A stretch of DNA of 64,000 nt from Bacteroidota bacterium (GCA_037127735.1 JBAXXU010000005.1:3700-67699), one strand, 5' to 3'. Positions 1 to 64,000 are shown, counted from the first letter of the stretch. Numbers and translations are program-made. The notes: a model not told the origin generated them from the sequence alone.

Positions 1-104
1 CGAGGAAAGCTCCCCTTTTCAAAAGTAACCCTACTATTGAATTCACGATGGGTTTAAATATCCAAATTGATAAATCAAAACTTCCGAAGAAAAGCCACTG
101 GTAA
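1..104 (+). CDS. 3' end of a gene truncated by the window; possibly PorP/SprF-family T9SS membrane protein
   Basis: Frame 3 is open from the window start to TAA at 102-104 (..KSNPTIEFTMGLNIQIDKSKLPKKSHW*). It lies just upstream of a PD40 protein, a common PorP/PorE-like arrangement. Confidence 0.35.
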   Translation, partial: RKAPLFKSNPTIEFTMGLNIQIDKSKLPKKSHW

Positions 105-126
105 ACCCCGCTATTAATATTTTGAA

Positions 127-1536
127 ATGAGAAAACTACCCGTAATAGTATTATTTTTCTTCATCATCCCTGGGCTTTTCACTTCAGTAACAACCCAAAA
201 GGAACTTAATCATATTCTGAATTTTGATTCTTTATGGAAGATTGAACATGATACCATAGGTCTTATCAATCTTATTGAAGCAGACTCTTTTGATCTGACT
301 ATTTTACAACCCTCTTCCGGTGTTCAGTTCTATAAAGATGGTATTGTATTTCTCTCGATGACGAAGAACGAAGAAAAAATGTTGCCGGACCAAATCTCAT
401 TTGGAGGTCTTGAAGCATATTTTGCTATCCCTGAGGATTCTGTTTTAGGAAAACATCTGATTTTTTCTCCATGGTCTTCCTTTTCATATCCCTGCGAAGC
501 TATTACCTTCAGCCCTTCCTTTAATACAATGTATTTCACCAAGCTAAATAAAAAAAAGAGCAGGGAAAAGATATATAAAGCAATTTTTACTTCAAATGAC
601 AAAAATCAGGCAGGTTGGTTGTCAGAAATAATTCCCCTGGATTTTTGCACAGATAACGCAACATATTCTCATCCCACATTATCGGCTGATGAGAAAATGT
701 TGATTTTTGCTTCTGATAGGCAAGGTACTCTCGGTGGAATGGATCTATTTATCACAAGGAGTGATGACAATAAATGGTCTTCTCCGGAAAATCTTGGCAT
801 GTTAATAAATACACCGGGTAATGAGTTTTTCCCTTTTCTTGATTCGGATAACAACTTGTTCTTCTCATCTGACGGACTTCCCGGATATGGCGGGTATGAT
901 ATCTTTACCTGCAAATTCAATGGAGAAAACTGGGATAAACCAATAAATCTTTCACATCGTATAAACACTGCGAATGATGATATCGCGTTTACAATTAACA
1001 AAACAGATGGGAAGAGCGCTTTTTATACAAGACGACAAAATACCGGCAAAACTGAAATGCAATTATTCAGAGTCGCCATTAATAATAAAGTTGCAGATAG
1101 TAACCCTTTAACCATTTCTTATATTTTTAATGGTAAGCCTGAATTCAAAGTCGTCTCAACGGAAGAAAAAATGGTTGCCAATGTTAAGCTTGTTGAAGTA
1201 GAACCGGAAAAACCGGCAAAACCGCTTGTTATGGTTGATACAATAAAGTCGGTTCCAGAGGAAAAAAAGGTGATCAATGATACTATTGTATATAAAGTTC
1301 AGATTCTATCGAGTACAGCCCCTAAAGGTAAATATCAGATTACTGTTAATAATAAACTTTATGATACTGAAGAGTATTACTATCTGAGAGAATACCGACA
1401 TACTATAGGTGAATTCAAATCTTTTTCAGATGCAGTTAAATTTCAGAATGATTGCAGAAAATCGGGGTATTCTGTGGCTTTTGTAGTAGTGTTTAAAAAT
1501 AATATCAGGTCTTTAGACCCCAAATTGTTTAAATAA
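127..1536 (+). CDS. Secreted PD40/TolB-like beta-propeller protein with C-terminal SPOR-like domain
   Basis: N-terminal signal peptide; PD40 motifs HPTLSAD..FASDR.G..GGMDLF, INTPGNEFFPF, FSSDGLPGYGGYDIF; C-terminal YKVQI...GEF.SF.DA......RKSGY..AFVV. Confidence 0.75.
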   Translation: MRKLPVIVLFFFIIPGLFTSVTTQKELNHILNFDSLWKIEHDTIGLINLIEADSFDLTILQPSSGVQFYKDGIVFLSMTKNEEKMLPDQISFGGLEAYFAIPEDSVLGKHLIFSPWSSFSYPCEAITFSPSFNTMYFTKLNKKKSREKIYKAIFTSNDKNQAGWLSEIIPLDFCTDNATYSHPTLSADEKMLIFASDRQGTLGGMDLFITRSDDNKWSSPENLGMLINTPGNEFFPFLDSDNNLFFSSDGLPGYGGYDIFTCKFNGENWDKPINLSHRINTANDDIAFTINKTDGKSAFYTRRQNTGKTEMQLFRVAINNKVADSNPLTISYIFNGKPEFKVVSTEEKMVANVKLVEVEPEKPAKPLVMVDTIKSVPEEKKVINDTIVYKVQILSSTAPKGKYQITVNNKLYDTEEYYYLREYRHTIGEFKSFSDAVKFQNDCRKSGYSVAFVVVFKNNIRSLDPKLFK

Positions 1537-1563
1537 AATTTACTTACAGATAATTCACATAAA

Positions 1564-4500
1564 TTACCCACTTTGTCTGTCTGATTTTGCAAACCGCAGG
1601 TTTTCAGAATATGTAACTATTTTTTGCAAAACATTAAAATACAAGGCAGTGTACAAAAACAGGGTAACAACCCATAAAACAATTTCATTAAACCAAAATG
1701 TGTCGATCTTAAGATTTCCGACTTGTTTATATGGAGCATAAAACTGAGCACGGCCATACTTTGAAAGTGGCTTCATGTAAGCAGGCTCATATTTCTGGAC
1801 TATTTTGTTTTGTATTATAACCGATTTATTAATATTAAGCCTGTTGAGAACAAGGTCCTCAAGACTTTTATTATAATAATTGTCCTTCAGCCCCATGAAT
1901 TCCTTTTCACCTATTTTTTTAACAATTGATTTATATACAGAATCTTGCAGGTCAGATGAATTTTTACTTATTCCTCTGAATTTTTTTGTAAGGAGATCCA
2001 GATAATTTAAAGACACATGAAGAGCTGCAGAATCCAAACTTTCCACGTTTAGTGCAGGTTTCAGATTATCAGGGATTTTAATTTCAGCTATACCTGACAA
2101 ATAATTTAAATAATATTTTAATCTGTTAAAGCTGTTACTCAATTCACTGCTTCCTATTTCTGCATTCTGGCACCTCTTAATATCTTTCTTCATTTCATAC
2201 ATCAGATAATCAGCATACCATATATTCTGGCTTGCTGTCATTTTATAATTGAAAAAGTTCCTTTCAAATTTGTTTTTTGTAAATTGTTCAACGGCAAGCG
2301 CTTCAAACGACCATCGTAGTGGCATCATATCACCGATGACGGGAACAAATTCACTGGAAGTAAAGCTGCCCTGATGAAGCCGGTCGAATTTCACTGAAAA
2401 ACCGCTGAATAATAACTGGGGAATAATAATACAGGGGATAAGGCTATAAATTGTTATTACTGAATTAAATGCCGATGAAATATTCAGACCAAGCATATTT
2501 GCCACACAAGAGGTTGTAAATAATACAAACCAGTATGAAAAAGTCATCCCCTTAATCTCGAGGATGAAGTTACCAATCAGAATAAAAGTTATTGTCTGAA
2601 TTGCTGATATTAAAAACATTATCATGACCTTTGAATTCAGGTAACTGAACCAGCTGAGATTAAGAAATGACTCACGCTTAAGTATTTTTCTGTCCTTCAC
2701 GATTTCTTCCGCACTGATTATCAGACCCAGGAAGAGAGATGTAATAACAGACATAAAAAGATAAGCCGGCAGGTTTTCGTTTTCGCTGAAAAGGTACTTT
2801 CCGTTAGTGGAATATTTAGTAAAATATGCAAGAATAAAAGCCAAAAGAGGTGCTATAAGAAGCATGATCAGAATATTTTGTCTGTTCGCCAGTTTAGACA
2901 AGATATCGCGTATAAAAAAAATCTTTGCCTGTTTTATCAGACCAGGGATGCTATAAAAATTTTCAGGAAGAAGCCGGTTCTCCCTGAAAGTTTTTTGTTT
3001 TGTTTTTTCTGCTATCCCGTCAAATTTTTCAGCCCATTCCCGCGGTGTGACTTTCCGGATATGAGTATGTTTCCCATTCTCGTTGACAACTTTGGCCTCT
3101 ATTATCTGAAGCAACTGGTCAGAGTTAATATTTCCACATGTAATACATTGGTCTTCATCAGCATTGGCGTAACCTGCCTTTGTTTTAAAATATACTATTG
3201 CTTGCGAAGGGTTACCATAAAAAATCTGATATCCCCCTTTGTCGATAATCATAATTTTATCGAACATTTTGTAAAGATCGGATCCCGGCTGATGAATATT
3301 GATAATAACCAGTTTTCCCCTGTATGTCTGCTCTTTTAGTAAATTCATCACTATTTCAGAATCGACTGAAGAAAGACCTGACGTAGGTTCATCAACAAAG
3401 AGGATTGTTGGTTCCCTGATTAATTCAAGGGCAATATTCAATCTTTTCCTCTGCCCCCCGCTTATCACCTTATTCAGGCTGTTGCCTACTTTCAGGTTCC
3501 TGATCTCATCGAGGTCCAACTCTATAAGAGCCTTATTCACAACAGCTTCCAGATCAACTTCGGAAAGATTATCCAGGCACATTTTAGCGTTGTAATAAAG
3601 ATTCTGATAAACTGTAAGTTCCTCAATCAACAGATCGTCCTGTGGTACAAATCCAATAACCCCTTTTAAATGGGTTTTTTCCTTTTCGGAATAGAGATTA
3701 AACCCATTTATCAGCACTTCACCGCTTTGCGGCTTTGTAATTCCACTCAAAACATTCAAAATGGTGGTTTTCCCAACTCCGCTTCCCCCTAAGATACCTA
3801 CCAGGTTACCCGATTCTTCATAGAAATTAAACCTTTGAATTCCATATTCACTGTTCTTAAACTTCAGGCAAACATCGGTAGCATCTATTGATATCTTAAG
3901 TTTGAATGTCTCATCAGTGAAAACACTTGTAATGTCATTGTAATATATTGTATCTATTCCTGAACCCCTGATAGTCGATCCGTGATCAAATGTATAGGTC
4001 TGATCAGGAAAAATATTCTGCCCGTTCAAAAAGAGGTCATCTTTTCCTGAATACCTCAAAATATATTTATTTGTGCTTTCTAAATAAAGCAGAAAAATCC
4101 TTTCCCTTAGATTTTCCTTAAATAAATGTTTCACTCCCTCAGGTTCACAATCATCCTTATTATCAATTATCATTACTCTGTTTTTCTCAGGGACATCATT
4201 AACGGAATTCAGTATAAAATTTTTAATATTACCGTATTCTGCCTGTGGTACATTAAATGCTGTCGATACAGTCTCGAGGAAATCCAGTTCATTCTCAGTT
4301 ATTTCAGCGCCGAACAATATAAAATCCATGAGCTGGACCAAAACATACATTTTTTGCTTTTGATCCAACTCTGCATTTATCTTTTCACATATTCCTAAAA
4401 TCCTGACAGAATTAAGAGAGGTGCGTTTCTTGTCCCTGATACTGCCCCTTGCAATATTTTCCGAATTGTATAGTACAAGGTTTTCATCAAACATTGTCAT

Positions 4501-4647
4501 ATACCTTTTCACCAATTCATTGTTCAGTTGACGCGATAGAAATAACCTTACAATATCCTTTTCCCTGCCTGATATCTTCCTGATATCGTGAACGTCACTT
4601 ATCAATGCAAATAATTGTATCAGTGCTTTTAATATCGGTTCAATCAT
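1564..4647 (-). CDS. ABCG-type (NBD before TMD) ABC transporter with N-terminal TerB-like and FHA-like regions
   Basis: Walker A GGSGVGKTT, Q-loop VPQDD, signature ISGGQRKR, Walker B LFVDE, IHQP, ABC-2 type membrane domain. Start set at ATG 4647 by comparison with the paralog at 36749-39862. Confidence 0.85.
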   Translation of the reverse strand: MIEPILKALIQLFALISDVHDIRKISGREKDIVRLFLSRQLNNELVKRYMTMFDENLVLYNSENIARGSIRDKKRTSLNSVRILGICEKINAELDQKQKMYVLVQLMDFILFGAEITENELDFLETVSTAFNVPQAEYGNIKNFILNSVNDVPEKNRVMIIDNKDDCEPEGVKHLFKENLRERIFLLYLESTNKYILRYSGKDDLFLNGQNIFPDQTYTFDHGSTIRGSGIDTIYYNDITSVFTDETFKLKISIDATDVCLKFKNSEYGIQRFNFYEESGNLVGILGGSGVGKTTILNVLSGITKPQSGEVLINGFNLYSEKEKTHLKGVIGFVPQDDLLIEELTVYQNLYYNAKMCLDNLSEVDLEAVVNKALIELDLDEIRNLKVGNSLNKVISGGQRKRLNIALELIREPTILFVDEPTSGLSSVDSEIVMNLLKEQTYRGKLVIINIHQPGSDLYKMFDKIMIIDKGGYQIFYGNPSQAIVYFKTKAGYANADEDQCITCGNINSDQLLQIIEAKVVNENGKHTHIRKVTPREWAEKFDGIAEKTKQKTFRENRLLPENFYSIPGLIKQAKIFFIRDILSKLANRQNILIMLLIAPLLAFILAYFTKYSTNGKYLFSENENLPAYLFMSVITSLFLGLIISAEEIVKDRKILKRESFLNLSWFSYLNSKVMIMFLISAIQTITFILIGNFILEIKGMTFSYWFVLFTTSCVANMLGLNISSAFNSVITIYSLIPCIIIPQLLFSGFSVKFDRLHQGSFTSSEFVPVIGDMMPLRWSFEALAVEQFTKNKFERNFFNYKMTASQNIWYADYLMYEMKKDIKRCQNAEIGSSELSNSFNRLKYYLNYLSGIAEIKIPDNLKPALNVESLDSAALHVSLNYLDLLTKKFRGISKNSSDLQDSVYKSIVKKIGEKEFMGLKDNYYNKSLEDLVLNRLNINKSVIIQNKIVQKYEPAYMKPLSKYGRAQFYAPYKQVGNLKIDTFWFNEIVLWVVTLFLYTALYFNVLQKIVTYSENLRFAKSDRQSG

Positions 4648-4718
4648 AAGTTTAAATTGTTGATGCTTTACATGAAAAACATTTATTAACAATGAAACAA
4701 TTCTTATTATAAAACATT

Positions 4719-4877
4719 ATGACTATCGGCAATCATGAATAAGAAATTGCAAATCGATTGAAAATCAATTTATTTACCCCAGCCCCAAGGGGAGTAAATT
4801 GATTTTCTTCGCACCCCATGGGGTCGGGATAAACGAAGAAAATCAATAGATCTTTTTTCATGATTGCCGATACTCAT
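4719..4877. mobile_element. MITE/REP-doublet-like palindromic element
   Basis: 21-bp terminal inverted repeats with one mismatch (4719-4739 / 4857-4877); internal perfect 14-bp IR attgattttcttcg (4798-4811 / 4834-4847). Confidence 0.7.
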
Positions 4878-4885
4878 TTAAAACA

Positions 4886-4893
4886 TATCTTTG
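4886..4893 (+). promoter_or_regulatory. Bacteroidota -7 promoter element (TATCTTTG) upstream of the SiaB-SiaC fusion
   Basis: Matches the TAnnTTTG consensus. Confidence 0.45.
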
Positions 4894-5024
4894 CTTATGG
4901 CTATTCAAATTAATAATATTTTATGTGCCCTGAAAAATATTTCAGGGGTTTCATGAACAACGATGACTTTATTTGGTTTATTCTTAAGTATTTATTCTAT
5001 AAATATAAGATTAAGATTAAGTAT

Positions 5025-5936
5025 ATGCCCGAATCAGGTATTATCCTGGATTATAGCGGTCCAGTGGATTTAAAGGTAATAGAATTACTTTTAATAAAGC
5101 TCAAAAGAACAGAGGAATTTACAACTTTAAATAAAACAACCGGGAAAAGGGTTTATGCTCTTGTCGTCGAGTGCCTGGAGAATATTTCTCAAAATCCGGT
5201 ATTGGCATTATCCGACGATCCCGGAATATACACCCATATCTCTGTCAGGCGGGAAAATGACAAGGTATTTATTACAGCCGGTAATCCTATACAAGGAAGT
5301 ACAAAAGACAACCTGGCCAGAAGACTCGATAACTTGAATAGCATGGATGAATTTGCTTTGAGAACTTTACATGAAAATATTCTTAAAAGTGAGTCAAAGA
5401 ATGGTGAAAACGGAGCCGGGCTTGGTTTAATTACTATGGCTTTGAAATCGGGAAATAAGATAGATTACAGCTTTGAACCCCTGATAAATGGCTATTTATA
5501 TTTTGAGATTAAAATTTCCTTAAATAAGTATATCATGCGAAAGTTGATTATTGACAAAACATTTGGTACTCCAAACGTCATACTTGATCCTGAAAAAAAA
5601 ATCTATCTGATTTCAGGTGAATCAAGGCCTCCTGATGTCAGGGAGTTTTATCAACAGATTCTATCATGGATGGAAGAATTTGGTTCATATCTCATCAAAT
5701 CGGAAGATAAAAAAGATCCGGTTGTGTTCAACTTTAATTTTGGATACTTTAATTCATCATCCGGAAAATTAATCCTTGATATTTGTAAGGTTTTAGCAGG
5801 TTTCCGTTTGAAGGGGTTTAATGTTATCGTTAACTGGCATCATGAAAAAGAAGATGTGGACATGCGCGAGGCGGGAAAAGAGTTCTCGAAAATTGTTAAG
5901 TTCCCTTTTGAATTTATTGAATCAGTGGTAAACTAA
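5025..5936 (+). CDS. SiaB-family kinase fused to SiaC (DUF1987) domain
   Basis: N-half has ECLENI and GAGLGLI (GHKL-like N/G boxes typical of SiaB). C-half from Met at 5535 has TP.V..D, ISGESRP, YFNSSS, WHH..ED.DM.E.G.EF typical of DUF1987. One continuous frame; the ORF could start as early as 4923. Confidence 0.8.
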   Translation: MPESGIILDYSGPVDLKVIELLLIKLKRTEEFTTLNKTTGKRVYALVVECLENISQNPVLALSDDPGIYTHISVRRENDKVFITAGNPIQGSTKDNLARRLDNLNSMDEFALRTLHENILKSESKNGENGAGLGLITMALKSGNKIDYSFEPLINGYLYFEIKISLNKYIMRKLIIDKTFGTPNVILDPEKKIYLISGESRPPDVREFYQQILSWMEEFGSYLIKSEDKKDPVVFNFNFGYFNSSSGKLILDICKVLAGFRLKGFNVIVNWHHEKEDVDMREAGKEFSKIVKFPFEFIESVVN

Positions 5937-5992
5937 TTCATCTGCAAACATTGTAAATGAATAATCATCAGTTCGCAAAACCATAGATAACA

Positions 5993-7960
5993 ATGTGGTC
6001 ACAAGTAATATATAACAATGATTACCAGTTAATTCATGACAAATCCCCTGACCGGAAGAAGTATAAAAAATTCTATATTGACCCGATTGCAGAAGGTCTG
6101 TATAAAGATTTTCAGCACTTAAACAATCAACATAAATATTCTGATACACTAAATAAAGAGTTCAGGGAACTAACAAAAACAGAGAAATCTTTTTGGTACG
6201 ACTTTGTATCAGAAATGCCAAAAAAAATTCAGGCACTGAATTTTTTTATACGCCCGTTCGAAGATTTTTGCAGGACATGTATAATAACAAATAGTGACAT
6301 TGACACACTTGTCCGGATGGACTATGATCGTTACTGCAGAGTATCAACTTCAAGGTATTTGACCAACTCCGGTAACATAACAAAAAAAAGAAAAGTTTCC
6401 CCATCTCTGAAATCCTTTCAGGGAACAATTAAAGACTGGAAGAGCTTCTCCCTCGAAATGAACTATTTAATTCCTGCCCAACTAAAAAAAATCGGGTATG
6501 AGATTATCCGGCCTGAGGAGGCTGCCGAAATTCAAATGGTACTGGTTAAAAAACTTGCAAGGGCCATTCATTCAAGATATTTACATGAGATACGAAATCA
6601 AAACAGAAATGCTAATAATTATGTTTTTAATAACACCAAAAATTCCGGGAATCAATATGCTACCGATTTTGATGATCTGCCTGACGAGATAAAATATTCT
6701 AATATTGATAATGCGGCACATATTCCAACAAAATTATTGTCAATCGGGTATAAGATCAGACAAGTTAAAAAAGATTATAAACCTTTTGCTCTCCATCTGA
6801 ATGAAGAAGAAATTGAAACTATGGCCAGGGTAGAACACATAAGGTGGAGTTGGGAAAAGAGACTAAATGGCTGGAGCTTCGGTACCATTAAAGACAATAT
6901 AAAGAAAACACATCCGGGCTTAATCCCGTTTGAAGAATTGAGCGAACCAGAAAAAGAAAAGGATCGCGAACTCGTGAAATTAATTCCCGCTTTTTTACAG
7001 GATATTGACTATGAAGCTTTTCCTGTTTCAACCAACCTGATTAAAAAATTATCATACGCATTAAAACCGCAGAGTAGTATCCAGAAAATTTTAGATGAAA
7101 CCAGAAAATTAAATCATCAGATCAGGAACCTGGTCACGTTGACTCCTGCAGTAGAAGATATGGTCGCGATCAGGAATAATATGATTGAAGAAGCCATATC
7201 TGAGGTGGAGGAGAGTTATAACTATGCACAACACATACAGGAAACATTTTTACCGGATGACCATTATGTAAGGGAATGTTTCCCTGATAGTTTTATATTA
7301 TTTAAACCACAAGATCTGATAAGCGGAGATTTCTATTTTTTCAGTAAACGTGCCGATTTAATAATATTTGCTGCTGCCGATTGCACCAGTCACGGGATTC
7401 CGGGGGCACTGCTGAGTACTATAGGTTATGGGATTCTCGACCAGGCTGTTAATGAAATAAAAATGACTGAACCATCTCATATTTTACATCATTTATACTA
7501 CAAGATACACCGGTTTCTTCGAAATGATAAAAAAGGAGGAGGACTTCCGGATGATATGGATATCATTCTTTGTATATTGGATACAAGTACCAACATACTT
7601 ACATACTCCGGAGTTAAGAATCCCATATACTGCATTAAAAAAGGTGAACTTTTTGAATACCGGGCTAATAACTTCAACGGAATTGGTGATGAGGATGGTG
7701 TATGTCAATTCATGTCAGAAAAGATACAGATGAACATAGGAGACACAATATACTTATGTTCAGATGGTTATGCTGACCAGCTTGGCGGGAAGAATCATAA
7801 GAAATATCAAACCGGAAGATTTAAGAGCTTCTTACAGAGTATCAGGGAGTTCTCAATGTCAGAACAAAGTGACAAGTTATACGAAGAGATTGAACAGTGG
7901 AGGGAAGAAAATAATGAAAACCAGACTGATGATATTCTGATTATTGGAATCAGGATATAA
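5993..7960 (+). CDS. RyR-repeat-containing SpoIIE/PP2C protein phosphatase (SiaA-like)
   Basis: RyR motif MARVEHIRW..EKRLNGWSFG..KD..KKTHPGLIPFEELSE.EKEKDR; PP2C motifs SGDFY, ADCTSHGIPGA, SDGYADQ, QTDDI. Confidence 0.85.
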   Translation: MWSQVIYNNDYQLIHDKSPDRKKYKKFYIDPIAEGLYKDFQHLNNQHKYSDTLNKEFRELTKTEKSFWYDFVSEMPKKIQALNFFIRPFEDFCRTCIITNSDIDTLVRMDYDRYCRVSTSRYLTNSGNITKKRKVSPSLKSFQGTIKDWKSFSLEMNYLIPAQLKKIGYEIIRPEEAAEIQMVLVKKLARAIHSRYLHEIRNQNRNANNYVFNNTKNSGNQYATDFDDLPDEIKYSNIDNAAHIPTKLLSIGYKIRQVKKDYKPFALHLNEEEIETMARVEHIRWSWEKRLNGWSFGTIKDNIKKTHPGLIPFEELSEPEKEKDRELVKLIPAFLQDIDYEAFPVSTNLIKKLSYALKPQSSIQKILDETRKLNHQIRNLVTLTPAVEDMVAIRNNMIEEAISEVEESYNYAQHIQETFLPDDHYVRECFPDSFILFKPQDLISGDFYFFSKRADLIIFAAADCTSHGIPGALLSTIGYGILDQAVNEIKMTEPSHILHHLYYKIHRFLRNDKKGGGLPDDMDIILCILDTSTNILTYSGVKNPIYCIKKGELFEYRANNFNGIGDEDGVCQFMSEKIQMNIGDTIYLCSDGYADQLGGKNHKKYQTGRFKSFLQSIREFSMSEQSDKLYEEIEQWREENNENQTDDILIIGIRI

Positions 7961-8022
7961 GATTTCCCATTCACATAAAATATACTTAATTGCCAAACAA
8001 CAGATGGAAGAAGCAGGAGACC

Positions 8023-9033
8023 ATGACAAAAAGAAAACATGACTTGCTGATCATTTTAATTATTGTACAAGCCGTGTGGGGCATATCATTTTTAAACAAA
8101 GATGATTTTTTCTCAATTATTATCCTGCCCGATACTCAATATTATTCTTCCAGATACCCTGACATTTTTTATCAGCAAATGGAATGGATAGTGGAGAATA
8201 AAGGCCTCCTTAATATCCAATATGTTGTTCATGTAGGCGATATTACAGACAACAATAAAGAATACGCGTGGGAAGTTGCCGGCACATCTTTTAAAATCCT
8301 GGAAAATGCCGGAATTCCATATTCCATCGTCTGTGGAGATAATGATATTAAAAACCCTGATAAAAACAATTATGACGGTACCCGCCATACAGATTTATTA
8401 AACAAGTATTTCCCGGTATCGCGGTTTGATAAACCTGATTCGTGGTGGAGAGGCGGATTCTTTGAACCGGGGAAAATTGATAACTATTATTGTCTTTTTA
8501 AATACAAGGATACCAAATTTATGATCATGAACCTCGAGATAGCTCCCCGAAGCGCGGTTTTGAAATGGGCAGACGATGTTATTTCCCAAAATGGTTCAAG
8601 AAAAGTTTTTTTAGTTACTCATGATTATATTGACAATAACGGAAAACGGCTTGACGATCTTAAAAGTTTTGGAATGGATGGCAGGGATATATCGGGTAAA
8701 CTTAAGGGGAACAATGCAGAGGCTGTATTTGAAAAACTTATTAAAAATAACCCAAATATTCTCATGGTATTATGTGGACATAAAGAAGGGACATACGAAA
8801 GAACCGTAAAAATAAAGATTTCAAAGGATTCCGAAAAAACCAGAAAAGTGTTCGAAATTCTGCAAGACTTTCAGGATGAGAAATTAAAAGGATCTGATGA
8901 AAAATCAGGTAAAGGATTACTTCGCGTTTTAAAGGTTTATCCTGAAAAAAACGAATTTGTGCTATCAACGGTAAGCGCTTTGACGGGAAAAACAAAAGAT
9001 GATGAAATCCGCTTATCGTCAGGAAAAAACTGA
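8023..9033 (+). CDS. Calcineurin-like metallophosphoesterase, probably exported or membrane-anchored
   Basis: Motifs LPDTQ, HVGDI, GDND (GNHD position), VTH, LCGH; N-terminal hydrophobic segment. Confidence 0.75.
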   Translation: MTKRKHDLLIILIIVQAVWGISFLNKDDFFSIIILPDTQYYSSRYPDIFYQQMEWIVENKGLLNIQYVVHVGDITDNNKEYAWEVAGTSFKILENAGIPYSIVCGDNDIKNPDKNNYDGTRHTDLLNKYFPVSRFDKPDSWWRGGFFEPGKIDNYYCLFKYKDTKFMIMNLEIAPRSAVLKWADDVISQNGSRKVFLVTHDYIDNNGKRLDDLKSFGMDGRDISGKLKGNNAEAVFEKLIKNNPNILMVLCGHKEGTYERTVKIKISKDSEKTRKVFEILQDFQDEKLKGSDEKSGKGLLRVLKVYPEKNEFVLSTVSALTGKTKDDEIRLSSGKN

Positions 9034-9144
9034 CAGATCTTTGAAACACAGATACCGGTGTGAGGTTCCAGAAGTTCAAAAATTTGAAAAAGAAGCAATA
9101 ATGTATTGAAGATCTTAAAGGAAAAAACTCTAATCTCTCTGATT

Positions 9145-9741
9145 TTATTCCTTATAGAAAATATCCAATTCAGCAACTTTCCTTTTATAGTCAACCTTCC
9201 GGATTTTAACATTCATAATTTCTTTTCCTGTTATGCCGGAAATATCCTTTAGCAGTTTCTGCTTTTTATCAGGCTTAAGCATTTCCATATTTTCATAAGT
9301 TATTGTATATGACTCAGAATCGTACTTAACGAGGTACTTTTCCAATAGATATGCCGCTACAAGGATTATTACGTTTATGAGCAGCACCCCTAACATTGGG
9401 AATTTAAGCACCTTTAATGAATTAATCACTGAAATCCCGATGGTTGTAAATGTATATGCCATATCCTTGACACTGAAATTCCTTGTTCTTAATCTGAGGA
9501 TACCGAAAATGGCAAATAAGCCAAAAGCCATACCAATATCAACGAAAACTGTTCTCAACATAGAACTTATGAAGAATGTCATTATTCCCATAAGGAAAAA
9601 GGTAAATAAAAACTTCTCCTTCTTTGAGTATCTGAAATAAATAAGCCGGATAAGGATGAAAAGAAAAACAAGATTAATGCCAAACCTTACCATTATACCT
9701 AAAAAGGTTGGATTATTCAGACTAAAAAAACCATCAGGCAT
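9145..9741 (-). CDS. DUF4956 family membrane protein
   Basis: GMAFGLFAIFGILRLRT...KDMAY motif, several TM helices, C-terminal G.EI..VKI.KVD. Confidence 0.8.
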   Translation of the reverse strand: MPDGFFSLNNPTFLGIMVRFGINLVFLFILIRLIYFRYSKKEKFLFTFFLMGIMTFFISSMLRTVFVDIGMAFGLFAIFGILRLRTRNFSVKDMAYTFTTIGISVINSLKVLKFPMLGVLLINVIILVAAYLLEKYLVKYDSESYTITYENMEMLKPDKKQKLLKDISGITGKEIMNVKIRKVDYKRKVAELDIFYKE

Positions 9742-9759
9742 GATATGAATATTTTAGGG

Positions 9760-10836
9760 TTAAAAATTTTTACAACTATTCATTAATATTTCAACAATAA
9801 GATCTCTTCTTCCCTCTAATTTATCGAAAAATCCATCAAGATAATCAGTCATATCCTTTTTTGCCTGCCGATTTAAATATGGGAATTCATTGATTACCTT
9901 ATAAAACTCATCTTTCTTTGTTAAAAACATCTCCAACTCCTTTTGATATACTGCTTTACTGCGGCATACGCCCAGAAAAAGACGTTCACGTACGTTTTCG
10001 GTCCCAACAATTTCAGCAGGAATTGCATATGATGCATTCACCAGTCCGGTCCAGTCAAAATCGTATGGAATAGCCATTCCAAGCCCAAATGAACCATAAA
10101 CCAGCGATTTAATTACCAGCACATTATGCTGGCCCGGTAATGACCAATCATAATTCCCTATCATATAATTGAATATAGCTAACCTGTCCATCACCTTTGG
10201 AACGATACTTTTCTGGGTAAGAGTATGTGTTTTAATCTGAACTGTATTTGTTCTGGCAATTAACATTTCTACAGGCTCAAGGAAAAACCCATATTGCCTG
10301 ATTGGCTTTCTTTTCTTTTGTGTATCGATATAGTTAACCCTCAGTAATCTTACTCTGAAGCAGGTATCGGTGAGGACGTTAAATAGCTTATATGCCAGGT
10401 ACTCTCTAAGGACATAATCTTCATTCTCCTTTTCTGACCTGCATTGTGGAACAAGTTTAATTTTAGATATCTTATCCAGATCGGTATAGCCGAAATCGAC
10501 CTTTTTAAAGTTCAGTTCAATTGGAGGGAAAAAGCAATATTGATTGCGGAATATTCCACGGGTTCTCAATCTTATATTTCTATTTATTGAATCTGTTTTG
10601 CTTAAATGAAAGGTAATATTAGCTTTTAAATATTTATCCTGCGGTTTGGTTCTAAAATACGTGGAGAGGTCGAATTGCAAGGTTATCTCAATAATCTTAT
10701 CCTCCTCAAAAAGTCTGAAACTTTTTTTTGAGGAATCAGGAATTGCAGTTTGAGCCAGGGAAATAGAATTCTTGGCTATGAACAACGTAACAAGAAAAAT
10801 AACCATGTAATGTTGAAAGAATATTCCTTTTTTCAT
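9760..10836 (-). CDS. Secreted CotH-like atypical kinase-fold protein
   Basis: Signal peptide; RTRG..R, REYLAYKLF, FNYMIGNYDW, HN, IPYDFD resemble CotH-type kinase motifs. Confidence 0.55.
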   Translation of the reverse strand: MKKGIFFQHYMVIFLVTLFIAKNSISLAQTAIPDSSKKSFRLFEEDKIIEITLQFDLSTYFRTKPQDKYLKANITFHLSKTDSINRNIRLRTRGIFRNQYCFFPPIELNFKKVDFGYTDLDKISKIKLVPQCRSEKENEDYVLREYLAYKLFNVLTDTCFRVRLLRVNYIDTQKKRKPIRQYGFFLEPVEMLIARTNTVQIKTHTLTQKSIVPKVMDRLAIFNYMIGNYDWSLPGQHNVLVIKSLVYGSFGLGMAIPYDFDWTGLVNASYAIPAEIVGTENVRERLFLGVCRSKAVYQKELEMFLTKKDEFYKVINEFPYLNRQAKKDMTDYLDGFFDKLEGRRDLIVEILMNSCKNF

Positions 10837-11134
10837 ATCAGGTCAAATAACAAGAAGAAAGAATTTATAAATCAAGCAATCTGTTTAAAATTCGTCATAA
10901 ACAGATAAATAAGTAAGGTAAAGTTACTCAAAGAGAGATTTAAATCCTAAGATATATGTACCGACAAAATCAAATATTTGTAAATATATACTACAAATTT
11001 CAATTAAATTGTATATTTGTTATATAAAATTGTGAAGATCATACTGTTAATAAATTAACAGCAATATTATAATGAAGCTTTCACTATTTAGAATTATTGA
11101 TAAAGAGTTGTAGAATCTTAAATTTCTTTGCCCC

Positions 11135-13546
11135 ATGTCAAGCATAATTGCAGGTTATGAATACGACATCTTCATCAGCTACCGCCAGAAAGACAACAAA
11201 GGCGAAAGGTGGGTCAGTAAGTTTGTTGAGGCTCTGAAGATTGAACTCGAATCTACTTTTAAGGAGGAGGTGAGTGTTTATTTTGATATCAATCCTCATG
11301 ACGGGCTTTTGGAAACACACGATGTTGACGCCTCACTGAGAGAGAAACTTAAATGCCTGATTTTTATTCCAATTATTTCCCAAACCTATTGTGATTCAAA
11401 GTGTTTTGCCTGGCAATATGAATTTGTCGCATTTAACAAAATGGCAAAAGAGGACCGGTTCGGACGGGAAATAAAACTATTAAGCGGAAATGTGGCCAGC
11501 AGGATTTTACCGATTAAAATTCATGTCCTTGATCCCGATGATAATATTCTTCTGGAAAAGGAGCTTGGAGGTGTACTTCGAGGTGTAGAGTTTATATATA
11601 AGTCAGCTGGGGTTAACCGGCCATTGCGGGCCAATGAAGATCATCCTCAAGACAATTTAAATAAAACTTACTATCGCGATCAGATTAACAAGACAGCAAA
11701 TGCCGTCAAAGAGATTATTACTGCATTAAAAAAACATGACTCGCGTGACAGCGAAATTCCTAAATTCTCTTTTATACATAAGCATGAGAAGTCAATTAGT
11801 TTTAAAACAAAAATCTTTTTAATTTCTGTTATTATGCTGATAATGATAATATTGAGTTATTTATTGATCCCAAAATTGTCTGGATCAACCGAACCGGCTA
11901 CAATAAGAATCGCGGTGTTACCTTTTGATAATTTTTTCTCCGATAAGGATAAGAGTTACGAGTATTTAAGTGAATCCATACCCAACCGAATAAATGATCA
12001 ACTCAGAAGTGTTAAAGAGTTTACAGTTATTCCATATTATTTAACCCGAAAATACTACGGAAAGGATATACCTTCAAGGAAACAGATATGTAAGGAATGT
12101 AATGCTGATGTCCTTGTATATGGGCGAATTGAACTTTTAAATAATAATACAGATGCAGCTATTTCTATTCAATTAGCGAACAGAAGGAATAATTATCCTA
12201 CCTATCTAAATAAATTTGTAAATAAATTCGACTCTCTTCAGTCAAATGGATCAAAAATCAGTATTGAAATTGCTCAAAAATTACAGGTCTCTCTGTTACC
12301 TGAAGAAGTTAAAAATATTAAAACAGGTATCACAAAAAGCTCTGAAGCATATATGAACTATCTTTTAGCTAACTATCAGGATGAAACCTTGATGGGGAAG
12401 AGATACAATGATACTTCAACTTTTGAAATGGCAATTAAAATGTACGATAAAGCAATCAGGTCCGATTCGACTTTTGCATTAGCTTATGCAAGAAGGTCAA
12501 TCTCTCGCTCATGGGCCTATCGGACAGGATCAATGACTCAACCAGCCAATATTGAAAAATGCAGGGAGGATGCGGAAAGGGCTCTTAATCTGGATCCAAA
12601 ATTGGCAGAGGCACAAAATGCTTTTGGATTTTACTATTACTCTTGCAATGTTGACTATCAGAAAGCTCTTGAATCATTTAAGAAAGCTTCCGAATTAGAT
12701 TCCCGCGACTGGCAATCCATTTTTTATCAGGCAATGGTTTATCGAAGGATCGGGCAATGGATCAGGTCGCAGGCTCTTTTGACGAAAGTATTAAAGTATA
12801 ATCCTCAGGATCCATCTATCTTAACAAATATCGGTTTATCTTATTATTATCTCAGAAATTACGACTCTGCATTGATCTATCATAATCTGGCTATTAAGAT
12901 TGCACCAAACTGGTCAGCTCCCTATGTGAATAAGATTCTGGCCCTTATTCTAAAAAATGGAAGTACCCGGGAAGCAAGAATTACAATTGATTCTGCCTTA
13001 AAAAAAACAATCTATAAGTTTAAGAAATGGGAGATTTTACTCGATATCTATGATTCAAGATACGATGATGCCCTGCTTAAAACTGAACTTTCTGATCAGT
13101 CAGATTTTAATGACCAGGGTGACAAGTTACTGACTTATGGCATGATTCATAAATATTTAGAGCATATTGATATGGCGAGAAAATTATATGATTCTGCCAG
13201 AGTTTTTTATACTAAAAAATTGAAAGAGGATCCTGATAATGCATCAAACAATATTAAGATTGGTCTTGCCTATGCAGGGTTAAAAAACAGGTCGAATGCT
13301 GTCGAAGCCGGCATGAAAGCATTGAAACTTTGTACTGATGCTCTGACCAGAAATGATATTCTGATGGATCTGACGCAGATTTATTTAGCTGTTGGAGACT
13401 ACGAAAATTGCTTCCGACAGATAAATGATCTGTTAAAAAATCCATCCGACTTATCAATCAAACTTTTACAGCTTGATCCGGTATGGAAGCCGATACGAGA
13501 AAAACCTGAGTTTAAAAAAATTCTGACTGAATTTTCTGAAAACTAA
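11135..13546 (+). CDS. TIR-domain / TM helix / TolB_N-like / TPR-repeat protein
   Basis: YDIFISYRQKDN...AWQYEF (TIR, with Glu at the expected catalytic position); TM helix IFLISVIMLIMIILSYLLIP; IAVLPFDN; multiple TPRs; C-terminal DPVWKPIREKPEF. Confidence 0.8.
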   Translation: MSSIIAGYEYDIFISYRQKDNKGERWVSKFVEALKIELESTFKEEVSVYFDINPHDGLLETHDVDASLREKLKCLIFIPIISQTYCDSKCFAWQYEFVAFNKMAKEDRFGREIKLLSGNVASRILPIKIHVLDPDDNILLEKELGGVLRGVEFIYKSAGVNRPLRANEDHPQDNLNKTYYRDQINKTANAVKEIITALKKHDSRDSEIPKFSFIHKHEKSISFKTKIFLISVIMLIMIILSYLLIPKLSGSTEPATIRIAVLPFDNFFSDKDKSYEYLSESIPNRINDQLRSVKEFTVIPYYLTRKYYGKDIPSRKQICKECNADVLVYGRIELLNNNTDAAISIQLANRRNNYPTYLNKFVNKFDSLQSNGSKISIEIAQKLQVSLLPEEVKNIKTGITKSSEAYMNYLLANYQDETLMGKRYNDTSTFEMAIKMYDKAIRSDSTFALAYARRSISRSWAYRTGSMTQPANIEKCREDAERALNLDPKLAEAQNAFGFYYYSCNVDYQKALESFKKASELDSRDWQSIFYQAMVYRRIGQWIRSQALLTKVLKYNPQDPSILTNIGLSYYYLRNYDSALIYHNLAIKIAPNWSAPYVNKILALILKNGSTREARITIDSALKKTIYKFKKWEILLDIYDSRYDDALLKTELSDQSDFNDQGDKLLTYGMIHKYLEHIDMARKLYDSARVFYTKKLKEDPDNASNNIKIGLAYAGLKNRSNAVEAGMKALKLCTDALTRNDILMDLTQIYLAVGDYENCFRQINDLLKNPSDLSIKLLQLDPVWKPIREKPEFKKILTEFSEN

Positions 13547-13603
13547 AATATCATAAACAGACATTCAAGATCATTAACATCAAACCTAAAAAACAGTAAA
13601 ATT

Positions 13604-13876
13604 ATGGCAGCGAAAGCAAAACTTCCCCCAACGGGGGCATGGAGAATGGATCCTGCAACTCCGTCAGCAGTTTGTATTGCTTCAAATTATGCTACGGCAT
13701 CTCCACAGGGAAATCTGATAAATTTAGCCTTATTGAAATGGGCAGGGACATGTTCCGAGGCAAAAAATGTATATGAGAATACATGCTATCATGCTAATGT
13801 TGTTTTGATTGATGACGTTAAGGCAATAATCAATACACCACCCGACATAATAACACATCCTCATAAAACGGAATAG
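13604..13876 (+). CDS. 90-aa orphan protein; candidate radical-SAM substrate or RiPP precursor
   Basis: ATG with A at -3 in an A-rich Bacteroidota-style leader; fills the gap between the TIR gene and the B12-rSAM gene; no recognisable domain. Confidence 0.6.
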   Translation: MAAKAKLPPTGAWRMDPATPSAVCIASNYATASPQGNLINLALLKWAGTCSEAKNVYENTCYHANVVLIDDVKAIINTPPDIITHPHKTE

Positions 13877-13937
13877 GTTTTTTGACTTTTTTTGTTGTAT
13901 TCATCTGTTAAAAATTTGATTTTGTATTAGCCTGAAT

Positions 13938-14072
13938 TATTCATAAATATACTTAAAGTGCTCTTTCCCTTTGTGTTACTTTGTGATGTACTTTGTGTAC
14001 CTTCGTGGTAAAAAAATATTAAACACTAAGTCGCACAAAGGGTTACACAAAGGTTCACAAAGTTTATGAATA
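13938..14072. repeat. Palindromic ctttgtg/cacaaag repeat element
   Basis: Terminal IR tattcataaa/tttatgaata; left arm has 3 ctttgtg plus cttcgtg; right arm has cactaag plus 3 cacaaag. Confidence 0.7.
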
Positions 14073-14121
14073 GAAGAAGTTAGAACAATATAAAGTCCTG
14101 TTATCTTTATTTATAGTGGCA

Positions 14122-15717
14122 ATGCATACTTATCCTGTTGTTTTTGTTGCTTTTGAGGAATTTGATAACCTTGGAGTGGGATATCTGTCATCAGTTTTGT
14201 CTGATGCGGGATATGAATCTTCAGTAATTGATTTTACTGATAAAAAGGAAGATATTCTGCAAAAACTCAGAAAGAGGAAACCCCTGATTGTCGGATTTTC
14301 TGTAATATTTCAGAATCATATTTACGAATTTGAGGAGTTAATTCGCTATCTCAGAAAAGGTGGTATCACGAGTCATTTTACAGCAGGCGGGCAATATGCA
14401 AGTTTAAAATATGAAGATCTTTTTGAAATGATCCCGGCTCTTGATTCCATTGTAAGGTTCGAGGGTGAATATACTTTTCTTGAACTGGTAAATTGTATCA
14501 ATTCAGGAACAGATTGGAAGAACACTGCCGGTATTGTTTATCAAAATAACGGAATAATAATTCTCAATGCCCTTCGTCCGGTTGAAACTGACCTTGATAA
14601 ATTCCCTCTCCCCATGCGGTCGCTGCTCAAAGAATATGCTCTCAATAAAAAATTTGCAACTATTCTGGCAGGAAGGGGTTGTCTTAATAACTGTTCATTC
14701 TGTTATTTAAAAGAATATTATAAACAATCTTCCGGTCCCTATAAACGCATAAGAAAGCCTGAAAAAGTGGTTTGGGAAATGGAATTACTCCATAATGAAA
14801 TGGATTGTTCGGTATTCCTGTTCCAGGATGATGATTTTCCTGTAAAACCCAATAATAGTACGGAATGGATTGAAAAGTTTTGCAAAAAACTGCGGTCTAA
14901 GAAACTGAATGATAAAATAATGTGGAAAATAAACTGTCGTCCTGATGAAATAGATTATGACAGTTTTGCCCTGATGAAAAAGAACGGACTGTTTCTTGTT
15001 TTTCTTGGTATCGAAGATGGTACGGACACAGGACTGATTCGCATCAGGAAAAATATTAGTGTTTCAAAAATCCTCGAGGGAATAAATATCCTGAAGATGC
15101 TTGAAATAGGATTTGATTACGGATTTATGCTTTTCCAACCTTCATCAACCTTCAGGTCAGTAAATGATAATCTCGATTTCTTAAGGGAGATATGCAGTGA
15201 TGGCTTTTCTTCCGTCACATTCCTTAAAATGATGCCTTACTGTGCCACACCTGTCGAAAAAGAACTCGGAAATCAGGGAAGGTTGAAAGGGAAACCCGGG
15301 TTCTTTGATTATGATTTTTTTGATGAATCTCTGAATCATTATTATGAATTTACTGCAGACTGCTTTATGGAATGGCTTTTAGATTCAGATGGTCTGTTAA
15401 ATTTATCAAAATGGGCAAGGAATTATATTTCGGTTTACTCTCATTATTATGAATTTACTGAAGATATATCACTAATATCAAAAAATATTAAAAGTATAAT
15501 TTCTGAAAGTAACTTATTTATTCTTGATACCATGAAGGAACTTATTCCTATTTTTGAATCAGGGAAATTTAATAATGGCAACAATAAGAGCTTAAAGGGC
15601 TACAAGAAAAATATAACACTAAAACACCAGCAATACAGCGAAAAGGTCAGGAATAATATAATAAATCTGGTAGCTCATTTTGAGCTGCAAAAAATGACTC
15701 AATCCGTTTTTATCTGA
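14122..15717 (+). CDS. Cobalamin-dependent (class B) radical SAM enzyme
   Basis: B12-binding region (NLGVGYLSS, VGFSV, AGGQYAS, D.IVRFEGE); RGCLNNCSFC CxxxCxxC motif; FQDDDF; LGIEDG. Confidence 0.9.
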   Translation: MHTYPVVFVAFEEFDNLGVGYLSSVLSDAGYESSVIDFTDKKEDILQKLRKRKPLIVGFSVIFQNHIYEFEELIRYLRKGGITSHFTAGGQYASLKYEDLFEMIPALDSIVRFEGEYTFLELVNCINSGTDWKNTAGIVYQNNGIIILNALRPVETDLDKFPLPMRSLLKEYALNKKFATILAGRGCLNNCSFCYLKEYYKQSSGPYKRIRKPEKVVWEMELLHNEMDCSVFLFQDDDFPVKPNNSTEWIEKFCKKLRSKKLNDKIMWKINCRPDEIDYDSFALMKKNGLFLVFLGIEDGTDTGLIRIRKNISVSKILEGINILKMLEIGFDYGFMLFQPSSTFRSVNDNLDFLREICSDGFSSVTFLKMMPYCATPVEKELGNQGRLKGKPGFFDYDFFDESLNHYYEFTADCFMEWLLDSDGLLNLSKWARNYISVYSHYYEFTEDISLISKNIKSIISESNLFILDTMKELIPIFESGKFNNGNNKSLKGYKKNITLKHQQYSEKVRNNIINLVAHFELQKMTQSVFI

Positions 15718-15727
15718 AACATTAACC

Positions 15728-16358
15728 ATGGCAAGTATCATTGCAGGCTACGAATACGACATCTTCATCAGTTACCGCCAGAAAGACAACAAACACGATG
15801 GCTGGGTCACTGAGTTTGTAAATAATCTGAAAGGGGAAATTGAGGCAACATTCAAAGAAGATATCAGTGTTTATTTTGATATAAATCCTCATGATGGACT
15901 TTTAGAGACAAATTGAAGTGTCTGATCTTCATCCCTGTCATCTCTCAAACTTATTGCGACCCGAAAAGCTTTGCCTGGCAACATGAGTTAGTTATGTTTA
16001 ATAAAATGGCAAAGGAAGATCTGTTCGGACGCGATATAAAGCTTACCGGGCTTCAATTTAAACTTCTTAGTGATGAGTCGGATAAACAAATAGAATACTG
16101 TCAAAACAATCATATTATGACATTACTGGGGTATATGCTTTCATCGGGAATAAAGAAAAAGCTTATGAGAATTTAAGGCTCTTTAATCAGAAAAAAAGAA
16201 TGGAGCTATATAGAGTAACAATTATAAAACATGATCCTTTATTTAACAGTATAAGGAATGAACCAGAGTTTCAGCAAATCGTCAGAGATATAGAAGCTAA
16301 ATACCATGCTGATCATGAAAGGGTAAGAAAATGGCTCGAAGAAAATCAAATGTTGTAG
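15728..16358 (+). pseudogene. Decayed paralog of the TIR-TPR gene (frameshift plus large internal deletion)
   Basis: 15728-15916 and 15913-~16050 match the N-terminus of 11135 but lack the HDVDASLRE codons. A fragment at 16200-16358 (KHDPLFNSIRNEPEFQQIVR...) resembles the family C-terminus. TM, TolB_N and most TPRs are absent. Confidence 0.8.
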
Positions 16359-16437
16359 GAATATAAGACTTTCTGGTTTGATTATCAGGTAATGAGTAGT
16401 TCATATTAAAGGTCAGAATAATGGTATTACCAAAAAG

Positions 16438-16508
16438 TAACTTACTTGATATTAACTTACTAAATAGTAACTTAATATTTGATAAGTTATTAATTAATAA
16501 TACCTTTG
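16438..16508 (+). promoter_or_regulatory. Promoter (-33 TTTG 16478-16481, -7 TACCTTTG 16501-16508) overlapped by phased TAASTTA boxes
   Basis: taactta at 16438, 16453 and 16468, taagtta at 16483; exact 15-bp period. Confidence 0.65.
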
Positions 16509-16521
16509 CATAAAAAATGCT

Positions 16522-17655
16522 ATGGAAACACCATTTGTTTTCGGAAAAATTGCTTCAGATAAAAATTTTACAGATAGAAAAACTGAAACAGAAAGACTGG
16601 TTTCAAATTTCGTTTCATCTGTCAACACAATCCTGATATCCCCAAGAAGATGGGGTAAATCCTCACTTGTCGCAAAAGCAGCCGATATCTCTTCAAAGAA
16701 AAACAAAAACATAAGGTTCTGCTTTATTGATCTCAATAATGTGAGAACCGAAGAACAGTTTTATCAGCAACTTGCTACAAAGGTCTTAAATGCATCAGCA
16801 ACAAAAACCCGGATATTAATAGAGAATACCCGCCGATTTCTTGGAAAGTTTATTCCAAATGTAACCATCAGTCCTGATCCCGGGACTGAACTTAAACTGG
16901 GATTGGACTGGAAAGAGGTGAAAAAGCAACCTGATGATATATTGAATCTGGCTGAGAAAATTAGCACAGAAAACAAGCTGAAGTTTGTTATCTGCATTGA
17001 TGAATTCCAGAATATTTCTGAATTTGAAAGTCCTCTGGATATACAGAAGAAAATGAGATCGCACTGGCAAAAGCATAAAAATGTATCTTATTGTATTTAT
17101 GGTAGCAAACGGCACATGTTGATGGATGTGTTTACTTCGCCCTCAATGCCTTTTTATAAATTCGGAGATATCATCTTTCTCAGTAAAATTTCAAGAAATG
17201 ACTGGATTCCTTTCATACAGAAGCGATTTGCCGATTCTGGTAAAAAGATTGGACATAATGAAGCGGAACTAATTGCCGGCCTTACAGATTGTCATCCTTA
17301 TTATGTTCAGCAACTTGCCCAACAGTCGTGGCTAAGGACCGGCGCTGTCTGTTCAAGAGAAGTAATTGAGGAATCATTCCACGATCTGGTTCTGCAGTTA
17401 AGCATGCTTTTTCAGAACTTAACTGACAGATTGAATAAAACCCAGCTCAGCTTTCTTCAGGCTCTTACGGATAATATAAATCAATTGAGTTCCAAAAGTA
17501 CCATTCTGCAATATGGGCTTGGTACTTCAGCTAACGTTTTGAAAATAAAGAAAACGCTCATAAACAAAGAAATAATTGATATCAATGGGAATGAAATATC
17601 TTTTCTTGACCCTCTATATAAATTCTGGTTAAAAGAATATTTCTTTAACAGTTGA
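16522..17655 (+). CDS. AAA+/STAND-like 'archaeal' ATPase (ATPase_2 family)
   Basis: F.DR..E, Walker A SPRRWGKSS, Walker B ICIDEFQ, GSKRH, HPYYVQ, C-terminal wHTH-like region ending DPL.K.W. Confidence 0.8.
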   Translation: METPFVFGKIASDKNFTDRKTETERLVSNFVSSVNTILISPRRWGKSSLVAKAADISSKKNKNIRFCFIDLNNVRTEEQFYQQLATKVLNASATKTRILIENTRRFLGKFIPNVTISPDPGTELKLGLDWKEVKKQPDDILNLAEKISTENKLKFVICIDEFQNISEFESPLDIQKKMRSHWQKHKNVSYCIYGSKRHMLMDVFTSPSMPFYKFGDIIFLSKISRNDWIPFIQKRFADSGKKIGHNEAELIAGLTDCHPYYVQQLAQQSWLRTGAVCSREVIEESFHDLVLQLSMLFQNLTDRLNKTQLSFLQALTDNINQLSSKSTILQYGLGTSANVLKIKKTLINKEIIDINGNEISFLDPLYKFWLKEYFFNS

Positions 17656-17764
17656 TTTATAAAACAAGACATCCCAAAAGAACAAAGTAATCAGAGCCAC
17701 GGATTTTAATTTGTTCCATATTCAGGACTTTCCTAACTTTATCTCAACGAATAACTATCATCTT

Positions 17765-18385
17765 ATGCTTAATTTACTTAAACATCCGCTTCTTACCCAT
17801 AAACTTACAATTCTTCGGCGTAAGGAAACCGGTACCAAAGATTTTCGCGAAACACTCGATGAGATCGCAGGGCTGATGGCGTATGAGATAACACGGGATC
17901 TTCCGGTGAAAAACATCACGATTGAAACACCTTTGGGGAAATGCGATACCCAGGAGCTGGCAATGGATGTTGTTCTGGTACCGGTTTTAAGAGCCGGTCT
18001 GGGAATGGTAGATGGTATCTCAAATCTTATACCTACAGCAAGGATAGGCCATATCGGAATGTACCGCGATCATGTAACCCTTAATCCTGTTACGTATTAT
18101 TCAAAATTCCCTGACAATCTGTCTGAGGCTGTAGTTATGGTTCTCGACCCAATGCTTGCTACCGGGGGCAGCTCAACTGATGCTATCAGAGTTTTGAAAG
18201 AATGTGGTGCAAAAACTATTAAATTGGTTTGTATCGTTGGCGCTCCTCAGGGTGTGGAACGTATTACAATAGATCATCCTGATGTTCAGATATATCTTGC
18301 CGGACTCGATGAGAAACTCAATGAACAAGGATACATAGTCCCGGGGCTGGGCGATGCCGGCGACAGATTGTTCGGGACCAGATAA
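17765..18385 (+). CDS. upp: Uracil phosphoribosyltransferase
   Basis: HPL..HKL, VLRAGLGM, DPMLATGGS, YIVPGLGDAGDRLFGT. Confidence 0.95.
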   Translation: MLNLLKHPLLTHKLTILRRKETGTKDFRETLDEIAGLMAYEITRDLPVKNITIETPLGKCDTQELAMDVVLVPVLRAGLGMVDGISNLIPTARIGHIGMYRDHVTLNPVTYYSKFPDNLSEAVVMVLDPMLATGGSSTDAIRVLKECGAKTIKLVCIVGAPQGVERITIDHPDVQIYLAGLDEKLNEQGYIVPGLGDAGDRLFGTR

Positions 18386-18458
18386 ATGCCGTTGAACCGT
18401 TACGCTGTTGCAACGTCACGCCTAAACAATTTGTATCTTACATCTGTTTAATTAGGGT

Positions 18459-19211
18459 ATGCCAACTGATAATGTAATAGAAGTCATAAACGTCTGTAAA
18501 TCCTTCAAGACCGTACAAGCAGTGAAGGGTATTGATCTTAAAATACCTAAAGGTCAGTTTGTTGCAATTCTTGGTCCCAATGGGGCCGGTAAAACCACAC
18601 TTGTCGAGATGATTGAAGGCATTCAGAAACCTGATAAAGGTGATATATTCATAATGGGGAAAAAATGGAAGGGAAATGAAGACGAACTTCACCGTATAAT
18701 AGGACTATCTCTCCAGGAAACAAGATTTATTGATAAACTCAGGGTTTCAGAAACATTACAGCTTTTCGCAGGGTTTTTTGACCTAGGGAAAGAACGGGTT
18801 AATGAGATTATTGACATTGTCGGACTTGAAGAAAAACGAAAATCGTATGTAGTAAATCTTTCAGGCGGACAAAGACAACGGTTGGCAATTGGCATTTCCC
18901 TGATCAATAAACCTGCAATTCTTCTTCTTGATGAACCTACAACGGGACTCGATCCTAATGCCAGAAGAGAGATATGGGAAATTCTCCATAACCTGAAGGA
19001 GAAATCTGAAACGTCAATGATACTGACAACACATTATATGGAAGAGGCCGAAAACCTCTGCGACTACATTATAATAATGGATAATGGCGTAATTCTAAAA
19101 GAAGGAACTTTACAGCAACTTCTTGACGAAGCACCGATAAGGACTGAATTCCGGCAAAAAACACTTGATGATCTTTTTGTCTCATTAACAGGAAGAAAGA
19201 TAAATGAATAG
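18459..19211 (+). CDS. ABC-2 type exporter ATP-binding protein
   Basis: [35 protein letters not shown]. Confidence 0.9.
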   Translation: MPTDNVIEVINVCKSFKTVQAVKGIDLKIPKGQFVAILGPNGAGKTTLVEMIEGIQKPDKGDIFIMGKKWKGNEDELHRIIGLSLQETRFIDKLRVSETLQLFAGFFDLGKERVNEIIDIVGLEEKRKSYVVNLSGGQRQRLAIGISLINKPAILLLDEPTTGLDPNARREIWEILHNLKEKSETSMILTTHYMEEAENLCDYIIIMDNGVILKEGTLQQLLDEAPIRTEFRQKTLDDLFVSLTGRKINE

Positions 19212-20346
19212 ATGGTTGAGATTTAACCAGTTATGGCAGCTTACATCTGCCTTATTCAGGGAAATCATCCGCGAACCGGGAGTGCTTTTCTGGGGGATCC
19301 TCTTCCCTATCCTGATGTCGCTGGGGCTGGGTCTCGCTTTTACAAAAAAGGCAGATGTAATACGAAAAATCGCGATCATAAATAATACTGGGAGATCAGC
19401 TACCCAATCAAACGATACAGTTGTATTTAACTTTCTTAAGAACAAATGTGATAAAAACATCTCTATAGAAAAGGAGACCTGGCAATGGAAATATATTATA
19501 AAAGATGATAAGCTTGGAAATTCAATTTTTCTGTTCTACGATATGGAATGGAATGAGGCAATGAAATTTCTTAAAAGAGGCACGATTAATGTACTTCTTC
19601 TTGAATTGAACGACTCTGTTGAGTACCATTTTGATCCGATGAATCCCGATGCGGAACTGACATATCTGAAGCTTAGTAATCTTATTGGGAAAGGGGGAAC
19701 ACTGCCTGTTAAAAGCAATTTTGAAATTAAGCCGCTTACTGTTACAGGTACACGATATATCGATTTTCTTGTACCTGGTCTTATAACGATGGGCGTGATG
19801 ATGTCGTGCATGTGGGGAATAAGTTACGGAATAATTGAAAAGAGGTCGAAGAAGCTGTTAAGAAGACTTGTAGCTACTCCAATGAAAAAATCACATTTCC
19901 TCATAGCGCTTATAACTGTCAGGATTACTATGAATTTTATCGAATCGCTGGTTCTCCTTGTTTTTTCTCTTTTTGTTTTCAGGATGACAATCCAGGGGGA
20001 TATCACAGCTCTCATTCTAATGTATCTTGCCGGGAATATTGCTTTCGCCGGTATAGCTGTTTTTGTTTCATCAAATACATCAAATACCGAGGTGGGTAAT
20101 GGCCTTATTAATTTTGTTGTATTTCCGATGATGGTACTTTCAGGTATATTCTTCAGTTATCAGAATTTCCCCGACTGGAGTCTTCCTGTAATTAGAAATC
20201 TTCCCTTAACGATGATGACTGACGGGATAAGAAGTATTTTCAATGAAGGGGCAGGCTATCATGAAGTTGCAATGCCAATACTGATTCTGATCTCAACAGG
20301 TGTTCTGTTTTTTACAGCCGGACTGAAAATATTCAAGTGGCATTAA
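19204..20346 (+). CDS. ABC-2 type exporter permease
   Basis: RYIDFLVPGL, LRRL.ATP, six TM segments; overlaps the ATPase gene. Confidence 0.85.
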   Translation: MNRWLRFNQLWQLTSALFREIIREPGVLFWGILFPILMSLGLGLAFTKKADVIRKIAIINNTGRSATQSNDTVVFNFLKNKCDKNISIEKETWQWKYIIKDDKLGNSIFLFYDMEWNEAMKFLKRGTINVLLLELNDSVEYHFDPMNPDAELTYLKLSNLIGKGGTLPVKSNFEIKPLTVTGTRYIDFLVPGLITMGVMMSCMWGISYGIIEKRSKKLLRRLVATPMKKSHFLIALITVRITMNFIESLVLLVFSLFVFRMTIQGDITALILMYLAGNIAFAGIAVFVSSNTSNTEVGNGLINFVVFPMMVLSGIFFSYQNFPDWSLPVIRNLPLTMMTDGIRSIFNEGAGYHEVAMPILILISTGVLFFTAGLKIFKWH

Positions 20347-20533
20347 ATAAATTCTTAAGGCAAATTTCAAAATCCATTAACCGCTAAGGTTGTCAAGTCC
20401 AATTGTAAAAATCCAGCCTGCTGCAGTTACAAACTACTCCTTTTATATCAAATAATTTGTTAAATAATGCAACAATTCAATCTTCTTCCTGTCTTTATTT
20501 CAGAATTGTTTAAACAATATAATAAGAAAAAAT

Positions 20534-21253
20534 ATGAAACGTCTGAAAATTTTAACTTTCGCCATCGCCATCCTGAGTATTACTGCATGTATTAACGGTC
20601 AGATGCGTAAGACTGTTTGGGGTGACAAAAAAATAGTCACCAAAGAGAGAAAAACAGAGCCATTCACAGGTATTAAAGTTAGTACCGGAATTGATGTTTT
20701 TCTGAAACAGGGTAATAATGAGGCAGTATCAGTCGAAGCAGATGAAAATCTTCATGAGTATATCCTTACCGAAGTAAGGGATGGGGTGCTAAATGTTTAT
20801 ACTGATGCCAATATCCGTAGCGCAGAGAGGAAAAGGGTATATGTTACAATGAAAGAGGTTAAGTCGATAAGAACTACCAGCGCCGGAGATGTTATTGGTG
20901 AAGCACCACTTAAAAGTGACAAACTCGAATTATCGGCAAGCAGCGCGGGTAATATTAAGCTGGAAGTGTTTGCAAAAGAAATTAACTTAGATATATCCAG
21001 TTCAGGCGATATAACTCTTGCAGGCGAAGCTGATATTCTTGAAGCTGATCTCAGTAGCGCAGGCGATCTGAATGCTTATGATCTGAAAGTAAGAGAAGCC
21101 GATGTTTCAGCCTCAAGCGCCGGGGATGCCGACATTAATGTTTCGGAAAAAATTACAGCAAGGGCCTCAAGTGCAGGAGATATCAATTATCAGGGTAATC
21201 CCAAATATGTCGATGCTAACTCCTCAAGCGCAGGAGGAATTCACAAAAGATAA
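20534..21253 (+). CDS. DUF2807 (GIN-domain) lipoprotein
   Basis: Lipobox SITAC; V.VEADENL; repeated SSAG beta-helix units; I.Y.GNP. Confidence 0.85.
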   Translation: MKRLKILTFAIAILSITACINGQMRKTVWGDKKIVTKERKTEPFTGIKVSTGIDVFLKQGNNEAVSVEADENLHEYILTEVRDGVLNVYTDANIRSAERKRVYVTMKEVKSIRTTSAGDVIGEAPLKSDKLELSASSAGNIKLEVFAKEINLDISSSGDITLAGEADILEADLSSAGDLNAYDLKVREADVSASSAGDADINVSEKITARASSAGDINYQGNPKYVDANSSSAGGIHKR

Positions 21254-21288
21254 TTTCTATTCAATATATATTCCCCGCATCATTTTAG

Positions 21289-21319
21289 AAGCCGATGGAT
21301 TAATACCATCGGCTTTTTT
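21289..21319 (+). terminator. Rho-independent terminator
   Basis: aagccgatgg/ccatcggctt stem followed by a T-run. Confidence 0.8.
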
Positions 21320-21386
21320 ATTATTTTTGTAATCCGGTCAGAGAACCTGTTTGAATAATGAATCTGATATTAAATGATACAGAAAT

Positions 21387-22727
21387 ATGAAAGAAAATTT
21401 AAGTGTTAATCTGAAAAACGCGAGCGGGATAATCTCTTATGAAGAGGTTGTTGCTCTTGCACAACAATCGCTCAGCCATCTCGATACTCTAAATGCCGGA
21501 ACGGGTTCAGGAAATGATTATTTGGGGTGGCTGACGCTTCCCGATGACATCCTTCCACAGTTTGATAAGATTGAAAAAACTGCAAAACATCTTAGATCTG
21601 TTTCCGATACAACAGTTATAATTGGAATTGGAGGATCATACCTGGGGTCGAGAGCAGTGATTGAAGCCCTTTCTCATTCGTTCTCTTCTCTTATGAAAAC
21701 AAAACACCATGACGTTATATATGCCGGCCAGAATATTTGTGAAGATTACCTGTCCGATCTTCTCGAAATACTTGATGGAAGAAATTATTCTATCGTTGTA
21801 ATCTCAAAATCAGGAACTACCACCGAGCCTGCCATTGCCTTCAGAATACTTAAGGATCACCTCGAGAGAAAGGTAGGAAAACCTGTAGCAGCCGACAGGA
21901 TCATTGCCATAACAGATGCAAAAAAAGGAGCTCTTCTTTCGCTCTCTGAAACTAACGGTTATGAAACCTTTATTATACCAGATAATATTGGAGGACGTTA
22001 TTCTGTTCTTACTCCCGTTGGATTACTCCCAATTGCTTTAGCCGGAATAGATATAAGAACACTTGTTAAAGGAGCAAAATCAATGGAGGAACTGACAAGA
22101 AGTAATAGAAACGCAGCTACCAATCCATCACTTCTTTATGCTGCCGCAAGAAATCTTTTACTCCAGAGTGGCAAACCGATTGAAATAATGGTAGGGTTCA
22201 CACCGAAACTTCATTTCATGTCTGGATGGTGGAAACAATTATATGGTGAAAGTGAAGGAAAAGACGGAAAGGGAATATTCCCCGCTTCAGTTGAAATGAC
22301 AACTGACCTGCATTCATTAGGCCAGTATATTCAGGATGGTCAGAGGATCATTTTTGAAACAATGATTTCAGTAATAAATTCAAAAAAAAAACTTACTATA
22401 CCCGCTGACAAAGATGACTCTGATCAGCTTAATTATCTTGCAGGGAAAAGACTTTCGGAAGTTAACCATAATGCAGAAATCGGAACAACCCTCGCACACA
22501 ATGATGGCAACGTACCGATAATTTCAATCACCATTCCTTCTCTTGATGAGTACTATATCGGGCAGTTGATATATTTCTTTGAGCTGGCCTGTGCCGTTAG
22601 CGGGTATATTCTTGATGTCAATCCATTTGATCAGCCGGGTGTAGAAGCTTACAAAAAGAATATGTTTGCCCTGCTTAACAAACCAGGTTTCGAAGAAGCA
22701 GGGAAAAAGCTAAAGGAAAGACTCTGA
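21387..22727 (+). CDS. pgi: Glucose-6-phosphate isomerase
   Basis: GIGGSYLG, SKSGTTTEP, GGRYSVL, QLYGESEGK, NPFDQPGVEAYK. Confidence 0.95.
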   Translation: MKENLSVNLKNASGIISYEEVVALAQQSLSHLDTLNAGTGSGNDYLGWLTLPDDILPQFDKIEKTAKHLRSVSDTTVIIGIGGSYLGSRAVIEALSHSFSSLMKTKHHDVIYAGQNICEDYLSDLLEILDGRNYSIVVISKSGTTTEPAIAFRILKDHLERKVGKPVAADRIIAITDAKKGALLSLSETNGYETFIIPDNIGGRYSVLTPVGLLPIALAGIDIRTLVKGAKSMEELTRSNRNAATNPSLLYAAARNLLLQSGKPIEIMVGFTPKLHFMSGWWKQLYGESEGKDGKGIFPASVEMTTDLHSLGQYIQDGQRIIFETMISVINSKKKLTIPADKDDSDQLNYLAGKRLSEVNHNAEIGTTLAHNDGNVPIISITIPSLDEYYIGQLIYFFELACAVSGYILDVNPFDQPGVEAYKKNMFALLNKPGFEEAGKKLKERL

Positions 22728-22760
22728 TAACACAAATGAAATTAACTAAAAAATACTGAA

Positions 22761-25094
22761 ATGAAAAATGTAAAAACTTTCCTTTTTCTGGTGCTGGTAA
22801 TATCAACTACAACTATTTTCCAAGGTTGTAAAAACTGGAGTGAATCAGGAACGGGTTCTCTCCGTAATGTAACTAACAAAGGGGGTCAAACCCTTGGATA
22901 TGATACCACATCTGGTGTTAAATTATTAACAGTCAAAGGATTTGCCTTTAAAGATCTGAACAGGAACGGGAAACTTGACATTTATGAAGACTGGAGTAAA
23001 AGCGCAGATGATCGGGCAAAAGACCTGGCATCAAAAATGACAATTGACCAGATTGCCGGATTAATGCTTTATAGCGCCCATCAGGCAATTCCTTCAGGAA
23101 ATACGAGATTTGGCGCTAGTACATATAACGGCAAACCTTTTGCGGAAAGTGGGGCAAAAGCTTCGGACCTCAGCGACCAACAGATTAAATTTCTTACCAG
23201 CGATAACCTCCGTCATGTACTTATTACTTCTGTGGAAAGTCCGGAAGTGGCTGCTATATGGAATAATAAGGTACAGGCTCTTTGCGAAAGTATCGGATTT
23301 GGTATTCCTACGAATAACAGTTCCGATCCAAGACATCGTTCAACGTCAGATGTTGAATATAATGTTGGTTCTGCAGGACAAATCTCAATGTGGCCCGGTT
23401 CACTCGGTATGGCTGCAACTTTCGATCCGGCTGTTGTAAAATTATTCGGGCAAGTTGCCGCGAAGGAATACCGTGCATTAGGTATTTCAACAGCATTATC
23501 ACCACAGATTGACCTGGCTACCGAACCTCGTTGGGCCAGGGTTAACGGCACGTTCGGTGAAAACCCGCGACTCTCAGCCGATATGGCACGGGCTTATGTT
23601 GATGGTTTTCAGACATCTCTGAATGACAAGGTTATTTCAGGCGGTTGGGGTTATACAAGCGTAAATACTATGATAAAACATTGGCCCGGCGGTGGTCCGG
23701 AAGAGGGAGGGCGCGATGCTCATTTTGCATTCGGGAAATATGCAGTTTATCCGGGTAATAATCTTTCAGATCACCTTATCCCCTTTACTGAAGGAGCTTT
23801 CAAACTTGAAGGCGAAACAAAAATGGCATCAGCAGTAATGCCTTATTATACAATATCGAATGGTATCGACACAAAAAATAATGAAAATGTCGGGAACAGC
23901 TATAACAAGTTTATTATTAATGATCTCCTAAGGGGGAAGTACGGTTTTGACGGTGTAGTCTGTACCGACTGGGGTGTAACCAGCGATGAGAGGGCCGTTG
24001 ACGGATTTGGTACTACCTGCTGGGGTGTTGAAACCTTATCGATAGCTGAAAGGCATTACAAAATTATTATGGCCGGGGTTGACCAGTTTGGTGGTAATAA
24101 TGATGCCGGCCCTGTTATTGAGGCATATAAGATGGGAATAATAGAACATGGCGAAGAATATATGAGAGCCCGCATGGAAGAGTCTGCAGTTCGTCTTCTG
24201 AAAAATATACTCCGTGTTGGACTATTCGAAAATCCCTACCTAAATGTTGACGAGACAAAAAAGATTGTTGGAAATGAGGAATTCATGAAAGCCGGATATA
24301 AAGCCCAGTTGAAATCGATAGTTATGTTGAAAAATAAGAATAAAGTACTCCCTGTTGAAAAACAGAAAACTGTTTACATTCCCAAGAGAGTGACAGCAGC
24401 CGGCAGAGATTTCTTTGGCGGCCCAACCCCGGCATCAGTTGATTATCCGGTTAATATCAACCTTGTAAAGAAATATTTCAAGGTTACTGATAATCCTTCT
24501 GAAGCTGATTTTGCCCTTGTCATTATAAGGAACCCAAATTCCGGTAGCGGATACGACCCTGCCGATGTGAAAAAAGGGGGTAATGGCTATGTGCCAATCA
24601 GTTTGCAATACAGTACATATAAAGCTATTGAAGCCCGTGATCCTAGTCTTGCCGGTGGAGACCCACTTGAGAAATTCACAAATCGCACCTTCAGGAATAA
24701 AACAGTTAATTCATCCAATGCAAGTGATCTAAATATGGTACTGGATGCTAAAAAAGTTATGAAAGATAAACCTGTTATTGTATCAATAGCTATGTCAAAG
24801 CCAATGGTATTCAGTGAATTCGAAAAAGACGCGAATGCTATTCTTGTTACTTTCGATGTACAGGACCAGGCTATCCTTGATATACTCACCGGAGCTACTG
24901 AACCTTCAGGATTATTACCTATGCAGATGCCTGCAGATATGAAGACTGTTGAAATTCAAAAAGAAGATGTGACTTTCGATATGACATGCCATGTTGATTC
25001 AGAAGGAAATACCTATGATTTTGGTTTCGGATTAAACTGGAGCGGGGTTATCAAGGATGCAAGGGTTGAAAAATATAAAAAGATGGTACAATAA
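22761..25094 (+). CDS. GH3 beta-glucosidase-like lipoprotein
   Basis: Lipobox FQGC; SPQIDLATEPRW, KHWPG, VCTDW nucleophile motif. Confidence 0.9.
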   Translation: MKNVKTFLFLVLVISTTTIFQGCKNWSESGTGSLRNVTNKGGQTLGYDTTSGVKLLTVKGFAFKDLNRNGKLDIYEDWSKSADDRAKDLASKMTIDQIAGLMLYSAHQAIPSGNTRFGASTYNGKPFAESGAKASDLSDQQIKFLTSDNLRHVLITSVESPEVAAIWNNKVQALCESIGFGIPTNNSSDPRHRSTSDVEYNVGSAGQISMWPGSLGMAATFDPAVVKLFGQVAAKEYRALGISTALSPQIDLATEPRWARVNGTFGENPRLSADMARAYVDGFQTSLNDKVISGGWGYTSVNTMIKHWPGGGPEEGGRDAHFAFGKYAVYPGNNLSDHLIPFTEGAFKLEGETKMASAVMPYYTISNGIDTKNNENVGNSYNKFIINDLLRGKYGFDGVVCTDWGVTSDERAVDGFGTTCWGVETLSIAERHYKIIMAGVDQFGGNNDAGPVIEAYKMGIIEHGEEYMRARMEESAVRLLKNILRVGLFENPYLNVDETKKIVGNEEFMKAGYKAQLKSIVMLKNKNKVLPVEKQKTVYIPKRVTAAGRDFFGGPTPASVDYPVNINLVKKYFKVTDNPSEADFALVIIRNPNSGSGYDPADVKKGGNGYVPISLQYSTYKAIEARDPSLAGGDPLEKFTNRTFRNKTVNSSNASDLNMVLDAKKVMKDKPVIVSIAMSKPMVFSEFEKDANAILVTFDVQDQAILDILTGATEPSGLLPMQMPADMKTVEIQKEDVTFDMTCHVDSEGNTYDFGFGLNWSGVIKDARVEKYKKMVQ

Positions 25095-25102
25095 CACCGT
25101 TT

Positions 25103-25224
25103 CTCCCCCCTTAAACCCCCAAATGGGGGCTTAAACTCGCATATTTTACTGATAACAAATCAATGCCAATATTTTTGATAAATAATGCTAAAGCCCCCCA
25201 TTTGGGGGGTTGGGGGGTAAAAAG
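25103..25224. repeat. Inverted pair of REP-like G/C-tract palindromes between convergent genes
   Basis: cccccaaatgggggc hairpin on + (~25103-25132) and taccccccaaccccccaaatggggggct on - (~25192-25219). Confidence 0.75.
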
Positions 25225-26568
25225 TCAGGATTTGAGATTATGTTTCTTCACGAACTCTTCAACCACCTGCGAAAGATTCGGATCGCCAATCTCCTGAAGG
25301 TCATAATAGACCCTTGTATTAGGTTTCTTAATTTTTATTATTCTGTTCAGGTCGATAGGAGTTGCAATTATAACACTGTCGCAATCGGTGTTATTTATTG
25401 TAGTCTCCAGATCCTTTAACTGTTGTTCACCATAACCCATTGCCGGTAAAAGAGTTCCGATATTCGGATATTGTCTGAATGTATCGCTCAGTCTGCCAAC
25501 GGTGAACGGACGCGGATCAACAAGTTCTGAAGCGCCGAATTTACGCGCGGCAACAACTCCTGCACCCAGTTTCATTTCGCCATGTGTCAGGGTAGGACCA
25601 TCTTCAACAACAAGAACTCTCTTACCCCTGATCAAAGAAGAATCGTCAACTTTAATAGGCGAAGCTCCATCAATAACAATTGCTTTCGGATTAACCTTAT
25701 CAATGCTTTCTCTTACAATCTGAATTGCTTCCGGAGCAGCGCTGTCCATCTTGTTTATTACCACCACATCGGCAATACGGAGAGTGACTTCACCAGGATA
25801 GTACCCGAGTTCATGGCCCGCGCGATGAGGGTCAGTAACTGTAATCATAAGATCGGGCTTATAGAATGGAAAATCATTATTACCTCCGTCCCAGAGGATT
25901 ACATCACACCCGGAAGGATCATTTTCAGCTGCACGCAGTATAGCTTCATAATCAACACCCGCGTAGATGACATTTCCTCTGACTACATGAGGTTCATACT
26001 CTTCCATTTCCTCAACCGTACATTTATGCTTTTCCAGGTCTTTAACCACTGCAAACCGTTGAACTTTCTGTGCATTAAGGTCGCCATAAGGCATCGGATG
26101 GCGAATCGCAACTACGTTTAAGCCCTTTTCCATGAGGAGTTCAATAATTTTTCTTGACGTCTGGCTTTTCCCGCAACCCGTTCTGATGGCGCCAACAGCG
26201 ATAACCGGTTTGATACTTTTTACCATAGTATCTGCCGGCCCGAGCAATACAAAATTTGCCCCTGCGGCATTAACTATCGCGCTTACCGACATCACTTTCT
26301 GGTATGTAACATCACTATATGAAAAAACACAATCGGCGACTTTAAATTTTTTAATCAGTTCAGGAAGGTTTTCTTCAGCAAAAATCGGGATACCATCAGG
26401 GTAAAGTTTTCCTGCAAGTTCTTCAGGATACTTTCTGCCGTCAATATCGGGTATCTGAGCAGCTGTAAATGCAACAACATTGTAATAATCATTATCTCTG
26501 TAACAGGTATTGAAATTATGGAAATCCCTGCCTGCCGCACCAATTATGATGACATTTTTTTTAGTCAT
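25225..26568 (-). CDS. COG2403 P-loop NTPase (cDPG-synthetase-like); probable arginine synthetase ArcE homolog
   Basis: GAAGRDFHNFN, VAFTA.QIPDI.GR.YP, RTGCGKSQ, RHPMPYGDL, EEYEPH, WDGGNND, VEDGPTLTHG. Confidence 0.75.
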   Translation of the reverse strand: MTKKNVIIIGAAGRDFHNFNTCYRDNDYYNVVAFTAAQIPDIDGRKYPEELAGKLYPDGIPIFAEENLPELIKKFKVADCVFSYSDVTYQKVMSVSAIVNAAGANFVLLGPADTMVKSIKPVIAVGAIRTGCGKSQTSRKIIELLMEKGLNVVAIRHPMPYGDLNAQKVQRFAVVKDLEKHKCTVEEMEEYEPHVVRGNVIYAGVDYEAILRAAENDPSGCDVILWDGGNNDFPFYKPDLMITVTDPHRAGHELGYYPGEVTLRIADVVVINKMDSAAPEAIQIVRESIDKVNPKAIVIDGASPIKVDDSSLIRGKRVLVVEDGPTLTHGEMKLGAGVVAARKFGASELVDPRPFTVGRLSDTFRQYPNIGTLLPAMGYGEQQLKDLETTINNTDCDSVIIATPIDLNRIIKIKKPNTRVYYDLQEIGDPNLSQVVEEFVKKHNLKS

Positions 26569-26788
26569 AAATCCTCCTTATCGTTTTTTAATGAATCAGC
26601 AAATGTATAATTTGCAAAGCGCAATTCCGAGCATTTTAAAGTATTTTTTTGAATGTCGTTTCTATGCATTAATTTGCTCATTATTAATCTGTTAATGCTG
26701 TTTTTTGAATGATACGAAAACATGTTAAAGAAAATGTTTTCCATAAGATAAGGTATATGGCAAATTCTTTGTACTATTATGTCAATTT

Positions 26789-27400
26789 ATGAATGTTTTA
26801 GCTCACATATATCTTTCAGGTGATTCTGATAAAATAATCATTGGTAATTACATCGGTGATTATGTAAAAGGACGCGATTACCTTAAGTACCCCGATCTTA
26901 TCAGAAAAGGCATTATCCTTCATCGCCATATTGATGGGTTTACTGATCGTCATCCTGTTGTTCACCGAAGCAAGATATTCTTTACAAGGAAATATCATAA
27001 ATATTCAGGGGTTATCACCGACATCATCTATGACCATTTTCTGACTAAGGAATGGGATTTTTTTTCAAGAAGGCCACTTGAAAGTGTTACTTACAATTTT
27101 TACAGGGCGCTCGTTAACAATTATGAGATAATGCCGGAAAACGTCAGGGAAATGATGCCCTTTTTTATAATTAACAACTGGATTGAATCATACCAGACAA
27201 AAAACGGGATCCGTCATGTGCTGAATACGTTAAGTAAACGATCGACTCTCCCGAACGAAACACGATTTGCCATGCGCGCGCTCAAAAAAAACTATTACTC
27301 TCTGCAGGACGATTTCATGGAGTTTTTCCCACAACTTATAGATTATGTTGAAAAGGATTTTGGTGTTGAAATCTCGCACAGGATAACAATACCATTCTAA
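26789..27400 (+). CDS. acpH: Acyl carrier protein phosphodiesterase (DUF479)
   Basis: MN.LAH..LS, GNYIGDYVKG, GI.LHR.ID.FTD.HP, D...DHFL. Confidence 0.85.
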   Translation: MNVLAHIYLSGDSDKIIIGNYIGDYVKGRDYLKYPDLIRKGIILHRHIDGFTDRHPVVHRSKIFFTRKYHKYSGVITDIIYDHFLTKEWDFFSRRPLESVTYNFYRALVNNYEIMPENVREMMPFFIINNWIESYQTKNGIRHVLNTLSKRSTLPNETRFAMRALKKNYYSLQDDFMEFFPQLIDYVEKDFGVEISHRITIPF

Positions 27401-28825
27401 TCAAACAAGGTACTCCGTTCGGCTTGCATCAAGCCTTAGAAAAATAAACAAAAGAATTGTGAATGCCCATAAAGAACTGCCTCCATAACTAAAAAACGGT
27501 AACGGTATCCCAATTACCGGTACAATGCCAATGGCCATACCTATATTTAAGAAGAAATGGATAAACAGAATTGAGACTACGCCATACCCATATATTCGTG
27601 AAAAGACAGATCGCTGTCGTTCAGCCAGGAAAATCAATCTTAAAAGGAGCCACAAATACATCCCTATTAATACAAAAGAACCAAGGAAACCCCATTCCTC
27701 ACCAACAGTGCAGAAAATAAAATCCGAACTCTGTTTAGGAACAAATTTAAACCTGGTCTGGGTACCTTTTAAAAAACCTTTCCCGAAGAATCCCCCGGAA
27801 CCTATCGAGATTATTGACTGGTTAACATTATAACCTGTTCCATGTAAATCTGACTTAGATCCGAGAAGAATGTTCACTCTGTCTTTTTGATGAGGTTTAA
27901 GTATATTATTAAAGGTATAATTGACTGAATTTACATATAAGATACTTCCTAAAAGGAACAAATATATTGTCAATACAGCAGCTGCTTTCCTGCTATAAAT
28001 ATAATATGCGTAAGCTACTCCTGAAAGTATGAGAGAAAGGGAGATAATCATCTCATTACCAATGCTTTTAAGTACATAAAAATTAAGTGCATACAAAAGC
28101 CCGGTAATAAAAATGAAAATTCCTGAACCGACAATACACAATTCCCATTTTCGTGTTGCAAACCAAACAAGAAGAGATGCGATAACAATCAATGCGACTT
28201 CAAGATAGATATTGTTTATAATAAGAGTGAGGAAGAAAAGGATTAACATCAGCAATCCCGATACAAATATATAGGGGCTCATTCCTTCTCTGAAAAGTAC
28301 TAAAATTAATGCAAAATAGACTATTGAAGAGCCCATATCCGGCTGAAGAGCTGTAAGAAGAACGGGGAAAAAAATAATTAATGATGCAGTAATTATCACT
28401 CTTTTTTTTGTCAGTTCCTGCCTCTTGGTATTTAAATAACCGGCTAATGCCAGTGCAGTTCCAAACTTGGCAAACTCAGAAGGTTGCAGAGTTAACCCTC
28501 CAAATTCAAACCACGATTTTGCACCGTTAATTTCATTTCCAATAATAAGCACCAGAATCAGAAGCAACATCAGGATACCATAAATGAACAAGGAAAAAAA
28601 GAAATAGAATCTGTTGTCAATTATTACTACAAAAATGGCGAGTATCAGAGAAGTAACAATCCAGACAAACTGCTTACCATAACGTTGTGACAGGTCGAAT
28701 ATCCCGGAATGTTCTTCACTATATACGGCAGCATAAATATTTAACCATCCCATGATAATCATGGATAGAAACAGGAAAATTGTGGTCTTGTCAATCCCTT
28801 TCCAGATATTAATGCTGCGCTTCAC
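27401..28825 (-). CDS. rodA: Rod shape-determining protein RodA
   Basis: GAKSW, LQPSEFAK, LQPDMG, DFIF..VGEEWG, PLPFFSYGGSS; downstream of mrdA. Confidence 0.95.
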   Translation of the reverse strand: MKRSINIWKGIDKTTIFLFLSMIIMGWLNIYAAVYSEEHSGIFDLSQRYGKQFVWIVTSLILAIFVVIIDNRFYFFFSLFIYGILMLLLILVLIIGNEINGAKSWFEFGGLTLQPSEFAKFGTALALAGYLNTKRQELTKKRVIITASLIIFFPVLLTALQPDMGSSIVYFALILVLFREGMSPYIFVSGLLMLILFFLTLIINNIYLEVALIVIASLLVWFATRKWELCIVGSGIFIFITGLLYALNFYVLKSIGNEMIISLSLILSGVAYAYYIYSRKAAAVLTIYLFLLGSILYVNSVNYTFNNILKPHQKDRVNILLGSKSDLHGTGYNVNQSIISIGSGGFFGKGFLKGTQTRFKFVPKQSSDFIFCTVGEEWGFLGSFVLIGMYLWLLLRLIFLAERQRSVFSRIYGYGVVSILFIHFFLNIGMAIGIVPVIGIPLPFFSYGGSSLWAFTILLFIFLRLDASRTEYLV

Positions 28826-30624
28826 TGTTGCATGAGATTAAGGTTAAGCATGTTTTGCTCCCGTTCCTTATTTGATACTTCTCCTTTAAGATATTTTTCA
28901 ATCATCAGACCGGCAATGGGAGCAGCATAAGTTGCTCCGAAACCAGCATTTTCCACATATACTGCAATTGCAATTTTCGGATTCTCTTTAGGTGCAAACG
29001 CGATAAAAACCGAATGATCTTTACCATGAGGATTCTGAACTGTCCCTGTTTTGCCACAAACAATAATATCTTTCAACGCTGCTATTCTTGCTGTTCCGCT
29101 ATTTACAGCTTCTTCCATTCCACGTATTATTTCTTCAAAGTTTGCCGAATCAATACTTATCACGTGTTTTGTAGTGAACCGGGTATTAATTTTACCTTCA
29201 GCTCCCACTGATTTTACAATATGAGGAGTATAATAATAGCCTCTGTTTGCTATTGCTGCAGTCAAATTTGCCATCTGAAGAGGGGTAGTTCCAATCTCAC
29301 CCTGTCCTATCGCCATTGAAATTACCGTCAGAGCTTTCCATCTGTTTTTTCCGTAATACTTGTTGTAATAACTCACGGCCGGTATGAAGCCCGGGAGTTC
29401 GTTAACAAAATCCGTTCCCAGTTTGCTTCCTAACCCAAACTCATTAAGGTATCCCTTCCATTTTTCATAAGCTGCTGAAACAGACAGGTATTTCGCGTTT
29501 TCAAGAATTCTCCTGTAAGCCTGACAGAAATAAGAATTGCATGAGTTCATTATTGCACCCTCAAGATTCAGAGGAGATGCATGTGAATGACAGCTCACAA
29601 AAAGATAGCCATGGTCACAGCCAAACAATGTTGAAGGCGTAATAACCTGTTCCTGGAGCGCTATGAGTCCATTTATAGGCTTAAATGTAGAACCGGGAGG
29701 ATAGGAGGCCATTAGCGCTCTGTTAAACAAAGGCTTTAAAGTGTCAGCTGACAGGTTTGCAAAATTATCTGATCTTATCCTTCCGACGAGTAAGTCCGGG
29801 TTGTAATTCGGTGAAGATACAAGTGCCAGTACTTCTCCCGTCTTAGGCTCAATGGCAACTATACTTCCCTTTTTGTTTTTCATCAGAAGCTCTCCATATT
29901 CCTGGAGATTCAGATCAATACCGGATAAAATATTCTCTCCCTGAACAGCCAGTGTGTCCATCTTGCCATTAGAATATGATCCTTTAATGCGGCTATAGAC
30001 ATCTACAAGAAATATTTTAACTCCCCGCTTTCCTCTCAGTTCTTTTTCGTATGCTTCTTCAATTCCAAGTTTCCCGATATAGTCTCCTGACTTATAATAA
30101 TGATTCTTCCTCATAATTCCATCATCCACCTCGCTGACATATCCAAGAATATGTGAAGCAACAGGTTTTGTATATTTGCGCAGAGTTCTGGGCTGAACGT
30201 AAAACCCGGGATACAGGAACATCTTCTCCTGAAGCTTTGCATAAGTCTGATCTGAAATCTGTTTCAGAAAAGTTGAAGGGGCGCGTCTGGAATAGTTAAC
30301 AGCAGTTTTCATTCGTTCCCGAAAAAAATCACCGGTTATTCCAAGGAGATTACAAAACCCGTTTGTATCAATCTTTGAGGTCTGGGCCGGTACAACCATC
30401 AGATCGTATGCAGCCTGATTGAGTACAATCAATTCCCCATTCCTGTCATAAATAAGTCCTCGGGCAGGATACTGTATAACATATCTCAGAACATTATTGT
30501 CGGCTGAGAGCCTGTATGAATCTTTTACAACCTGTATGATGAACAATCTGATTATAAGGCCTAAAGATGCCAGCGAGATAAGCGCCATAATAATATATTT
30601 CCTGCTGATGAATGCATCTTTCAT
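28822..30624 (-). CDS. mrdA: Penicillin-binding protein 2
   Basis: PARGLIYDRNG, PPGSTFK (SxxK), SCN, KTG. Confidence 0.95.
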   Translation of the reverse strand: MKDAFISRKYIIMALISLASLGLIIRLFIIQVVKDSYRLSADNNVLRYVIQYPARGLIYDRNGELIVLNQAAYDLMVVPAQTSKIDTNGFCNLLGITGDFFRERMKTAVNYSRRAPSTFLKQISDQTYAKLQEKMFLYPGFYVQPRTLRKYTKPVASHILGYVSEVDDGIMRKNHYYKSGDYIGKLGIEEAYEKELRGKRGVKIFLVDVYSRIKGSYSNGKMDTLAVQGENILSGIDLNLQEYGELLMKNKKGSIVAIEPKTGEVLALVSSPNYNPDLLVGRIRSDNFANLSADTLKPLFNRALMASYPPGSTFKPINGLIALQEQVITPSTLFGCDHGYLFVSCHSHASPLNLEGAIMNSCNSYFCQAYRRILENAKYLSVSAAYEKWKGYLNEFGLGSKLGTDFVNELPGFIPAVSYYNKYYGKNRWKALTVISMAIGQGEIGTTPLQMANLTAAIANRGYYYTPHIVKSVGAEGKINTRFTTKHVISIDSANFEEIIRGMEEAVNSGTARIAALKDIIVCGKTGTVQNPHGKDHSVFIAFAPKENPKIAIAVYVENAGFGATYAAPIAGLMIEKYLKGEVSNKEREQNMLNLNLMQQ

Positions 30625-30635
30625 AATCAAATCAA

Positions 30636-31142
30636 TTACTTTCCTCTCCTGTAATATTCAAAAAGAAGTATAAAGGTTATGGAAAACAGTGAACTTAATA
30701 AAACTCTTAACATTGTTCTGAAGAAATCGGTAAAACGAAATACCTCGATGTAAAAAAGAGCTGTATGGTGAACCAGCACTACTAATAAAGTATAAGTAAG
30801 GAACCATTTGAAGCCATAAGTCAGCATTGACGGGACTGAACCGTGTTCATAGCCATCCCTTGGTGATATGATCCGTAAAATATAAGGTCGAACAAATCCT
30901 GCCAGTACTGTAGCGAAAGAATGCATCCCCGGAGAACCCGAGAAAAAATCTATAATAAGGCCTGTTGAAAAGGATAACAGAAGTAATAACCAGGAAGGTA
31001 TTTCAACCGGTAAAAGAAGAATAAACATCAGATAGACATAGGGATTAACATATCCGCTGAATTGGATATTATTAAATAACAAGACCTGAAGCAGGATCAG
31101 CAAAATAAAAATCAGACTAAACCTTAAAATCTTGTTGATCAT
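30636..31142 (-). CDS. mreD: Rod shape-determining protein MreD
   Basis: Hydrophobic protein with GL..D.F, between mreC and mrdA. Confidence 0.85.
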   Translation of the reverse strand: MINKILRFSLIFILLILLQVLLFNNIQFSGYVNPYVYLMFILLLPVEIPSWLLLLLSFSTGLIIDFFSGSPGMHSFATVLAGFVRPYILRIISPRDGYEHGSVPSMLTYGFKWFLTYTLLVVLVHHTALFYIEVFRFTDFFRTMLRVLLSSLFSITFILLFEYYRRGK

Positions 31143-31960
31143 TGAAATAGTTTTTCAAGTTCAAGTTGCTCGGTTTTTTTCATATTACCAATAATATCCA
31201 CAAAGTGTAATTTTCTGAAATCGGTTGCCAATAAAACTGTTATTTTATAAAAGTCACCACCCATCTTCTCAAAATCGCTCACAGTGCCAACCAACACCCC
31301 TTCCGGGAAAATTGCTGAATAACCTGTAGTTTCAATTGTATCACCCATATTTACGAAGACATGCTGAGGTATTTCACTTAAAACAGCATAATGTGTGTCT
31401 TTACCGTTCCAGTTCAGTGATCCGAAATAACCATTTGTTTTTATTCTTGCGCTTAATCTGAAATCGAGGTTAAGAAGTGACATGGCAACAGAATAGTTTT
31501 CGGAACAGCTTACTATCACTCCGGCAACACTGTTTTCGGAAGTAACGGCCATATCAACTTTTATACCTTGCCGGTCTCCCTTATTTAGCGTAAAAAAATT
31601 CTTCTGCCTGTTTATTGAATTACTAATGACTTCAGCAGATGTATGGAGGTATTGTTGCCTGTAAATGGAATCGGTAACAGAAAAAAAAAGCAAATTCTCT
31701 TTATTGTTTGTACGCCCGATACTGTTTCTCAGAGCAATGTTTTCTGCTGCAAGGTTCACATTTATCTCACGAAGATTCAGGTAGTTCCGGGTATTATTAA
31801 TTTTCTCCTCAGTTTTTTTTGTAAGGTTCCTGATGCCATTCAAAACCCTGGTATTATGATAATTATTACCTGTTGCAAGCAAATAAACAGCTATTCCTTC
31901 AAGAATAAGAAAGATGATCAGGTTATTGTATTTCGATAAAAAATTCAGCAGACTCCTCAT
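31139..31960 (-). CDS. mreC: Rod shape-determining protein MreC
   Basis: N-terminal TM, L..EN..L coiled coil, NKG...G, GD.I.T.G...FP.G. Confidence 0.9.
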   Translation of the reverse strand: MRSLLNFLSKYNNLIIFLILEGIAVYLLATGNNYHNTRVLNGIRNLTKKTEEKINNTRNYLNLREINVNLAAENIALRNSIGRTNNKENLLFFSVTDSIYRQQYLHTSAEVISNSINRQKNFFTLNKGDRQGIKVDMAVTSENSVAGVIVSCSENYSVAMSLLNLDFRLSARIKTNGYFGSLNWNGKDTHYAVLSEIPQHVFVNMGDTIETTGYSAIFPEGVLVGTVSDFEKMGGDFYKITVLLATDFRKLHFVDIIGNMKKTEQLELEKLFQ

Positions 31961-31973
31961 TCACCCCTTTGAA

Positions 31974-32996
31974 TTATCTCATTAGGAACTGAAACTTATC
32001 GACATTTTTCAGGGCAACCCCTGTGCCGCGCGCAACTGCATGCAAAGGATCTTCAACAACATTGAATTTAATATTTATCTTGTCAGACAATCTCTTGTCA
32101 AGACCTCTCAGTAAAGCTCCACCCCCGGCCAGATAGATTCCTTTGTTTACAATATCAGCATATAATTCAGGAGGTGTTAGTTCAAGAACGTTTAACAGGG
32201 CAGCTTCGACTTTAGATAATGATCTATCGAGACAGTAAGCTATTTCCTGATAAGAGATTGGTATTTCGATCGGGAGGGCAGTCATAATATTTGGCCCTCT
32301 TACTATAAAGTCAGCAGGTGGATTTTCTATATCAGGAAGAGCGGCGCCTACTCCGATCTTAATGTCTTCCGCTGTCCGTTCGCCAATTTTAATATTATGT
32401 TGATGACGCATATATGCCTGAATATCAGCTGTAAATCCGTCTCCTGCAATTCTGATAGATTTATTGCAAACTATTCCTCCGAGAGCAATAACAGCTATTT
32501 CGGTAGTGCCTCCCCCGATATCAACCACCATGCAACCTTCGGGCGCTTCAACATCGATGCCTATCCCTATTGCAGCTGCCATCGGTTCATAAATCATATA
32601 TACATCGCGACCACCGGCATGTTCCGATGAATCGCGCACTGCGCGTATTTCTACCTCTGTGCTGCCCGATGGTATGCAAACTACCATTTTCAGTGATGGG
32701 GAGAAAAAGCGTGGCCCTTTGTTAATCATCTTGATCATTCCCCTTATCATCAGTTCGGCAGCATTAAAATCGGCTATTACCCCATCGCGTAAAGGTCTGA
32801 TAGTCTTAATATTTTCGTGTGTCTTGCCATGCATCTGCCTTGCTGTTTCACCTATTGCTATCAGCTTACCCGTATTTTTATCAATTGCCACTATAGATGG
32901 TTCATCAACAACAACTTTATCATTGTGAATGATGATGGTGTTTGCTGTTCCGAGGTCAATTGCAATCTCCTGCGTTAAGAATGAAAATAGTCCCAT
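31974..32996 (-). CDS. mreB: Actin-like rod shape protein MreB
   Basis: IDLGTANT, RPLRDGVIADF, DIGGGTTE, GGGALL. Confidence 0.97.
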   Translation of the reverse strand: MGLFSFLTQEIAIDLGTANTIIIHNDKVVVDEPSIVAIDKNTGKLIAIGETARQMHGKTHENIKTIRPLRDGVIADFNAAELMIRGMIKMINKGPRFFSPSLKMVVCIPSGSTEVEIRAVRDSSEHAGGRDVYMIYEPMAAAIGIGIDVEAPEGCMVVDIGGGTTEIAVIALGGIVCNKSIRIAGDGFTADIQAYMRHQHNIKIGERTAEDIKIGVGAALPDIENPPADFIVRGPNIMTALPIEIPISYQEIAYCLDRSLSKVEAALLNVLELTPPELYADIVNKGIYLAGGGALLRGLDKRLSDKINIKFNVVEDPLHAVARGTGVALKNVDKFQFLMR

Positions 32997-33019
32997 TATA
33001 TGAGATATTTAATTAATAT

Positions 33020-34543
33020 TTAATGTTTAAAATGTCTGATTCCCGTGAATACCATTGCTATTCCATGCAAAGAACAATAATCAATTGATTCCTGATCCCT
33101 GACTGATCCTCCGGGTTGCACAATCGCGGTAATACCGGCTTTATGAGCAATCTCAACGCTGTCGGCAAAGGGGAAAAAGGCATCTGATGCCAGAACCGAT
33201 CCTTTCAGATCGAACCTGAATGAGAGTGCTTTTTCAATTGCCTGCTTTAATGCATCCACCCTCGAAGTCTGCCCAATACCACTGGCACATAACTGACTGT
33301 TTTTAGCTATTACAATCGCGTTGGATTTGCTGTGTTTAACAATAATATTGGCGAACACAAGATCTTCAATTTCAGACTGTTGTGGAGCTCTCAGAGTTAC
33401 CGGCCTCATCTCATGGGAGGTTTCGGTATTCCTGTCCCTTTCCTGCCAAATGACTCCGTTAAGCAACGATCTGAATCCTGAATCGCTTCTGGTTGAGTTT
33501 TTTCTGAGAAGTATTATACGGTTCTTTTTTTGTTTTAGTATTTCAAGTGCAGAATCTGTAAAGCCGGGAGCAATGATAATTTCAAAAAATATCTTATCAA
33601 TCTCTTTAGCTGTCACTTCATCCACGGGTGCATTTGTAACTATTACACCTCCGAATGCTGATACAGGATCGCATGCAAGGGCATCGTTAAATGCATCAAC
33701 AGGATTTTCACGCGAAGCAATGCCACATGCATTGTTATGCTTAATAATACTATATGTTGTTACGGTAAACTCATCAATAATATTTAAAGCAGCATCAAGG
33801 TCGAGAAGGTTATTATAAGATATCTCTTTCCCGTGAAGCTTATCGAAAATCAGGTGAGGATCGCCATAAAATATACCCTTCTGATGAGGGTTTTCGCCAT
33901 AGCGTAAAGGATAGAATGAATTGGCACTCTCCCTGAAAGCCGGAATATCTGATTGCCTGTTAAAATATTTAAAGATGGCAACATCATAATGTGAAGATGT
34001 CTGAAAAGCCCGGGTAGCATAATGACGTCTTTCAGCAATAGAAGTAACCCCTTTCTTTTCATTTAACAGGGCAAGAAAATCAGGATACTGCTCTATTCCT
34101 GAAACTACAAGAACATCTTTATAGTTTTTAGCTGCTGCCCTGATGAGCGAGATACCACCAATGTCTATTTTTTCAATTATTTCCTCTTCTTCAGCCAACG
34201 ATGCTACTGTCTCCCCGAAAGGGTAAAGGTCAACAATCACGAGGTCAATTTCAGGTATATTATATTTTGAAAGCTGCACGAGGTCCTCACTGTTTTCCCT
34301 TCTGGCCAGTATTCCTCCAAAAACTGATGGATGAAGTGTTTTAACCCGACCGCCAAGGATCGAAGGGTAAGATGTAAGATCCTCTACTTTTTCAGCCGGA
34401 AAACCAAGATCCTTTATAAAGTTGAAGGTACCGCCTGTGGAATATATCTTCACGTCCAGCTTATGAAGCAATGTGACTATGTCTGCCAGTCCCTCCTTAT
34501 TAAAAACCGAAATCAGAGCACTGCGTATTCTTTTGTCACTCAT
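33020..34543 (-). CDS. purH: Bifunctional AICAR transformylase / IMP cyclohydrolase
   Basis: ALISV, GRVKTLHP, IDIGG, LRYGENPHQ, SDAFFPF, QPGGS.RD, RHFKH. Confidence 0.97.
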   Translation of the reverse strand: MSDKRIRSALISVFNKEGLADIVTLLHKLDVKIYSTGGTFNFIKDLGFPAEKVEDLTSYPSILGGRVKTLHPSVFGGILARRENSEDLVQLSKYNIPEIDLVIVDLYPFGETVASLAEEEEIIEKIDIGGISLIRAAAKNYKDVLVVSGIEQYPDFLALLNEKKGVTSIAERRHYATRAFQTSSHYDVAIFKYFNRQSDIPAFRESANSFYPLRYGENPHQKGIFYGDPHLIFDKLHGKEISYNNLLDLDAALNIIDEFTVTTYSIIKHNNACGIASRENPVDAFNDALACDPVSAFGGVIVTNAPVDEVTAKEIDKIFFEIIIAPGFTDSALEILKQKKNRIILLRKNSTRSDSGFRSLLNGVIWQERDRNTETSHEMRPVTLRAPQQSEIEDLVFANIIVKHSKSNAIVIAKNSQLCASGIGQTSRVDALKQAIEKALSFRFDLKGSVLASDAFFPFADSVEIAHKAGITAIVQPGGSVRDQESIDYCSLHGIAMVFTGIRHFKH

Positions 34544-34698
34544 TATATGATAATTACGATTGTCTTTGGCTAATTATTTACGGCGTCTAAAAATAGATAT
34601 TTTTTTAATAACCTCAATACATTATATAATATATGATTCTCTGCTTTAAATGATTTTCGTATATTTGACCCACAATTATATTATTTCAAAATACGAAA

Positions 34699-35946
34699 AT
34701 GTTTTTCAGGTTACTTAAAGAAGGTTTTGTTTTCGCTGTTAACTCTGTTATTGTAAACAAGTTAAGAACTTTTCTTTCCCTTTTCGGAATTACTATCGGC
34801 ATTTTTTCAATTATTTCGGTCTTCACGGTACTTGACTGGATGGAAAAATCGATCCGTGACAGTATTTCATCACTTGGAGATAATGTGATTCACGTTGACA
34901 AATGGCCGTGGGGATTTGAACCCAACCTGAAATGGTGGGATATCATCAAATGGCCTGCAATTTCGGAAAGTGATTTTAAGGCAATTCTTAACCGATCCAC
35001 CAAAACATCATCAGCCAGTTTAAGGATCGCCCAGAATGAACCTATAAAATACAGGAAGAATCTCATAAGTGATGCTACTATTTGGGCGGCCACTCATGAA
35101 TTTGAGAATCTAAGAACATTTGAAATTGAGTATGGACGCTACTTTTCACCTGAAGAATCTTCCTCTGGGAAAAATGTTGCCATTGTAGGTACTGTAATTG
35201 CTGAGAAGTTATTCGGAAAGGCCGATCCTGTTGGCAAAGAGATAATGATTTCAGGGGAAAAAACATATGTAATAGGCGTATTTAAAAAAGAAGGTCAGGG
35301 TGGACAAGTCGACGGCGGAGTTGATGAGACTACACTTATTCCCTATAATTATGGAAAATCTTTCATAAATATGAAGAATAATTTTCTTGATGCCACTCTT
35401 ATGATTAAGGCAAAAGATGGTGTTCCGATACAGGAATTAAGTGATGAGACGACTATGATTCTCAGGGCTGCAAGAAGACTTCAACCTGATGTTATAAATA
35501 ATTTTTATTTAAACAGGGCAAGTCTTATAACGAAGAGTTTTGATGCTGTTTTTGCAGGAATTAATATAGGTGGCTGGATTATTGGAGGATTTGCAATTCT
35601 TGTCGGCGGATTTGGAATTGCAAACATCATGTTTGTTTCAGTAAGGGAGAGAACAAACATTATTGGTATTCAGAAGGCGCTCGGAGCGAAAAAGTTTTTT
35701 ATCCTTCAACAATTCCTGGTTGAATCAGTGCTTCTCTCGATTCTTGGCGGGTTACTTGGAGTTTTAATGATATTCATTGCCACATTAGTCATTAATTACC
35801 TGTATGATTGGCACATATATCTGACTTTGGCTAATACCTTTCTGGCAATAATCATTTCAGGAATTATCGGAGTTGTAGCCGGTTATGCTCCGGCATATTC
35901 AGCAGCTAAAATGAATCCTGTTGAGGCAATAGGCTTCTCATTCTGA
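34699..35946 (+). CDS. MacB/FtsX-like ABC transporter permease
   Basis: [46 protein letters not shown]. Confidence 0.85.
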
Positions 35947-36720
35947 TATTACTCTGTTCTCATCAATCCATCTGGTAAGCTGAACAAATTGATTAACAGA
36001 TAATTGTTCAGGTCTCAGACTAAATTCAAAATAATCATCGCGTTTCAGCTCAAATGCAGCTCTCACGGAGTTTCTTAATGTTTTCCTGCGCTGGTTAAAG
36101 CAGGCTTTAACAACCCTGAAAAACAATATCTCGTTGCAATCGAGATTTTTCACATCGTTTCTGATTAACCTTATAACTCCCGATTTTACTTTTGGTGGTG
36201 GCGAAAAAACATGTTCCTGTACAGTAAAAAGGTACTCTGCTTTATAAAATGCCTGGAGTAAAACACTGAGGATGCCGTATGTCTTTGAACCTGGTCCGGC
36301 ACAAATTCTTTCAGCAACCTCCTTCTGCAACATTCCGGCTATCTCAACAACCTTTTCGCGGTGTTTCAAAGCCTTGAAAAATATCTGTGTTGAGATATTA
36401 TATGGAAAATTACCTATTATGGCCGTCTTTTCAGGAAAATAAGCATCAATATCCATTGAGAGAAAATCACCTCTTATTATGTTTTTCAGTTCCGGGAAAT
36501 TAGTCTGAAGATAATGCACAGACTCGTTATCTATTTCGATGACCCTGAAATCAGAAAATTCTCTCTCCATCAGGTAACCTGTAAGAATCCCCATTCCGGG
36601 ACCAATTTCGAGTACAGAGTTGTATCCGGTACCTGTGAGAGAGAAGGCTATTTTGCGGGCAATTTCTGTATCTTTTAGAAAGTGTTGCCCAAGTCTCTTT
36701 TTTGGCTGTACTCTACTCAT
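35938..36720 (-). CDS. rsmA: 16S rRNA m6,2A dimethyltransferase
   Basis: [37 protein letters not shown]. Confidence 0.95.
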
Positions 36721-36748
36721 CGCTCCCGGGTATATTCAATAGTTAAGC

Positions 36749-39700
36749 CTAAAATTGCAGAAGGTCTCTTCCAAACTTTCGTAATATTGGCAATTTCAGG
36801 GATTCAAGAAATGCTATAAATTTCTTCAGGATGTTATAATACAATGCAATAAACAGAAATAGATTCAATAACCAGATCACACTTATATTAAACAACAGTG
36901 TTCCGATCCTGAGATCACCAATCTGTTTATAAGGAGCGAAAAAATGAGCTCTCCCATATTTTGATCCCGGAGGCATAAAGATAGGATCAGCTTTTTGAAT
37001 AAGTCGGTCTTCTGCATCATATATTTTACTGGCAGATAACCTGTTAAGTACAATGTTGGCAAGATTTTCATTATAATCTTTACTCCTCATCTCAATGAAC
37101 TTATCCTCTCCAATACTGCCGGCAATTTGTTTAAATAATGAATCACGTCTATTTGTTACTGCCCGGCTTTTTATTCTGAATGAACCCCTTAAGCTGTCGA
37201 GATATTTTGTTGCTTCATTAGCAACAAATTCATTCAAACCATCATAATTTATATTACTGATCCATGCCCCGGGGTTAATACCGGAAACAGAAGAAAGATC
37301 ATTTATATGATAATAAATTTTTCTTAAATTTTTCTCAACGGATTCCCGGTATTCAGGATTTTTTCCTTCAGCCAGACACTCGCTGACTTTTACTTTTAAA
37401 GTCGGGAGGAGAAATGAAGCATTCCAGTCATCCTGACTTATTTCCATATCATATTTAAAAAATGGCCTTTCAACTCTGTTACTCTTAAACTGTTCAACAC
37501 TCATTGCTTCATAAGCCCAGCGCGTTACCATAATATCTCCTACAACCGGGACAAATATTTTCTTGCTAATTGATTTGTGAAGGTCATCAAATTTTATCAT
37601 CGCTCCTCCCAGCAGGAGCTGAGGCACAAGTATAAGTGGTATAAGGATATAAATACTGACAGCTGTACGCATGCCGGCAGATATATTAAGTCCGAGCAGG
37701 TTACCGAAACAGGCAGTTGAGAAGAGGATTATCCATTGCTGGAAAAGCATACCTTGCACTTCAAGGATCGAATTTGCTACCAGGATAAATGACAAAGATT
37801 GTATGGCCGATAAAGCAAATAGAAAATTGATTTTTGAAAGAAGATAACTCAATCTGCTTAAGTCCAGAAATTTCTCTCTTTCAAGGATTTTTCTATCTCT
37901 GAAAATTTCTTCGGCGCTAACAGTAAGGCCGAGAAAAAGAGAGACTATAACTGACATGAAAAGGAATACCGGGTAATTTTTGTTGTTTGCAAAACTGTAT
38001 GTTCCGTTCTCGCTGAATTTTGAGATATATCCGAGAATGAAAGCCAGGAGCGGGGCCTCAAGAAGATTGATCGCCATATACTGAGTGTCTGCCAGCTTCC
38101 GCGTAAGGTTTCGTTTAATAAAAGTCTTTATCTGATCCGTTTTTTTGGGAACTCTGAAGTTGCTTGGAGGAATAGCTGTTTTTGAGGGCTTTATGCCAAG
38201 AACCGGCATCATTTTCTTTATATATTTCTCGTACCATTCCTTCGGGCTCACCTGTCTCTCTTTTCCGGGGTATCCTGAATTATCAATAACCTTAACCTCA
38301 ATAATATGCAAAATGTTATCTGTTTCAACATTTCCGCAATTCGGACATTCACTTTCGGCAGCATTTGCCTGCGATGTCTCAGTTTTAAAATAGACCAGGG
38401 CTTCAACAGGATCGCCATCATAGATCATATACCCCCCCTTATCGAGCAGCCACAGCCTGTCGAACATTTTGATGATATCTGAAGAAGGTTGATGAATTAT
38501 TGCAAAAACCAGCTTACCGCTCAAGGCCTGGTTTCTTAATAAACTCATAACTTTTTCTGAATCGAAAGAAGATAATCCTGATGTTGGCTCATCAATAAAC
38601 AGTACCACCGGCTCTCTCATAAGTTCAAGACCAATATTAAGTCGCTTCCGCTGGCCCCCACTCACCTTCTTATTCATCAAATCTCCAACCTGAAGATCTT
38701 TGATGTCAGAGAGGTCAAGATCATGAAGTACTTTTTCGACAGTGTTCTTTAGCTGTTCTTCATTATAATCGCCAAAACATAACCGGGCATTAAAATAAAG
38801 ATTCTGATATACTGACAGCTCCTCAATAAGCATATCATCCTGTGGGACAAATCCTATGAGCCCTTTCAGTTCTTCCGCATCAGAATTTATGTCATAACCA
38901 TTTATATAGAGGTTCCCGGATGTAGGGCTTATCTTGCCATGGAGCAAATTAATTAACGTGGTCTTGCCGACACCGCTGCCTCCCATAATGCCGATAAGAT
39001 TGCCCGATTCAACCCTGAAATTCATTTTCTGAAGTCCGTTATCGGAGTTCTTAAACTGAAATTCAACATCATGCCCCTCATAGAATATCTTTTCAGGGAA
39101 TTTCCTTGAAATGAATTTTTTATAAATTTTTGAATAATATATGGGATCAATATTCGGCCCCTTAATATTAACACCACGGTCAAGAAGATAAGGTCGGCAG
39201 GCAATAATATCTCTTCCTTTAAAATACAGAACCTGCGGGCCGTCGTAAGTAAAGAGAAGTGTTCCTGTGCTCTCAATATGCATCACAACAAGATGACCTT
39301 TGAACCCTTTAATCCTGATATGTCTCCATTTGTCGTAATTTTTATAGATGTCAGCGCCGGAATATTTAGGATTATCGCTTTCAATTATGAGAATACTCTC
39401 TGGTAATACGTCATCATACGATCTGCCAATCATGAAGGCGGTGGCGTTATCGTACTCCTTTTTAGAAATATTAAATGTCCTAGAAACAATGTCAATAATT
39501 GTCTTCTCCTGTTCGGAAATCATTCCATCTTCAAATGCAAATTCTATAAGTTGAAGAAAAACGATCATCCTTTCTTCAAGGAATAATCCTTTTTTTATTT
39601 GCCTGCAAATATTTGTTATCTGGAATGATATAAGAGAATCGTCATCTGACAGTTCAGCTTTGTCAACACTTTTCAGCTCATTTGAATAGAACTCAAGATT

Positions 39701-39862
39701 ATTCTGAAAGAGTGAATAATATTCTTCCTCCAGCTCCCTGTTAAGATATCTTCTGAGGTAGCTTCGAAGTATTTTTTTCCCCCGCGCTGAAATTCCTGAA
39801 GGATTGATAGTCGAAACGATTGCAAAAATGTGAATTAAAGCAAGTAATACAGATTCCCTCAT
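36749..39862 (-). CDS. ABCG-type ABC transporter with N-terminal TerB-like region (paralog of 1564-4647)
   Basis: GGSGVGKTT, VPQDD, VSGGQRKR, FIDEPTSGLSS, IHQP, CPNCG, ABC-2 membrane domain. Confidence 0.85.
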   Translation of the reverse strand: MRESVLLALIHIFAIVSTINPSGISARGKKILRSYLRRYLNRELEEEYYSLFQNNLEFYSNELKSVDKAELSDDDSLISFQITNICRQIKKGLFLEERMIVFLQLIEFAFEDGMISEQEKTIIDIVSRTFNISKKEYDNATAFMIGRSYDDVLPESILIIESDNPKYSGADIYKNYDKWRHIRIKGFKGHLVVMHIESTGTLLFTYDGPQVLYFKGRDIIACRPYLLDRGVNIKGPNIDPIYYSKIYKKFISRKFPEKIFYEGHDVEFQFKNSDNGLQKMNFRVESGNLIGIMGGSGVGKTTLINLLHGKISPTSGNLYINGYDINSDAEELKGLIGFVPQDDMLIEELSVYQNLYFNARLCFGDYNEEQLKNTVEKVLHDLDLSDIKDLQVGDLMNKKVSGGQRKRLNIGLELMREPVVLFIDEPTSGLSSFDSEKVMSLLRNQALSGKLVFAIIHQPSSDIIKMFDRLWLLDKGGYMIYDGDPVEALVYFKTETSQANAAESECPNCGNVETDNILHIIEVKVIDNSGYPGKERQVSPKEWYEKYIKKMMPVLGIKPSKTAIPPSNFRVPKKTDQIKTFIKRNLTRKLADTQYMAINLLEAPLLAFILGYISKFSENGTYSFANNKNYPVFLFMSVIVSLFLGLTVSAEEIFRDRKILEREKFLDLSRLSYLLSKINFLFALSAIQSLSFILVANSILEVQGMLFQQWIILFSTACFGNLLGLNISAGMRTAVSIYILIPLILVPQLLLGGAMIKFDDLHKSISKKIFVPVVGDIMVTRWAYEAMSVEQFKSNRVERPFFKYDMEISQDDWNASFLLPTLKVKVSECLAEGKNPEYRESVEKNLRKIYYHINDLSSVSGINPGAWISNINYDGLNEFVANEATKYLDSLRGSFRIKSRAVTNRRDSLFKQIAGSIGEDKFIEMRSKDYNENLANIVLNRLSASKIYDAEDRLIQKADPIFMPPGSKYGRAHFFAPYKQIGDLRIGTLLFNISVIWLLNLFLFIALYYNILKKFIAFLESLKLPILRKFGRDLLQF

Positions 39863-39878
39863 AAAGACATCAAGTAAT

Positions 39879-39910
39879 AAAAAGACCGCAAAGTGAAATG
39901 CTTTGCGGCC
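39879..39910 (-). terminator. Terminator-like hairpin between the lipoprotein and ABCG genes
   Basis: ccgcaaag/ctttgcgg stem followed by a T-run on the minus strand. Confidence 0.55.
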
Positions 39911-39927
39911 GCATATTAATGAAATAA

Positions 39928-40758
39928 CTATTCTACAATTTTGGCTCTAACCGCACCAATGGCCTTGGTTATATCCATAATATTCTGATCACTAAGACTC
40001 GTGCCAAGTCCTTCATATACTTTTTTTACAGGATCCAGCTCTTTTACGAAATCACTTACACTGGCATCATTGGCATACGGTTTGGTAATTTCGAGGAAAA
40101 GCTCGAATGATTTTTTCTGCTCAAGAAGAACCTTTGATATACCTGCAACCTGGTAAGCTGCTTCCGAAACATTTGTTGTAAGATACATTCCTTCTACCCA
40201 TGCACCTCCAACAACAAGTAGCGCCAGAGGTTGCTGATCGTTTTCACTCAGATATGCATAAGTATCATTGAATGAACTCGTGAGTATTTTCACGAGTTCC
40301 TCCTTGTTATCTTTATTCCGAGTTATTTTCTCATATAAATCTTCATTGTATATTTTAGACATATTGAGTTCGTTAGCAAGTGATTGGATCGCGTTCAAAT
40401 ACATAATTACTTCCTGCTGTATATTATAGAGAGTTACATAACTCAGATCAGCTCCATAAACGCCAAGATTTATCGCGCGGGTTGTGCTGCTGAAATATTT
40501 TTTAGTATTCGCGACCGGGTTAGAAATACCAAAAATATACCCGACTTCAAGCTCGGTAAGCATTTTGATTACATTTGCCGAAGTAGGAAGAGGATAAACA
40601 TTTGTTTCAATCTGATTCTCAATAGTCTTTACCTGTTCCTGCTCAACCATTTTCTGTTGTTTCCCGGCTGTCCTATCCTTGCATGAAGTGCATGAATATA
40701 AAAAAGCCAAACTTAATATCAGTATTGGAAGTAAAACACCTGCAAAAATCTTTTTCAT
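39928..40758 (-). CDS. Uncharacterised alpha-helical lipoprotein upstream of the ABCG transporter
   Basis: Lipobox-like LYSC/CTSC; A.NLGVYGADLSY and GAWVEGMYL motifs. Confidence 0.7.
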   Translation of the reverse strand: MKKIFAGVLLPILILSLAFLYSCTSCKDRTAGKQQKMVEQEQVKTIENQIETNVYPLPTSANVIKMLTELEVGYIFGISNPVANTKKYFSSTTRAINLGVYGADLSYVTLYNIQQEVIMYLNAIQSLANELNMSKIYNEDLYEKITRNKDNKEELVKILTSSFNDTYAYLSENDQQPLALLVVGGAWVEGMYLTTNVSEAAYQVAGISKVLLEQKKSFELFLEITKPYANDASVSDFVKELDPVKKVYEGLGTSLSDQNIMDITKAIGAVRAKIVE

Positions 40759-40829
40759 TTTTAATCATTTTAAAATTTAAAATACGAGTCAAAATCTGCT
40801 ATAAAAGTAATAAATTATATTTAAATAAA

Positions 40830-40932
40830 ATGAGTATCTTGAATCATAAACAATCTTCATTTGATTTTCTTCGTTTACCACTTACCCTGAAGGAAGCGAA
40901 GAAAATCAGATAATCAATCTGGTATCGGCAAT
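40830..40932. repeat. Degenerate inverted copy of the 4719-4877 element
   Basis: atgagtatc..aatcat end; tgattttcttcg/cgaagaaaatca 12-bp IR (40862-40873 / 40897-40908); gtatcggcaat at 40922. Confidence 0.65.
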
Positions 40933-40976
40933 TTTTTTATATCTTTGAGCCCCTGAATTCAGATCATTTTTTGACA

Positions 40977-42149
40977 ATGTGGAATTTTGATGAACCTGTT
41001 AACAGAGAGGGAACAAACTGTATTAAGTATGATCGCAGGGAAGATACATTCGGAGTAAAAGATATTATTCCGATGTGGGTTGCTGATATGGATTTCAACA
41101 CCCCCGATTTTATAGTAAAGTCCCTTCAGAACCGGGTTAATCATGAAATTTATGGATATTCTTCACGTCCTCCGGAATATTTTCTGTCAATAATCGAATG
41201 GTTTAAAACAAGACATAATCTTCCGATTGAAAAAGAATGGATCTCCTTTAGTCCCGGTATTGTTCCGGCGCTCAATATATGCACCCTGGCTTTTACACAA
41301 CCGGGTGATAGTATTATTGTTCAGCCTCCGGTTTATTTTCCTTTCTTTTCAGCAGTAGAATCGCATGGCCGGAAACTCATTCATAACAGACTGACAGAGT
41401 CTGAAGGAAAATGGGTAATGGACTATGATTCCCTGATTGCATCTATTGATGAGAAAACAAAAATGATAATAATTTCCAATCCGCATAATCCTGTAGGAAG
41501 GGCATGGACACCGGAAGAACTGAACAAACTTGCAGACATCTGTTTGAAAAACAATATCCTGATCATCTCCGACGAAATACATTGTGACCTTGTTTTGCCC
41601 GGATTCAGACATATCCCTTTTGCATCACTTTCTGAAAAAATTGCCGAAAATACAATTACATGTATTGCTCCAAGTAAGACCTTCAACCTTGCAGGTCTTT
41701 CAACTTCCTCTGTGATCATCTCAAACCCCGTTTTAAGAAAGTCGTTTAGCAGGATAGTTGAAAACCTGCATATAGGAAGTGGAAACATCTTTGGAACAAT
41801 TGCTTCTGTTGCAGCATACTCACAGGGACATCAATGGCTCGATGCCTTACTTGACTATATTGACCATAATATTGATTTCGTTGAAGATTATTGCAGGAAG
41901 ATGATTCCTGAAATTATCCCGGTTCAGCCTGAAGCAACTTATATGATCTGGCTCGATTGCCGTAAATTCGGCATGACAGGAAAAGAGCTTCAGAATTTCT
42001 TTGTTAATAAGGCAGGAATAGGAATGAATGAGGGCTCAACTTTTGGCCCCGGAGGAGAAGGTTTCATGAGAATGAACCTGGCAACAACACATCAGACAGT
42101 AATAAAAGCTATGGAACAGATTGAAACAGCTGTTTCATCCAACAGATAA
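40977..42149 (+). CDS. PLP-dependent MalY/PatB family C-S lyase
   Basis: PMWVADMDF, NPHNPVGR, SDEIH, APSKTFNLAGL, EATY..WLD. Confidence 0.9.
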   Translation: MWNFDEPVNREGTNCIKYDRREDTFGVKDIIPMWVADMDFNTPDFIVKSLQNRVNHEIYGYSSRPPEYFLSIIEWFKTRHNLPIEKEWISFSPGIVPALNICTLAFTQPGDSIIVQPPVYFPFFSAVESHGRKLIHNRLTESEGKWVMDYDSLIASIDEKTKMIIISNPHNPVGRAWTPEELNKLADICLKNNILIISDEIHCDLVLPGFRHIPFASLSEKIAENTITCIAPSKTFNLAGLSTSSVIISNPVLRKSFSRIVENLHIGSGNIFGTIASVAAYSQGHQWLDALLDYIDHNIDFVEDYCRKMIPEIIPVQPEATYMIWLDCRKFGMTGKELQNFFVNKAGIGMNEGSTFGPGGEGFMRMNLATTHQTVIKAMEQIETAVSSNR

Positions 42150-42206
42150 TTTAATTGAACGAAGAACATTTGAACAAACGAATTAAGAATTGAGAACCAT
42201 TTTAAA

Positions 42207-43334
42207 ATGACAGGGATAATAAAGGTAAAACTGACACTTGAAGACGGAACGATATATCATGGCCGCTCCTTCGGATCGCCTGTCGCGGCTGCAGGAGAGG
42301 TGGTTTTTAATACAGCCATGACAGGATATCCCGAGAGTTTAACCGATCCATCCTATCGCGGACAAATCCTTTGTCTTACCTATCCTCTGGTTGGCAACTA
42401 TGGAGCACCCGCGAAAAGCGAAGAAAATGATCTCTATAGATTTTATGAGTCGTCCTCGATTCACATTTCCGGACTCATAGTATCCGATTATTCTTTTGAA
42501 TACAGCCACTGGAATGCGACAGAAAGCCTCGATGAGTGGCTTAAAAGAAATAATGTGCCGGGAATTTACGGGATTGATACCAGAGCTCTTACAAAAAGAA
42601 TCCGGGAGAATGGAGCCATGCTTGGAAAAGTTGAACCCGAAGGAACCGGGATTGGTTATTACGACCCTAACAAAGTGAATCTTGTTGCCGAAGTCAGCGT
42701 TCATGAAAAGAGAATTTACGGTTCAGGGAAATATAAAATATTACTTGTTGACTGCGGCGTTAAGTATAACATAATCAGGAACCTTCTGAAACGCGACACA
42801 ACAATTATCAGGGTTCCATGGGATTACGATTTTCACAATGAAGAATTTGACGGATTGTTTCTATCCAATGGTCCCGGTGATCCGAAAATGTGCAGCTCAA
42901 CTATTGAGAACATCAGAAAAGCATTTGAAGGTAAGAAACCCATTTTCGGAATTTGCCTTGGAAACCAGTTGATGGCGCTTGCTTCCGGAGCAGATACCTA
43001 TAAACTTAAATATGGCCACAGGAGCCACAATCAACCTGTTCTTCAGGTAGGTACCGATAAAGCATACATTACATCACAGAATCACGGGTTTGCCGTTGAT
43101 AATAAAACTTTAGGGAAAGACTGGGAACCACTTTTCATCAATATAAACGATCAGACAAATGAGGGGATGATGCATAAAACCATGCCGTTTTTCTCAACTC
43201 AGTTTCACCCTGAAGCATCAGGAGGACCAACAGATACCGGCTATCTGTTTGATGTATTTATCGAGAATATTGAGAAATCAAAGAACCCCCAAACCTCGTT
43301 TTTCTACCCCCCAACCCCCCAAATGGGGGGCTGA
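42207..43334 (+). CDS. carA: Carbamoyl-phosphate synthase small subunit
   Basis: GEVVFNT.MTGYPE.LTDPSY, SNGPGDP, GICLG, QFHPE. Confidence 0.97.
   Translation: MTGIIKVKLTLEDGTIYHGRSFGSPVAAAGEVVFNTAMTGYPESLTDPSYRGQILCLTYPLVGNYGAPAKSEENDLYRFYESSSIHISGLIVSDYSFEYSHWNATESLDEWLKRNNVPGIYGIDTRALTKRIRENGAMLGKVEPEGTGIGYYDPNKVNLVAEVSVHEKRIYGSGKYKILLVDCGVKYNIIRNLLKRDTTIIRVPWDYDFHNEEFDGLFLSNGPGDPKMCSSTIENIRKAFEGKKPIFGICLGNQLMALASGADTYKLKYGHRSHNQPVLQVGTDKAYITSQNHGFAVDNKTLGKDWEPLFININDQTNEGMMHKTMPFFSTQFHPEASGGPTDTGYLFDVFIENIEKSKNPQTSFFYPPTPQMGG
43305..43332 (+). repeat. REP-like palindrome identical to the 25192-25219 copy
   Basis: taccccccaaccccccaaatggggggct; lies within the carA 3' end. Confidence 0.75.
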
Positions 43335-43369
43335 AAGTCAGAAATGTAGTATTTATTTCCAGAAGAGCT

Positions 43370-44713
43370 TCAGTTTGTCACATGATGCATCATCTTATCT
43401 GCCAGTTCAGAAGCTGTTGTGTTCTTAAAACTCTTCATTCTCTTCTCGAAAATATCAGATATCTCTTTGTTGCACAGATTACCGATACTCCCTTCATGAA
43501 CATAATCAGCTAATGTTGTTCTTGAAAAAGAGGAATTTTTAACCATTTCAGATACTGCCTTATATGCGTCTCTGAAAGGGATACCCTGCTTCACCAGCCG
43601 GTTTACCTCCTCAGTACTGAATATTGTATTATATAAAGGATTCTCCGTGATATTCTTCCTTACCTTTATATTATTGAGCATCAGAATCATTATATCAATA
43701 CACTCCCTCATTTCTCCGAAAGCATCAAATACCAGCTGCTTAAGCAACTGTAGATCTCTATTATATCCTGACTGGAGATTGCTTGTCAGGATTGCAATCT
43801 GGTTTGGAAGGGTTTGAATCACATTCGCACGGGCCCTGATAAGTTCGAATACATCTGGATTCCTTTTCTGCGGCATGATACTTGAACCGGTAACATATTC
43901 ATCAGGAAAATCAATGAACCTGAATTCTGAACTCATATAGATACAAATATCCATAGAAAAACGCGAAAGGGTCTGAGCGACTGACGCCAGAGCTGAGGCA
44001 ATCGCCATCTCTATTTTACCCCTGCTCAGACTTGCATAGGCTGAGTTGTATAACAGATCATCAAATTCAAGAAGCTCTGACGTCAGCTTCCTGTTTATTG
44101 GCAGTGTGGTTCCATATCCTGCCGCGGTTCCCAATGGATTTTGATTATTGAGCGCCCTTGCCCCGGCAAGCATTACAACATCATCGGCAAGACATTCGGC
44201 ATAAGCTCCAAACCATAAGCCGAATGATGAAACCATAGCCGGTTGCATGTGTGTATATCCGGGTAATAAAACCTCTTTGTATTGCTCACTCAGCGACTGT
44301 AATTTTGCAAAAAGCCTGCGGATCAGAACAGAAAGTTTATCGATCTCCTCCCTGGTATAAAGTCGAATATCAACTAAAACCTGATCGTTTCTTGACCGTC
44401 CGGTATGAATCTTCTTGCCGGTTGTTCCAAGGATTGATGACATCTCTTTTTCAATCTGAGAATGGATGTCCTCAACGTCCTTTTCAATCACCAGGCTTCC
44501 TTCTTCATCCCAGACAAAAAGGGAATGAAGAGCTTTTAAAAGTCCATTTTTCTCATCTTCTGAAATCAATCCCACATCATCGAGCATTATCACATGAGCC
44601 ATTGAACCGATTATATCCCATTTTGTGAGAGCTAAATCAGTTTTTCTGTCTTTTCCTGCCGTGAATTCGATAATTGCAGGTTCGGGGTTTATCCCTTTTT
44701 CCCAGAGTTTCAT
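43370..44713 (-). CDS. argH: Argininosuccinate lyase
   Basis: EDIH, HTGRSRNDQ, PGYTHMQ, TGSSIMPQKRNPD. Confidence 0.95.
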   Translation of the reverse strand: MKLWEKGINPEPAIIEFTAGKDRKTDLALTKWDIIGSMAHVIMLDDVGLISEDEKNGLLKALHSLFVWDEEGSLVIEKDVEDIHSQIEKEMSSILGTTGKKIHTGRSRNDQVLVDIRLYTREEIDKLSVLIRRLFAKLQSLSEQYKEVLLPGYTHMQPAMVSSFGLWFGAYAECLADDVVMLAGARALNNQNPLGTAAGYGTTLPINRKLTSELLEFDDLLYNSAYASLSRGKIEMAIASALASVAQTLSRFSMDICIYMSSEFRFIDFPDEYVTGSSIMPQKRNPDVFELIRARANVIQTLPNQIAILTSNLQSGYNRDLQLLKQLVFDAFGEMRECIDIMILMLNNIKVRKNITENPLYNTIFSTEEVNRLVKQGIPFRDAYKAVSEMVKNSSFSRTTLADYVHEGSIGNLCNKEISDIFEKRMKSFKNTTASELADKMMHHVTN

Positions 44714-44715
44714 AT

Positions 44716-45951
44716 TTACTTTTTTATCTGATTTGCCTCAACAATAGCCCTGTGGGCCATAAGCCGTATAGCGTTAATCCGTATAAATCCTTTGCTGTCA
44801 GTCTGATCAAAACCACCTTCAATATCCATACTCGATAGTTTTTTGTTATATAATGAAGAAGGCGATTCGCGACCTTCAATAAGAACATTGCCCTTATAAA
44901 GGCAGAGATGAACGCTGCCATCAATAAGCTCCTGGCTCTTTTCAATAGCTGCCATAAGAAAATCCATTTCAGGGCTGAACCAGAAACCGTTATAAATGAT
45001 TTCTGCAAATTTCGGCGTAAGCATGTTTACAAGTCGCATTACCTCCCTGTCCATGGCTATGCCCTCAATATCTTTGTGAGCAATATGCAAAACTGTTGCT
45101 GCAGGAGTCTCATACACACCTCTCGATTTTATCCCTACGAACCTGTTCTCTACCATGTCGAGCAGACCTATCCCGTTTTTACCTGCTAACTCATTCAGAT
45201 ACACATACATATCATAAGAATCATCTTTTAAGGTACCATCATCTTTGTTGACCAGCTTTACCGGAATCCCGTTTTTGAAATGAATAACTATACGTGTCTC
45301 TTTGTCGGGAGCATCCTGTGGCATAACCATCTTCTCAAGCATGCTCTTATGAAGCGTGTACATAGGATCTTCCAGGATTCCTGCTTCATGACTGATATGC
45401 ATGAGGTTATCATCTTCACTGTAAGGCTTATCGATACTCGCTTTAACAGGAATTTTTTTCTCAGAAGCATACTTAAGAAGATCTGTTCTTCCTTTAAACT
45501 GAGCAAGGAACTCCTTGTCTTTCCAGGGTGATATAACTTTAACCCCGGGCATCAGGGCATAGTAACATAGCTCAAACCTTACCTGGTCGTTACCTTTTCC
45601 TGTCGCGCCATGCGCTACTGCATTAGCGCCTTCTGCCCTGGCAACTTCAATCTGTTTTTTTGCAATAAGAGGCCTGGCAAGCGCAGTACCAAGCAGGTAT
45701 CTGTCCTCATAAATAGCATTTGCCATGATAGCTTTAAGAACATATTCATCAATAAATTCCCTTTTAAGGTCAGCAATAATTACTTTGGATGCGCCAAGTA
45801 GCAATGCTTTTTCCCTACATGCTTCAAAATCATCGGCCTGCCCAACATCGGCCACAAAAGCAATAACCTCATAATTTTTTTCTATTAACCATTTAAGTAT
45901 CACCGAAGTATCCAAACCACCGCTATACGCGAGAACAACTTTTTCTTTCAT
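44716..45951 (-). CDS. argG: Argininosuccinate synthase
   Basis: [40 protein letters not shown]. Confidence 0.97.
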
Positions 45952-46457
45952 TTTCTAATTATTTTATTTAGTATGTGATTTTTACTTTTTATTTGATCAT
46001 GCAACCCCGGAAGAACGATTTCGAGGCATGTATGAACCTGTTGAAGTGTTATTCCATCCCGTGGGATAATAAGTATTGTATCATCTCCTGCAATTGTACC
46101 TGCTATTTCATATCTGCCTGCACTATCAATAAAAAAAGCAGTATTACTTGCATTTCCCGGAATAGTCTTTATTACCATTAGTCCTTTTGCTTCAACAATA
46201 GCTTGTATTACCGGAACAATATTTAATTTCACTTCTGAAGCAGATACATTTCTTATGTTTTCTGACAAAATGTACTTGTATCCACCCTCACCATCGGGCA
46301 TTCTTCCAACTCCAAGTTGCCTTAAATTTCGGGACAGCGTAGCCTGTGTACAGCTTATCCCTTTCCCTTTCAGTTTCCTTAATAACTCATCCTGAGTTGA
46401 TATAGTCTCTTCTGCAATAATTTTCTCTATTGCAAGAAGTCTATTCGTTTTTTGCAT
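45948..46457 (-). CDS. argR: Arginine repressor
   Basis: [27 protein letters not shown]. Confidence 0.95.
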
Positions 46458-46489
46458 ATTTATACATTTACTTTGCAAATATATTCATT
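46451..46489. promoter_or_regulatory. Tandem ARG boxes overlapping the argR -7 element and start codon
   Basis: TGCATATTTATACA (46453) and TGCAAATATATTCA (46474) are 21 bp apart (18+3 geometry); TATATTTG on - at 46483-46476. Confidence 0.75.
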
Positions 46490-46550
46490 ATTTCACAAAT
46501 TCCAATTCCAATTAATAAATTGTATTATTTTTGAACCTCAAATCGGGACG

Positions 46551-49500
46551 ATGAAAGATGTAGTAAAGAAGGTGATAATCCTGGGATCGGGAGCGCTAAA
46601 AATCGGTGAAGCCGGTGAGTTTGATTACTCAGGCTCCCAGGCTCTCAAAGCATTAAAAGAGGAAGATGTTGAAACAGTTTTGATAAATCCGAATATTGCA
46701 ACTGTTCAGACCTCCGAAGAGCTGGCTGACAAAATTTATTTTCTTCCGGTTACTCCATATTTTGTAGAAAAGGTTATTGCCAGGGAAAAGCCTGACGGAA
46801 TTCTGTTATCTTTTGGCGGGCAGACAGCGCTCAACTGCGGAACAGAACTTTACAAATCAGGAATATTTGAAAAATATAATGTAAGAGTTCTCGGCACCCC
46901 TGTTTCGGCAATAATAGATACCGAGGATCGTGAGCTTTTCGTAAAGAAACTCAATGAGATCGATGTTAAAACTCCAAGCAGCATTGCAGTCCGGGGAGTT
47001 GAACCGGCTATACAGGCAGCCGGTAAACTGGGATTCCCCATCATCATCAGGGCAGCATATACGCTTGGTGGCCAGGGAAGCGGTTTTGCTTCGAACATTG
47101 AAGAACTGGGAATACTTGCATCAAAAGCCTTTTCATATACAGATCAGATACTCGTTGAAGAATCGCTTAAAGGTTGGAAAGAGGTTGAATATGAGGTTGT
47201 AAGGGATAAATACGACAACTGCATCACAGTATGTAACATGGAAAATTTTGATCCGCTTGGCATTCATACAGGGGAAAGCATAGTTGTTGCTCCATCGCAG
47301 ACTCTGACAAACAGCGAATATCATAAACTGAGAGAACTTTCCATAAGAATAATCAGGCATATCGGAATAGTAGGGGAATGTAATGTCCAATATGCTCTTG
47401 CCCCTGATTCCGAAGACTACCGGGTAATAGAAGTTAATGCCCGGTTATCGAGGTCAAGCGCACTTGCTTCAAAAGCCACCGGCTATCCGCTTGCATTTAT
47501 TGCCGCGAAACTTGGAATGGGATATGGACTTCATGAACTGAAAAACTCTGTAACAAAAAACACAACTGCCTGCTTTGAGCCTGCTCTTGATTATATAGTT
47601 TGCAAGATACCACGGTGGGACCTGAACAAATTCGAGGGAGTGTCGCACCTGATCGGCAGCAGCATGAAAAGTGTCGGCGAGGTAATGGCTATCGGGAGAA
47701 CATTTGAAGAGGTCATTCAGAAAGGATTAAGAATGATCGGACAGGGAATGCATGGCTTTACCGGTAACCGCAACATGGGCTTCGAAGATATTGAGAGAGA
47801 ACTTGCCGAACCAACTGACATGCGGATATTTTCAATTGCTGAAGCTCTCGAAATAGGGATGCCTGTTGAAAGAATATATGAATTGACAAAAATTGATAAA
47901 TGGTTCCTCTATAAACTGAAAAATATTATCAGCATAAAAGATGAACTCTGTAAATATCAAACACTGGAATCTGTTCCGGCAGACATGCTTTCCCACTCCA
48001 AAATAAACGGATTCAGCGATTTTCAGATTGCCCGCCATGTACTCAAATCAGATCCCTCCAACATTAACGATGATCTTATGAAAGTGAGAAGTTACCGCAA
48101 ATCGTTAGGCATAGTTCCGTATATCAAGCAAATTGATACTCTTGCTGCCGAATATCCGGCTATTACGAATTATCTATACCTGACTTACAGTGGTTCTGAA
48201 CACGATATAAAATGTGAAACCGACAAAAAATCGGTTATTGTTTTAGGATCAGGAGCTTACAGGATAGGCTCAAGTGTTGAATTCGACTGGTGTTCTGTCA
48301 ATGCAATTGATACTATAAAAAAAGAGGGATTCCGATCAATAATGATCAATTATAATCCGGAAACTGTAAGCACTGATTATGATATTTGCGACAGGCTTTA
48401 CTTCGATGAACTGACTTTTGAAAGAGTACTCGATATAATTGATCTGGAAAATCCCGGCGGAGTTATCGTGTCTGTTGGTGGTCAGATCCCCAACAACCTG
48501 GCAATGAGGCTTTTCAAAGAGAAAGTACCTGTGCTCGGCACCTCTCCTGTTTCAATCGACAGGGCAGAAAACAGACATAAATTTTCAGAAATGCTTGATA
48601 ACCTTTCTGTTGACCAGCCTCGTTGGAAAGAACTTTCATCAATTAATGATATTTTTGAATTTGTCGATCGCATAGGATTCCCTGTTCTCATAAGGCCGTC
48701 TTATGTTCTATCGGGCGCTGCAATGAATGTGGTCTCGAACAAAAATGAACTCACCCATTACCTTGAGCTGGCATCAAGTGTTTCAAAACAATATCCGGTC
48801 GTTGTCTCAGAATTTATTGAGAATGCCAAGGAGATCGAGATTGATGCAGTAGCCCGCGACGGGGATATGATAGCTTATGCCATAAGTGAGCATGTAGAGT
48901 TCGCAGGAGTTCACTCCGGGGACGCAACAATGGTCTTCCCGGCCCAGAAAATCTATTTTGAAACTTCAAGAAGAATTAAGCGTATTTCGCGCCATATAGC
49001 AAAAGAACTGAATATTTCAGGACCCTTTAATATTCAGTTCCTTGCAAAAGACAATGATATAAAGGTTATAGAATGTAACTTGCGGGCAAGCCGCAGCATG
49101 CCTTTTGTTTCTAAAGTTCTTAAAATTAATCTTATTGAACTTGCTACAAAAGTGATGCTTGGTGTTCAGGCTGAAATACCAAATAAAACTGTTTTCGAGT
49201 TGGATTATGTCGGTGTCAAAGCACCTCAGTTCAGCTTTTCGCGCCTTGCCAAGGCCGATCCCGTTCTTGGAGTTGACATGTCATCCACAGGCGAAGTCGG
49301 ATGCATTGGAGAAGGTTTTTATGAAGCAATCCTGAAAGCTATGTTTTCAGTCGGTTACAGGGTTCCTAAAAAGAGCATCCTTCTCTCAACCGGTCCGGCA
49401 CGATCAAAAGTTGAACTTCTAAACAGCGCCAGAGCATTGCGCGAAAAAGGACATAAGCTTTATGCAACAAGAGGCACACAGCAGTTTCTTGAGAATGCAG

Positions 49501-49772
49501 GAGTTGAGGCTCATGTGGCATACTGGCCGGATGAAAACAAATCTCCAAACACAATCGAGCTTATCAAATCGCGTGAGGTTGATCTTGTTGTAAACATCCC
49601 AAAGGACCTCAGTGATAAAGAACTTAATAACGACTATACAATAAGAAGAAGCGCTGTTGATTATAATGTCCCTCTTATTACAAATTCCCGTCTCGCGAGC
49701 GCCTTCATTCTGGCTTTCTGCAAGATGAGTATTGACGATCTGGAGATTAAGAGTTGGGATGAATATAAATAG
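46551..49772 (+). CDS. carB: Carbamoyl-phosphate synthase large subunit
   Basis: GSG.LKIGEAGEFDYSGSQA, NPNIATVQT, IGSSVEFDW, RPSYVLSG, C-terminal MGS domain. Start moved to ATG 46551, downstream of TATTTTTG (46526-46533). Confidence 0.97.
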   Translation: MKDVVKKVIILGSGALKIGEAGEFDYSGSQALKALKEEDVETVLINPNIATVQTSEELADKIYFLPVTPYFVEKVIAREKPDGILLSFGGQTALNCGTELYKSGIFEKYNVRVLGTPVSAIIDTEDRELFVKKLNEIDVKTPSSIAVRGVEPAIQAAGKLGFPIIIRAAYTLGGQGSGFASNIEELGILASKAFSYTDQILVEESLKGWKEVEYEVVRDKYDNCITVCNMENFDPLGIHTGESIVVAPSQTLTNSEYHKLRELSIRIIRHIGIVGECNVQYALAPDSEDYRVIEVNARLSRSSALASKATGYPLAFIAAKLGMGYGLHELKNSVTKNTTACFEPALDYIVCKIPRWDLNKFEGVSHLIGSSMKSVGEVMAIGRTFEEVIQKGLRMIGQGMHGFTGNRNMGFEDIERELAEPTDMRIFSIAEALEIGMPVERIYELTKIDKWFLYKLKNIISIKDELCKYQTLESVPADMLSHSKINGFSDFQIARHVLKSDPSNINDDLMKVRSYRKSLGIVPYIKQIDTLAAEYPAITNYLYLTYSGSEHDIKCETDKKSVIVLGSGAYRIGSSVEFDWCSVNAIDTIKKEGFRSIMINYNPETVSTDYDICDRLYFDELTFERVLDIIDLENPGGVIVSVGGQIPNNLAMRLFKEKVPVLGTSPVSIDRAENRHKFSEMLDNLSVDQPRWKELSSINDIFEFVDRIGFPVLIRPSYVLSGAAMNVVSNKNELTHYLELASSVSKQYPVVVSEFIENAKEIEIDAVARDGDMIAYAISEHVEFAGVHSGDATMVFPAQKIYFETSRRIKRISRHIAKELNISGPFNIQFLAKDNDIKVIECNLRASRSMPFVSKVLKINLIELATKVMLGVQAEIPNKTVFELDYVGVKAPQFSFSRLAKADPVLGVDMSSTGEVGCIGEGFYEAILKAMFSVGYRVPKKSILLSTGPARSKVELLNSARALREKGHKLYATRGTQQFLENAGVEAHVAYWPDENKSPNTIELIKSREVDLVVNIPKDLSDKELNNDYTIRRSAVDYNVPLITNSRLASAFILAFCKMSIDDLEIKSWDEYK

Positions 49773-49777
49773 AAAGG

Positions 49778-49873
49778 GAGAGGGGGAGACTGGGAGAGGG
49801 GGAGACGAAGAGACGAAGAGACGAAGAGACGAAGAGACGAAGAGACTGAGAGACAACAAGACAACCAGACAAT
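49778..49873. repeat. Period-8 tandem repeat (VNTR)
   Basis: GAGACGAA x5 perfect (49802-49841) inside 12 in-register degenerate units. Confidence 0.9.
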
Positions 49874-50323
49874 ATGATAACAATCCGAAAAGCAACAACA
49901 AAAGATGCCACTGCGATAATTGATTTCCAGCAGAAAATGGCATGGGAAACAGAGCAGATGACCCTTATTCCGGAGATAATAATTAAAGGGGTGAATGCAG
50001 TTTTCGAAAACTCAACCCATGGACAATACTGGGTAGCGGAGGAGAACGGAAATGTTGTTGCATCGCTACTTATTACATACGAATGGAGCGATTGGAGAAA
50101 TAGCAATGTCTGGTGGTTCCAGTCGGTTTATGTACTACCGGTTTACAGGAGAACAGGTATTTTCAGATTGATGTACTCGCACATAAAAAATGAAGCTGAG
50201 AAACAAGGTGTCGCGGGGCTTCGTCTTTATGTGGAAACAAATAATTCAAGAGCACAGAAAACCTATGAGGCTCTCGGGATGAAGAGCGAACATTACACAA
50301 TGTATGAATGGCTGAAAGAATAA
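49874..50323 (+). CDS. GNAT family N-acetyltransferase
   Basis: IRKAT..D, EWSDWR, QSVYV.P.YRR.GIF, LYVE..N..A...YE.LG. Confidence 0.9.
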   Translation: MITIRKATTKDATAIIDFQQKMAWETEQMTLIPEIIIKGVNAVFENSTHGQYWVAEENGNVVASLLITYEWSDWRNSNVWWFQSVYVLPVYRRTGIFRLMYSHIKNEAEKQGVAGLRLYVETNNSRAQKTYEALGMKSEHYTMYEWLKE

Positions 50324-50373
50324 AGGATGATCTGTCTTGCTGCTGTACTGATACTCCTGATTTTTTTCCGGTT

Positions 50374-52554
50374 TTAATTTCCCATTTCCGAAAGAAATTT
50401 GATCCTCATCAACCTGATCTCCTCTTCTTCGAACTCATTTCCCAACTCTTTGATTGCTTCTGTGAGCGAGTCAGATTCAGCCTCTTCCCTGAAATATGAA
50501 TATATATCATGCTGGCGCTCATCATCAATCATCAAGTCAGTATAATAATCAAGGTTTATCCGGGTTCCTGAATTAACTATTGCCTCGATCTCCGAAATCA
50601 GTTCTCCCATCTCCAATCCTTTTGCTTCAGCAATATCTTCAAGAGGCCTCTTCATATCAATACTCTGGATAATATAAACTTTTATCCCCGATTTATTGAC
50701 AACCGATTTTACAACCATATCGAGGGGTCGTATTATCTCTTTCTCCTCAACATATTTTTTTATGAGCTCAATAAACTCTTCCCCGTATCGCTGTGCTTTG
50801 CCGGCACCCACTCCTGAAATATTCTGCAGTTCGTCAATAGTTATAGGGTATTGGATAGCCATATCCTCGAGGGAAGGATCCTGGAAAATAACAAATGGAG
50901 GAACATCTTTTTGCTTCGATAGTTTTTTCCTCATATCCTTCAGGATGCTGAACAACTCTTCATCAACTGCAGATGTTCTTGCCCCAAAAGCATTTTCTTC
51001 ATCAGATGTATCGGCATAGTCGTGATCCTCGGCAAGCATGAAAGAAGTGGGATTTTCGAGAAATACCATGCCTTTCTGTGTCAGTTTCAAAAGGCCATAG
51101 TTCTCAATATCCTTTGTAAGAAACTTGGCAATAAGACCCTGCCTGATAACCATGTTCCAGAATTTCTCATCCTTATCTTCTCCGATTCCGAAAAATTCGA
51201 TTTTATGGTGCTTATATGATTTTATTGCTGCTGTAACTTTTCCTGAAAGGATATTTGAAATATGATCAGCTTTAAATTTTTCCTTTACAGCCAGAATAGT
51301 TTCCAGGACATTAACGATAGCCTCATTACCTTCAAATTGTGATTTAGGGTGGAGGCAGTTATCACAAGCTTCACAGTTTTCCTTCAGATACTCTTCGCCA
51401 AAATAGTGCAGCAGCAGTTTTCTCCTGCACACGGAAGATTCAGCATAAGAAACAGTTTCGAGCAGAAGTTGTTTCCCAATCTCCTGTTCTGCAATGGGTT
51501 TCCCGTGCATGAATTTTTCTAGTTTCAGGATATCATTATAACTATAATATGCAATACAGTTCCCCTCGCCGCCATCGCGGCCGGCACGTCCGGTCTCCTG
51601 GTAGTACCCTTCGAGGCTTTTTGGTATATCATAGTGGATCACGAATCTCACATCAGGTTTATCAATCCCCATCCCGAAAGCAATAGTTGCCACGATGATC
51701 TCGGCCTCCTCCATAAGGAACTTGTCCTGATTCATTGTGCGGGTACCTGAATCCAAACCGGCATGATATGGAAGCGCTTTAATACCATTAACCTTAAGTA
51801 CTTCAGCAAGCTCTTCAACTTTTTTACGGCTCAGGCAATAAATTATCCCCGATTTCCCCGAATTGTTTTTAATATACTTAATTATCTCCTTTGTAACATC
51901 CTGTTTCGACTTTACCTCATAGTAGAGGTTTGGTCTGTTAAATGACGATTTAAAAATCTCTGCCTCAAGAATACCGAGGTTTTTCTGAATATCATGCTGA
52001 ACTTTAGGAGTGGCTGTTGCCGTAAGGGCAATAATAGGCGCCCTTCCAATTGTATCTATTATTGGTCTGATCCTCCTGTATTCAGGCCTGAAGTCATGTC
52101 CCCACTCAGATATACAATGAGCTTCATCAATAGCATAAAAGGATATCTCAATATTTTTAAGAAACTCAATATTCTCCTCCTTTGTTAATGACTCGGGAGC
52201 CACATAAAGGAGTTTTGCCTTGCCCGATAATACATCTTTTTTTACCTTTGTTATCTCCGTCTTTGTAAGTGATGAGTTAAGAAAGTGAGCAACATCGTCG
52301 TCGGTGCTGAAGTTCCTCATAGCATCTACCTGGTTCTTCATAAGTGCGATGAGAGGAGATATTACTATTGCTGTTCCCTTCTTCATGACACCCGGCAGCT
52401 GGTAACAAAGTGACTTCCCTCCTCCGGTTGGCATTAGCACAAAAGTATCTTTGCCAGAGAGAACATTCAATATTATAAGCTCCTGATTGCCTTTAAATGT
52501 ATCAAAACCAAAATACTTTTTTAAGTAATCGTGTATTGTAGAATCGTTAAGCAT
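50374..52554 (-). CDS. recQ: ATP-dependent DNA helicase RecQ
   Basis: MPTGGGKSLCYQ, DEAHC, QETGRAGRDG, Zn-binding CRR...C..CDNC, HRDC domain. Confidence 0.95.
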   Translation of the reverse strand: MLNDSTIHDYLKKYFGFDTFKGNQELIILNVLSGKDTFVLMPTGGGKSLCYQLPGVMKKGTAIVISPLIALMKNQVDAMRNFSTDDDVAHFLNSSLTKTEITKVKKDVLSGKAKLLYVAPESLTKEENIEFLKNIEISFYAIDEAHCISEWGHDFRPEYRRIRPIIDTIGRAPIIALTATATPKVQHDIQKNLGILEAEIFKSSFNRPNLYYEVKSKQDVTKEIIKYIKNNSGKSGIIYCLSRKKVEELAEVLKVNGIKALPYHAGLDSGTRTMNQDKFLMEEAEIIVATIAFGMGIDKPDVRFVIHYDIPKSLEGYYQETGRAGRDGGEGNCIAYYSYNDILKLEKFMHGKPIAEQEIGKQLLLETVSYAESSVCRRKLLLHYFGEEYLKENCEACDNCLHPKSQFEGNEAIVNVLETILAVKEKFKADHISNILSGKVTAAIKSYKHHKIEFFGIGEDKDEKFWNMVIRQGLIAKFLTKDIENYGLLKLTQKGMVFLENPTSFMLAEDHDYADTSDEENAFGARTSAVDEELFSILKDMRKKLSKQKDVPPFVIFQDPSLEDMAIQYPITIDELQNISGVGAGKAQRYGEEFIELIKKYVEEKEIIRPLDMVVKSVVNKSGIKVYIIQSIDMKRPLEDIAEAKGLEMGELISEIEAIVNSGTRINLDYYTDLMIDDERQHDIYSYFREEAESDSLTEAIKELGNEFEEEEIRLMRIKFLSEMGN

Positions 52555-52806
52555 ATTTTCCCAAAAATCATTCAATAAATTTCCCAAAAAAGCAATAGTA
52601 ACCAACTGAGAGGAGTTTATGTTTCACAGTTTACATAAAATTAATAAATTTCCTGATCAAATAATAGTTTTATTCTATTATTAACAAAAATGATCGGAAA
52701 ATATTAATCAAAGAATTATTCATGGGGTAGAATTTGATATTGTTTTGCAGAAGAAGTTTTATCATCTTTACAGGCTTAGTTTTAACCAAGTTTATATAAG
52801 GTGTCC

Positions 52807-53685
52807 ATGGCAATATTTGGGAAAAAAGGGAAGAAGGGTGAAAAGGAAATGTCATTTCTTGAACATCTCGAGGAGTTAAGGTGGCACATAATCCGTTCTA
52901 TATTAGCTATCTTATTCTTTATGATCGTGGCTTTTATATTTAAAAGCTTTATTTTCAATAACATTATTCTTGCACCAAAAAGCCCGTCTTTCTTTACTAA
53001 CCGCCTTCTTTGTCAGCTTGGGGAACGTCTTAATACTACAGCATTATGTATTAACACGAAGCCCTTAAGTCTGATTAATATAAAAATGTCGGGCCAGCTT
53101 ACAACTCATATTTCTGTGGCAATGGTTGCCGGCCTTATCCTTGCCTTTCCGGTAATTCTCTGGGAATTCTGGCAATTTTTCAAACCGGCTCTCCGTTCAA
53201 ATGAAGCAAAGTATGCAAAAGGGGCTGTAACAGCCGCTTCTCTTCTCTTTTTTATCGGAGTTTTGTTTGGGTTTTATATGCTTGCTCCTCTCTCATTACA
53301 TTTTCTAAGCTCATATGAAATCAGCCCGGAAGTTACCAATCAGATTAATATAAGATCCTATATCGGTACTCTGACATCAATATGCCTGGCTACAGGATTA
53401 GTTTTCGAACTGCCAATAATAGCTTTCTTCCTTACCAAGATAGGCGTGATTACGCCAACCTTCATGAGAAAATACAGGAAACATGCTATCGTGGTAATCT
53501 TTATTATTGCTGCAATTATCACTCCACCTGATGTCTTTTCTCAGACCCTTGTCGCCATTCCCCTCCTGGTCCTTTACGAGGTCAGCATTTTTATATCTGC
53601 AAGGGTAATGAAGCAGAAGGAAAAAGAGCGCGATGATTTTATGAATGATGAAGATAAAGCTAAAACCGAAAACGCCACTTCATAG
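52807..53685 (+). CDS. tatC: Twin-arginine translocase subunit TatC
   Basis: [29 protein letters not shown]. Confidence 0.95.
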
Positions 53686-53693
53686 TACCGGAG

Positions 53694-54419
53694 ATGAAAC
53701 TTTACACCGAAAATCTTATTAAAAAATATCGCAGCAGAACAGTTGTTGACCATGTTTCTGTTGAGGTTGAACAAGGTGAAATAGTCGGATTACTTGGCCC
53801 AAATGGCGCCGGTAAAACTACAACTTTTTATATGATTGTCGGTTTAATTAAACCACGGGAAGGAAAGATATTCCTCGATAATGAAGAAATAACATCTCTG
53901 CCGGTTTATAAACGCGCCAGAAAAGGTATCGGCTATCTCGCGCAGGAGGCCTCGGTATTCAGAAATATGTCTGTTGAAAACAATATCCGCGCTGTACTTG
54001 AGATGTCGGGATTTCCAAAAGAAGAGCAAAAAGAAAGACTTGAAACTCTTCTTGGTGAATTTGGCCTTCAGAAAATCAGGAAAAGCAAAGGCATCCAGCT
54101 TTCCGGCGGTGAAAGAAGACGTACTGAAATCGCGAGAGCGCTTGCGCTTAAACCAAAATTCATTTTACTTGATGAACCCTTTGCCGGCGTTGATCCTATC
54201 GCCGTTGAAGATATACAGGAAATAGTATCAAAACTCAGGGAGAAAAATATTGGGATTCTGATAACCGACCATAATGTTCATGAGACACTCTCCATCACCG
54301 ATCGCGCCTACCTTCTCTTCGAAGGTCGAATCCTTAAATCCGGCACTTCCGCGCAACTGGCGGATGATGAGCATGTGAGAAAAGTCTATCTCGGAAAGAA
54401 TTTTGAACTGCGCCGGTAA
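53694..54419 (+). CDS. lptB: LPS export ABC transporter ATP-binding protein
   Basis: [54 protein letters not shown]. Confidence 0.95.
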
Positions 54420-54471
54420 CAATCAATTTGTTTTGATAATAATTTATTATAATTTTGCGGGGAATTTTACC

Positions 54472-54554
54472 GCGGATGTGTCGTAATTGGTAGCCGAGCA
54501 AGACTTAGGATCTTGTGTCTTCGTGACGTGGGGGTTCGAGTCCCTTCATCCGCA
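54472..54554 (+). tRNA. tRNA-Leu (anticodon TAG)
   Basis: Acceptor stem GCGGATG/CATCCGC plus A; D-loop AATTGGTA; anticodon arm caaga-cttagga-tcttg; long variable arm; GTTCGAG T-loop; CCA not encoded. Confidence 0.95.
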
Positions 54555-54633
54555 CAACTGACAAACCGCCCTTAACCTCTTTAATAGTGCGTTTTGGCGG
54601 TTTTTTTTAACTTCACGATAAACAAGAATTGAA

Positions 54634-55983
54634 ATGAATATCACCAGAGAAAACATCGACGACCTGAATGTTGTATTAAAAATTAAAATCGATAAAACCG
54701 ATTATGAAGATAAAGTTGAGACTGTATTGAAGGGTTACAGGAAAAAGGCAACAATAAAAGGATTTCGCCCCGGAATGGTCCCGATGGGACTAATTAAAAG
54801 GATGTACGGGCAGGCCGTTAAGTTTGATGAGATCAACAAAATTGTAGCAGAAAACATTCAGACATATATTACTGACGAAAAACTTGAAATACTTGGCGAT
54901 CCGTTGCCAAAAACAGACGAGCAGGAAAAGATAGATTTTGACAAACAGGAGGACTTTACTTTCTCCTTTGAAATTGGTCTTGCGCCAGTCATTGAACTGA
55001 ACCTTAGCAAAAAAAATGTGGTCACCCGGCATGAGATAATAATCGATGAAAAGATGAAGGGCGATTATCTCGATAATTACACACGCCGCTACGGTGAATT
55101 AAGAAACGCTGACGTTACTGAAGAAAAAGATGTGATTAAGGGAAAAATTGAAGCTATTGACCTGAATGGCAACGTAATACCCGAAGGCCCATCAGCTGAT
55201 GAAACCTCCCTTGGCATTGACATTATTAAGGATGAAAAAATAAAAACCGATTTTATCGGTAAGAACAAGAACGATATTATAGATTTTGACCTCAAAAAAG
55301 CCTTCCCGAACGACACTGAAATAGCCGGGATATTACATAAAAAAAAGGAAGAGGTTGCAGGACTTGAGGGAAATTTCAGGTTTACAGTTAATGAAATAAG
55401 CCGTTTTCATCCTGCTGAAGTAGGAAAAGAACTTTTCGACAAGATATATGGTGAAGGAGTCGTGAATTCGGAAGAAGAATTCATGAAGAAGATTGAAGAG
55501 GAGATCGCCATTAACCTTAAACGTGAAAGTGATTTTAAAATGATGATTGATATCAAAAATACCACTATTGAAAAAACCGATATTCAACTTCCTGAAGAGT
55601 TCCTGAAAAGATGGCTGCTCAAAGTTAATGAAAAGACCACGCAGGAGCAGATTGATAAAGAGTTCGACAGTTTCAGAAAAGACCTTAAATGGCAACTCAT
55701 AAGGAACAAAGTTGCACATGACAACCAAGTGAAAATAAGTGAGGAAGAGCTGCTGAAAGAAGCTGAAAACATTACCAGAAATCAGTTTCAGCAGTATGGA
55801 CTGTTCTACGCCACCGATGAGCAGATTAGCAACTATGCAAAAGAGACTCTTAAAAAGCCAGATGATGTAAAAAGAATTGCCGACAAGATACTTGAAGAAA
55901 AGGTTTTACTAATTTTAAAGGAGCTTGTGAAACTTGAGAACAGAAGTGTCACAGTTGAGGAATTCAATAAGCTTTTTGAATAG
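54634..55983 (+). CDS. tig: Trigger factor
   Basis: GFRPGMVP ribosome-binding motif; upstream of clpP-clpX. Confidence 0.9.
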   Translation: MNITRENIDDLNVVLKIKIDKTDYEDKVETVLKGYRKKATIKGFRPGMVPMGLIKRMYGQAVKFDEINKIVAENIQTYITDEKLEILGDPLPKTDEQEKIDFDKQEDFTFSFEIGLAPVIELNLSKKNVVTRHEIIIDEKMKGDYLDNYTRRYGELRNADVTEEKDVIKGKIEAIDLNGNVIPEGPSADETSLGIDIIKDEKIKTDFIGKNKNDIIDFDLKKAFPNDTEIAGILHKKKEEVAGLEGNFRFTVNEISRFHPAEVGKELFDKIYGEGVVNSEEEFMKKIEEEIAINLKRESDFKMMIDIKNTTIEKTDIQLPEEFLKRWLLKVNEKTTQEQIDKEFDSFRKDLKWQLIRNKVAHDNQVKISEEELLKEAENITRNQFQQYGLFYATDEQISNYAKETLKKPDDVKRIADKILEEKVLLILKELVKLENRSVTVEEFNKLFE

Positions 55984-56052
55984 TAATCAACACATTGCGA
56001 TGATTTAATTTTTTTTTATTATCTTTGTTCGTTAATTATTAATCCTGAAAAT

Positions 56053-56730
56053 ATGAGTATCCTTGACGATTTTGGGAAATATGCAAAAAGCAATCGCGGA
56101 ATCAGTAGCCTGAACCTGCACAGATACACTTCAGTATATGGAAGCTATATTTCACCTACGATTATTGAAGAGAGACAATTAAATGTGGCATCAATGGATG
56201 TCTTTTCACGTCTTATGATGGACAGGATTATTTTTCTTGGCTTGCCAATAGATGATTATGTAGCTAATATTATCCAGGCCCAGTTGCTATATCTCGATTC
56301 ATCCGATCCCGGGAAAGATATTCAGATATATTTCAATACTCCCGGTGGATCAGTTAATGCAGGTCTTGGTATTTACGATACCATGCAGTACATCTCAGCC
56401 GACATCGCCACAATCTGTACCGGTATGGCAGCATCAATGGGTGCTGTTCTCCTGACCGCCGGTAAGAAAGGGAAAAGATCAGCGCTAAATCATTCCAGGA
56501 TAATGATTCATCAACCTATGGGCGGGGCAGAAGGACAAGCTTCAGATATAGAAATTACAGTTCGTGAGATCGTAAAACTTAAAAAAGAACTATACGAAAT
56601 AATAGCTCTCCATTCCGGTAATACAGTTGAAAAAGTTGAAAAAGACTCTGACAGGGATTACTGGATGACATCCCAGGAAGCTAAAGACTACGGGATGATA
56701 GATGAGATTCTCCAGAAAAATCAAAAATAA
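56053..56730 (+). CDS. clpP: ATP-dependent Clp protease proteolytic subunit
   Basis: DVFSRLMMDRIIFL, G.AASMG, MIHQP, DRD.W. Confidence 0.97.
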   Translation: MSILDDFGKYAKSNRGISSLNLHRYTSVYGSYISPTIIEERQLNVASMDVFSRLMMDRIIFLGLPIDDYVANIIQAQLLYLDSSDPGKDIQIYFNTPGGSVNAGLGIYDTMQYISADIATICTGMAASMGAVLLTAGKKGKRSALNHSRIMIHQPMGGAEGQASDIEITVREIVKLKKELYEIIALHSGNTVEKVEKDSDRDYWMTSQEAKDYGMIDEILQKNQK

Positions 56731-56736
56731 CTTCCA

Positions 56737-57951
56737 ATGGATAAATGTTCATTTTGCGGCAGAACAAAGAAAGAGACCAATATGCTTATTGCAGGCCTCG
56801 AAGGCCATATCTGCGACCACTGTATAGAGCAGGCTAACAGCATAATGAAAGAAGAACTCGGAAGTAAAAAAAATGCGTCATTTGATACTTTCAACCTCCT
56901 TAAACCGACCGAGATCAAGCATTTTCTCGACCAATATGTTATTGGTCAGGATATGGCAAAGAAGATAATATCCGTTGCTGTTTATAACCATTACAAAAGG
57001 CTGATGCAAAAGGCTGATGAAGAGGATATTGAAATAGAAAAATCAAATATCATACTAGTTGGTGAAACCGGTACCGGAAAAACACTCCTTGCAAGAACAG
57101 TTGCAAAAATGCTGCACGTCCCTTTTACAATTGTCGATGCAACAGTGCTTACTGAAGCAGGTTACGTAGGGGAAGATATTGAAAGCCTTCTGACCCGGCT
57201 ATTGCAAAATGCAGATTATGATGTTAAAGCAGCTGAAAAAGGTATAGTTTTTATTGATGAGATCGACAAAATTGCACGAAAAGGCGACAACCCTTCAATA
57301 ACACGCGACGTGTCGGGCGAGGGCGTGCAGCAGGGCCTTCTGAAACTACTTGAAGGGTCAATAGTAAATGTGCCACCCCAGGGGGGGCGCAAACACCCTG
57401 AGCAAAAAATGATCCCTGTCGATACAAAAAATATCCTGTTTATCTGTGGTGGCGCTTTTGAGGGGATCCAAAAGAAAATTGCACAACGACTAAATACTCA
57501 GGTTGTTGGTTTCGGCGCTTCAAAAATCAGGGATAGAGTGGATAAAGATAATCTCCTTCAATATATTGCTCCGCAGGATCTCAGAGCTTTCGGCCTCATA
57601 CCTGAAATAATCGGCAGGCTGCCTGTCCTTTCTCATCTTAATCCACTTGACAGAGCTGCGTTGAGAGCAATACTTACAGAACCGAAAAATGCTCTTGTGA
57701 AACAATATACCAAGTTGTTCAGGATGGATAATATCGAACTCACTTTTGCCGAAGGTGTTCTTGACTATATTGTTGACAAAGCAATTGAATTCAAACTCGG
57801 AGCCCGCGGACTAAGATCGATATGCGAAGCAATTATGCTTGATGCCATGTTCGAAATGCCATCTGTTGACACAAACGAGCTTGAAATAACAATTGACTAT
57901 GCCGACCATAAACTCGAACGAATAAATCTAAAAGTTCTGAAAGCATCATAA
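56737..57951 (+). CDS. clpX: Clp protease ATP-binding subunit
   Basis: CSFC zinc finger, [34 protein letters not shown]. Confidence 0.97.
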
Positions 57952-57961
57952 AAAATCCTTC

Positions 57962-58453
57962 TTATTTACTTCTTCTTTCGTATATAATATATGTATAGGA
58001 TATACCTTCGTTTTCAATAGCCCTATACTCCTCTTTTTCAACTACTTTCCAAATATCGGGGTCAATCTCAGGAAAATATACATCAGCCGGGCTCTTTTTA
58101 TGTACGTGTGTGATATAAAGCCGGTCCGAAATCGGCATGAATTGCCTGTAAACACTTCCTCCTCCTATTACAAATATTTTATCATCCTTTTCACATTTGC
58201 TAAGTGCATCCTCAATCGAGTATGCAGTAACTGAACAATCAATACATTCCAGGGGGTCATCTGTAAGAACAATATTTTTACGCCCGGGGAGCGGTTTCCG
58301 GGGTAATGATTCCCAGGTTTTTTTTCCCATAATAACCGTATTTCCAAGCGTCAGCCTTTTGAATCTCTTGAGATCTTCGGAAATATACCATAACAGCTCA
58401 TTATCCTTTCCAATACCCCAATCTTCAGATACAGCAACAATAATTGAAATCAT
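57962..58453 (-). CDS. folA: Dihydrofolate reductase
   Basis: IG..N.L.W...EDL..FK, IMG.KTWES, PLPGRKN, IGGG. Confidence 0.95.
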   Translation of the reverse strand: MISIIVAVSEDWGIGKDNELLWYISEDLKRFKRLTLGNTVIMGKKTWESLPRKPLPGRKNIVLTDDPLECIDCSVTAYSIEDALSKCEKDDKIFVIGGGSVYRQFMPISDRLYITHVHKKSPADVYFPEIDPDIWKVVEKEEYRAIENEGISYTYIIYERRSK

Positions 58454-58463
58454 ACCTTATATA

Positions 58464-59258
58464 TTATACTGAAATATCACCTTTTATATGAGGATGAGCT
58501 ATATAGTTCGTCAAAGTAAAATCATCATATCTGAACTTCAGAATATCAGTCACATCTGGATTGATGACCATCCCGGGTAATTGAAAAGGCTCTCTGATAA
58601 GCTGTATTTGAACCTGTTCCAGGTGATTAAGATAAATGTGTGCATCGCCCAGCGTATGGACGAAATCACCTGGTTTAAGGCCGGTAGCCTGTGCAACCAT
58701 AAGTGTCAGGAGGGAATAAGAGGCTATATTGAACGGTATCCCAAGAAATATATCGGCGCTTCGCTGATAAAGCTGACATGATAATCTTCCACCGGCAACG
58801 TAAAACTGGAACATGAGATGACAAGGAGGAAGAGCCATTTTTTCAAGGTCAGCAACATTCCAGGCGCTTACTATGTGACGGCGGGAATCTGGTGATTTTT
58901 TAATGGAACTTATTACGTTCATAAGCTGGTCGATTTTTTCTCCTCCTCCAGCCTGCCATGATCGCCATTGGTGACCATAAACAGGGCCAAGGTTCCCCTC
59001 TTTATCAGCCCAGGCGTTCCATATTTTTACTCCATTCTCATTCAGGTATCTGGTATTTGTATCTCCGGAAATAAACCACAGTAATTCATGAATAATAGAC
59101 TTTAGATGGAGCTTTTTAGTTGTTAAAAGGGGAAAACCCTCAGAAAGGTTAAATCTCATTTGATAACCAAACACGCTTAAAGTCCCAGTGCAGGTTCTGT
59201 CTTTTTTTTCAGTCCCTGTTTTTACAACATGATCCAAAAGATCAAGATACTGCCTCAT
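58464..59258 (-). CDS. thyA: Thymidylate synthase
   Basis: FPLLTTK, ELLWF, DSRR, ALPPCH, QRSAD.FLG.PFN. Confidence 0.97.
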
Positions 59259-59273
59259 TCCTGCTAATAAAAT

Positions 59274-61226
59274 TTATTGTTTTGGAGAAAGTTTTGCCGC
59301 GTAACCTCCTCCGGGAGACAGATGAATCTTCATCTTATCACCTGATTTAACATTGGTTATCAGATGTTTATAATCGCCGGCAAAATTGTCTGCATTAACC
59401 CCATCCTGAAATATATCCATAATATATTCACCGGGTGGCAGGAATGAGAGATCGAGCTCCATTTCACGGCTGGTCCAGTCCGTCAGCGCTCCCACAAACC
59501 AATCTTTACCGGAACGTCTCGCGAGAAGAAGATAATCTCCAACTTTACCATCGAGACCTTTGATATCATCCCATACTACCGGAATATTAACAATAAAATC
59601 AGTAGTCTCCTGTTCTTTCATATAGTTTGAAGGGCTATCTGAAAGCATCTGCAAAGGGCTCTCGTAAATAACATATAATGCTACCTGGTGTGCTCTGGTT
59701 CCCTGGCTTTCAGGACGCGTAAACTGAGGATTAAAGTTCGCCTTGTCCATATTGATCATGGCGCCGGGGGTATAATCCATCGGACCGGCAACCATTCTTG
59801 TAAAAGGGATTGTCACATCATGGTCCGGATTAATATCTTTGCTCCATTTATTATTTTCCATTCCTTTTACACCTTCACGCGTTAGTGCATTTGGCCATGT
59901 ACGGTTAAGACCATCAGGCTTATAGGCGCCATGAAAGTCGATCAGAAGATGATGTTCGGCGGTTTTTTTTGCTGCTTCAAGATAAAAATTAACAACTTTC
60001 TGATCATCCCTCTGCATAAAATCAACTTTGACTCCTTTAACTCCCCATTTTTCATAAAGAACCACAGCCTCATCTATATCATCCCAGAAAGTTTTCCAGA
60101 TCACCCACAATATTACACCAACATGTTTGCTTTCAGCATATTTGCAAAGTGCAGGAATATCGATTTCGGGTATCGATTCCAGTGCTGTGCCACCGATTTT
60201 ATACCAGCCCTCATCGAGAATAATATATTCAATTCCGTTCTTTGAAGCAAAATCAATATAATATTTATATGTATCGTTGTTTATTCCGGCTCTGAAATCA
60301 ACACCATAAATATTGTTGGCATTCCACCAATCCCATGCTACCTGCCCAGGTTTGATCCAGTCTGTATTTTCTATCTTATTTGGCTGGGCCAGTTTATACA
60401 CCAGGTCACTTTCAATCAACTTAACATCGTTTGTGGCAATCACGAATGCTCTCCAGGGGAATGTGCGGGTACCTTTCGTTTTGGCTATGTAATCTTTAGT
60501 ACTGGTAACAAAAAGATCACGGTCCCTGGTAAGTTTTTCAACATCAGGATATTTGGACCATGTGCCGGATATTTTACCTGATCCTGCACCAACAAGCCAC
60601 ATACCCGGATAATCCTCTATATCGGATTCAGAAATAAGAACATTTATACCATCAAACTGGAAAAGCGTTGGCAGACTTGCAAGATGTTTTTTACCTATTG
60701 TATCGAGTGAAGAATAGATAAATGTTCTTTCGTTATGCGACATAAAGCCGGTTTCAAGAGGATACCAGGAATATGATGTGGAAGGGAATTGAAACTCGGA
60801 AATTTCATTTATTACCGTAATATCTTCTTTTAAAAAAGTTTCAAACCTATAAGCAACACCATCATTATATGCTCTGAATTGAAGCGAAAAACCGGAATTA
60901 AAAGAGATTACAAGCATATTGCAATTATCAATAATCTCTGATCTCTTATTTGCCACAACCGGTTTGATTGTTTCATTCAGCTGACTGATTTTTATCTTCT
61001 TAACCCTTTCATTTTCTCCCAGAATTTTTCCATTGGCAAGTATCATGGCAACTTTGGGGGAATTGATTATTTCTTTACCTTCAAAAGTTGAGTGCCATTT
61101 TATATCGGTTCCGACATCCACGGTCAGAGAGATTTTACCGTCAGGAGAGCTGACCTTATACTCTTTTGCTGAAGAGTAATATGCTGCGATTACAAATAAA
61201 AAAGTCAATAATAATATTCTTTTCAT
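59274..61226 (-). CDS. Glycoside hydrolase family 97 protein
   Basis: SPDG, RAYNDGVAYR, PWR, KPG.VAWDWW, GVKVDF, DFHG, REGV.GME, GPMDYTPG. Confidence 0.93.
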   Translation of the reverse strand: MKRILLLTFLFVIAAYYSSAKEYKVSSPDGKISLTVDVGTDIKWHSTFEGKEIINSPKVAMILANGKILGENERVKKIKISQLNETIKPVVANKRSEIIDNCNMLVISFNSGFSLQFRAYNDGVAYRFETFLKEDITVINEISEFQFPSTSYSWYPLETGFMSHNERTFIYSSLDTIGKKHLASLPTLFQFDGINVLISESDIEDYPGMWLVGAGSGKISGTWSKYPDVEKLTRDRDLFVTSTKDYIAKTKGTRTFPWRAFVIATNDVKLIESDLVYKLAQPNKIENTDWIKPGQVAWDWWNANNIYGVDFRAGINNDTYKYYIDFASKNGIEYIILDEGWYKIGGTALESIPEIDIPALCKYAESKHVGVILWVIWKTFWDDIDEAVVLYEKWGVKGVKVDFMQRDDQKVVNFYLEAAKKTAEHHLLIDFHGAYKPDGLNRTWPNALTREGVKGMENNKWSKDINPDHDVTIPFTRMVAGPMDYTPGAMINMDKANFNPQFTRPESQGTRAHQVALYVIYESPLQMLSDSPSNYMKEQETTDFIVNIPVVWDDIKGLDGKVGDYLLLARRSGKDWFVGALTDWTSREMELDLSFLPPGEYIMDIFQDGVNADNFAGDYKHLITNVKSGDKMKIHLSPGGGYAAKLSPKQ

Positions 61227-61273
61227 TTTAGTATGGTTATGAATTATTCCGATTTACAAATATGGAAGATCTA

Positions 61274-61870
61274 TCAATCCTTCCTTTTCTTTCTTTTCTC
61301 AATCTCATCCCTTATGAAAGCAGCCCTTTCATAAGCTTCAGTCTTTACTGCCTCATCTATCATTTTAAAAAGTTCCTCATCTGAATAGGTATCATATTTA
61401 GCGCTTCCCGGTTCAAATAAGCTGCCAACTTCATTTTCTGCAGATAATTCAACATCTGCCGGATTAATTGTTATTCCTACTTTTTCCAGAATTTCTTCGG
61501 CAATGAATATCGGACAATCGAATCTCAATGCAATTGCCACAGCATCAGATGTTCTGCTGTCGATTGAATATTCTTTTTTGCCATTGTTACAAACAAGTTT
61601 TGAAAAGAAAACCCCTTCCTCCAGCTTATATATCATTACTTCGCTAACAAAGATGTTAAACTCATCTGCAAATTTTTTAAAAAGATCATGAGTCAACGGC
61701 CGCGGAGGATCAAGATTTTCAAGCTTTATTACGATAGCCTGCGCTTCAAACCCTCCAATTATAATAGGTATTCTTCTCTCTCCGTTTTCTTCAATCAAAA
61801 TCAACGCGTAAGCTCCGGATTGAGTCTGACTGTATGATATACCCATAACCTTTAGCTTTATTCTCTTCAT
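61274..61870 (-). CDS. Bifunctional nuclease (DUF151) with C-terminal UVR domain
   Basis: IPIIIG.FEAQAI, RPLTHDL, DSRTSDA.A.A, A...E.YE.AA.IRDE. Confidence 0.9.
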   Translation of the reverse strand: MKRIKLKVMGISYSQTQSGAYALILIEENGERRIPIIIGGFEAQAIVIKLENLDPPRPLTHDLFKKFADEFNIFVSEVMIYKLEEGVFFSKLVCNNGKKEYSIDSRTSDAVAIALRFDCPIFIAEEILEKVGITINPADVELSAENEVGSLFEPGSAKYDTYSDEELFKMIDEAVKTEAYERAAFIRDEIEKRKKRKD

Positions 61871-62088
61871 ATCAATTATTTATGCGCCAGATGAATAACC
61901 GTTTCTTTTATTGAATATGACAAATATAAAGATATTAGCAGTAACAGAAAGATTAACTATATTCTTTTTTATCAACATACTGATAATAAAATCAGCATTA
62001 TTGTTTATAGAATATCCCATGGAAATTAATCCGGTAAATCAAACTGATCCGTTATTAGTATATGTCTGTAAAAAATATTCTGTAATGG

Positions 62089-62118
62089 TTTGTAAATAAT
62101 CTTATTTGTATATCTTTG
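62089..62118 (+). promoter_or_regulatory. Promoter of rplU-rpmA
   Basis: TTTG (62089-62092) and TATCTTTG (62111-62118). Confidence 0.6.
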
Positions 62119-62211
62119 CAGTCCGAATTTGAATAAATCCGCGGGGGCAACTGAAGTTATATAATCATAGTATTATGTACGCCTCACGGAGTAACGTAAA
62201 ATAGATAAAAA

Positions 62212-62676
62212 ATGTACGCGATTGTAGAAATTGCAGGCCAGCAGTTTAAAGTAGAGCAAGGCAAAAAGATTTTTGTTCACCGTCTGGAAGCTGAAGAGGG
62301 AAACCAAATTGAATTTAATCAGGTTCTTTTAATTGAAGATGAAGGCATAATTACTGTCGGGGAACCGACAATTAAAGATGCGATTATTGAGGGTAAGATT
62401 CTCGATCATATGAGAGGTGACAAAGTAATTGTATTCAAAAAGAAGAGAAAAAAGGGTTACAGGGTTAAAAACGGACACCGTCAGAACTTTACACAGGTTG
62501 AAATAATCAGTATTAACGGGAAAACTGCACCAATAAGAGTATTTCCAAAAAAAGAAGAGGTAATAATAGCTGAAGAACCGGTGGAGGAGAAGAAATCAAC
62601 TGCAAAGAAAACCTCAGTGAAGAAAGTTGCAGAAAAGAAACCTTCAGCAAAGAAATCCGCAAAAGGGGAAGAATAA
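62212..62676 (+). CDS. rplU: 50S ribosomal protein L21 with Lys/Glu-rich tail
   Basis: MYAIVEIAGQQFKV, KVIVFKKKR.KGY..KNGHRQ. Confidence 0.97.
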   Translation: MYAIVEIAGQQFKVEQGKKIFVHRLEAEEGNQIEFNQVLLIEDEGIITVGEPTIKDAIIEGKILDHMRGDKVIVFKKKRKKGYRVKNGHRQNFTQVEIISINGKTAPIRVFPKKEEVIIAEEPVEEKKSTAKKTSVKKVAEKKPSAKKSAKGEE

Positions 62677-62712
62677 TAGAATTATAGTATAAGTATATTA
62701 AAATAATTAATT

Positions 62713-62979
62713 ATGGCACATAAGAAAGGAGCAGGTAGTTCACGCAACGGTCGCGACTCTCAAAGTAAACGACTGGGGGTGAAGCTCTTCGGCGGCCAGG
62801 CAGCCAAGGCAGGCAACATTATTGTTCGCCAGAGAGGAACCAAACATAATCCAGGGCTTAATGTTGGCCTCGGTAAAGACCACACTCTTTTTGCTCTTGC
62901 CGATGGAGCAGTTGAGTTCAAAAGAAAAAAAGATAATAAAACTTATGTGTCGGTTATTCCGATACAGGTAAGTGAATAA
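62713..62979 (+). CDS. rpmA: 50S ribosomal protein L27
   Basis: [26 protein letters not shown]. Confidence 0.98.
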
Positions 62980-63000
62980 ATTATTTTTTTAAAGATATTG

Positions 63001-63088
63001 CTCCCGAAATTCTTTTCTGTTACAGGAAAGCATTATCGGGAGTTTTTTAATATTTTTACAGCAGACTACTTCTGGTCTGCTTTTTTTT
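63001..63088 (+). terminator. Two tandem terminator hairpins after rpmA
   Basis: ctcccga...tcgggag plus T6; agcagact/ggtctgct plus T-run. Confidence 0.7.
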
Positions 63089-63106
63089 ACTTAATCAATA
63101 CTGAAT

Positions 63107-64000
63107 ATGCTAACCATTAATCTTATCCGCGAAAAGAAAGAATTCATCATTGAAAGGCTGAAAGTAAAAAACTTCGATGCAGAAGATATTATAAACCGAA
63201 TTCTTGCACTCGATTCCTCACGTCGTGAAATACAATCGAAAAATGATGGGCTGCTGGCAGAGATGAATCAGATCTCCAGGGATATCGGCTCTCTTATGAA
63301 AGAAGGGAAAAGAGATGAAGCCGAAACCGCCAAAGGAAAAACATATTCACTTAAAGAAGATATAAAATTCCTTTCCGACAAACTGATACCTATCGATAAC
63401 GATCTGAAGAATGAGATCATCAAATTGCCTAACCTTCCGCACGAATCGGTTCCACCAGGACATGGAGCTGATGATAATATTTTAGTCCGCGAGGGTGGTG
63501 ACAAGCCTCTGGTGTCTGAATCAGCTCTACCTCACTGGGATCTTATTAAGAAATATAATATTATTGATTTTGACCTCGGTATTAAGCTTACCGGAGCGGG
63601 ATTTCCGGTATATCTCGGGAAAGGGGCAAAACTTCAAAGAGCTCTGATAAGTTTTTTTCTTGATGAGGGCGAAAAAGCCGGTTACAGGGAAGTGATGCCT
63701 CCGATAATGATTAATGAAGATTCCGGCTTCGGTACAGGGCAATTGCCTGATAAAGAAGGACAAATGTACCATGCCACTCTCGATAATTTTTACATGATAC
63801 CTACTGCTGAAGTGCCGGTCACGAATATCTACCGCGACGTAATACTGAATGCTGAAAATCTTCCGGTAAAAAATATTGCTTATACTCCTTGTTTCAGAAG
63901 AGAGGCCGGCTCGTGGGGAGCTCATGTAAGAGGGCTCAATCGCCTGCACCAGTTTGATAAAGTCGAAATAGTTCAGATTGCACACCCCGACCATTCATAT
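63107..64000 (+). CDS. serS: Seryl-tRNA synthetase (runs off the window end; not in the ORF track)
   Basis: MLTINLIRE..., LPNLPHESVP.G, GTGQLP, IPTAEVP, FRREAGSWG..VRGLNRLHQFDKVE. Confidence 0.95.
   Translation, partial: MLTINLIREKKEFIIERLKVKNFDAEDIINRILALDSSRREIQSKNDGLLAEMNQISRDIGSLMKEGKRDEAETAKGKTYSLKEDIKFLSDKLIPIDNDLKNEIIKLPNLPHESVPPGHGADDNILVREGGDKPLVSESALPHWDLIKKYNIIDFDLGIKLTGAGFPVYLGKGAKLQRALISFFLDEGEKAGYREVMPPIMINEDSGFGTGQLPDKEGQMYHATLDNFYMIPTAEVPVTNIYRDVILNAENLPVKNIAYTPCFRREAGSWGAHVRGLNRLHQFDKVEIVQIAHPDHSY

Follow-up and report, generated by a model that had tools for sequence, protein, structure and literature searches.

The known outputs of partner switches include sigma factors, diguanylate cyclases and secretion regulators. 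The closest described counterpart of the present locus is SiaABCD of Pseudomonas aeruginosa (structures 6KKO, SiaB-SiaC; 6K4F, SiaC; 6K4E, SiaA-PP2C; 7E6G, SiaC-SiaD), which has the same three protein families; its SiaA-type PP2C likewise follows a helical linker, and its DUF1987/SiaC protein carries the acceptor at the N-terminal end of alpha2. According to PMC8457831, P. aeruginosa SiaC binds a stalk helix of SiaD, and phosphorylation of T68 abolishes this contact. In the contact predicted here, the target helix is likewise met by the alpha2/alpha3 face and by the N-(T/S)-S triad. Unlike in SiaABCD, kinase and substrate are one polypeptide with a Ser rather than a Thr acceptor, RyR repeats replace the membrane/HAMP sensor of a phosphatase that is soluble, the genome is without SiaD or any GGDEF protein and the candidate target is an ABC exporter; by NCBIfam, none of the equivalog models for SiaA, SiaB and SiaC reaches its cut-off. 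The classical switches RsbU/RsbV/RsbW, SpoIIE/SpoIIAA/SpoIIAB and HsbR/HsbA also pair a kinase of GHKL type with a PP2C, and phosphorylation of a STAS-like phosphoprotein sets its partner. They differ in that the phosphoprotein here is a DUF1987 protein, not STAS, is fused to the kinase, and has a proposed output that is neither a sigma factor nor a cyclase.

Three further comparisons were drawn. M. tuberculosis Rv1747/PknF resembles the locus in its ABC exporter of NBD-TMD order, which bears N-terminal FHA domain(s) and is regulated through Ser/Thr phosphorylation by the product of a neighbouring gene. That product is a Hanks-type STPK which modifies a linker within the transporter, whereas the regulator proposed here, a partner-switch phosphoprotein, is predicted to dock on a TerB-like head; the FHA-like domain of the present exporter is without a detectable FHA signature. 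The PF02026 repeat is shared with RyR Repeat12 (RY12) and the phage protein RyDEP, and its H..W and T-H-P stretches align to RyR1-3; in the present protein a PP2C phosphatase follows the repeats, and we infer the mapping to the published ligand residues. Finally, T-type split SiaB and SiaC pairs (such as one on contig C34 of the same genome) accompany the same exporter family and docking helix and belong to the same kinase and phosphoprotein families, many of them in frame and one stop apart. In these pairs, unlike here, the two genes are separate and run convergently to the exporter, the acceptor is Thr (YFNTSSSK), and the usual phosphatase is an upstream PP2C protein of about 1080-1216 aa rather than the RyR-PP2C.

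A three-gene locus and its distribution

The window, a stretch of 64,000 nucleotides (GCA_037127735.1, JBAXXU010000005.1:3700-67699) from whose first letter all positions are counted, derives from an uncultured freshwater Bacteroidales bacterium with a 4.63-Mb, 98% complete draft genome of 316 contigs. Three genes (Table 1), encoding the SiaB-SiaC fusion, a soluble phosphatase with RyR repeats and, next to them, an ABC exporter, likely constitute a conserved signalling unit in which the exporter is the likely and previously undescribed target of the switch. The initial annotation had proposed a compact two-gene switch; the switch reading was retained, and the unit was enlarged from two genes to three.

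Table 1. Coordinates of the features of the locus within the window
Feature	Position	Strand	Basis
ABCG-type exporter, 1027 aa	1564..4647	-	Pfam; start by alignment of 27 orthologues
TerB-like helical head of exporter, residues 1-146	4210..4647	-	AF2 model, VIA-align
Predicted SiaC docking helix IRDKKRTSLNSVRILGICEKIN, exporter residues 70-91	4375..4440	-	Complex model; translation checked
FHA-like beta-sandwich of exporter, residues 158-235	3943..4176	-	AF2 model, VIA-align, Foldseek
MITE-like repeat, 24-nt terminal inverted repeats	4719..4877	.	Divergent intergenic region exporter/fusion
Fused SiaB-SiaC gene, 303 aa	5025..5936	+	Pfam, NCBIfam, homologue starts
SiaB-type (DUF6272, GHKL-like) kinase domain, fusion residues 1-168	5025..5528	+	Alignment to 6kko_A
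Fusion junction codons TAT ATC ATG	5529..5537	+	Codon table, 46 loci; contigs of other runs
SiaC-type (DUF1987, STAS-like) phosphoprotein domain, fusion residues 171-303	5535..5933	+	Pfam, alignment to 6k4f
Predicted phospho-acceptor S244 of fusion	5754-5756	+	Aligned to T68 of P. aeruginosa SiaC
Soluble RyR-repeat/PP2C phosphatase, 655 aa	5993..7960	+	Pfam, NCBIfam, structure match, hydropathy
RyR repeats: weak match residues 182-256, strong 272-340	6536..7012	+	Pfam PF02026, alignments
SpoIIE/PP2C catalytic domain, phosphatase residues 458-654	7364..7954	+	Pfam, alignment to 6k4e

Gene order was compared across 46 related loci that had been recovered by means of the fusion. The exporter lay divergently upstream of the switch in 41 of them (in one of the five misses, just 118 nt are available upstream). 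The kinase and the STAS-like phosphoprotein were encoded together with the PP2C phosphatase, as is generic for partner switches, and their order was kept in 32/46 loci, where the RyR-PP2C directly followed the fusion position. In the best 40 other exporter loci of the class sample, SiaB/SiaC genes were present within 7 kb in 15, immediately adjacent and convergent in 11, and absent from this distance in 25; contig C34 of the same genome repeats the convergent arrangement. A second fused SiaB-SiaC paralogue, on contig C47, has an HTH_18 protein beside it and neither an exporter nor a PP2C in its vicinity; SiaC-family proteins therefore have other targets too.

The co-occurrence survey suggested in the initial annotation was carried out on 401 genomes of the class (kin are non-independent in these counts, which include two genomes flagged unpublished, G094 and G180): 197 contained both SiaB/SiaC and the exporter head, 8 the exporter head only, 28 SiaB/SiaC only and 168 neither. 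SiaB/SiaC pairs were thereby present in 225 genomes, in multiple copies and often with at least 5 matches per genome. The absence of a nearby GGDEF gene, also noted earlier, extended to the entire genome, where a search that was positive in 8 of 14 control genomes returned 0 matches, and to all 101 genomes sampled from the class, none of which had a GGDEF match over cut-off. The comparison with Pseudomonas is one of analogy, as these SiaB/SiaC pairs are carried by GGDEF-less Bacteroidia.

 The MITE-like repeat, whose inverted arms (4719-4742 and 4854-4877) are 92% complementary, has 48 matches within its own genome, and metagenome contigs at 4750-4850 showed high depth and numerous loose ends; it is not part of the switch. 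The metallophosphatase gene (7990-9033; inside the flanks at just 8/46 loci), the DUF4956 gene (inside the flanks at 18/46) with its neighbour encoding 358 aa, and the TPR gene were rejected as module parts because their positions vary among loci. By PADLOC, the fusion, phosphatase and metallophosphatase matched no defence-system model, and the exporter matched generic ABC-ATPase models only. A sigma-70 promoter scan, with a model that does not cover Bacteroidia promoters, yielded 15 sites against 19.3 expected.

The fused protein and the RyR-repeat phosphatase

ORFs were found at 4923-5936 (+) and 5993-7960 (+). Since M35 of the first ORF was the start in 23/23 aligned homologues, the fusion gene was delimited accordingly. 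All HMM models named in the initial annotation (DUF6272, DUF1987/PF09345, RyR PF02026 and SpoIIE) were matched over cut-off. In the 337-aa numbering of the ORF, DUF6272 (PF19788) covered residues 69-194 (E 5.8e-27, 94.4 bits, cut-off 26.6) and SiaC (PF09345) residues 210-333 (E 2.3e-28, 98.7 bits, cut-off 24.5). The NCBIfam SiaB_fam_kinase model NF038262 scored 105 bits (cut-off 85), and the P. aeruginosa equivalogs for SiaB (NF038264, 56.5 bits, cut-off 225) and SiaC (NF038265, 60 bits, cut-off 150) were missed. A profile search matched fusion residues 3-163 to P. aeruginosa SiaB (6kko_A, 1e-15) and residues 171-296 to SiaC (6k4f, 1.6e-11). At the level of sequence, the protein was confirmed as a SiaB-family kinase domain joined to a SiaC-family phosphoprotein domain, each with putative activity, as had been read earlier from the window.

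In the ATP-lid region, E49 and N53 in the VECLENI stretch of the fusion align with the E and N of IEMTQN in 6kko_A, the AGN stretch and the Gly-rich GAGLG stretch were also aligned, and all of these are invariant in 24/24 sequences. The predicted catalytic residue of P. aeruginosa SiaB is E61 (PMC7647112). In the SiaC domain, S244, the first serine of YFNSSS, aligns with T68 of the SiaC stretch LYLNTSS. The surrounding YFNSSSGK is likewise invariant (24/24), as is the Ser acceptor across the fused clade, with Thr kept in T-type relatives. A structure model of the whole fusion was moderate (pLDDT 75.8, pTM 0.60) and is silent on whether S244 reaches the kinase site across the 2-residue linker.

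The reality of the fusion was assessed at its junction, where the initial annotation had named a stop before 5535 as the sign of a sequencing artefact. The junction was bridged without a stop by contigs from run X2, of the same study as the probable source sample (4783-7047; three differences, none at the junction), and from runs X4 (5342-5582) and X5 (5518-5818) of other studies, both with 0 differences. Both domains were present in 120/120 database clusters of about 300 aa among the matches listed, a sense codon occupied the junction in 28/46 related loci, and the genome itself holds the second fused paralogue described above. Beyond the draft state of the genome, nothing was found in favour of a pseudogene or of an artefact of assembly or sequencing, and either is therefore of negligible probability.

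Fused and split orthologous operons differ by TAT/TAC versus TAA/TGA at a single codon, two codons before the retained SiaC ATG; Y169 of the fusion stands at the position of this stop, and M171 is the retained start. On a quick IQ-TREE tree of 27 rows, the fusion/fission state changed at least three times, and database architectures include B-C, B-B, C-C and B-B-C. The fusion is evolutionarily labile, toggling with the split form by one base in otherwise identical operons, so that the "rewired" system of the initial annotation stands as a fusion and not as a deep rewiring. Every fused gene retains the SiaC ATG and may therefore yield SiaC in both tethered and free form.

The phosphatase was matched by RyR PF02026 on residues 272-340 (1.4e-17, 64.1 bits, cut-off 27.4), with a second, weaker stretch on residues 182-256 (3.2e-5; 24.5 bits with the N-terminal part alone, below the same cut-off), and by SpoIIE PF07228 on residues 458-654 (5.1e-15, 56.3 bits, cut-off 25). 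The two models occurred together in 118/120 relatives among the matches listed. The SiaA-PP2C structure 6k4e was matched at 4.1e-30, with GDFY, DC..HG.PGAL, DG..DQ and DDI motifs common to both proteins in the alignment, and the helical linker (about 364-455) likewise aligned to SiaA. The SiaA equivalog NF038263 reached 167.3 bits (cut-off 700), with its match confined to model positions 377-657; in agreement with the initial annotation, the RyR repeats stand where SiaA has its membrane sensor. A Kyte-Doolittle scan over 19 residues returned no segment of 1.6 or more in the fusion or the phosphatase (maxima 1.42 and 1.41), and both were thus considered soluble, as had been stated for the phosphatase. 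Its first approximately 177 residues weakly resemble RyR-domain proteins (Atlas structure rows at TM 0.43-0.46, which serve as leads only).

The RyR repeat was aligned to the repeats of RyR1-3 and to bacterial 3nrt and 6uag. PMC13642953 describes ADP binding by RY12 of RyR1 and tentatively proposes a role in nucleotide sensing for prokaryotic homologues, and according to PMC13232231, a phage RyR-domain protein (RyDEP) binds and cleaves cADPR signals by way of binding residues conserved across PF02026. By analogy, the switch is probably under adenine-nucleotide control via its RyR repeats. A literature search on bacterial RyR domains in B. thetaiotaomicron returned nothing relevant.

The exporter and its modelled contact with SiaC

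The exporter ORF opens at a TTG at 4692, and every one of 27 aligned orthologues starts at M16 (4647). The protein consists of an N-terminal head, an ABC ATPase domain (ABC_tran PF00005, residues 286-438, 4.7e-30), an ABC-2 membrane domain (ABC2_membrane PF01061, residues 588-802, 1.4e-19; both in the 1042-aa numbering) and a C-terminal extension with one more hydrophobic segment. This single-chain order is that of ABCG/ABC-2 exporters; TIGR00955 scored 241 bits, under its cut-off. Hydrophobic segments were located at 587-754 and 984-1008.

An AF2 model of the head (pLDDT 85.4, pTM 0.84) showed helices at 3-146 and strands at 158-235. By VIA-align, the helical part matched 2h5n (Z 9.2, rmsd 3.7, 119 aligned) and the COG3793 tellurite-resistance protein 2ou3 (Z 8.1), scores that helical bundles often reach; Pfam TerB gave an E of merely 0.21. 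The beta-sandwich matched about 35 FHA entries (Z 5.7-7.3, rmsd 2.0-4.3 over 71-89 residues), among them FHA-2 of Rv1747 (6cah; Z 6.2, rmsd 2.4, 71 aligned). As all of these fell below Z 8, the domain was named FHA-like only. Foldseek against the PDB with the two-domain head gave no row at E<=0.001 and FHA rows at E 0.009-0.2. Pfam listed sub-threshold SWIRM and TerB on the head, with no FHA at E<=10 (HMMER filters drop weak matches), and had no match on the C-terminal 238 aa. Canonical FHA domains bind pThr, not pSer; the acceptor here is Ser, and the FHA-like domain plays no part in the switch mechanism proposed below.

In order to model a possible contact, exporter residues 1-245 were combined with the unphosphorylated SiaC domain. 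Three runs gave ipSAE values of 0.79, 0.80 and 0.81, against 0.11 for the best of three controls, and agreed in at least 98% of contacts, with a partner pLDDT of 89. The score is the model's own confidence and may borrow from the solved SiaC-SiaD helix docking. The mark that it passed was reached by 58/80 solved complexes and 2/110 mismatched pairs, counts that are only rough because own alignments were used. The predicted interface comprises SiaC-side residues 239-245 (with N243, S244 and S245), 247-248, 251 and 277-290, and exporter residues 71, 73-78, 80-85 and 88.

No stretch of the exporter head is more conserved than the docking helix, whose motif is present in 40/40 sampled class-wide homologues and 27/27 orthologues; the helix is equally conserved in exporters without an adjacent switch, and its conservation is hence non-discriminating. 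Residues at the modelled contact differ between the subfamilies. In S-type loci, SiaC residue 285 is K/Q/R/H, exporter residue 85 is G/A/S and exporter residue 88 is E/D (27/27), and in T-type pairs residue 285 is E/G and exporter residue 85 is K/R/L (14/14). This change of charge on both sides of the contact is probably a single evolutionary event.

A proposed switch and its alternatives

With a probability of roughly 55%, the locus is considered a Sia-type partner switch of a GGDEF-less Bacteroidales lineage whose output is the neighbouring ABC exporter rather than a diguanylate cyclase. The SiaB-like domain would phosphorylate S244 of the tethered SiaC-like domain, in cis or across a dimer, and the soluble PP2C would strip this phosphate, with its activity set by the N-terminal RyR repeats, most likely through sensing of an adenine nucleotide (ADP/AMP or an ADP-ribose derivative). 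The unphosphorylated SiaC domain would dock by its alpha2/alpha3 face, with S244 in contact, on the helix KRTSLNSV(K/R)IL.IC of the TerB-like head and would thereby alter transport activity, raising or lowering export of a presumed substrate; phosphorylation would free the SiaC domain from the exporter. The exporter as output, offered earlier as a tentative guess, gained evidence from its adjacency at 41/46 loci, from class-wide co-occurrence and from a complex model that passed its mark and places the phosphosite within the interface.

In a rather unlikely alternative, the switch is real and acts elsewhere (for example on a transcription factor or another enzyme), with the exporter a neighbour only through common regulation or physiology, such as the export of a compound whose level the switch reports. 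The 28/401 genomes with SiaB/SiaC and no exporter head, the multiple copies per genome, the C47 paralogue next to its HTH_18 protein and the 25/40 exporter loci without a nearby pair are consistent with such an arrangement; it is countered by an adjacency kept in two different gene orders, by the complex model and by the charges that shift on both sides of its contact.

Two other readings change the role of SiaC. In the first, the fused SiaC domain would be a mere intramolecular pseudo-substrate or timer while the GHKL-like SiaB domain binds and controls a partner, as do RsbW and SpoIIAB; in its favour, the SiaB fold class is that of anti-sigma kinases, and the two domains are tethered by a 2-residue linker. 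This was judged improbable: the interchange of fused and split forms within one operon is an argument for a retained free-standing role of the SiaC domain, no sigma factor or other candidate partner was conserved in the 46 loci, and in P. aeruginosa the effector binder is SiaC, not SiaB (PMC8457831). It would be similarly surprising if the kinase and/or phosphatase acted on the exporter itself, for instance at T76/S77 of KRTS, with the FHA-like domain reading the phosphate as in Rv1747-PknF and SiaC as a competitor substrate only. The presence of that domain, the invariant basic KRTS motif and the precedent of Rv1747 as an FHA-bearing ABC transporter under Ser/Thr phosphorylation (PMC3138270) speak for it. 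Against it, the only known substrate of SiaB-family kinases is SiaC (PMC7647112), the FHA-like domain lacks a Pfam FHA match, and no Hanks-type kinase was conserved in the 46 loci.

Extending the exporter-output reading beyond this locus is more tentative. In Bacteroidia without c-di-GMP cyclases, this ABC exporter family might be a principal Sia-type output, with the unphosphorylated SiaC module docking on a conserved KRTSxNSVKxLxIC helix of a TerB-like head and gating transport post-translationally, here with an adenine-nucleotide or ADP-ribose input read by the RyR repeats. In the literature searched, no paper on DUF6272, SiaB-family or SiaC-family/-like proteins and, among the matches listed, none on a fused SiaB-SiaC form was found, DUF1987 was found in PMC8457831 only, and nothing relevant appeared on partner-switching with PP2C and an ABC transporter in Bacteroidetes. 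To our knowledge, literature searches included, there is no description of an ABC exporter that a partner-switch phosphoprotein controls directly.

The RyR-PP2C provides a concrete downstream read-out for the newly proposed prokaryotic RyR nucleotide sensors, and the single-codon fusion/fission is a natural experiment on the effect of tethering a kinase to its substrate. Both a SiaB/SiaC pair and the exporter family are present in roughly half of the Bacteroidia genomes sampled (197/401). As neither has a known function and GGDEF outputs are absent from the class, a testable target would give access to a signalling route that is widespread among gut and environmental Bacteroidia.

Gene layout and the fused SiaB-SiaC protein

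The three genes, together with neighboring elements and paralogues in the same genome, are listed in the table below. The proposal in the initial annotation that SiaB-like and SiaC-like domains share one polypeptide was confirmed, since both Pfam domains of the 303-aa product scored above their curated cut-offs (DUF6272, 94.4 against 26.6 bits; SiaC/DUF1987, 98.7 against 24.5 bits), and the NCBIfam "SiaB family protein kinase" model was matched at 105 bits (cut-off 85). The NCBIfam equivalog cut-offs for P. aeruginosa SiaB (56.5 vs 225 bits) and SiaC (60 vs 150 bits) were not reached. Using a profile of 24 homologues, residues 3-163 matched solved P. aeruginosa SiaB (6kko_A, 1e-15) and residues 171-296 matched SiaC (6k4f, 1.6e-11). 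E49 and N53, within an invariant VECLENI, aligned with the Glu and Asn of SiaB in the 6kko_A alignment. S244, within an invariant YFNSSSGK, aligned with T68 in LYLNTSS of SiaC, the mapped phosphosite (PMC7647112). A hydrophobicity scan detected no hydrophobic segment in the fusion or in the RyR-PP2C phosphatase. The whole-fusion model (pLDDT 75.8, pTM 0.60) did not decide between phosphorylation in cis and in trans.

Features of the module, its surroundings and related genes of the same genome (window positions unless a contig is named)
Feature	Position	Strand	Remarks
ABCG-type exporter, 1027 aa	1564-4647	-	ORF opens at 4692; Met at 4647 is the start in 26/26 aligned orthologues
MITE-like element, ~155 bp	4719-4877		Between exporter and fusion gene; 24-nt terminal inverted repeats, internal palindromes; 48 matches in own genome (8 of them almost complete, 85-100% identity); metagenome contigs accumulate and are interrupted here
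SiaB-SiaC fusion, 303 aa	5025-5936	+	ORF opens at 4923; M35 is the start in 23/23 aligned homologues; divergent from exporter
RyR-PP2C phosphatase, 655 aa	5993-7960	+	Begins 56 bases past fusion gene
Calcineurin-like metallophosphoesterase	7990-9033	+	Directly after phosphatase gene; N-terminal hydrophobic segment 16-37; within flanks in only 8/46 related loci
DUF4956 gene and 358-aa gene without Pfam match	9145-10836	-	Near module in 18/46 loci, positions and orientations varying
Second TerB/FHA-headed ABCG exporter, 1037 aa	36749-39862	-	Head profile E 6.7e-45; no SiaB/SiaC beside it
Fused paralogue, 303 aa, YFNSSSAK, then 397-aa protein with C-terminal AraC-type HTH_18 (locus L098)	Contig C47, 535-3100	-	Divergent AAA_15/AAA_21 ATPase ahead
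Tandem DUF6272-DUF6272 protein, 376 aa	Contig C60, 6431-7366

The fusion is real and not an artefact. No stop precedes position 5535, and contigs from three other public runs span the junction (5529-5537) with 0 differences from the window there; two of the three are identical to it over their whole length, and two were generated in studies separate from the one behind the probable source sample. Both Pfam domains were present in all 120 database clusters listed (120 of 721 hits; 60-75% identity, ~300-303 aa), some of which NCBI names "SiaB family protein kinase" or "SiaC family regulatory phosphoprotein". A second fused paralogue is encoded on contig C47 of the same genome.

Fusion and fission at one codon

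The junction was compared across 46 related loci from a species-representative genome collection, and a common geometry was found, in which the end of SiaB is followed by two codons and then by the SiaC ATG. At position -2, 28 of the 46 loci carry a sense codon (TAT, TAC, AAT, CAT, TTT, TGT or TCT; TAT in the window), while five carry a stop at exactly this codon (TAA in L017, L027 and L031, TGA in L044, and L036 as judged by ORF geometry). Six more are split by a frame change or a 4-nt overlap; the remaining loci are incomplete, degraded or less closely related. A quick maximum-likelihood tree built from 27 rows of the linked exporter requires at least three changes of the fused state, and it places the TAA locus L017 together with 12 fused loci in a 13-row clade with support 99. 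Fusion is therefore a genuine, selected condition in this clade, one that a single base can create or abolish. It does not amount to a deep rewiring of the Sia switch, and the fused and the split form probably function alike.

Class-wide, a single in-frame stop interrupts most full-length SiaB-SiaC matches among the 150 listed, and only four of these are open throughout, namely the two copies of the window genome and those of two other sampled genomes (G014 and G267). The best 150 matches in a 50%-identity representative library included 13 further ~300-aa B-C representatives as well as B-B (~370 aa), C-C (~260 aa) and ~500-aa forms resembling B-B-C; SiaB and SiaC domains therefore occur in many fused permutations.

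The SiaC ATG is retained in every fused gene. It hints, but no more than that, that free SiaC might be made besides the fused form, as R172, K173 and L174 show the same invariance. SiaB and SiaC lie in frame in most of the Bacteroidia loci listed, with a single stop between them and often just one codon ahead of the ATG (e.g., L017, L027, L031 at 9505-9513), in a listing that favors in-frame pairs. This layout would fit termination-reinitiation coupling, and stop read-through may also occur at such pairs.

The RyR-PP2C phosphatase

Profile scans recovered all four expected domains (DUF6272, DUF1987, RyR PF02026 and SpoIIE). In the phosphatase, a RyR repeat was located at residues 272-340 (1.4e-17), with a weaker RyR match at 182-256 (3.2e-5), and a SpoIIE/PP2C domain at 458-654; with 0 hydrophobic segments, these matches bear out its description as a soluble, RyR-repeat enzyme. 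Residues 387-654 aligned to the SiaA-PP2C structure 6k4e (4.1e-30), the metal-binding Asp motifs being common to both, and the NCBIfam SiaA model was matched over its positions 377-657 only. The gene lies directly downstream of the SiaB/SiaC gene(s) in 32 of 46 loci. In less closely related loci a different PP2C protein is found, either of ~412 aa and encoded on the opposite strand or of 710-1083 aa. Among 120 listed relatives of the N-terminal 350 residues (587 hits), 118 combine RyR with SpoIIE, and their database names are generic only.

The repeat at 272-340 aligned with RyR1-3 through its H..W and T-H-P stretches. In recent papers, selective ADP binding is reported for the RY12 domain of RyR1, whose prokaryotic and viral homologues, found "in a variety of domain architectures", were tentatively proposed as nucleotide sensors (PMC13642953); crystal structures of RyR Repeat12 hold AMP-PCP or ADP (PMC12627627); and a RyR-domain protein of a mycobacteriophage is reported to bind and cleave 2'/3'-cADPR, its ligand residues being described as conserved across PF02026 (PMC13232231). 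By analogy with these reports, an adenine-nucleotide input to the phosphatase is plausible. The RyR-PP2C architecture may already be among the prokaryotic RY12 architectures catalogued in PMC13642953.

The neighboring exporter as candidate output

The reported lack of a nearby GGDEF gene extends further: a domain search found none in the whole genome, and none above cut-off among 101 class genomes that were sampled. SiaB/SiaC is nevertheless present in 225 of 401 sampled class genomes, and a different target is therefore needed. The best candidate is the neighboring ABC exporter. In 41 of 46 loci, distant ones with a different phosphatase among them, it is the divergent upstream gene. The "compact two-gene" switch first inferred is a conserved three-gene module. 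The exporter's N-terminal head (search profile A2) was found in 205 of the 401 genomes. The co-occurrence survey returned both head and SiaB/SiaC in 197 genomes, neither in 168, the head only in 8 and SiaB/SiaC only in 28, the last counting against the link; kin among these genomes are not independent, and they include G094 and G180 (flagged unpublished), both positive for both. Adjacency rests on the 46 loci and on the top 40 other exporter loci, 15 of which have SiaB/SiaC within 7 kb; in 11 of the 15 the pair directly adjoins the exporter but converges on it, a gene order unlike the first that recurs on contig C34 of the window genome. This genome encodes five TerB/FHA-headed exporters (C5 twice, C27, C32 and C34).

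The head was modeled (pLDDT 85.4, pTM 0.84) as a helical bundle (3-146), closest to TerB-type proteins (2h5n, Z 9.2; 2ou3, Z 8.1), and a beta-sandwich (158-235) resembling ~35 FHA domains at Z 5.7-7.3, among them FHA-2 from Rv1747, an ABC transporter of M. tuberculosis. Neither part had a significant Pfam match, and they are therefore named only TerB-like and FHA-like. The complex model of the head (1-245) with the SiaC domain (171-303) scored ipSAE 0.79/0.80/0.81 (best control, 0.11), passing a mark reached by 58/80 solved complexes and 2/110 mismatched pairs (rough counts, own alignments used). Runs agreed in at least 98% of contacts, partner pLDDT was 89, and the score fell to 0.04 when the head was replaced by an unrelated protein. 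In the model, exporter residues 71-88 and 119-130 contact SiaC residues 239-245 (N243, S244, S245), 247-251 and 277-290. The SiaC of P. aeruginosa holds the SiaD stalk helix by its alpha2/alpha3 face and N-T-S triad, a contact broken by T68 phosphorylation (PMC8457831). The same face and triad are used in this model; likeness to that solved docking may have raised the score. We know of no solved SiaC complex with a TerB-like domain.

The predicted docking helix, KRTS(L/V)NSV(K/R)(I/V)L.IC, shows the highest conservation within the head (27/27 orthologues and 40/40 sampled homologues), but it does not separate exporters with an adjacent switch from those without. In the fused, Ser-acceptor clade SiaC alpha3 is basic (K/Q/R/H285, R/K289) opposite exporter G/A/S85 with E/D88 (27/27), whereas the split, Thr-acceptor relatives have E/G285 and A289 with exporter K/R/L85 (14/14 pairs). 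This two-sided charge change is probably a single event and is therefore suggestive only. Also weighing against the exporter, 25 of the 40 other exporter loci have no nearby SiaB/SiaC pair, although SiaB/SiaC is encoded elsewhere in all 25 genomes. The fused paralogue on C47 adjoins an HTH_18 protein, with no exporter or PP2C nearby, which indicates several outputs for the family; the HTH_18 neighbor may be a transcriptional output of the same switch type. The Ser acceptor speaks against the FHA-like domain serving as a canonical pThr-FHA reader.

A complete module (exporter, fused gene and RyR-PP2C; 47% identity) also occurs on a contig of a MAG labelled Chloroflexota (L039), through either binning contamination or transfer. 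A literature search that covered few subscription journals gave no publication on fused SiaB-SiaC proteins, on phosphatases of the RyR-PP2C type or on partner switches that target an ABC exporter. The module parts carry generic database names. The three genes form a conserved module of an uncultured Bacteroidales clade, mainly from peat/fen and freshwater according to record titles and run labels. It would work like a Sia partner switch, but the lack of the defining cyclase and scores below the equivalog cut-offs place it outside the SiaABCD system. The link to the exporter is the part worth an experiment.
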